A stretch of DNA of 32,000 bases from Candidatus Methanoperedens sp. Its GTDB lineage: Archaea > Halobacteriota > Methanosarcinia > Methanosarcinales > Methanoperedenaceae. Positions 1 to 32,000 of the stretch are shown piece after piece; the stretch's first letter is position 1; every line of letters begins with the position of its first letter. The DNA is taken from positions 30,001 through 62,000 of the forward strand of contig JBGQBI010000002.1 of assembly GCA_041494705.1 (NCBI GenBank), read 5' to 3'. Both the position numbers and the translations under genes were made by a program. The notes under the pieces were generated by a model that saw nothing but the letters and a program-made list of their open reading frames with translations, searched no databases and had not been told where the DNA came from.

Positions 1-245
1 AGCCCTGCAATATACTTATAATTCGTTCTCTTCACTCCATCCACGAAAATATTACCTTCATTAATTATTGTCTTGGCTTCCTTGCTGGTATTGGCTATTT
101 TTAGCATATCCCTTACAACAACAAGCAATGGAATCCCTGTTCCCTTGGAATGCGGCCCTGCATTGGCTCCAACTACCCAGTGATGCGTCTTTCTTGTAAT
201 CGGCCATGTTGTTGGTGCCGCCACTCTTTTCTGATGTCTTGCCAT
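1..245 (-). CDS. rps4e: 30S ribosomal protein eS4, N-terminal part (gene runs off the window start)
   Basis: Own translation of the minus strand from ATG at 243-245: MARHQKRVAAPTTWPITRKTHHWVVGANAGPHSKGTGIPLLVVVRDML... This is an eS4-type N-terminus. The position directly after L24 matches the conserved archaeal operon order. Confidence 0.85.
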   Translation of the reverse strand, partial: MARHQKRVAAPTTWPITRKTHHWVVGANAGPHSKGTGIPLLVVVRDMLKIANTSKEAKTIINEGNIFVDGVKRTNYKYIAG

Positions 246-587
246 TTAATCACCTAAGCGCTTTTCATCTTTGATTTCTAATTTTGTTATCATTACGTTC
301 GAAGGCTGTACCGGTCTTGGTACTTCGGTGCCGTCTGATTTGGTGACGCTAACACCGTCTACGGTGATGGTCATTTTTGTAAGATTTACATTGGCTACCT
401 TTCCTTCTTTACCTTTATGATCACCACGAAGGACTTTTACAGTATCGCCGGTGCGTACAGGTATGCTTTTAATTCCGTGTTTTTCCACAAGTTCGGGGCT
501 GAGCATAGCGCCCAGCAGTTTATGCCTCCTGTGGAGCGGCGCCTGGTACCTGGATTTTCTCTGTTTTCTTGGTTGTGTTGATACCAT
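246..587 (-). CDS. rpl24: 50S ribosomal protein uL24
   Basis: ORF 246-596. The sequence [23 protein letters not shown]... is an L24 signature. ATG at 587 has AGGTGA (SD) 5 nt upstream. The GTG at 596 that opens the longest ORF abuts the L14 stop and is less likely. Confidence 0.9.
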
Positions 588-596
588 GTTTTTCAC

Positions 597-995
597 CTAC
601 ACTATAATCGAGGCTGCTGATGATATCTTCGAGTACCGCTCGGCAGCTTCCCTGGCAACAGGGCCTTTTATTTCAGTGCCTTTTGGCACGCCTTCATCAT
701 CAACTATCACGCATGCATTGTCCTCAAAAGAAACCCGCATTCCATCGGGCCGCCTGAATTCCTTTTTCTGGCGTATTATGACCGCTTTGAAGATTTGTTT
801 TCTCATTTCCGGGGTTCCTTTCTTGACGCTTACGATAAGAGTATCCCCGATACCTGCGCGAGGGTATCTGTTTCTTACACCGCGATATTTTAATACAGAA
901 ATAACTTCAACGACACGCGCCCCCGTGTTATCGGCGACTTCCATACGGCTTGCCGTGTTAATTGCACGCGGTATTTTTGCCTTCATCCCTCTCAT
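597..995 (-). CDS. rpl14: 50S ribosomal protein uL14
   Basis: 132 aa with ...[15 protein letters not shown]...KKG...IIRQKKE. The ATG overlaps the S17 stop (ATGA) and GAGGTG lies upstream. Confidence 0.95.
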
Positions 996-1315
996 TTCGA
1001 CACCTCAATAATAACATAGGATTTTGTCTTGCTAAGTGGTCTGCATTCTGCAATCGTTACATTATCGCCCTCTTTTGCATTTATGCAGGGAGGGTTGTGG
1101 GCATGTACCTTGGTCTTTCTCTTCTCGTACCGCTCGAATTTTGCAATCTTTTTGACAAATGTTCTCTGCACAACTACTGTATTATCCATTTTGTCGCTGA
1201 CTACGACTCCTTTTAAAACCTGCCCTCTTACGGGCAGGACTCCATGAAAAGGACATTTGGGATCAGTACATTCTTTTGCTGGCGTTTGAACATCCAGCCC
1301 GATATCTCGTGTCAT
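992..1315 (-). CDS. rps17: 30S ribosomal protein uS17
   Basis: ORF 992-1399 trimmed to ATG at 1315 ([25 protein letters not shown]...). This start lies just downstream of the Rpp29 stop at 1329. The upstream 28 codons overlap Rpp29 and look non-coding. Confidence 0.9.
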
Positions 1316-1328
1316 TATTATACCTCTT

Positions 1329-1664
1329 CTATTTCCTGAATTTTCTCTTAAATTTTGTCTGGATTCTGTTTTCGGGTTGCGAGAGCAATAATCTTCCATC
1401 GACTTTGAGCGTCAGCGGTAAGTAACGTTTACCGTCAACTGCCTGATGAGACGTCCTCATCAATGATGGAATTGTGAATATAAATGATGAACAGGTTTTT
1501 GATACTTTTTTCTCCTGTTCACCGGTTCTTATTGTAAGCATATTTTTTGTTTCATCGATTATTCGTCCCTCTATTCCTATGAGGGAACTGTTTGTGCTTT
1601 CCACTACATTTGTATCAAGACCGATGAGTTCATGGTGTATGATATTGTGCGGTGTCAGCTTCAT
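1329..1664 (-). CDS. rnp1: RNase P protein component 1 (Rpp29/Pop4 family)
   Basis: 111 aa, ...[37 protein letters not shown]..., an Sm-like Rpp29 pattern. It sits in the conserved slot between L29 and S17 in archaeal operons. Confidence 0.85.
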
Positions 1665-1864
1665 TATTCTTTAGGCTCCTTCTGGATTGTTTTTATCCTT
1701 GCGATGGTTTTCCTTATCTCTTTTATCCTGCCCGGATTTTCAGGAGCGCCGCCAGCCGATGCGACAGCACGTTCGCGGATTAGCTCCATTTTGAGCTTGT
1801 CCAGTTCCTCCTGCCGCTCGGTTATGTTCATGTTCCTGATTTCATCGACCCGCAGTATTGCCAT
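1664..1864 (-). CDS. rpl29: 50S ribosomal protein uL29
   Basis: 66 aa, [33 protein letters not shown]... The ATGA overlaps with both neighbours. Confidence 0.9.
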
Positions 1865-2703
1865 TAATTTTCCTCCTTTTTATGGAGACGTGATGCCGGG
1901 TGCCAGTAATCGTACTCCGGATGTTTGTGTTCCATGACATCCCCGTGCATTCTTTCTTCGATATTGCCGGTATGGCTTTCTTCTGCTGTGGGTACAGGCG
2001 CTTCAGGTGCCTGTTCCACCACAGCTTCAGGTTTTACTTCATGCGGAACCGCCTTAACAATCTCTACAATGCCCGCTGCCGGTTTCTTTTCAACTGTTTC
2101 CGTGGCTACAACCTGAACGGTCTTAAACCTGCCAGGAAGCTTAACAGTAGGCCTGATTAACCGGACACGACATCCGATAACTCCCAGTTTTTTAATCGCA
2201 ATGGCAAATCCGTCATCGACCAGTTCCATCGCCGGGTTGCCTGCATGAAGCATATTGCCGCCGACAAATTTTTCGGTCCTTTTCCTTGGACCGGTCAGCT
2301 TGCCCGCGATATCAATCTCGCACCCGAGCGCTCCCGATTCCAGTATCCTGCGAAGCATGTTATGGCCGGCTTTCCTGAAATAAAGGCCGCGTTCGATTGC
2401 GCCTGCAAGCCTTGAGGCCATCATCTGCGCATTGAGTTCCGGGATTTTTACTTCCTGGACATCTATCTGCGGGTTATCCACACGGAAAACGGTTTCAAGG
2501 TCATGTGTAAGCTTGTGTATGGTCTTTCCGCCTTTTCCGATAATCATACCGGGTTTCTCTGCAAATATCGTAATCTGGGTACCCATCGGGGTCCTGTTGA
2601 TATTCATGCCGCCGTAACCGGCGCGTTCTAACTGCTTGGAAAAGTATTCCGCCATTTGAGCCTTATCAAGACCATTCTTAACGAATTTTCTTTCAACTCC
2701 CAT
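1864..2703 (-). CDS. rps3: 30S ribosomal protein uS3 (with C-terminal extension of about 80 aa)
   Basis: 279 aa with a KH domain ([15 protein letters not shown]) and the S3 C-domain ([15 protein letters not shown]). The tail is Pro/Glu/His-rich. Confidence 0.95.
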
Positions 2704-2705
2704 TA

Positions 2706-3155
2706 TTACGCCTCCAGTATCATTTCAACACTGACTGTTTCGTGGTTCTTTGGAGAAGCCCTGCCCTGCGCTCGCTTAAACTGCCCCATATATGTATGGC
2801 CTTTCTTGGTTGCTATATGGGTTATTCTCATGTTCTCAGGGTCAAGCCCTTTATATGTGGCATTACTTTCGACATTTTTTAATACCTTGAGGAATTCCTT
2901 TGCAGCTTTCTGCGGGTACCTGCCTGTACACATCCCTTTCCTGTGGGGAATGTTTCTTGTATATCTCTTATAAGGCACGGCCTGTTTAAGCTCGGACACA
3001 TCCTCAAGAAAACCTCTGGCTTTATTGAGCTTCATGCCTTTTATTGCCGATGCTATCTCATGCGCATGTTTTTTTGAAATATGAAGTTCCTTGCCCAAAG
3101 CTTTTGAAGTTTTTTCAGGTTCCGGTTCAATTGAGTAATTTAGTTTCATGTGCAT
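2706..3155 (-). CDS. rpl22: 50S ribosomal protein uL22
   Basis: ORF 2706-3158, ...[43 protein letters not shown]... The start is ambiguous: GTG 3158, ATG 3155, or ATG 3149 with AGTGAT upstream. Confidence 0.9.
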
Positions 3156-3568
3156 CACTTCAGCGGGATGAATTTGCTTGATCTTGTAGCTCCAATACCT
3201 GCTGCTCCATGTGAAACTTTCTTTCGTGTCATCACGAATTCACCGAAATAATGACCAACCATTTCAGGAATAATATCAATCGGCACAAACTCTTTTCCAC
3301 TATGGATGGCGATTTTCAGGCCAATCATTTCAGGCAGTACTATCATATCCCGCAAATGCGTCCTGATATTCTGGTCTTTGATCCTGACTTTGTGCATCAA
3401 TTTCTTATGGTCTTCCGAAAGGCCACGCTGTAATGTCCGGCGCTGTCTTGCCGGGACCAGCAGCGCGAACTCGTCCTGGGTCAACTTCTTGAGGTCTTCA
3501 AGTGTTTTTCCTCTGAATGTAAATTCTCCCTTCCTTTTGGGTATTTTAGATGATTCTCTTCTTGCCAT
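3155..3568 (-). CDS. rps19: 30S ribosomal protein uS19
   Basis: 137 aa, ...[26 protein letters not shown]... AGTGAT (SD-like) lies upstream of the ATG. Confidence 0.95.
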
Positions 3569-3574
3569 GTATTA

Positions 3575-4285
3575 TCACTTCTTTCCGGTTCTTCTTGCTG
3601 CTATCGAGCCGACTTTCCGCCCTGGTGGTGTGCCGCGGGCTACGGTCTTTGGTCTTCCCGGATGTTGCCGCCCTCCGCCTCCGAAGGGATGGTCTACAAC
3701 GTTCATTGCAACGCCCCTGCTTCTTGGCCATTTGGTTGCCCTGACTTTCATCCTGTGGAATTTCTTGCCTGCATTGATAAACGGCTTCTCTGTACGCCCT
3801 CCGGCAGCCACAACGCCTATTGTAGCCCTGCATTTGGGATTGAGCCATTTCATCTCGCCGCTTGGCAGTTGCACCACGGTCTTACCCACATCATGCGCCA
3901 CGAGAATCCCGTACATTCCTGATGCCCTTGCGAATTTTCCTCCATCACCGGGTTGTGATTCTATATTGCAGATTGGGATTCCTTCGGGGATTTCCGCAAG
4001 CACCAGGGTATTGCCCGGCTCTACGGCTGCGGATATCCCGCATTGTATTGTCTGGTTGACCTCAGTGCCTTCCGGTATAAGCATCAACCGTTCCTCGCCG
4101 TTGCTGAATGATATGCGCGCAATGGGGGCTGAGCGTGCAGTATCATGGATTATTTCAAGTACTTTTCCCGTGACAATCCCCTCTTCTACCTTTAAATGTT
4201 CAAGGTTTGCTTTGAATTTATGAGAGGGCGCTTTGTACGTCGGAGAACCTTTTCCCCTGCTCTGAGCAATAATTCTATGTCCCAT
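3575..4285 (-). CDS. rpl2: 50S ribosomal protein uL2
   Basis: 236 aa with the ...RGVAMNVVDHPFGGGGRQHPGRP... uL2 signature. Confidence 0.97.
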   Translation of the reverse strand: MGHRIIAQSRGKGSPTYKAPSHKFKANLEHLKVEEGIVTGKVLEIIHDTARSAPIARISFSNGEERLMLIPEGTEVNQTIQCGISAAVEPGNTLVLAEIPEGIPICNIESQPGDGGKFARASGMYGILVAHDVGKTVVQLPSGEMKWLNPKCRATIGVVAAGGRTEKPFINAGKKFHRMKVRATKWPRSRGVAMNVVDHPFGGGGRQHPGRPKTVARGTPPGRKVGSIAARRTGKK

Positions 4286-4294
4286 ATTATCACC

Positions 4295-4540
4295 TTAAAA
4301 TATTCCCAACCTTGAGGCAAGTTCGGTCGCTGTGTTGGGTTCCTCAAATGTTACGATGGCTTTCTTTTTTCCTTTGGAGGTCAGCATCATATTAACGCTT
4401 GCCACCTTCACACTAAAGAGTGCCTCTATCTCTTTTTTCACTTTTGGTTTAGTATCGCTGACATCAACGATGAACTGGAGAACATTATCCTTTTCAGCCA
4501 TCAATGTTGCTTTCTCTGTCACATAAGGGTGCTGAATCAT
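4295..4540 (-). CDS. rpl23: 50S ribosomal protein uL23
   Basis: 81 aa, [26 protein letters not shown]... The ATGA overlaps the L4 stop. Confidence 0.9.
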
Positions 4541-5289
4541 TGCATTGCCTCCTCGAGCTTGGCTATTGCTGATTCGGTAAATATTGTCAAACGTCCCGCA
4601 TGTGTTCCCGGAGCCAATAATTCTGTGTTAAGCTGATCGAAAATAACAATATCCACTCCGGCAAGATTACGTGCCGCTTTAGCTATTCCATTATCCTCTG
4701 CTGTCACGATCAAAATACTCTTTGTATTCTTGTATCTCCTGCCCCTGAGCTTTCCTCTTCCTGCCCTGATTGTAGTGTCTTTTGCTCTCTCTATATCATC
4801 CCAGACCTTTGCTGCTTCCAGGAAAGATTTTACATCTTTTGTTTTGGTAAGAGCCGCAAGATTATCAACCGCGATCAAAGGTAATTGTGCAGAGAATTTG
4901 TGTCCTCTTTTCGTTACGAGTTCCAGATTACCTGTCGCTGCAAGTGCTGACCTGATAGCTTTTTTACGCTCTTTGTCATTGATTTTTTCTGTCCTGTCTT
5001 TTTCAGGTTTCGGCGGATGCGCCTCTCTTCCCTTAACTGCCTGGGGTATTCTCGCTGATTTGCTGCCGTTCTTTATCCTGGCAACTCTTGACACGCCGCG
5101 TCCCGGTCCCCATCCTTCGGCTGACGTCCTCATGCCTGCGTACATGTGCGGGCCGTAGGGCTGCTGCCTGTTCGCCTGGGCCGCAAGCACCGCTTTCTTT
5201 ATAAGATCAGGACGGTAGGTTTCGTCAAATAGCGACGATGAAATTTTCTTTGTTGTATTTCCTGATAAATCGATTATGTTAATATCCAT
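4537..5289 (-). CDS. rpl4: 50S ribosomal protein uL4
   Basis: ORF 4537-5313, whose longest start is TTG. ATG at 5289 ([11 protein letters not shown]...) is preceded by GGTGAT and lies after the L3 stop at 5294. Confidence 0.92.
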
Positions 5290-5293
5290 AGAA

Positions 5294-6307
5294 TCACCCT
5301 TGTTTTGACTCAAGACTTATATACGTTATCTCCGGAGTCTGCGCCAGTACTTGTTTATTCGGTCTTATTGCCGGCCGTATGCGCACAAGTCTTTTTGCCG
5401 GTCCGGGCAAGCTGCCCTTGATAATGATATAATCGTTCCTTATAATACCGTAATTCAAAAATCCGCTCTCTGGAGTTACAGTTTTACCATCCTTACCGAT
5501 TTGCATGATCCTTTTATTGAATTCGGTTCTCTGGTGATAGCCAGTCTGCCCCAATTGCGGAACCCTCCAGCTTACATGCGAAGGATGCCACGGTCCGAGA
5601 GTGCCTATCTCTCTCACGCTGCCAGCTCTTGAATGTTTTGCTTTCTGTAGCTGTATGCCCCAGCGCTTAACCGGGCCCTGGACCCCTTTTCCTATTGTTA
5701 CGGCAAGAACATCGATAATGTCGCCGTTCTTGAACACATCATTTATACTGACAGCTTTGCCCAGAAGGGTCTTTGCATACTCAAACCGTACTTTTAAGTC
5801 GGTTCCACCGATATTGTTTTCCATGATTTCGGGTTTTTTCTTGGGGATGCCCGTTACTTTCTCAGGCAGAGTGTACATTATTACTCTCAAATCCTTGGCA
5901 ACCCCGTCTTTGATAAGCTGCTCTATTTTGGCAAGTGCCGCCGGAAGGTCATGTTTCTTTGGAACCGTGATGGCACGGTTAAGTTCTTTATCAAGTTCTG
6001 TTGTCCAAGCTTCGGCTATTGCGCTGGCGCCATAAGTGGTATTTTTATAAACCCGGATAGCTGCAACCTTCATTGCAGGAGCTTCCATAATGGTTACCGG
6101 TACTGAAATTTCCATCCCTGTGGTCAGGCTGTTGGGGGCGTCATCTCTCATAATCAGATGGGTCATGCCGGCCTTGTAACCAGCAAATCCTAACAGCTTG
6201 GGCTCTTTTATCAGAGGCCACGCTCTTACACGGGGGGTTTCACTTCTTGCTCTTACTCGCGGGCTGTATGCAATTGATCCGCGCCTTGGTCTGTGGGGAT
6301 GTGACAT
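5294..6307 (-). CDS. rpl3: 50S ribosomal protein uL3
   Basis: 337 aa, [20 protein letters not shown]...[10 protein letters not shown]... A strong SD (AAGGAGG) lies upstream of the ATG. This is the first gene of the operon. Confidence 0.95.
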
Positions 6308-6531
6308 TTTTCCTCCTTTGACAATATGTAATACTAATACGTGGGATTTTTACTGCAAGCTGCAAACCATCGGGCCTGCAAATAGGTCATCACAAATAGA
6401 TTTTGATTTACATGCATTGGCGGGCATACGATAACCGCATTGGCCCTTGCAATTCATCAAATCCGACTTTGATCGACTTCAACTTGCGTAATATATACGC
6501 ACCGTACTTTTCGCTTTAAACGAATAAGAAG

Positions 6532-6540
6532 TATTTAAAA
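6532..6540 (-). promoter_or_regulatory. Candidate TATA box for the L3 ribosomal operon
   Basis: The minus strand reads GCTTTTAAATACTTC. A second candidate, TATATATT, lies at 6490-6497 (minus). Either one implies a 5' leader of about 150-200 nt. Confidence 0.25.
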
Positions 6541-6565
6541 GCTTTGGAGGGATTTTCGTTACATT

Positions 6566-7186
6566 TTATATCATTATTCCAGCGGCTATCTCCACCATCT
6601 CATTCACCACCGCAACTGCCACTGGCGTTCCTCCGCGTGTCCCCACACAGGTGATGGAAGGCACTTTCAGGCTTCGCACGCGCTCCTTTGACTCGGCGGC
6701 ATTCACGAACCCCACCGGCGTGGCTACAAGAAGCGCAGGTTTAAGCCCGCGCTCTATCATATCGCATACCGTCAGCGCGGCAGATGGTGCATTCCCGATT
6801 ACGATTATAGCCCCGGGAAGCTCTTTTTCAAGCGCCATGAATCCCGCGCTGGTTCTTGTTGCGCCGGTTCTTTTGGCAATATCATTTCCTGCATCAAGGA
6901 CGCACCTGACATCGCAATTATGCCCTCGCTTTGTTATTCCCACCTGCGCCATTTTTATGTCCGTGAAAATCGTGGCGCCTTTTTTTATCGCTAAAATTCC
7001 TGCCTTTACCGCGTCATTATTAAACCTCATGAGGTCTGCAAAAGCCGGGTCACCCGTGGCCATCACACAGCGCTGCCGTATCCTGTCCTCTGGCGTATCG
7101 CCTTTCACGATGTCGCGAACGATGGCACGGCTCTTCTCGCTGATTTCTCTGGCTTCTCTTGTCCGCGCGCCAAAGCTAGTATTCAT
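6566..7186 (-). CDS. cbiC: Cobalt-precorrin-8 methylmutase (CbiC/CobH family)
   Basis: ORF 6566-7273, whose longest start is TTG. It is trimmed to ATG 7186 with GGAG upstream. Motifs seen: ...EISEKSRAIVRDIV..., ...VIGNAPSAL..., ...GFVNAAESKE... Confidence 0.85.
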   Translation of the reverse strand: MNTSFGARTREAREISEKSRAIVRDIVKGDTPEDRIRQRCVMATGDPAFADLMRFNNDAVKAGILAIKKGATIFTDIKMAQVGITKRGHNCDVRCVLDAGNDIAKRTGATRTSAGFMALEKELPGAIIVIGNAPSAALTVCDMIERGLKPALLVATPVGFVNAAESKERVRSLKVPSITCVGTRGGTPVAVAVVNEMVEIAAGIMI

Positions 7187-7269
7187 ACTTCGGCTCCGAA
7201 ACCCTGCGGGTTCTCGACTCCGCACACACGTATGGCTGCGCCATACGTGGATACACACTACTGCAACTA

Positions 7270-8031
7270 TCAATATTCATACTTCCTCTGGTAGCCTCTT
7301 GGCGTAATTATCCTGTTTTCCCACAGCCTCGACTCACTGTTCCCGATAAGCACAATAGTGCTCATATCGATTTCATCGTTGTACTCCATAATTCTACCAA
7401 GAGTTGTCGCAATAACTGTTTCTCCTTCACGCGTTGCATTTTTCACGATTCCCACAGGCGTCCCATCGTTCCTGTATTTTCGTATAATCTCTATAGCCTT
7501 TCCAAAATTCTCCCTGCGGTTCCTGCTCTTTGGATTGTAAATGGCAATCACAAAATCCGCTTCGGAAGCGCGGTCAAGGCGGCGCTCTATTATCTCTTTA
7601 GGTGTCAGGAGATCGCTCAGGCTGATAACAGCAAAATCGTTCACCAGCGGTGCTCCGAGAAGCGATGATGCCGCACTTATCGCTGTCACACCCGGAATAA
7701 CCTCGATGTTTATATCTTCGGCTTTCTCAGCCATCTCAAACACAAGACCCGCCATTCCATAAACATTCGCATCACCGCCGCTGATTATTGAAACGACATG
7801 GTCTTTTGCGAGAAGAACCGCTTCCCTGGCCCGCGAAAGTTCGCCGCCCATCCCGCTTCTTATGATTTTTGCGTTTTTTATAACCACTCTAATCTGGTCA
7901 AGGTATGTGCCATTGCCAATAACGTAATCAGATTCAAGCAGCACCCTTTCTGCTTTTTTTGTTAAGTGTTCAACTGCTCCGGGGCCTATGCCCACGATGT
8001 ACAATTTACCGTGCGATTGCGATTGTGACAT
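7270..8031 (-). CDS. cbiH: Cobalt-factor III / precorrin-3B C17-methyltransferase (CbiH/CobJ family)
   Basis: ORF 7270-8082 trimmed to ATG 8031 (MSQSQSHGKLYIVGIGPGAVEHLT...), with GAGGA upstream. It has a tetrapyrrole methylase fold (GDANVYGMAG; VIPGVTA). Confidence 0.85.
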   Translation of the reverse strand: MSQSQSHGKLYIVGIGPGAVEHLTKKAERVLLESDYVIGNGTYLDQIRVVIKNAKIIRSGMGGELSRAREAVLLAKDHVVSIISGGDANVYGMAGLVFEMAEKAEDINIEVIPGVTAISAASSLLGAPLVNDFAVISLSDLLTPKEIIERRLDRASEADFVIAIYNPKSRNRRENFGKAIEIIRKYRNDGTPVGIVKNATREGETVIATTLGRIMEYNDEIDMSTIVLIGNSESRLWENRIITPRGYQRKYEY

Positions 8032-8875
8032 TACCGTATATCCTCTTTTTAAGTACCAGTTTTTTTTCATCAGACAATGCAAGCGCTGCTGGTTCGCATA
8101 CGCCGTTCAATCCAAGTTGCTTCGCTTTGGACTGCGAAGGAGCCTTTATAGAATTGATGAGTTCATGAGAGACGAATTTAATCTCCTTTCCTAACGAAGC
8201 TGCTGCATCAAGGATCCCCTGCTCGTTTTCTTTAATAGCAGCCGATGCAAAGTATCTCACATCATCGACGCCGGAATTGATTTCCAAAAGCGCGCCGGTA
8301 ATCGCATTAATAACTTCGCTTTTCCCGACTCCGCGATTGGCGCCAATTCCCACAATCAGCCCGCCCCTTTTCAGCACACTGACATCGTCATCCACAAGCA
8401 CAATCTTCGGACCTTTTACATGCAGGACTTCGACATCCGTTTCAAGCAGTGCCATATTCACTTTTTTTGTTGAATCTTTGTTAATAATAGTGCAACCAAG
8501 TGCATCAGCAATTCCTTCAACCGATATTTTCCCTTCCACTTCTGTGGCCGTAGTTATCACAGGAGTTATGCCCATGCCTGCAAGCCTTCTTGCAAGTTCA
8601 TTCCCTCCATGATGACCGCCCAGTACTGGTATGGCAAAATTCAAACCCGAATCCACAACAACGACTGCAGGGTCTTTCCACTTATCACGTATAAGGGGTG
8701 CAATGTTCCTGACCGCTATTCCCGCTGCCATCACAGCTATTATCGAATCGTATTTCTCAAAAGTTTGTTTGAAAGCCTCTTTTGTGTATTTAATTACTTC
8801 CCCGCCTGTGAAATCCCTTAACTTTTCCGCGATATCAAGATTTCGGGAAAATGTGATGATTGCCAGTTCACCCAT
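8006..8875 (-). CDS. cbiG: Cobalamin biosynthesis protein CbiG
   Basis: ORF 8006-8920 trimmed to ATG 8875 (MGELAIITFSR...). Motifs seen: ...VLGGHHGGNELA... and a C-terminal ...GVCEPAALL-like (GVCEPAALAL) motif typical of CbiG. Confidence 0.8.
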   Translation of the reverse strand: MGELAIITFSRNLDIAEKLRDFTGGEVIKYTKEAFKQTFEKYDSIIAVMAAGIAVRNIAPLIRDKWKDPAVVVVDSGLNFAIPVLGGHHGGNELARRLAGMGITPVITTATEVEGKISVEGIADALGCTIINKDSTKKVNMALLETDVEVLHVKGPKIVLVDDDVSVLKRGGLIVGIGANRGVGKSEVINAITGALLEINSGVDDVRYFASAAIKENEQGILDAAASLGKEIKFVSHELINSIKAPSQSKAKQLGLNGVCEPAALALSDEKKLVLKKRIYGNVTIAIAR

Positions 8876-10196
8876 AAAGATGAGACCTCTTGTAGTTCTG
8901 CGGTGCCAGGACATTACCAATAATAATCATTGCAGATTTATTAATCCCGGCAGCTTCTACCTTATCAGCGATATCACCCACTGTTCCGAGAATCACTTTC
9001 TCATCTTCCCATGACGCATGATACACCACAGCGGCAGGCGTTTCTTCTGGATATGCCACCTTGTCCATGATTTCCTTTAGTTTATCTGTTCCAAGATATA
9101 TCGCCATAGTGGCATTATGGCGCGATAACTCACGCAGCGAGTCCTTTTCAAGCGTAGTTCCTGCCGGTCTTGTGATTATCAACGTTTCTGTAATCCCGTT
9201 TATCGTAAGCTGGGTTTTTAGCGAGGCGGCAGAAGCGAAGAGCGAAGTCACCCCTGGAATTATTTCAATATCTATTCCGCGTTTTTTCAATCCATCTATC
9301 TGCTCGATAATCGCCCCGTACAATGAAGGGTCGCCGCTGTGCAGCCTGACTACTGTTTTACCCGCCTCAACACCTTTTGCAAGGGCTTCTATTATTTCTT
9401 CAAGCTTCATGCCGAAGCTATCGAGCTTTTCTCCGTGTGTATAATTCAAAACCAGAGGATTCACAAGCGAACCTGCATACATAACAAGGTCGGCTGATTC
9501 AAGAAGCTCGCGCCCTTTTACGGTGATATATTTCGGGTTTCCAGGACCTGCGCCAACAAAATAGACGATTTTTTTATCATTTTTGTTTTCTTTCTTCTTC
9601 TTTGCTACCATGAGGCTGAAATAATCACCTGATTCCGGGATTTCACCGGTGATTCGTTCGTTGTCCATAAACAGCCGCTCTGCGAAAATGAACTCATTAA
9701 AACCCTCATCCTGCAATGCTTTTTTTACTTTTACAGGATGCTTTGCCTTCAGGATTATTTTGGTTGCTACCGGGGAACCATCGCTCACCATGAACGAGGC
9801 GTCGATGCTTGTATTCGTCCGCGCCGCCTGTGCCGTTACAGCGCTGACTCCCGGGATTGTAGTTATCTCGATTTCGGGGTATTTTTCCTTAATCGTCCTT
9901 CTAAGATGCGAAAACGTAGAAAAAACATTGGGGTCGCCAAGTACTGCAAACGAGACCATGCCTTTTTTCGCCTCTTCTGCCACCACCCCGGCATTTTTTT
10001 CCCATATTTTTGAAAGTTCTTCCTTATCCTGAATCATGGGAAAATCGAGAATTTCAGCCCTGGCATAAGGTGAAACGAGCTTTTCCGCCATTTTCCCAGG
10101 CACAAACACCTTCTTGCTTTCTTTTAATGCTTTTATGGCAGCCAGCGTAAGAAGGTCGGGGTTTCCGGGTCCGAGTCCTATACCGACCAGCATCAT
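8868..10196 (-). CDS. cbiL/cbiF: Fused CbiL (precorrin-2 C20-methyltransferase) and CbiF (precorrin-4 C11-methyltransferase)
   Basis: 442 aa. The N-terminal half has GIGLGPGNPDLLT, DFPM and LGDPNVFST, which are CbiL hallmarks. A lysine-rich linker KKKKENKNDKK (aa 199-209, nt 9570-9602) follows. The C-terminal half has VYFVGAGPGNPKYITVKG...LVMYAGSLV...RLHSGDPSLYGA, which is CbiF-like. Confidence 0.8.
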   Translation of the reverse strand: MMLVGIGLGPGNPDLLTLAAIKALKESKKVFVPGKMAEKLVSPYARAEILDFPMIQDKEELSKIWEKNAGVVAEEAKKGMVSFAVLGDPNVFSTFSHLRRTIKEKYPEIEITTIPGVSAVTAQAARTNTSIDASFMVSDGSPVATKIILKAKHPVKVKKALQDEGFNEFIFAERLFMDNERITGEIPESGDYFSLMVAKKKKENKNDKKIVYFVGAGPGNPKYITVKGRELLESADLVMYAGSLVNPLVLNYTHGEKLDSFGMKLEEIIEALAKGVEAGKTVVRLHSGDPSLYGAIIEQIDGLKKRGIDIEIIPGVTSLFASAASLKTQLTINGITETLIITRPAGTTLEKDSLRELSRHNATMAIYLGTDKLKEIMDKVAYPEETPAAVVYHASWEDEKVILGTVGDIADKVEAAGINKSAMIIIGNVLAPQNYKRSHLYG

Positions 10197-10711
10197 GCGC
10201 CGCCTACAATCAGGAATACAGGATTCTCGGGTTTGAACATAGTACCGCCTGCAAGCTCATTTCCCCTTGATAATTGTATCTGTAGTAATTCCTTGAACCG
10301 GTTGTTCTTTTTTATTATCCCCAATGCCAGCGCCACAGTTTCAATCCTGACGGCGCTGACCACGAACGTCTCGACTTTTTCCAGCAATATTTCAAGAACC
10401 TTCTCGATGTTTTGGCTCCCGCCAAGGAAAGCACAGTCGATGTCCAAATCCTGAAGCAGCAAAGCCGCATCCCCTTTTAACACTGTGACATTACCAATGC
10501 CGCATTCTTTAATATTGCCGGATGTAGCCAGAACCGCTTCATCCCTGCTGTCGATGGCATATACATGCTTTGCCAGGCGCGCTGCTGCTATGGAAACCGA
10601 ACCGCTTCCGCATCCGATATCCGCGAAAACATCCGTTGGCTTGATCTGGAGTTTTGATAAAGCCACCACGATTATTTCCGGTTGCGTGGGTGTTCCGCCT
10701 GGATATATCAT
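10193..10711 (-). CDS. cbiT: Cobalt-precorrin-6B C15-methyltransferase (decarboxylating), CbiT
   Basis: 172 aa, ...GGTPTQPEIIVVALSKLQIKPTDVFADIGCGSGSVSIAAA..., with the SAM-MTase motif I. The ATGA overlaps the downstream gene. Confidence 0.85.
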   Translation of the reverse strand: MIYPGGTPTQPEIIVVALSKLQIKPTDVFADIGCGSGSVSIAAARLAKHVYAIDSRDEAVLATSGNIKECGIGNVTVLKGDAALLLQDLDIDCAFLGGSQNIEKVLEILLEKVETFVVSAVRIETVALALGIIKKNNRFKELLQIQLSRGNELAGGTMFKPENPVFLIVGGA

Positions 10712-10816
10712 ATAATCAACTCAATTAAAGTTGTGTTTAATCAATTTAATTTGATATAATGATTGCTGTTATGAACTTTTGACAAACTTAAAACGAGAAA
10801 AATGAATAGGAAATGT

Positions 10817-10825
10817 ATTTTATAT
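10817..10825 (+). promoter_or_regulatory. Candidate TATA box for metG (leaderless spacing)
   Basis: ATTTTATAT is centred about 26 nt upstream of the metG ATG (10847). No SD lies in between. Confidence 0.4.
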
Positions 10826-10846
10826 GGAAATTCCATGTAGAAACCC

Positions 10847-12865
10847 ATGCCCAACTTCCCATCCAAAGAACCGGTTCTAGTAACCTGCGGGCTCCCTTAT
10901 GCCAACGGCAAATGCCATATCGGGCACCTTCGCACTTATGTACCTGCGGATATCTTCGTAAGAGCGCTCAGGAAACAGGGTCAGGATGCCGTATTCGTAT
11001 GCGGCTCCGATGCCCACGGAACCCCCATAGTGGTGAACGCAGAGGAACTCGGGATAACCCCGACAGAACTTGTCAATAAATACCATAAACATTTTGAGAC
11101 TATTTTCAAGGCGATGGAAGTGGAATTCAGCGTATTCGGAAACACGGATTCACCCACAAATCATGCAAGGACAAACAGCATTGTTGAAGCCCTCATTGAG
11201 CGCGGATATGTTTATCCGCAGGTCATAAGATTAGCCTATTGCCCCCATGATAATCGATTCCTTCCGGACAGGTATGTGGAAGGCATTTGCCCGTATTGCG
11301 GAAAACTTGCGCGCGGCGATGAATGCGACCAGGGATGCGGAAAGCATCTTGAGCCGGGCGAGATAAAGAGCGCAAAGTGCAGGATATGCGGGAATCCTGC
11401 TGAATACCGCGAGCAGGAGCATTTCTTTTTCAAACTTTCAGCTTTTAGCGGTTTTCTTTCGGAATACCTGGATACACTCGGCGGTACATCCAATGCTATA
11501 AATTATGCAAAGGAATGGGCAAAGGAGCTTAAGGATTGGTGCATCACAAGAAATCTCGAATGGGGAGTGCGTTTCCCCGGTCACGATGACCTCGTTGTTT
11601 ATGTATGGGTGGACGCGCCAATTGGATATATTTCATTCACAGAGGAATGGGCGAACAGAACCGGTAACGACTGGGAAAAATACTGGAGACAGGATTCGCG
11701 CATCATTCATTTCATAGGCGAGGATATAACATATCACCACTGCATCTTCTGGCCTGCGATGCTAAAAGGCGCAGGTTACACCCAGCCATGGGCTGTCGTG
11801 GCGTCAGGCATGCTGAAGATTGATGATAAGAAGTTCTCAAAGAGCAGGGGATATGTGGTATGGGTGGACGAGGACTATCTTGACCATGGTTTCCATCCCG
11901 ACCTCCTTCGGTATTATATTGCGAATTATACCTCCCACACCAAGGAATTGAATTTCTCATGGAAAGTATTCCAAGATAAAGTGAATAACGAGCTTGTTGG
12001 CGCGCTTGGGAATTTCCTGCACAGGACGCTGCATTTTGCACATAAGAACTTCGGCGCCGTTCCTCCGGGGGCTGTTGATAAGGAGATTCTTGAAAAAATC
12101 CAGTCCACCATCAGCAGCGTGATTTCAGCCCTTGATGAGTATGAATTCAAGAAAGCCACGGATGAAATGATGGAGCTTGCCGCATACGGTAACTCCTATT
12201 TCCAGTCGAATGAGCCCTGGCAGCTCATCAAGAAAGATAAAGAAGCATGCGCCCGTGTCGTGAAGAACTGTCTCCAGATAGGAAAGGCGCTAATATTGCT
12301 GTTTGAGCCGATTCTTCCGGGAAATATGGAAAAAGCATGGAAACAGTTGGCACTTGCGGGTGATGTCCATTCAGCGCGGTTTGAGGATGCGCTTGTAGAG
12401 ATACCATCACAGGAACTTGGGGCGCCTGAAATTTTGTTCACTAAAATCGAGGATAAAAAGATTAAGGAAATGGAATCCATCCTTGATAAAAGGATAAAGA
12501 TAGCAATAGCGAAAGAGAAGAATAAGCTTGAGGCAGGGAAGGAGAAGGCTGAGATAACATTTGAAGAGTTCCAGAAGTTTGATATAAGGATAGGGAGGGT
12601 GCTGTCTGCTGAGAATATCAAAGGCTCTGATAAATTGCTGAAGCTGGAGGTGGATATAGGGGAGAAGCGCCAGATTGTTGCAGGGATTGCAAAGTCCCAT
12701 GCTCCGGCTGAACTTGTCGGGCGGCAGGTTGTGGTGCTTGCGAATATGAAGCCAGCTAAACTTTTCGGCGTGGAGTCGCGGGGGATGGTTCTTGCGGCTG
12801 ATGTTGAAGGGGCGGTGTTGCTTTTGCCTGAGAAGGAGGTTAAGGAGGGGACGAAGGTGAGGTGA
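10847..12865 (+). CDS. metG: Methionyl-tRNA synthetase with C-terminal tRNA-binding (Trbp111/EMAPII-like) domain
   Basis: 672 aa with a HIGH motif (CHIGHLRTY), Zn knuckles (CPYCG...CDQGCG...CRICG), KMSKS (KFSKSRG), and the C-terminal ...[28 protein letters not shown]... Confidence 0.97.
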
Positions 12866-12900
12866 GCGAAATACTTTCGCTTCGCGGGGATAAAATTTTT
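12866..12900 (+). terminator. Possible metG terminator: short hairpin plus T5 run
   Basis: GCGAAA-TAC-TTTCGC (12866-12880) sits directly after the stop. A T5 run lies at 12896-12900. Confidence 0.3.
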
Positions 12901-12926
12901 ATATGTTACCGTTCTATCTTTAGTAT

Positions 12927-13376
12927 ATGAAGCTTGAAATTGATTTAGTTCCGTCAACAGCATGGTATTCAAATCTAAGAACTAACATATCCAAAAATGA
13001 ATGGGATAAGATTAGAAAACAAAGCTATGCTGATGCAAATCATAAATGTGCTATCTGTGATGCAGATGGCAGATTAAATTGTCATGAAATTTGGGAATAT
13101 GATGGCAAAAAAAATATTCAAAAATTAAATGGTTTCATAGCTTTGTGTAATGATTGTCACATGATTAAGCACATTGGATTTGCAGGTATTCAAGCTTCAA
13201 AAGGACTTCTTGATATGGATAAATTAATTGAACATTTTATGAACGTCAATAAAGTTGACAAAAAAACATTTGACATACATCATGAAGAAGCCTTTAAAGT
13301 TTGGAGAGAGCGGTCACAAAAAAAATGGACTACTGATTTAGCACAGTGGTCTAATCTCGTTCCTGCGCATCCATAG
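12927..13376 (+). CDS. Small HNH/zinc-finger nuclease-like protein (function unknown)
   Basis: 149 aa. CAIC...CHEIWEYD...LCNDCHMIKH gives two CxxC pairs plus an H...N...H spacing typical of beta-beta-alpha-Me (HNH) folds. The gene is markedly more AT-rich than its neighbours. Confidence 0.55.
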   Translation: MKLEIDLVPSTAWYSNLRTNISKNEWDKIRKQSYADANHKCAICDADGRLNCHEIWEYDGKKNIQKLNGFIALCNDCHMIKHIGFAGIQASKGLLDMDKLIEHFMNVNKVDKKTFDIHHEEAFKVWRERSQKKWTTDLAQWSNLVPAHP

Positions 13377-13440
13377 GACATATGGAACTGCCTGACAATT
13401 ATCAACTAAAACAGGGGCAAAATTTTAAAAAGCAAAAACC

Positions 13441-13448
13441 TTTAAATA
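13441..13448 (+). promoter_or_regulatory. Candidate TATA box for psmB
   Basis: TTTAAATA lies about 70 nt upstream of the ATG. This transcript would carry a leader with a GAGG SD. Confidence 0.3.
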
Positions 13449-13492
13449 CCCCCAAACAAATTATGTGTGCTAATTTTCTCATTTTTAGTGAT

Positions 13493-13514
13493 GAGGTATT
13501 TAAGAGGTATTTAA
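13493..13514 (+). repeat. Perfect 11-bp tandem duplication GAGGTATTTAA x2 directly before the psmB start
   Basis: Read directly: 13493-13503 equals 13504-13514. The duplication copies the GAGG Shine-Dalgarno motif. Confidence 0.9.
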
Positions 13515-13515
13515 A

Positions 13516-14145
13516 ATGGATAACATGGAATACAAAGGAACCACCACAATAGGGTTAGTTTGCGATAAAGGCGTAGTTATGGCTTCAGAGAGAAGAGCAA
13601 CAATGGGACACTTTATTGCAAGTAAAGATGCAAAAAAAGTTTACCAGATAGATGATCTTGTAGCAATGACCACAGCCGGTTCGGTAGGAGATGCACAAAG
13701 ACTCGTAAAATGGATGCAGGTGGAATCAAAACTTTATAAAATGCGAAGGGAAGAACCCATGACAGTGAAAGGAATAGTAAGCCTGCTTGCAAATATCTTA
13801 AGCGGTAATAGATATTTTCCTTATTATGTACAGCTTCTTGTCGGCGGGGTTGACAAAAATGGGCCCGGCATATATTCACTTGACGCAGTGGGTGGAATAA
13901 TCGAAGAAAAAAAGGCAGTATCAACCGGCTCGGGTTCGCCCATGGCTTACGGCGTGCTTGAAGACAGATTTACAGAAAATATGCCTATTGAGGAAGGGGT
14001 CGAACTTGCAGTACGCGCATTGCACAATGCCATGAAGCGTGATTCTGCATCCGGTGATGGTATCAGTGTAGTAAAAATCACTGCCGAAGGGTATTTTGAG
14101 GTAGAAGACGCCGAAATTAAGAAATTGCGCGATACCTTTACATAA
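13516..14145 (+). CDS. psmB: Proteasome subunit beta
   Basis: 209 aa. The propeptide is followed by [22 protein letters not shown] with the catalytic Thr. GSGS lies downstream. Confidence 0.93.
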
Positions 14146-14163
14146 TTTTTTTATCTATTTTTT
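14146..14163 (+). terminator. Oligo-T tracts (T7 and T6) after psmB
   Basis: TTTTTTT at 14146-14152 and TTTTTT at 14158-14163. Archaeal intrinsic termination uses oligo-T. Confidence 0.35.
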
Positions 14164-14185
14164 GTATCCTGGAAGGAAAATAACG

Positions 14186-16099
14186 ATGACAGTTGAAGAA
14201 GTATTAAACGATTTAAAACAGAAAATAAGGGGACACCTCCCCAAAGACATAACTATATCCGATGTGGATTTTGAAGGCCCGGAGCTTGTCATATACACCG
14301 AAGAGCCCAGGAAATTCGCGGATAATGGCGATCTCATTAAGACCCTTGCAAAGGAATTGAGGAAACGGCTTGTGGTCAGGCCTGACCCGAAAGTCCTTGC
14401 CCAGCCTGAAGAAGCGATTACAGCAATTTCAAAAATCGTTCCACCCGAGTCGGGAATTTCGAACCATTTTTTTGACGTTGATACGGGAGAGGTAGTAATC
14501 GAAGCCGAGAAACCCGGCCTGGTCATCGGCAGGCACGGCGAAACACTGCGGGAAATCACAAAAGAGATAGGATGGACGCCAAAAGTAGTGCGCACGCCTC
14601 CCATGAAATCAACTACGGTGAATAATATCCGCCAGTTCATGCGCGCCAATAAGGAAGAGAGAAAAGCGCTTCTTAAAACCATAGGCAGAAAGATTCACCG
14701 TGGTGTCTTGTCCAAGGACAAATGGGTGAGACTGACCACGCTGGGCGCATGCCGCGAAGTAGGACGCAGCTGCTTTTTACTGTCAACCCCTGAAACCAGG
14801 ATATTGATAGACTGCGGGGTTAATGTCAGCGGGGAAGATAATGGTACGCCGTATCTTTACGTGCCAGAAGTGCATCCGATAAGCCAGATAGATGCAGTTA
14901 TACTGACGCATGCGCACCTTGACCACATAGGACTTGTTCCTTTGCTGTATAAATACGGTTTCGAGGGACCTGTTTATTGCACTCCGCCCACACGCGACCT
15001 GATGGCATTACTGCAACTGGACTATATCGACGTGGCTGCCCGTGAAGGAAGGAAAATCCCATATGAATCAGCCATGATACGCGAGGTACTGAAACATACA
15101 ATCACACTCAACTACGGGGATGTTACGGATATCGGTCCTGATATGAAGCTCACATTCCATAATGCAGGCCATATACTGGGCTCTTCCATCGCGCATTTCC
15201 ATGTAGGCGACGGTTTGTACAATATTGCTTTTACCGGGGATTTCAAATATGAAAAAACGCGCCTGTTTGACCCTGCCATTAATGACTACCCGCGCGTTGA
15301 AACAGTGGTAATGGAAGCAACATATGGCGGGTCAAGGGACATGCAGCCGGCAAGAAAGGATGCAGAGAGGCATTTGCAGGAAATAGCGAAAGAGACCCTT
15401 GAAAACGGGGGAAATCTCCTTATCCCGACCTTTGCCGTAGGAAGAAGCCAGGAAGTCATGATTGTGCTTGAAGAAGCCATACGCAAAGGATTCATCGGCG
15501 ATGTTCCTGTCTATCTTGACGGCATGATATACGAAGCCACAGCAATTCATACCACACATCCCGAATACCTGAATAATGAACTCAGGAACCAGATTTTCCA
15601 TAAGGGCATGAACCCTTTCCTTGCAAAATGCTTCGTTCAGGTGGATTCAAAAGAAAAACGCCAGAAAATCATAGATGGCCGCGAACCCTGTATTGTTCTT
15701 GCAACCTCGGGCATGATGAACGGCGGGCCTGTCATGGAATATTTAAAAGCATTCGGGCCTGAAGAAAAGAATACGCTTGTTTTCGTAGGTTACCAGGCGG
15801 AAGGCACGCTTGGCAGGCGCATCCAGAAAGGCTGGAAGGAAATACCTATGCACGCCAGCGGCGGAAAGACAGAAACGGTAAAAATCAATATGAGAATCGA
15901 CACCGTCGATGGATTCTCAGGTCATTCGGACAGGATGCAGCTTATGGAATTTGTCAGGAAAATGAGACCAAGGCCTGAACATATCATAACCCAGCATGGG
16001 GATGAGAAGAACTGCATGGACCTTGCAAGCTCGATTTACAGGAAGTTCAAGATTGAGACAAAAGCGCCTATGAACCTTGAGACGATAAGGCTGGCTTAA
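14186..16099 (+). CDS. fttA: aCPSF1 / FttA: KH-domain beta-CASP metallo-beta-lactamase ribonuclease
   Basis: The longest ORF starts at TTG 14162. ATG 14186 ([12 protein letters not shown]...) is preferred. It has N-terminal KH domains ([14 protein letters not shown]), the MBL motif THAHLDHIG, and a beta-CASP region. The trimmed length of about 637 aa is typical of aCPSF1. Confidence 0.9.
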
Positions 16100-17061
16100 G
16101 ACCCGAAGTGCTCATACCCCCGCGCTTTCAGTTCTTCGACTCTCCCATCTGCCCTTTCAATGAAAAATCCCTCTTCAATAACTTCCCCGATAACAGTGAG
16201 AGGACAGGCTTTTTTCGCTTTATCGAGCTTTCCCGGCGCCACTGTTAACAAAAGCTCAAAATCCCCGCCTGTATAAACTACCGCATCAAACAATTCCCCG
16301 CCTGTCAATAACTTCTTGACAGCGGGCAGTACAGGAAGCCTGTTTTCATATATTTTGAATCCCACTCCGCTTGCTTTGCCAATGTCATGAAGTGAAAGGG
16401 CAAGCCCGTCACTTATATCCATCATGGACGAAACTGCACGGCTCTCTGCGAGCGCCATGCCTTCATTTATTCTCGGAAAAGGTTCGAACAGTGCCTTCAA
16501 AATCTCCTGGCTGACAGGGATTTCCTTGTCCAGAGCCATGAGCGCCGCGCCTGCTGTTCCAAGAGCGCCTGTTACGCATACAAGATCCCCGGCTTTTGCC
16601 CCGCTCCTTCGAATGAGCAGTTCCTTTTTTATAAGCCCGAACGCAGTTCCAACCATCGTGAGTTCATCATTGGAATCCGTATCTCCCCCTATTATTTGCG
16701 TCCCGAACTTTCGGGCGCACTCGTCCATGCCTCTTGCGATTTCCTCGATAAAACCAAGTTCGGTATCAGGCGGGATTCCCATTGCCATTACAACGCCAAG
16801 AGGCCGGGCGCCTTTGGAGGCAAGGTCGCTCAGGTTAACGGCAACCGACATCCATCCTATCTGCCACCCGGTCATCAGGAGAGGGAAATCAGTCTTCCGG
16901 TGAAGCATGTCGGTGGTGATTAGAAGGTAATCTTTTCCCCCGATATCAATAACCGCGCAATCATCCTCGCCTGCCCCCAGGATTGTTTTATCTCCCGCTC
17001 CTGTGAGCAATTTCGCTATGCGCGCTATCAATTCCCGTTCGGTGATTTCGCTGGCTTTCAT
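16096..17061 (-). CDS. thiL: Thiamine-monophosphate kinase (PurM/AIR-synthase-like superfamily)
   Basis: 321 aa, ...ERELIARI...[32 protein letters not shown]...[14 protein letters not shown]...GGDT... Confidence 0.8.
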
Positions 17062-17088
17062 TTATAGTAAGAACCTAATTTTGTTAAC

Positions 17089-17096
17089 ATAAATAT
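17089..17096 (-). promoter_or_regulatory. Candidate TATA box for thiL
   Basis: The minus strand reads ATATTTAT, centred about 31 nt upstream of the ATG at 17061. Confidence 0.35.
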
Positions 17097-17100
17097 GAGC

Positions 17101-17164
17101 CTTCGCGTTCTCTGCGGCTTTGCGGTGTGCGTTTTATCACCGCAAAGACGCAAAGGTCGCAAAG
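17101..17164. repeat. Palindromic intergenic repeat, copy A (CGCAAAG-type arms)
   Basis: A perfect 10-bp inner stem, CTTTGCGGTG (17118-17127) / CACCGCAAAG (17138-17147), has a 10-nt loop. The arms extend imperfectly to about 27 nt. It is closely similar to 26120-26185 in the same orientation. Confidence 0.85.
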
Positions 17165-17246
17165 ATAGTTTAAATTGTTTAGTTTTTGATTATGATAATA
17201 ATTCACTTCAATCATTATTGAACTTATCTTTTATTCCTGCACCATG

Positions 17247-17254
17247 TTTATAAA
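17247..17254 (+). promoter_or_regulatory. Candidate TATA box for tatC (leaderless spacing)
   Basis: TTTATAAA is centred about 28 nt upstream of the ATG at 17279. Confidence 0.4.
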
Positions 17255-17278
17255 GAATAAGGGCTCAGTAAATCGTTA

Positions 17279-17986
17279 ATGAACACAGTGCCCGGCGACG
17301 AGGAAATGCCAATTGTGGAGCATATCGAGGAATTACGTCGAAGATTGATGACGGTTGCGATTCCTGTTATAATAATTACATCAATTTCATATTTTTTCTC
17401 AGGAGAACTGCTCCAGTTGATATGGAAACAAACAGTCCAGGTTCCCATGACCATTTATGCCCCGATGGATTTGATTATCACAAGATTGACGCTCTCCCTT
17501 GTATGCGCCCTGTTTATCGGGATACCGCTTGTGGTTTATGAGGCTTTTATGTTCGTCGGGAAAGGGCTTTATCCGAACGAAAAAATGTTTTTTATCAAGA
17601 TTGTGCCTTTTTCTTTCATCCTGTTCACTGCCGGGGCTATGCTTGCTTATTTTGTGGCGATACCGCTAATATTCAAATACACGATAATGTACTCAATCGA
17701 TGTGGCAGCCCCGCAGATTTCCGTGATAAATACGATTAACACAATAATAACGCTGGTCATCGGTTTTGGGCTTGTTTTCCAGTTCCCGCTTCTTATGGTT
17801 TTTGCTATCAGGATGGGTATTTTGAAATATGAATATATCAGGGGAAAACGTGTGGTGGTATATGGCATCCTTCTGGCATTTGCATTATTCGTTTCACCTG
17901 ACCCTTCAGCCATTTCAGAATTGATTGTGGCTGCTGCGCTTGTTGTATTATTTGAATTCAGCCTTGTAATAGCCAGATATTTATGA
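17279..17986 (+). CDS. tatC: Sec-independent protein translocase subunit TatC
   Basis: 235 aa. It has the N-terminal ...MPIVEHIEELRRRL... motif followed by about six hydrophobic segments. Confidence 0.85.
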   Translation: MNTVPGDEEMPIVEHIEELRRRLMTVAIPVIIITSISYFFSGELLQLIWKQTVQVPMTIYAPMDLIITRLTLSLVCALFIGIPLVVYEAFMFVGKGLYPNEKMFFIKIVPFSFILFTAGAMLAYFVAIPLIFKYTIMYSIDVAAPQISVINTINTIITLVIGFGLVFQFPLLMVFAIRMGILKYEYIRGKRVVVYGILLAFALFVSPDPSAISELIVAAALVVLFEFSLVIARYL

Positions 17987-18015
17987 AAAACTTTAGGAAA
18001 GTTTTATCAAACGAC

Positions 18016-18035
18016 GGGTATGGCGCGCCATACCC
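18016..18035. repeat. Perfect 20-bp palindrome GGGTATGGCGCGCCATACCC
   Basis: Read directly; the sequence is fully self-complementary. It lies 30 nt after the tatC stop. Confidence 0.95.
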
Positions 18036-18088
18036 GAACACGCCCTCCCGTTCGCAAAGCGTGTCGAAGACAGGCGTGACTCGGGACG

Positions 18089-18114
18089 TCATAAAGGGGC
18101 GTAACCCTTTATGA
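18089..18114. repeat. Hairpin TCATAAAGGG-GCGTAA-CCCTTTATGA
   Basis: A 10-bp perfect stem with a 6-nt loop, read directly. Confidence 0.9.
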
Positions 18115-18382
18115 TAATAAATAAGCCGCATATTTCAGGGAAATTTGTTCGTACAGTTCCAGATGAAATGACGCTTTGTTACTAAAATCACATTTAAAAA
18201 ATGAAATAAATTGTTAATTTTTAATTAATTGCTAATCGGAATAATTCAATAATCGGGAAGTATAGATGATTTTATCTTACAGGCTTTTCATCATAATGAT
18301 AATATTAATAATTAAATTTTTCCAAATGAAATAAAGGGGTAGAATAAAGAGACAGTTATATTGAAAACCAAAATCTTATTTG

Positions 18383-18390
18383 TATATAAA
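18383..18390 (+). promoter_or_regulatory. Candidate TATA box for the DHPS-like/metVF/thiC-like/cofE operon
   Basis: TATATAAA lies about 60 nt upstream of the GTG start at 18450. An alternative TTTAAAAA lies at 18427-18434. Confidence 0.3.
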
Positions 18391-18449
18391 ATTCCTTTTT
18401 TCTAAAATGCGCAAACCTTATGAATGTTTAAAAACCATTATGGTAAAAC

Positions 18450-19670
18450 GTGATAGAAAAAACCATTGCAGGATTGAAAGTTGGAGACAATCAACCTGTA
18501 AGAGTAATGGGTGTAATAAATCTAAGCAGCGAGTCTTTTTATAAAGGTTCTGTTGTTCTTTCGGGTTCTGTTCTTGATGCTGCCCAAAAGATGATGGATG
18601 AAGGGGCAGATTTTATTGATGTGGGCGCCCGTTCCACATGGCCGCTTGCCCATAAAATCTCAAAGGAAGAAGAACGGTCGCGGCTCATTCCGGCAATCAA
18701 GAAATTGCAGGATATTGCTGTTCCTGTATCCGTGGACACGATGTTCGCGGATATAGCCGGGGAAGCGCTTGACGCGGGTGCAGAAATTATCAATGATGTC
18801 AGCGGTTTTACAGCAGATCCAAAAATGATTGAAGTTTCAAAACATCATAATTGTCCGGTGATATTGATGGCCAGCAATAAAGTCCCGGGCGACCCTGTTG
18901 GCATGGATGCGGTGATGGACTCACTTGTTAGAATAATATCCAGAGCCGAAAACGAGGGAATAGCGCCGGATAACATTATCATAGACCCTGCCATCGGGAA
19001 GTGGACTCCAGGGAAACTCCCGATATACGATTATGAGACAATAGACACAATCCAGCGGCTTCGTATTTTTGAAAAACCAATACTTGCCGCAATATCCAGG
19101 AAGTCCTTTATTGGCGAGACGCTAAATAAACCTGCAAATGAAAGGTTGTATGGGAGCCTTGCCGCAGCAGCGATTGCGGTAAGAAACGGCGCGCATATCA
19201 TCAGGACACACGATGTTGCGCCTACCGTGGATGCTGTCAGGGTCGCGGAGAGGGTAAGGGCAAGAACACCGGCGGTTAGTTCAGGCGGTTATGAAGCCGA
19301 ATTGCTTGAGATAATAAATAAAGAGGACTGCGCAAGAGCAATGCGTTCCATCGGAGCGACGGAAGCTGGCAGCCATGTCATGAAGAATAAAACGGTTTTG
19401 TATAATATCATGCTGAAGAACATAACTGCAACAGAAGCATTGATAATAAAACAGGAAATGCTTGCAAGGGGAGGGGATGCGGCTCTCCCGCGCGAGGCTG
19501 TATCCCATGAAATTGATAGGGTAAATATTGTCATAATGGGGACACAGCTCCAGATTGAGAGGCTTATTATAAAAATCAAACACCAGGTAAGAGAATTGCC
19601 TTTGATTGCGGAAATGCTCAATGAACTAATAAACAAGAAAAACGATGAGGTTTTTGGATATTCAAGATAA
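18450..19670 (+). CDS. Dihydropteroate synthase-like pterin-binding protein with C-terminal extension of about 125 aa
   Basis: 406 aa with a GTG start; an in-frame TAA lies two codons upstream. DHPS-type motifs: VMGVINLSSESF, GADFIDVGARST, VSVDT, INDVSG, IRTHDV. Residues 281-406 are an extra domain I cannot name. Confidence 0.75.
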   Translation: MIEKTIAGLKVGDNQPVRVMGVINLSSESFYKGSVVLSGSVLDAAQKMMDEGADFIDVGARSTWPLAHKISKEEERSRLIPAIKKLQDIAVPVSVDTMFADIAGEALDAGAEIINDVSGFTADPKMIEVSKHHNCPVILMASNKVPGDPVGMDAVMDSLVRIISRAENEGIAPDNIIIDPAIGKWTPGKLPIYDYETIDTIQRLRIFEKPILAAISRKSFIGETLNKPANERLYGSLAAAAIAVRNGAHIIRTHDVAPTVDAVRVAERVRARTPAVSSGGYEAELLEIINKEDCARAMRSIGATEAGSHVMKNKTVLYNIMLKNITATEALIIKQEMLARGGDAALPREAVSHEIDRVNIVIMGTQLQIERLIIKIKHQVRELPLIAEMLNELINKKNDEVFGYSR

Positions 19671-19672
19671 AA

Positions 19673-20299
19673 ATGATAATTTCAAGCCAGAAAGAATTTA
19701 AAGAAATCCTCCGGGCGCTCAAAGAGAAAAATATATTCATAATCGGGTGCGGGAAATGCGCAACAAAGCTCCATGTCGGCGGCGAACCCGAAGTCCTCGA
19801 AATGCAAAAAAGACTCATAAGAGCCGGGAAAAACATTGTCGGATGGACGGTCCTGAGTTCTGCCTGCAATATCAGTTCGTGGGACGATGTGCTCACCCAG
19901 AATCCGGGGATTGGAAAGTCGGATGCGCTGCTGGTTATGTCATGCGGGGGAGGAGTATCGCTGATTTCAAGTCTTTCGGAAAAGCAGGTTTATCCGGCGC
20001 TTGATACTGAATCCCTTGGCGGGATGCGCCTTGAAGACACGATGAAAGAATTGTGCGGCATGTGCGGTGAATGCACTGTCTGGGAATTCGGGGGAATATG
20101 CCCTGTTTCGCAGTGTCCCAAGGGGCTTTTGAACGGGCCATGCGGCGGCGCAATGGAAGGAAAATGCGAGGTTGATGAACGCATATGTGCCTGGGAAGAA
20201 ATATACGAACGCAAGAAGAAACTCGGAAAGCTTGAAAATCTTGGGAGAATCCATGACCCTCGTGACCACTCAGGAAAGAAGCGGAGGCAGGCGGTTTGA
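19673..20299 (+). CDS. metV: MetV: methylene-tetrahydrofolate reductase C-terminal-domain-like Cys-rich protein
   Basis: 208 aa with FIIGCGKCATK... and CGMCGECTVWEFGGICPVSQCPKGLLNGPCGG...GKCEV, the characteristic MTHFR_C/MetV cysteine pattern. It starts 2 nt after the upstream stop. Confidence 0.75.
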   Translation: MIISSQKEFKEILRALKEKNIFIIGCGKCATKLHVGGEPEVLEMQKRLIRAGKNIVGWTVLSSACNISSWDDVLTQNPGIGKSDALLVMSCGGGVSLISSLSEKQVYPALDTESLGGMRLEDTMKELCGMCGECTVWEFGGICPVSQCPKGLLNGPCGGAMEGKCEVDERICAWEEIYERKKKLGKLENLGRIHDPRDHSGKKRRQAV

Positions 20300-21165
20300 G
20301 CTTCGAGTCAAAGCTGGACGAGGGCAAATTCGTGATTACATCTGAGATAAGCCCGCCAAAAGGAACCGATACAGGAGGCTTGCTAAAAGACGCAGGCATG
20401 ATAAGGTTTGCGGATGCAATTAATGTCACCGATAACCAGCGGGCGGTTATGAGGATGAGCCCGGTTGCGGCGTGCAGCATCCTTGAAAGCAAGGGTTATG
20501 AAACGATAATGCACATGACATGCAGGGACAGGAACAGGCTTGCGCTCCAGTCGGAACTTCTAGGGGCATTTGCGCTCGGGATAAAAAACATTCTCATAAT
20601 GTCAGGCGACCATCCCGTAAAAGGCGACCATGAAGGCGCCAAACCTGTTTATGATATGGATTCGGTGCAGCTTCTTGGTCTGGTTCAAAAGCTGAACACG
20701 GGTTTTGATTTTTCAGGTAACAGGCTGGACGGCAGTACAAATTTCTATGCCGGGGCTGTCACAAATATTGAACTGAATGAGATTGCTCTTATTAAACTTG
20801 GGAAAAAAATAAGCCAGGGTGCACGTTTTATCCAGACTCAGGCTGTTTTTGATATAGACAGGTTCTCTGGCTTTTTGGATAATATAAATGATACTGGCTT
20901 TAACAAAAGCCGGATTATAGCAGGCATAATCCCGCTGAAATCTGAAAAAAGCGCCCGGTTCCTTAATAAAAATATTGCAGGCATCAAAGTCCCGGAAATT
21001 ATGATTGACCGGATGAAAAATGCCAGGAATCCCCCAACCGAAGGGATGGAAATAGCGGCAGGATTAATAAAAGAATTACATAGCATGTGCGGCGGCGTTC
21101 ATATAATGCCAATCGGGAACCATGAAAAAACAAAAGATATTCTTGAAATGGCAGGCATAATATGA
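20296..21165 (+). CDS. metF: MetF-like 5,10-methylene-tetrahydropterin reductase
   Basis: 289 aa. The TTG start overlaps the metV stop (TTGA). Features: ...FVITSEISPPKGTD..., NVTDN, HMTCRDRNR, ILIMSGD; a TIM-barrel MTHFR family pattern. Confidence 0.8.
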   Translation: MSFESKLDEGKFVITSEISPPKGTDTGGLLKDAGMIRFADAINVTDNQRAVMRMSPVAACSILESKGYETIMHMTCRDRNRLALQSELLGAFALGIKNILIMSGDHPVKGDHEGAKPVYDMDSVQLLGLVQKLNTGFDFSGNRLDGSTNFYAGAVTNIELNEIALIKLGKKISQGARFIQTQAVFDIDRFSGFLDNINDTGFNKSRIIAGIIPLKSEKSARFLNKNIAGIKVPEIMIDRMKNARNPPTEGMEIAAGLIKELHSMCGGVHIMPIGNHEKTKDILEMAGII

Positions 21166-22409
21166 AAACGCAGGTGGAACAGGCGCATGAGGGTACCGTA
21201 ACCGAACAAATGATGTCGGTTGCAAAGCTTGAGAATATCGATATCGAGGTTTTACTTTCGCGGGTTGCAAACGGAAGCGTCGTTATCATGAACCGGGAAG
21301 GATACTATGTCGGCATCGGCAAAGGTCTTGCAACAAAAGTGAATGTCAATATCGGGACATCATCTTTAAAAATAAATCCTGATGAAGAAGTGAAAAAAGC
21401 AAAGCTTGCGGAAAAATATGGAGCAGATACCATAACTGACCTTTCCATGGGTGGGGATATTTCAGAGATACGCCGGAAAATATTTGATAATACCAGGCTT
21501 CCCATAACCACTGTCCCAATATATCAGACCGCTGCCGAAAAAGGCCTTGAAAACATGACCTCCGGAGATATCATCCAAAATTTGAAGCAGCAGGCGGAGA
21601 GTGGAGTGAGTTCTTTTGTACTCCACTGTATAGATAGTAAAACTCTCGGTACTCTGAAAAAGAGGAAAAGGATAATGGGCGTGGTATCCAAAGGCGGGTC
21701 GATTACCTGCGCCTATATGATGATAAACAAATGTGAAAACCCGTTTATCGAAAATTTCGATGAGATTTTAAAAATCTTGAAAAAACATGACATCGTGCTT
21801 TCACTTGGAAACACCATGCGAAGCGGGTGCATACACGATATGCGGGATAAGGCGCAACTTACCGAAATTAAGCAGAACGTGGAACTTGCAAGAGAGGCAA
21901 ACCGGAGAGGTGTGCAGGTGATTATCGAGGGCATGGGAGGGCATGTGCGTGCAGACAGGATAGCAAAGTATGTAAAGTTCCATAAAAGCAAGTCGGATTT
22001 TCCACTTTTTGTAGCAGGACCACTGCCCACAGACATCGCGGTGGGATACGACCATATAGCCGGAGCCGTAGGAGCGAGCATAGCAAGCGGTGCAGGGGCT
22101 GATTACCTGTGTTATATTACACCATCCGAGCATCTCGGGCTTCCCGGCCCGGAACAGGTACGGGAGGGGCTTATCGCATTTAAGATAGCTGCGCATATAG
22201 GCGATTCGATAAAATACGGATTGAACGAGAAGGATAAAAACCTTGCAAGAAAAAGGGCAAACCTTGACTGGGAAGGGCAGATGGACTTTTGCATCGACAG
22301 CGAGAGAGCAAGGTCGTTAGCGCCTTCTGAGGGGCCGTGCACCATGTGCGGGGATTTCTGCGCCATAAAAATAATGAAGGAGTTTGGAACATGCAATTAT
22401 TCGGAATAA
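21162..22409 (+). CDS. thiC: ThiC-family radical-SAM enzyme (HMP-P synthase or a paralog)
   Basis: 415 aa with VNVNIGTSS, DTITDLSMGG, VPIYQT, VVSKGGS, GVQVIIEGMGGH, TDIAVGYDHIAGAVG, CYITPSEHLGLP, and the C-terminal CTMCGDFCAIK cluster motif. Some usually invariant ThiC positions differ. Confidence 0.85.
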   Translation: MKTQVEQAHEGTVTEQMMSVAKLENIDIEVLLSRVANGSVVIMNREGYYVGIGKGLATKVNVNIGTSSLKINPDEEVKKAKLAEKYGADTITDLSMGGDISEIRRKIFDNTRLPITTVPIYQTAAEKGLENMTSGDIIQNLKQQAESGVSSFVLHCIDSKTLGTLKKRKRIMGVVSKGGSITCAYMMINKCENPFIENFDEILKILKKHDIVLSLGNTMRSGCIHDMRDKAQLTEIKQNVELAREANRRGVQVIIEGMGGHVRADRIAKYVKFHKSKSDFPLFVAGPLPTDIAVGYDHIAGAVGASIASGAGADYLCYITPSEHLGLPGPEQVREGLIAFKIAAHIGDSIKYGLNEKDKNLARKRANLDWEGQMDFCIDSERARSLAPSEGPCTMCGDFCAIKIMKEFGTCNYSE

Positions 22410-23143
22410 AAACACCGCTCATAAAACCGGGCGATGATATTGCTTCTGTCCTGGTTAAGTCCATGAAAACTGGCGGCATTACGCCGCAGGATAACGATAT
22501 ATTCGTCCTTGCCGAATCAGCAGTCGCAACAGCGGAAGGGCGGGTTGTAAATCTTGAGAGTGTTGCACCATCAAAAAAGGCAATCGAACTCTCAAAGCAT
22601 TATGAAACCGACCCCAGGAAAATGGAGCTTATTATGCGGGAATCAGATGAGATTCTGGGTGGGATACCGGGGGTTGTGGTGACTATTACTAAAGGGGTGC
22701 TTTCGCCAAGCGCCGGAATAGATAATTCCAATGCGCCGGAAGGGCATGTTGTATTGCTGCCAGAGAACCCGAAAAAAAGCGCAGTTGAAATCAGGGAGAA
22801 ACTGATGAAGGAATACAGGTGCAGCCTTGCTGTGATTATCGGCGATAGCAGGACGCAGCCGCTACGTCTCGGTTGTGTGGGTATTGCGCTTGGCTGCGCC
22901 GGGATTGAGCCTGTGGAGGATATGAGGGGAAGAAAAGACCTATTCGGAAAACCCCTTTTGATTACACGGCGCGCTACTGCAGATAATCTTGTTTCTGCGG
23001 CGCAAATAATAATGGGAGAGGCGGATGAAAGCACACCTTGCGTGCTTATCAGGGACGCACCTGCAATATTCTGCGATGGCAGCGTGGATATACCTCAGAT
23101 CTCGCGGGAAGAGTGCTTATATTTTGCATGTTTTGATAAATGA
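22391..23143 (+). CDS. cofE: Coenzyme F420-0:L-glutamate ligase (CofE)
   Basis: ORF 22337-23143 trimmed to ATG 22391 (MQLFGIKTPLIKPGDDIASVL...) with AGGAG upstream. Features: ...SPSAGIDNSNAPEG..., ...IIGDSRTQPLRLG... Confidence 0.85.
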   Translation: MQLFGIKTPLIKPGDDIASVLVKSMKTGGITPQDNDIFVLAESAVATAEGRVVNLESVAPSKKAIELSKHYETDPRKMELIMRESDEILGGIPGVVVTITKGVLSPSAGIDNSNAPEGHVVLLPENPKKSAVEIREKLMKEYRCSLAVIIGDSRTQPLRLGCVGIALGCAGIEPVEDMRGRKDLFGKPLLITRRATADNLVSAAQIIMGEADESTPCVLIRDAPAIFCDGSVDIPQISREECLYFACFDK

Positions 23144-23180
23144 AATCAGATTTTCTGCCCAACTTGTGTTTCAAATAACA

Positions 23181-23188
23181 AAATATAT
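23181..23188 (+). promoter_or_regulatory. Candidate TATA box for the membrane-protein gene
   Basis: AAATATAT is centred about 32 nt upstream of the ATG at 23217. Confidence 0.3.
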
Positions 23189-23216
23189 CAATCAAAATAG
23201 TATATTAAACGGACAG

Positions 23217-24311
23217 ATGATAATGAAAAAAATAAAACAGTATTTGATATCAATGTTTTTGATAATTCTTTTAATCAACACAGCCTATGGATTTCCAGGG
23301 ATGATTGGCAATAAATCCACAGCACAACCGGATTTGATTAATAGTACGGAATCAGACCAGGACATAATTTTAGCACAGAGTCTGATAGAAGTTGATGCTG
23401 TCCAGTTTCAATCCCAGAACAAATTATATGTCAGGGAGACGCTGATATTCAAGAACTCAGGAACCATGAATTTTACCGGCTCTCTCAGGACGTGGGTACC
23501 GGATGGAACAGAAGTGATAAGGATCGAGAAAAGCGAGATGATGATGGGCGCTAATCCGGAAAATCTCACGTGGAAACCGAACGGGAATATCATCAGCTGG
23601 CAGGGTGAAATTAATGCAATAACTGTTCCTCCTCTTTATACCGTAGAATACGTGCTCCCGGCAGAACCCAAAGGAACAATACAATATTCAAAAATGTTCC
23701 TTTATCCAACGCTCGTAACAAAAAAGCCAAACAGTATCGTGCTTAAAATCACACTGAATAAAGACGAAAGTGCAGCTATTAAGGATGAAAACGGGAACAG
23801 TATCTCGGTCTCAGGAAATCCAAGGGAAGAAGGTAACAGTATCCTGTATGACTGGGAATCCCCGCAATTTAATGAAATGAATGTCGCCATCTCAAGTTCC
23901 ACAGTCACACCTTCCGGAATTGCAGGTTATGTGATTCTCGGGCTCCTGATTATACTTGTATTTTCATACCCGTTTATCAGGAAAAAGAATGAAAAAATCC
24001 GCTCACTTGAAGAAAAAATCAGGAACTCTCTGAAGCGCAAAGAAAACGTGAAAGAGACTGCCGAAGAAACAGGCGGGGAAATCGCTGAGGAAACTACAAC
24101 TCCGGAACCGGTTGAAACGGAAGATACCGAATTTGAGGGGAAAACAGGGGAAGAACTTGAGGTAATGAAGGATGAAACCCTTTCCAAGCTCAGCGAATTG
24201 AATAAGGAATACGAATCAGGGAACATGCTGGATGAAGAGTATGAGGAGCTTAAGAGATCTTATAAGGAAAGAATTGATAAAATTAAAAAGAGAATAGAAA
24301 AGCCCGGCTAA
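23217..24311 (+). CDS. Bitopic membrane/surface protein with cytoplasmic acidic linker and SHOCT-like C-terminal helix
   Basis: ORF 23025-24311 trimmed to ATG 23217 (MIMKKIKQYLISMFLIILLINTAYG, signal/TM). A second TM is GIAGYVILGLLIILVFSYPFI. The tail LSKLSELNKEYESGNMLDEEYEELKRSYKERI resembles the SHOCT motif. Confidence 0.6.
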   Translation: MIMKKIKQYLISMFLIILLINTAYGFPGMIGNKSTAQPDLINSTESDQDIILAQSLIEVDAVQFQSQNKLYVRETLIFKNSGTMNFTGSLRTWVPDGTEVIRIEKSEMMMGANPENLTWKPNGNIISWQGEINAITVPPLYTVEYVLPAEPKGTIQYSKMFLYPTLVTKKPNSIVLKITLNKDESAAIKDENGNSISVSGNPREEGNSILYDWESPQFNEMNVAISSSTVTPSGIAGYVILGLLIILVFSYPFIRKKNEKIRSLEEKIRNSLKRKENVKETAEETGGEIAEETTTPEPVETEDTEFEGKTGEELEVMKDETLSKLSELNKEYESGNMLDEEYEELKRSYKERIDKIKKRIEKPG

Positions 24312-24313
24312 TT

Positions 24314-24907
24314 TTATCCTATCATTTCCAGGAAATATTCGTGGATTCTTAAATCATCTGTCAATTCAGGATGGAATGCCAGGGCGAGCAGGTTTTTCTG
24401 TCTTGCCGCAACGATATGCCCCCTGTATGTTGAAAGGATTTCCACGTCCTTTCCCGCCTCTGTAATACACGGCGCGCGGATGAATATTGCATTGAAGGGA
24501 ACTCTTAGCCCCTTAAAATCCACCAGCGATTCAAAGGATTCTTTCTGCCGCCCGAATGCATTCCTGTTGACACGGACATCCATCAGTGAAAGGAGGGGCT
24601 GTTTTGTCTTTTCAACCTGTTCATCCCCATGTTTTGCAAGCAGCACTAGTCCTGCGCATGTTCCCATTACAGGGATGCCTGAATTAGCGGCTTTCCTGAT
24701 TTCGGATGAGATGCCTTCCCTTTCCATGAGCCTCCCAAGCGTGGTACTCTCACCACCGGGAAGGATTAATGCATCGCATGCAGGGACAATTCCTTTATGT
24801 TTTATCTTTACGACCTCTGCTTCCAGTTTTGCCTGTCTTAATGCCCTTTTCAGGGCTTCAACGTGTTCTTCTACGTTTCCCTGGATTGCAATGACCCCGA
24901 TACGCAT
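24314..24907 (-). CDS. pdxT: Pyridoxal 5'-phosphate synthase glutaminase subunit PdxT
   Basis: 197 aa, MRIGVIAIQGNVEEHVEAL..., LILPGGESTT, GTCAG (catalytic Cys), FHPE. Confidence 0.9.
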   Translation of the reverse strand: MRIGVIAIQGNVEEHVEALKRALRQAKLEAEVVKIKHKGIVPACDALILPGGESTTLGRLMEREGISSEIRKAANSGIPVMGTCAGLVLLAKHGDEQVEKTKQPLLSLMDVRVNRNAFGRQKESFESLVDFKGLRVPFNAIFIRAPCITEAGKDVEILSTYRGHIVAARQKNLLALAFHPELTDDLRIHEYFLEMIG

Positions 24908-24930
24908 GCATCCAGAGTCTCAGGATAAGA

Positions 24931-24938
24931 ATATAAAT
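24931..24938 (-). promoter_or_regulatory. Candidate TATA box for pdxT (leaderless spacing)
   Basis: The minus strand reads ATTTATAT, centred about 27 nt upstream of the ATG at 24907. Confidence 0.4.
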
Positions 24939-25072
24939 TATTCCCCAAACGGTTCTGTCAAGTCTTCGTCAGATACACTGCTCTGTCAAAAATCATCTGA
25001 TATAAACATAGTACTACGCAAACCCAAAATCCACTATTATCCACTTGTCCATCTACTGATAGCGCAGAAAAC

Positions 25073-25083
25073 TAATTATATCA
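25073..25083 (+). promoter_or_regulatory. Candidate TATA box for the FtsZ-like gene (leaderless spacing)
   Basis: TAATTATATCA is centred about 25 nt upstream of the ATG at 25103. Confidence 0.4.
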
Positions 25084-25102
25084 ATGAGACTCTACTTCTA
25101 AG

Positions 25103-26068
25103 ATGATGGCGGAATTAACAGAAATCAGGAAAGCATCAAGACCGACCGTTGCTGTAATCGGTCTTGGCGGTGCGGGGTGCAACATTATAACATATCTTTC
25201 CCAAAAAAGTATTGCAGGCGCTAAAACAATAGCAGCTAACACTGATATAACGCATCTTCTTTTGCAGCGGGCGGATAAATTGCTGCTCATGGGAAAAGAA
25301 AGAAGCAGGGGTAAAGGATGCGGGGGATTCCCTGAAGTGGGCGCGGAATGCGCGCGCGAAAGCGCAGAAGAAATAAGAAAAGAACTCGAAGGCAGCAGCA
25401 TCATATTCATTGTTGGGGGTCTTGGCGGGGGCACGGGTACAGGTTCTGCGCCTGTGGTTGCTGAAATATCCCGCAGTATGGGCGCACTTACCATCGCGTG
25501 CCTGACCATGCCTTTTGAAATAGAATCGCTCAGGCGTGAAAATGCAAAAAAGGCAATCGCATCCCTCTCGCAGACCTGCGATTCTGTCGTATTGATTGAT
25601 AACACGAAATTGAGGAAAGTGGCCGGGAAATTACCTCTCAAGACTGCTTTTGCAGTAGCTAACGCGCTTATCGGGGCATTCATCAAGAGCATAACAGAAA
25701 CCATCACCGAGCCAAGCCTTATGAACCTTGATTTTGCGGATTTAAAAGCTGTTCTTGAAAAAGGAGGAGTATCATCTTTCGGCATCGGGGAAGCGGAAGG
25801 CGCAGACCGTGTTGAGAAAGCGGTATTGCGGGCGATAGCCGCCCCGCTGCTTGACATTCCCGACCTTTCTTCTGCTCACGGTTTGCTCATACATATCACA
25901 GGCGGGCAGGACCTGACGCTTGAGGAAGTTGCAAGAGCGGGCGAACTGATGGCACAGAATTTACCGGGCACAAAAAGGATTATCTGGGGCGCAAAGGTGG
26001 ATGATACAATGACAGGGCGCATCAGCATAATGGCATTATTTGCAAGCGTGGACAATCCTTTTGAATGA
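25103..26068 (+). CDS. Short FtsZ/tubulin-family GTPase (divergent paralog, no C-terminal tail)
   Basis: 321 aa with AVIGLGGAGCNI, ANTD, the tubulin signature GGLGGGTGTGSAP, and MPFEIESLRR. The T4-loop region reads GKGCGGFPEVG rather than the usual GLGAGxxPxxG. Confidence 0.8.
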   Translation: MMAELTEIRKASRPTVAVIGLGGAGCNIITYLSQKSIAGAKTIAANTDITHLLLQRADKLLLMGKERSRGKGCGGFPEVGAECARESAEEIRKELEGSSIIFIVGGLGGGTGTGSAPVVAEISRSMGALTIACLTMPFEIESLRRENAKKAIASLSQTCDSVVLIDNTKLRKVAGKLPLKTAFAVANALIGAFIKSITETITEPSLMNLDFADLKAVLEKGGVSSFGIGEAEGADRVEKAVLRAIAAPLLDIPDLSSAHGLLIHITGGQDLTLEEVARAGELMAQNLPGTKRIIWGAKVDDTMTGRISIMALFASVDNPFE

Positions 26069-26119
26069 ACTTTAGAAACTAATGTCAGGAACTAACACTT
26101 CAAACATATTTTATGAAGA

Positions 26120-26185
26120 CTTTGCGCTCTTTGCGCCTTTGCGGTGTTCGATTTTATTCACCGCAGAGACGCGAAGGTCGCAAAG
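26120..26185. repeat. Palindromic intergenic repeat, copy B
   Basis: The arms are CTTTGCGCTCTTTGCGCCTTTGCGGTG and CACCGCAGAGACGCGAAGGTCGCAAAG with a 12-nt loop. The right arm matches copy A at 25/27 positions and the left arm at 23/27. It lies between convergent genes. Confidence 0.85.
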
Positions 26186-26186
26186 A

Positions 26187-26972
26187 TTATTTTGAATTTT
26201 TTGATGATATAAGAGACAAACAATCTTCAAGCGTGCCGTTCCCCACGATATCCGGATTTATCCCATATTTTCGCATCGCATCGGCGGTTTTTTGTCCTAT
26301 TGCAATAACTTTGAGCTTTTTTGAATGTTCCGGCACGAAGCCTGAAAGTTCAAATGATTTTGCACTGGTGAATATCACTGCATCAACATCGTCTAATACT
26401 TCTACAATACTGTCGCCTGCTGCCAGCCTATATGCCGGCGCCTCGATTACGGTGGCGCCTCCGGCTGTCAGGGAGCTTACCAGTTCCGGATTCGGCACAT
26501 CAGCGCGGGCGATGCCGATTGTTTTGCCGCTTATGTCGCCGAGATATTCTGCAAAGTGACCGGATGAGAATTTCTCAATAACTTCACTTTTCAGTCCATA
26601 TTCCTCTACCTTTTTTGCGGTTTTAGGGCCTACGCTTACGATTCTCATATTTTTTTTCGGTTTTATTTTTTCAAAGAGCTTTTCAACGCCGAGGTTACTT
26701 GTGAAAACAAGAATGTCGATTTTATTCTTTGAAATCATCTCAGCCAGGCGGTAAAGAGGAGCCGGGTCGGCGGGCGGTGCGGCACGCATGGTTGATACAA
26801 TGACCGCTTCATGACCGTATCGCTTGAAAAGCTCAGGGATACCTTCTGATTTTTCTTCGAGTTTGGTGACTGCGATTTTCACAGAGGTAATATTGCCTCG
26901 GATAGCATATGCTTTTTGTGGAGCCAGATGAGATACTAAAGGGTATTCCACACGGTGCTGTGCATCGTCCAC
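26187..26972 (-). CDS. hemD: Uroporphyrinogen-III synthase
   Basis: 261 aa, ...VKIAVTKLEEKS..., ILVFTSNLGVEKLF, VSVGPKTAKKVEEYGL, AVIFTSAKS, VIAIGQKTADAM. The start is uncertain: GTG at 26972 or GTG at 26882. Confidence 0.75.
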   Translation of the reverse strand: MDDAQHRVEYPLVSHLAPQKAYAIRGNITSVKIAVTKLEEKSEGIPELFKRYGHEAVIVSTMRAAPPADPAPLYRLAEMISKNKIDILVFTSNLGVEKLFEKIKPKKNMRIVSVGPKTAKKVEEYGLKSEVIEKFSSGHFAEYLGDISGKTIGIARADVPNPELVSSLTAGGATVIEAPAYRLAAGDSIVEVLDDVDAVIFTSAKSFELSGFVPEHSKKLKVIAIGQKTADAMRKYGINPDIVGNGTLEDCLSLISSKNSK

Positions 26973-26995
26973 GATGAAGATTGAGAGGGCAGTTT

Positions 26996-28153
26996 TTACC
27001 CTCTCAGCGCTGCCTCAATACAGTCCTCAGTCCTTCCAAGAATGCTCTTAACCCCGCAAAGATTGGGCACATACTTATGCGCCTTCCCCGAATTCACCAT
27101 CATGCAAGTGAATCTTTCACTCGCAGGAGAGACAACCATGCAGGTGTCGCAAAAAACCTTTGCGCCGCTTTTCTCAATTCGCTTAATCAATTCAGGATGC
27201 TTATTTTTTATGGCGCGCGAGGTGCAAATCCAGACCTCTTTTTTTACTTTTTTACCATTTAAAAGCTGGGCAAGTCTTTCAAGCTCGCTGACGCTGCTGT
27301 GGGGGCATCCGAATGCGATTAAATCCGGCTCGCCCTTTGAATAAACCTCTTTTATCTGGCTTTCCTCGATTGTGATTTTTTCAGCCGGAGACTCATATTT
27401 CCCTGCTTCAGGGGTCACACCCTCAACATGGTACAGCGCCACGGCGCCGGAAGCTGCCATTGCGGCGCCGAGTGATTTGAGTTCGTCCTTCGATGGCTTT
27501 GATTTAAGTTTAAAAAGAGGCACTTTATCGCCCACCATCTCGCCGACGATATACCCAAGCGCCCCGTAATCAGAATCATGAAGTTTTGCCTCGACTATTA
27601 TGGATATAACAGGTTTTCGATTCTCATCAAGATGATAACCGTAATTCGGCGTTTTTCCAATAAGCGCAGCAGCCAGTGCGCTCGGTCCTCCTTCCCTGTT
27701 CGTTCTCGCCCCGATGACCGAGTTGGCGTATGAGATGGCTGATGATTCACTCCACGCCAAATGGTCTCCAAAGCCAGCCAGGTTATCAAAGATATTGTAT
27801 GGAGTACAGGAACATTCAATTCTCACACCAAGCGCGGAATATGCCTGGATTATTTTCTCCTGTTTTTTCGCGAAATCCTCTGAAATACCCATTTCTTTCC
27901 AGCATTCCAGGTCCATCCCTGCGGGATTAAGAATCGAAGGGACAGCCACTTTTCCCTTCAAATCGGATATCCATTCAAGACCCGCATCGCCTATGGTCTT
28001 GTACGAAACGCCTGCTATCTGGGCGCTTTTAATAGGGATCAACCTGTCAGCTTCGTAAATGTCCCCGAGGGCAGCAAGTATTTCGATTGCTTTCTGGTAA
28101 GTCGGGCCGCGCTCGCCGTTGAAGAGCTTCTCTTCTTCAGGTGTGAGGTACAT
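26996..28153 (-). CDS. Aconitase X catalytic (large) subunit, DUF521; in archaea the phosphomevalonate dehydratase large subunit
   Basis: 385 aa, MYLTPEEEKLFNGERGPTYQKAIEILAALGDIYEADRLIPIKSAQIAGVSYKTIGDAGLEWI..., the AcnX/DUF521 pattern. No DUF126 small subunit lies adjacent in this window. Confidence 0.8.
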   Translation of the reverse strand: MYLTPEEEKLFNGERGPTYQKAIEILAALGDIYEADRLIPIKSAQIAGVSYKTIGDAGLEWISDLKGKVAVPSILNPAGMDLECWKEMGISEDFAKKQEKIIQAYSALGVRIECSCTPYNIFDNLAGFGDHLAWSESSAISYANSVIGARTNREGGPSALAAALIGKTPNYGYHLDENRKPVISIIVEAKLHDSDYGALGYIVGEMVGDKVPLFKLKSKPSKDELKSLGAAMAASGAVALYHVEGVTPEAGKYESPAEKITIEESQIKEVYSKGEPDLIAFGCPHSSVSELERLAQLLNGKKVKKEVWICTSRAIKNKHPELIKRIEKSGAKVFCDTCMVVSPASERFTCMMVNSGKAHKYVPNLCGVKSILGRTEDCIEAALRG

Positions 28154-28234
28154 CTATGCCCCCAACACATATTTTAGGTATTGTGGACAGATATGCGCTT
28201 TCACAATTTTTTCAGCGTATAAGAATTCATTAAC

Positions 28235-28261
28235 CGCAGATGAACGCAGATGAACGCAGAT
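28235..28261. repeat. Tandem decamer CGCAGATGAA x2.7 (solo arm related to the palindromic repeat family)
   Basis: Read directly: CGCAGATGAA CGCAGATGAA CGCAGAT, preceded by AC. It shares the ACCGCAGA core with the right arm of copy B. Confidence 0.8.
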
Positions 28262-28383
28262 TGGTTGTTTCATATTCTCCATATTTTTATTTAATTGTGT
28301 TTATCATAAATTCTCTTTATAAATCCGGCGACGTCATGAAATCCCCACGCGCCGTCTGTCGTGGTGCGCCGCGCCTGTATGCT

Positions 28384-28403
28384 GGGGAGGGCGGGGAGGC
28401 GGG
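28384..28403 (+). other. Canonical G-quadruplex motif within a polypurine tract of about 50 nt
   Basis: GGGG A GGG C GGGG AGGC GGG, read directly. The purine-rich run continues to about 28434. Confidence 0.8.
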
Positions 28404-28469
28404 AGGAGGCGAAGGTGAGGGTGCGGAGGAGTGGATTCATGGCATTTTTTCTCACTTCGAGTATCATTT

Positions 28470-31193
28470 TTACGCAAATAGCACCTCATATTTAGATTCC
28501 AATCTCTTTTTGATATTATCTTCAAAAGTCCCCCCAATTTCATCATTGTATAGCATGTTCATTACTTTCCATCTATCATTTGTGCTATTGCTTTTGGCGA
28601 GCAAATATGCCCACAAAGGCATTTTTACGAGATGTTCCATAATTACAAATTGATTTTCTTCTTTAATGTCATCCCAGAACTTTTCAGGAACTACTTCAAC
28701 CATTTTATAAGTAACAAATCTTGTATGAAGATCAGTTTCAGGAAGGTCTTGCACTGCTCCAATATCGTATATCAATTCATCTAAAACTCTACGAGTATTC
28801 AAAAATCTTGCATCATTCTCAAATTTCTTATCCTTATAGACCAGTTCAATAATATTGATGAGTTCTTCTTCTGTGAGTTCAGAATTAGATTTTTCTTTCA
28901 GAATTTCAAGACCTTTTGCTGTAATCTCTGGTGGATAAAATCTTGTCGAAGATTCATCCTGTTGAAATACATGCACGATTCCCTTTTTAGAGCTTCTTTC
29001 ACGATTGACTCTACCTGCCCTCTGGATAATAGCTTCTAAGGGAGCGCCTTCAGTATAAAGAACATCATAATCAATATCCATTCCACATTCAATAACTTGG
29101 GTTGCTACTAATATTTGTGGCCATGATTGATCCATTCTGGATTTTTTCTTATCCTTCTCCAATTTCTTTTCTTTATTCCTTCTATCCTTCGCTATAAAAC
29201 GAGAATGAAGACACATCGGCTTGACTTGAAGATTATTATTTGTAAATTGCTTATATGCATCTTGAGCTGCCTTTACTGTATTACAAACGATGGCAACACG
29301 TTTACCTTTTTCATATATTTTTAGTTTCCCATTTTCAGTCTTCACAATAAACTCGTCAATTCTAACTTTATTGATTATCAGAATTACTTTGGATTTTTCA
29401 TTATCAAGACTTAGGGAAATACAATTTTTTTCAGCAGATACATTAATAGTTGTATCATCATTGATTTTATCAATTGTTGCTGTTTTTAACCAATCCAGAT
29501 TATAACTCTTCCATAGAAAGTCGATTAGTATCCCCGTATCATTTTTAAGAATTTCATCCCAACTAAATAAATATCTATTTTCAATGTATTTTTCAATTTC
29601 ATCTACAACTTTTTTTGAGATTTTTTCTTTCTCGAATAGCGTTTTTTCATTAACTCTATACTCATTTCTTGCATTCTGTAAAAGAGTTATATCCTTTATA
29701 ATATGATTTGCTCCCTTTATGTATAATAATTTTGAAAGGAAATCGATCAAATTCTTGGACATCGTTGCACTCATAAAAAGCATCTTAGAATAATCCCTGA
29801 GTTCACGAGTAACCCTCTCCAAAAGTGCAAGCATATGCCCATCATATGCATGAATTTCATCGAAAATAATGGCGCCCCCCATCACTTCACCCATAATTAC
29901 AGACCATCGTTTATTTCCATTAAAAGCTGTCATTAGAAGCTGGTCAACAGTCGCTACCATGATCGGTCTAAACATCATCCGATTGAGTCTATGAATCTCT
30001 TTTTCACTTTCAGTAGGCTTGAATTCTTGTGGGTCATACTGTTCAGGTTCATCAGTTTCCAAACGGTTTAAAATCTGATACAAAGGTGCACTACTATGAA
30101 GTAATCCAACATTTTCTTCCCCAAAATATTTTGTCAATCTTTCATAAATGCTGTTCGTTAGTACCTGATTAGGGAGTACATATAAAATTTTCCCATCCAA
30201 TTTTTTATTTTTTAAAGCCCATGCAATAGCTCCTTCTGTTTTTCCTGAACCTGTTGGAGCAACTGCAATTCCATGTCCTGCGAGCCTAGTAAGGTCTTGC
30301 TGGAAGTCTCTAATTTCAAAAGTTTTAGAGCCATCTTGTTCAATATCTTCCTTTACTTTTCTCCAAAAATCATCTACAGATGTGTTAACAGTTAAATGCA
30401 TTTGATTATTTGATGAACCTTCCCAATCTGCCGAAATCAATAGACTTTTTAGCAAAGCAAGTGTTCCTCTTATCTGACCAATAACCTTTGTTTCACCAGC
30501 GGAATCAATGGCTTCCTGGACTTCAAATGGGATCGCATCAATTTTCTCTTTGATAGTTTCTATTATGGTCTGACTATTTTTATTGACTTCTTTCCACGTC
30601 ACATTTGGCAATGAGATTCCTTCGTTTTCAAAAATGATTCTTGCGACTTCCATGACGTGATTCCATTGCGCTTCACCATACCCAATCCTGCTTAGTTCAT
30701 TAGAATCTCCAAAAAATTCGTTCCATTCTCGCCTGAAACTATCGGGATTAATCGGCTTATGATGTCCGATTGCTGCAAAAAATTCAAATGGAAATCCATT
30801 AGTCTCAAGCTTTCCATCTGATTCGTCATATTTAGAACCCAAGCAGAGTAAAGCCAATCCACCTATAATCTCATGTCTATAATCAATCTTGTCACTCTGA
30901 GATGGAAATGGTATGAGAGTTTCACATTTATTACAAAAAACCTGAGAAGTAGGCTTTTGTCCTTTCAGAGCTATCGTTTTCATTGCACGTTGAAAGCTTA
31001 AAGATGGTTTTCCAGCATCATGAAAAGCGACAGTTAATAACGAAGCTATTTTAAATCTTTCCGGGAGAATTGCATATTGATTGCATAAATCTTTTATTAC
31101 GTTTTCCTTTTGATAATATAATTTCTTCCAAGAGTTATAAACTGTTTCGATATGACATTTATAGCATTGTTTTGGCTTTCCAAAATAGGTCAT
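28470..31193 (-). CDS. cas3: CRISPR-associated Cas3: N-terminal HD nuclease fused to SF2 helicase, with internal insertion
   Basis: 907 aa. HD motifs: CHIE, FHDAGK, YRHE, GHHKP. Helicase motifs: I APTGSGKT, II FDEIH, III SAT, V ATQVIECGMDID, VI QRAGRVNR. The ATG lies 3 nt after the cas5 stop. Confidence 0.92.
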   Translation of the reverse strand: MTYFGKPKQCYKCHIETVYNSWKKLYYQKENVIKDLCNQYAILPERFKIASLLTVAFHDAGKPSLSFQRAMKTIALKGQKPTSQVFCNKCETLIPFPSQSDKIDYRHEIIGGLALLCLGSKYDESDGKLETNGFPFEFFAAIGHHKPINPDSFRREWNEFFGDSNELSRIGYGEAQWNHVMEVARIIFENEGISLPNVTWKEVNKNSQTIIETIKEKIDAIPFEVQEAIDSAGETKVIGQIRGTLALLKSLLISADWEGSSNNQMHLTVNTSVDDFWRKVKEDIEQDGSKTFEIRDFQQDLTRLAGHGIAVAPTGSGKTEGAIAWALKNKKLDGKILYVLPNQVLTNSIYERLTKYFGEENVGLLHSSAPLYQILNRLETDEPEQYDPQEFKPTESEKEIHRLNRMMFRPIMVATVDQLLMTAFNGNKRWSVIMGEVMGGAIIFDEIHAYDGHMLALLERVTRELRDYSKMLFMSATMSKNLIDFLSKLLYIKGANHIIKDITLLQNARNEYRVNEKTLFEKEKISKKVVDEIEKYIENRYLFSWDEILKNDTGILIDFLWKSYNLDWLKTATIDKINDDTTINVSAEKNCISLSLDNEKSKVILIINKVRIDEFIVKTENGKLKIYEKGKRVAIVCNTVKAAQDAYKQFTNNNLQVKPMCLHSRFIAKDRRNKEKKLEKDKKKSRMDQSWPQILVATQVIECGMDIDYDVLYTEGAPLEAIIQRAGRVNRERSSKKGIVHVFQQDESSTRFYPPEITAKGLEILKEKSNSELTEEELINIIELVYKDKKFENDARFLNTRRVLDELIYDIGAVQDLPETDLHTRFVTYKMVEVVPEKFWDDIKEENQFVIMEHLVKMPLWAYLLAKSNSTNDRWKVMNMLYNDEIGGTFEDNIKKRLESKYEVLFA

Positions 31194-31196
31194 AGG

Positions 31197-31934
31197 TCAA
31201 ATCTCCAATATCGGAATATTCAAAGTTTCTAGTTTACCTGATAATGAATTTGTATCAATTTTGAAGCCCTTTACTTGCTCTTTTAATGTTATTGAATGGT
31301 TTCCTATGAATGTAAAATCTCTAAACTCATCCGCCATTCTTTCATAGGCAAAACCATTCTCAAAAAGGAAATGCACAGGTAGCCGATAAAGCAATGTGCA
31401 AGGGCCTGGGTCTATCGGATTGTCGATATCAAAAAGACCATCATCAACCTGCATTGAAGGTACACCAACAACAACTGTGTTTCGCAATATCTGTAAATCA
31501 TCAAATTCGCACTCAGATACATTATGGACTATTGCATTCGCTAAGTCATCTGGTCTCCCAAGTGATAATGGATAAAATGGGCATCTAAATGCTTTTTCAC
31601 AAAAACGTATGGATGATTCATCGCCACATAAAATAACGTGGTAGATGGGTTTGAAAAGCATTTGCCGTTCTACTACATCGTTTTCAGGATTCTTTGTGGT
31701 TAATACCCTCCATGTATCATTGCATCCACCAGCATAACTACCTGCGATGCCAACTTTTAATTTGAGGGATGTGAATAGCTCTTGTGCAGTCGCCATATCT
31801 TTGCCAATGGCAGCCCCGAACATACCAATTATTGAAGTATAGGGTGGAAGTGGCAATGAGCGGTGATATTTGTACATATGCGGGACCCTAAAGCTCGCTG
31901 TTAGTCCTCTTATCTCAATATGGAGTAAATACAC
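31197..31934 (-). CDS. cas5: CRISPR-associated Cas5 (type I, I-B-like context)
   Basis: 245 aa with a GTG start preceded by AGGAAA. The N-terminus, ...IEIRGLTASFRVPHMYKYHRSLPLPPYTSIIGMFGAAIG, is the classic Cas5 motif. Confidence 0.8.
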   Translation of the reverse strand: MYLLHIEIRGLTASFRVPHMYKYHRSLPLPPYTSIIGMFGAAIGKDMATAQELFTSLKLKVGIAGSYAGGCNDTWRVLTTKNPENDVVERQMLFKPIYHVILCGDESSIRFCEKAFRCPFYPLSLGRPDDLANAIVHNVSECEFDDLQILRNTVVVGVPSMQVDDGLFDIDNPIDPGPCTLLYRLPVHFLFENGFAYERMADEFRDFTFIGNHSITLKEQVKGFKIDTNSLSGKLETLNIPILEI

Positions 31935-31948
31935 AGTTGATTTCCTTG

Positions 31949-32000
31949 TTATTTTTGTGTTTGAACAACTGAAGCTGGGGTTTGATTCGTAATTTTGAAG
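31949..32000 (-). CDS. 3' end of an upstream cas-operon gene (possibly cas7), truncated by the window edge
   Basis: Own translation of the minus strand gives ...FKITNQTPASVVQTQK*, with the stop at 31949-31951. Identity is inferred only from the usual cas7-cas5-cas3 order. Confidence 0.3.
   Translation of the reverse strand, partial: FKITNQTPASVVQTQK

Follow-up and report, generated by a model that had tools for sequence, protein, structure and literature searches.

The cas3 gene in a 32,000-nucleotide stretch of Candidatus Methanoperedens DNA (contig JBGQBI010000002.1, positions 30,001 to 62,000; hereafter the window) carries 90 residues that its close relatives lack. These were very probably acquired in one step, through the in-frame insertion of a MITE-like, non-autonomous and domain-encoding transposable element that the host protein tolerates. 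Mobile DNA, and not an adaptor function, best explains why the same module is present in many unrelated proteins. The relevant features of the window, all on the minus strand, are listed in coding order:

28470-31193, minus strand: cas3 (HD nuclease, SF2 helicase and C-terminal domain), 907 aa, carrying the insertion (ORF, Pfam/NCBIfam, AF2)
30408-31160, minus strand: HD nuclease domain, aa 12-262 (TIGR01596 cas3_HD at aa 12-261, PF18019 at aa 32-262)
29742-30269, minus strand: RecA1 lobe (DEAD/ResIII), aa 309-484, with motif III SAT at aa 475-477 (PF00270)
29575-29582, minus strand: 8-bp target-site duplication (TSD), upstream copy, GAAAATAG, agreeing at 6/8 positions with the downstream copy and at 7/8 with the L007 empty site GAAAATGG
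29313-29574, minus strand: putative mobile element, 262 bp, in frame, comprising the 87-aa module (Cas3 Y541-Y627) and the last base of codon 540 (TIR/TSD analysis)
29561-29574, minus strand: 5' terminal inverted repeat (TIR), ATATTTATTTAGTT (family consensus GTATTTGTTTAGCT), 12/14 complementary to the element's own 3' TIR
29313-29326, minus strand: 3' TIR, AACTAAAAATATAT (family consensus AGCTAAACATATAC; TIR analysis)
29305-29312, minus strand: 8-bp TSD, downstream copy, GAAAAAGG (read from the sequence)
28995-29306, minus strand: RecA2 lobe (Cas3-like_C_2/Helicase_C), aa 630-733, beginning right after the insertion (PF22590, AF2)

The window ORF is Cas3: it has the SF2 core, the HD nuclease domain and a type I operon context. 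The original prediction credited it with every canonical motif, and this was borne out. The profile TIGR01587 (cas3_core, NCBIfam) reached 237.5 bits (cut-off 102.45), and the HD domain was matched by TIGR01596 (45.7 bits, cut-off 43.45) and PF18019 (23.4 bits, cut-off 23.1). PF00270 in RecA1 (E 6e-17) and PF22590 in RecA2 (E 1.3e-34) were likewise above threshold. Residues H58, D59, H107, H144 and H145 of the HD domain are invariant in an alignment of 81 homologues, as are the RecA1 motif residues in the homologue alignment A5, and an AF2 model of the full protein (pLDDT 84.9) had T. fusca Cas3 as its top fold match (E 1e-22). Directly upstream of cas3 lie cas6b, a gene of cas8b size, cas7 (DevR) and cas5, so that cas3 belongs to a type I operon that includes the Cascade genes; no cas1, cas2, cas4 or CRISPR array was present within 22.7 kb around cas3. 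The window protein shares its HD-RecA1-RecA2-C-terminal order, and every motif, with the solved Cas3 proteins of T. fusca (4QQW), T. terrenum (4Q2C) and a type I-C system (8ZNS). A domain immediately before RecA2 strand 1 is found in none of these structures, nor in more than 100 of the closest orthologues.

The translation of 29304-29570 on the minus strand is exactly the 89-residue segment (aa 542-630 of the 907-aa ORF) that had been proposed as an autonomous module of about 90 aa inside Cas3. On alignment with 13 orthologues it appeared as a clean 90-column gap at aa 540-629 (RYLFSWD...KIYEK), directly preceding the opening strand of RecA2 (E633-636 according to AF2), and was present in three sequences only. 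Orthologues at 82-87% identity lack exactly these columns, reading ...YIEN followed directly by GKRVAIVCNTV, and the same 90 columns are missing from every non-carrier orthologue from 87% identity downwards. Motif III and the first RecA2 strand are separated by about 65 aa in insert-less orthologues, and in solved structures of Cas3 the distance is some 80-95 aa; the usual spacing was therefore underestimated as a few dozen residues, and the excess is 90 aa, not about 120. The segment is confined to 3-4 closely related Cas3 sequences, which form a terminal cluster among the more than 100 orthologues listed and come from independent assemblies (JGI 3300053059, GCA_041643135.1, GCA_053537735.1, GCA_053530535.1 and Logan runs). 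Values of dS are 0.28-0.32 between carriers and 0.37-0.41 between a carrier and its nearest non-carrier. The alignment with orthologues, suggested earlier as a check on lineage specificity, thus points to a clean, recent, lineage-specific gain.

The segment had been likened to a family of small modules, and that family proved to be real. Searched alone, the segment matches a 124-aa Methanoperedens protein (E 3e-20, 57% identity), and a profile of the module retrieved 1,859 cluster representatives at a threshold of E<=1e-3 and 1,235 at E<=1e-10. The family consensus, YLFSWDEIPGNDN.RLIEFL...IDWVKTAKIEKIDDGKTI.VSTEKNSLSLKLNDEKTKVNLKIDDGRTDEFI.KTENGKLNIY, fits the pattern originally given for it. 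Profile and genome searches also agreed with the stated distribution: stand-alone, terminal and internal versions occur in Methanosarcinales-related archaea, mostly Ca. Methanoperedens and other ANME archaea, and in a few bacteria. Stand-alone genes begin exactly at the module start, and Methanoperedens has membrane-anchored stand-alone versions. No curated family in Pfam, NCBIfam or PADLOC matched above threshold, as had been anticipated, whether the query was the segment, the family consensus or small stand-alone members; Toastrack, PH_15 and Phyto-Amp came up in these scans as sub-threshold noise only. No description of the family was found in literature whose coverage excluded most subscription journals.

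When modelled alone with AF2, the module gave a pLDDT of 93.1 and a pTM of 0.81. Its secondary-structure elements recur at aa 540-628 of the full Cas3 model, as a separate run ahead of the first RecA2 strand and not as an integral part of RecA2. Of the proposal that the segment folds independently and protrudes from the linker, it is the independence that these models support, and the module is predicted with high confidence to be an autonomous, self-folding, compact alpha/beta domain. Foldseek searches of the PDB and BFVD returned nothing significant (best E 0.12 and 0.023, TM <=0.44); the best PDB match, frataxin, was rejected at TM 0.40 and E 0.12.

At the DNA level, an nhmmer model built from 46 copies matches the window from 29573 to 29314 with E 3e-55, compared with E 2e-42 for the protein profile. 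Complementarity within the element is confined to its 14-nt ends, with no long palindromic hairpin. Its folding energy (-19 kcal/mol, against -14.6 +/- 3.3 for shuffles, z -1.35) gives no sign of unusual secondary structure, and it has no Rfam match above threshold. In the Cas3 copy each TIR departs from the consensus at 3 positions and the TSD agrees at only 6/8, so that this copy, taken without the family, is weak evidence by itself.

The family was examined through 66 unique copies. Their consensus ends, gTATTTgTTTAgCT... and ...AgcTaAAcATATAc, are reverse-complementary at 13 of 14 positions, for which the chance probability is about 1e-7 to 4e-6; the 14-nt TIR has the consensus form GTAT(T/A)TGTTTAGCT. 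Synonymous choices near the ends differ from those made for the same amino acid in the interior: TTG for Leu2 (76% vs 7%), AGC for Ser4 (88% vs 19%), AAG for Lys83 (85% vs 23%), CTA for Leu84 (70% vs 24%), AAC for Asn85 (86% vs 35%), ATA for Ile86 (93% vs 32%) and TAC for Tyr87 (73% vs 25%). Some interior codons are strongly fixed too (Leu56 CTT 94%, Ile67 ATC 83%). As the loci had been gathered by peptide patterns at the module ends, the end conservation could have been an artefact of selection. Among 15 copies that the scan had not picked, Ser4 AGY, Asn85 AAC and Ile86 ATA are nearly fixed, Leu2 is split between TTA and TTG, and Leu84 is encoded by CTA in no more than roughly half; the codon preference mostly holds outside the scan-selected copies. 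The TIRs lie where the module's two best-conserved peptide motifs, YLFSW and KLNIY, are encoded, and constraints at the DNA and protein levels are therefore entangled at the ends.

The TSD signal is independent of this selection bias. Upstream positions -9 to -2 match downstream positions +0 to +7 at per-position frequencies of 0.47-0.64, against 0.24-0.45 for the null, and the signal has sharp edges. Overall it reaches a z of about 10 versus permuted pairings of the 66 copies, four of which have a perfect 8/8 duplication. The length from Tyr to Tyr is exactly 261 nt in 46 of the 66.

Empty sites were found for two host genes. Locus L007 reads GAAAATGG in cas3 where the window has GAAAATAG, the element and GAAAAAGG, and it reads GAGAAGCC in cas7 where L003 has GAGAAATC, the element and GAGAAATC again. 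Nested copies, with one complete module interrupting another at a predicted loop position, occur in many proteins, and nesting was confirmed on DNA in L017 with a 7/8 duplication. The open frames of the element are the module frame and one antisense frame; the sole long open sense frame encodes the 87-aa module, for which no family matched, and no transposase gene lies inside. With its TIRs, fixed-length TSD, empty sites, small uniform size, many copies and lack of an internal transposase, the element is MITE-like.

All 87 DNA-level matches in 392 kb of loci are open in the module frame, with no intergenic, antisense or out-of-frame case among them. This is unusual for MITEs, and survivorship or the protein-based collection of loci may lie behind it. 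Neither a transposase nor an autonomous element bearing the same ends turned up in these loci, a small search space (392 kb) that was scanned with gapped patterns of up to 600 bp. Candidates for an autonomous partner, TIR-like sites lacking a counterpart some 262 bp away, were degenerate or nested copies, and L024 had no transposase. When IMG/VR was scanned for viral carriage by exact match to one 17-mer of the 5' end, the only match was a chance one in an unrelated ORF.

We propose that the element, with its 14-nt TIRs and 8-bp TSD, entered cas3 in the ancestor of a small Ca. Methanoperedens lineage, presumably mobilised in trans by a DDE-type transposase. Since 262 + 8 = 270 bp, the insertion leaves the downstream frame unshifted, and one phase of one orientation would read through as an 87-aa self-folding alpha/beta polypeptide whose N- and C-termini are probably closely spaced. 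Because the frame is kept and the product folds by itself, a host protein can remain functional when the element enters one of its surface loops. In Cas3 the landing point would be the linker just before the first RecA2 beta-strand, where the module would add a globular appendage between the helicase lobes. The gene has been under purifying selection since, and the insert would be functionally near-neutral for Cas3 rather than co-opted.

The substitution data bear on this last point. For the insert dN/dS is 0.26-0.49 (binomial p 8e-4, 1.3e-3 and 0.07) and for the rest of Cas3 0.14-0.22, the same range being obtained against the insert-less P0019; among module copies it is about 0.36. Both the insert and the remainder of Cas3 are thus under purifying selection, and the open frames together with dN/dS below 1 suggest that the module is translated. 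Such selection on the peptide is also compatible with a real molecular function, and it is one of the points in favour of a homotypic adaptor, in which the Cas3 module would bind the same module elsewhere (in Cas7/Cascade, in a STAND or KAP NTPase or in the small membrane proteins P0001-P0015) and so recruit or regulate Cas3. The original prediction had suggested such a role as a possibility. We consider it improbable, though it is the strongest of the alternatives.

Hosts of the module include Cas7, RAMPs, STAND (NB-ARC, nSTAND3) and KAP NTPases, TPR, pentapeptide, PLD, PRTase and CHAT proteins and, further, Baseplate_J, S-layer and RFC proteins. The presence of NTPases beside effector-like PLD, PRTase and CHAT proteins is as an adaptor would have it, such a host set being reminiscent of effector-associated (EAD/Death-like) adaptor domains, and the membrane-anchored stand-alone versions point the same way. 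Housekeeping and structural hosts such as RFC and S-layer proteins, and copies inside copies, do not fit adaptor logic. Nor does the module resemble any curated adaptor family or fold in the databases searched, and the Cas3 copy has lost the conserved family motif IPGND, reading ILKND instead.

The cas operons themselves can be read both ways. In L003 both Cas7 and Cas3 carry the module, as an adaptor pair might, and this is the only operon examined with two copies. In the window operon it is in Cas3 only: Cas7 there, and in L063 with the same synteny, is module-free. A search for other module-bearing ORFs, especially near the cas operon, had been suggested; neither the window nor the surrounding 22.7-kb locus has a second copy, and L001, L004 and L063 are also single-copy. 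In L003 the Cas7 copy most closely resembles (72%) a copy in a KAP NTPase rather than the Cas3 copy; its TSD is perfect and its TIRs are close to consensus, and the related operons L001, L004, L007 and L063 lack it. It appears to be an independent and very recent insertion limited to one contig, which speaks against the adaptor. The cas5 gene of the same contig has an in-frame stop. That the architecture implies an adaptor is not supported: the hosts are functionally unrelated, and the promiscuity of the module goes back to a DNA element with TIRs, TSDs, empty sites and nested self-insertions.

Ordinary domain shuffling, in which a fragment of a Methanoperedens module gene was copied into cas3 by illegitimate or microhomology recombination without transposition machinery, is less probable still, and we give it little credence. 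The insertion flanks in Cas3 do share GAAAA microhomology, stand-alone genes do begin exactly where the module does, and the 392 kb of loci yielded no transposase. One-off events of this kind, however, leave unexplained the constant length, termini that are inverted at 13/14 positions and fixed at synonymous sites, the nested copies and a fixed 8-bp duplication over 66 copies in many taxa. An ancestral RecA2 accessory domain lost elsewhere, or an intein or intron removed before the mature protein, is scarcely credible: 8-bp direct repeats at the deletion boundaries could mediate precise loss, but the carriers form a terminal cluster with the lower dS and the segment is predicted to stand apart from RecA2, its length falls short of an intein's, the junction residues that inteins require are absent (a Gly directly follows the insert), and neither Rfam nor the folding energy indicates an intron or structured RNA.

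Insertion of a MITE-like element thus remains the preferred account of the Cas3 segment. It is quite possible, though we would lean slightly against it, that the family represents a class of archaeal mobile element not described before, which might be called a 'domain transposon' and which spreads as DNA by means of TIRs and an 8-bp TSD and survives through its frame-preserving length and an insertion-tolerant, self-folding domain. It would then be an active source of new architectures across Methanoperedens/ANME proteomes, including Cas3, Cas7 and RAMPs, with some copies co-opted, for example as homotypic Cas3 tethers. Domain insertion is usually inferred from protein alignments only, and here there would be a DNA-level mechanism for dropping a whole folded domain into working archaeal proteins, within a family that has thousands of copies in methane-oxidising ANME archaea. 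The case also calls for caution in arguing guilt by association, as a module common to STAND NTPases, effectors and Cas proteins looks adaptor-like and can be a transposon footprint. Cas3 itself appears to tolerate a globular insertion of 90 aa where RecA1 meets RecA2, and this naturally permissive site might be used for engineered fusions; the compact fold, unmatched in the PDB or among the predicted viral structures of BFVD, may serve as an insertion-tolerant scaffold.

At the protein level the nearest comparison is with the effector-associated or Death-like adaptor domains of STAND-NTPase conflict systems, reportedly the subject of work by Kaur, Burroughs, Iyer and Aravind in 2020-2021. Like these, the module has about 90 aa, occurs at many positions on STAND/KAP NTPases and effectors and has no enzymatic motifs. 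Unlike them, it has no curated match, is often internal and nested, has hosts outside conflict systems and bears a DNA-transposition signature. At the DNA level, the 8-bp TSD and GTA- terminus recall what we take to be traits of the IS66/ISBst12 family.

The closest precedent is the Rickettsia palindromic elements (Ogata et al. 2000, 2002), described in PMC10969869 and PMC3184786 as in-frame, peptide-encoding repeats inside genes; in-frame peptide-encoding elements are documented there for some bacterial MITEs as well. Both the Rickettsia elements and the window element are short, repeated mobile DNA lying in frame inside unrelated protein-coding genes. The former are about 105-150 bp and palindromic throughout, whereas the latter is 262 bp with discrete 14-nt TIRs, an 8-bp TSD and no unusual predicted structure. 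It also differs in encoding what is predicted with high confidence to be a complete 87-aa globular alpha/beta domain, in its archaeal (ANME/Methanoperedens) setting, in its spread over at least 1,859 protein clusters and in inserting into its own copies. With prokaryotic MITEs, which are non-autonomous elements with TIRs that depend on mobilisation in trans (PMC10969869), the element shares small size, TIRs, a fixed TSD, high copy number, the absence of its own transposase and empty sites. Typical MITEs are mostly intergenic and non-coding, whereas all copies seen of this family lie in frame within ORFs, encode a peptide that is under purifying selection (dN/dS about 0.36) and have a length that, with the TSD, is a multiple of three.

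The 907 aa open reading frame at the end of the cas6b-cas8b-cas7-cas5-cas3 operon is a bona fide Cas3. It scores 237.5 bits against TIGR01587 (cas3_core; cut-off 102.45), Cas3-like_C_2, DEAD and Cas3_HD each exceed their own thresholds, and T. fusca Cas3 is the top fold match (E 1e-22) of the AF2 model (pLDDT 84.9, pTM 0.85). The FtsZ cluster at 90% identity assigns the window to Candidatus Methanoperedens. Translation of the minus strand from 29304 to 29570 gave exactly the 89 aa string (Cas3 residues 542-630) in which the original prediction saw an extra, autonomous module of about 90 aa. The features of the locus, with the terminal inverted repeats (TIRs) and target-site duplications (TSDs) discussed below, are:

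28470-31193, minus strand: cas3 open reading frame, 907 aa, containing the segment as aa 542-630
29313-29574, minus strand: inserted element
29561-29574 and 29313-29326, minus strand: TIRs of the Cas3 copy, 12/14 mutually complementary
29575-29582 and 29305-29312, minus strand: TSD copies at the Cas3 insertion
28231-28262 (L001, the cas locus of the window lineage, 12932-12963) and L001 4791-4822, 5067-5099 and 5246-5286: copies of a 32-nt inverted repeat, bracketing the cas operon or upstream of cas6

This perfect repeat (10-nt unit AACCGCAGATGAACGCAGATGAACGCAGAT) flanks the operon on both sides, with two extra copies upstream of cas6. At 0.36, the GC content of the operon is below the 0.42-0.49 of the remainder of the window, no cas1, cas2, cas4 or CRISPR array was found within 22.7 kb of it, and at another locus, L004, the cas operon sits in a different gene neighbourhood. 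One possibility is an interference-only cassette that is mobile or was acquired horizontally; another is that the repeat serves as a regulatory motif. The public record annotates a gene of 137 aa (28240-28653, plus strand) antisense to the end of cas3 on its 3' side; this low-complexity open reading frame matched no family and is probably spurious.

Only three of the closest Cas3 homologues are 907-909 aa long; the next closest, at 82-87% identity, have about 820 aa and lack the segment. The orthologue alignment contains a clean 90-column gap (...EIEKYIEN / RYLFSWD...KLKIYEK / GKRVAIVCNTV against ...YIEN-GKRVAIVCNTV in insert-less proteins), and a fourth carrier, L063, was identified later. 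As the carriers stem from independent assemblies, the insert is not an assembly artefact. Judged from the alignment, the segment is an insertion, and a lineage-specific one. Motif III and the RecA2 strand lie about 65 aa apart in orthologues without the insert and 80-95 aa apart in solved Cas3 structures, so the "few dozen" residues taken as normal in the original prediction was too low.

Synonymous divergence between carriers (dS 0.28-0.32) is smaller than that to the nearest non-carrier (0.37-0.41); a single gain in the carriers' common ancestor would fit these values. For the insert, dN/dS among carriers is 0.49, 0.26 and 0.26 (binomial p 0.07, 8e-4 and 1.3e-3, respectively), and for the rest of cas3 it is 0.14-0.22, the same range being obtained in comparisons with the insert-less Cas3 P0019. 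Therefore Cas3 remained functional after the insertion and the insert peptide is constrained. In paralogous copies the interior gave dS ~1.1, dN ~0.40 and dN/dS ~0.36.

A search with the segment alone found a 124 aa Methanoperedens protein (E 3e-20, 57% identity), whose relatives are small, with an N-terminal module and, after it, hydrophobic stretches suggestive of two transmembrane helices. An exhaustive profile search returned 1,859 cluster representatives (E<=1e-3), each protein carrying between 1 and 11 copies, placed at either terminus or internally; the family pattern given in the original prediction was accurate. When one genome per species was scanned, copies were mostly in Ca. Methanoperedens, at several loci per genome, and further ones were found in ANME-1, ANME-2 and ANME-3 archaea, an Altiarchaeales genome and a few bacteria. 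No family in Pfam, NCBIfam or PADLOC covers the module. AF2 confidently predicted an autonomous alpha/beta domain (pLDDT 93.1, pTM 0.81) made up, in order, of one strand, two helices and six strands, for which nothing significant was found by Foldseek in PDB or BFVD. The same elements appear in full-length Cas3 at aa 540-628, before RecA2 strand 1 (633-636), in line with the independent folding that had been anticipated.

At the DNA level, 66 unique copies with flanks were collected from 61 loci. The Tyr-to-Tyr span is 261 nt in 46 of them, and the ends show conservation at the nucleotide level (5' gTATTTgTTTAgCTGGGA, 3' AAgcTaAAcATATAc, the latter's reverse complement being gTATATgTTtAgcT). 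The consensus ends form a 14-nt TIR with 13/14 complementarity (chance ~1e-7 to 4e-6), and synonymous sites there are fixed far above interior usage.

Codon usage at the element ends and in the interior for the same amino acids
Leu2, TTG: end 76%, interior 7%
Ser4, AGC: end 88%, interior 19%
Lys83, AAG: end 85%, interior 23%
Leu84, CTA: end 70%, interior 24%
Asn85, AAC: end 86%, interior 35%
Ile86, ATA: end 93%, interior 32%
Tyr87, TAC: end 73%, interior 25%

The pattern is mostly kept in 15 copies outside the scan selection: Ser4, Asn85 and Ile86 hardly vary there, whereas Leu2 is TTA in some copies and TTG in others, and no more than about half have CTA at Leu84.

The flanks carry a direct repeat in a single register (z ~10 against permuted pairings). 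Upstream positions -9 to -2 match downstream +0 to +7 and the immediately outer positions do not; the TSD is therefore 8 bp, and the conserved G at -1 belongs to the element, which is thus 262 bp long. Since 262 + 8 = 270 nt, or 90 codons, the reading frame is kept. Perfect 8/8 TSDs occur at L040 (GAAGGAGT), L015 (GATAAAGG), L042 (CAAAAATT) and the cas7 gene of L003, a related cas operon (GAGAAATC). Two empty sites are available: for cas3, ATT GAAAATGG C in the insert-less orthologue and ATT GAAAATAG-A[261 nt]-GAAAAAGG T in the window; for cas7, GAGAAGCC T TCT in the insert-less gene and GAGAAATC-G[261 nt]-GAGAAATC T TCT in L003. Stop codons are absent from just two frames, that of the module and one on the antisense strand, and all 87 DNA-level matches (392 kb) are open in the former. 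The element overall is not a hairpin (folding z -1.35) and matched no RNA family.

The open antisense frame (reverse strand frame 1 of the consensus) encodes a Phe/Ser/Leu-rich 87 aa peptide, so an antisense in-frame insertion would add no stops; none was present among the 87 matches. Seven of the 66 copies (L018, L028, L032, L037, L039, L041 and L054) are preceded by ATG; the element's first base, G, then completes the start codon, and the protein begins with the module. The small Methanoperedens family P0001-P0015, whose sequences suggest membrane proteins with two hydrophobic helices, illustrates this N-terminal placement. Its members P0002, P0007 and P0011 have C-terminal tails (LSLIHISEPTR and VSYTHLRAHETR/VSYTHLTLPT) that we take to resemble translated Nextera/Illumina adapter sequence; some metagenome-derived family members therefore end in contamination rather than real protein.

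Hosts include NB-ARC and KAP NTPases, GAF, TPR, pentapeptide, PLD, PRTase, Baseplate_J, RAMP and CHAT proteins, an S-layer protein and replication factor C, and copies frequently lie within other domains. In L003, Cas7 bears a single copy in addition to that in Cas3; this Cas7 copy, in a C-terminal loop, is nearest (72%) to a KAP NTPase copy, not to the Cas3 copy. In many proteins a complete module splits another, as [positions 2-X][2-89][X-89], with X at predicted loops (27, 33, 40, 49, 56 and 59); two such nestings were seen in DNA, at L017 (7/8 duplication, GAATTTAG / GAATATAG) and L021. The independent Cas7 copy, the unrelated hosts and the nested copies do not fit an ordinary domain.

Of 75 further hosts (P0136-P0280), two match PF03787 (RAMP superfamily), so the element also entered CRISPR-associated proteins besides the window Cas3 and L003 Cas7. 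The L003 copy (contig JBGGHD010004579.1, Cas7 fragment at 1-714) is very fresh (DNA model E 9e-67). The adjacent cas5 (729-1463) has one in-frame stop (YPFYP*SLGRP), which could be a sequencing error or a sign that the operon is in decay. In the window lineage, Cas7 (L001 7830-9245, just past the window end; 471-473 aa) has an insert of another kind, rich in lysine and glutamate and about 85-100 aa long, at aa ~105-195, missing from the 369 aa Cas7 of the insert-less operon L007. It did not match the module model and could be another in-frame insertion.

The Cas3 segment is thus best explained, with good probability, by a MITE-like element that encodes a domain and whose insertion, being in frame, was tolerated. 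Such a non-autonomous TIR element would be mobilised in trans; that it inserts at an 8-bp staggered cut is evident from the TSDs. Of the six combinations of phase and orientation, one reads through as the module. Stops are present in the remaining sense phases and in two of the antisense phases; insertions of these kinds would disrupt the gene and presumably be purged. Surviving copies would lie at loops because the encoded domain self-folds, and the many internal and nested sites suggest that the module ends must be close together. Imprecise deletion would be impossible for in-frame copies within useful genes, which would account for the absence of other copies from the set. The Cas3 copy landed in the linker that directly precedes RecA2 strand 1, where it would form a globular appendage between the two lobes.

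Present evidence requires no function for the Cas3 insert; co-option is possible. The homotypic adaptor envisaged in the original prediction is unlikely: the module is autonomous, lineage-specific and of a large family, which bears that prediction out in part, but the evidence does not favour the role and the module is in no curated adaptor family. Domain shuffling without a transposon, set beside the TIRs, TSDs, constant length and nested copies, is less probable still, and an ancestral domain, intein or intron is very improbable.

Seen across the family, the phenomenon is striking and lends itself to direct tests. Structurally the MITE-like element resembles a MITE in full, save for an autonomous partner, which was not found in the 392 kb of loci covered. 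Within incomplete literature coverage, no description of the family was found. The nearest precedent is the Rickettsia palindromic elements, selfish repeats that lie in frame inside genes and encode peptides (PMC10969869, PMC3184786). By comparison with these, the present element has MITE-type TIRs and TSDs and is not a palindrome, is larger, encodes a complete domain, is archaeal and enters its own copies.
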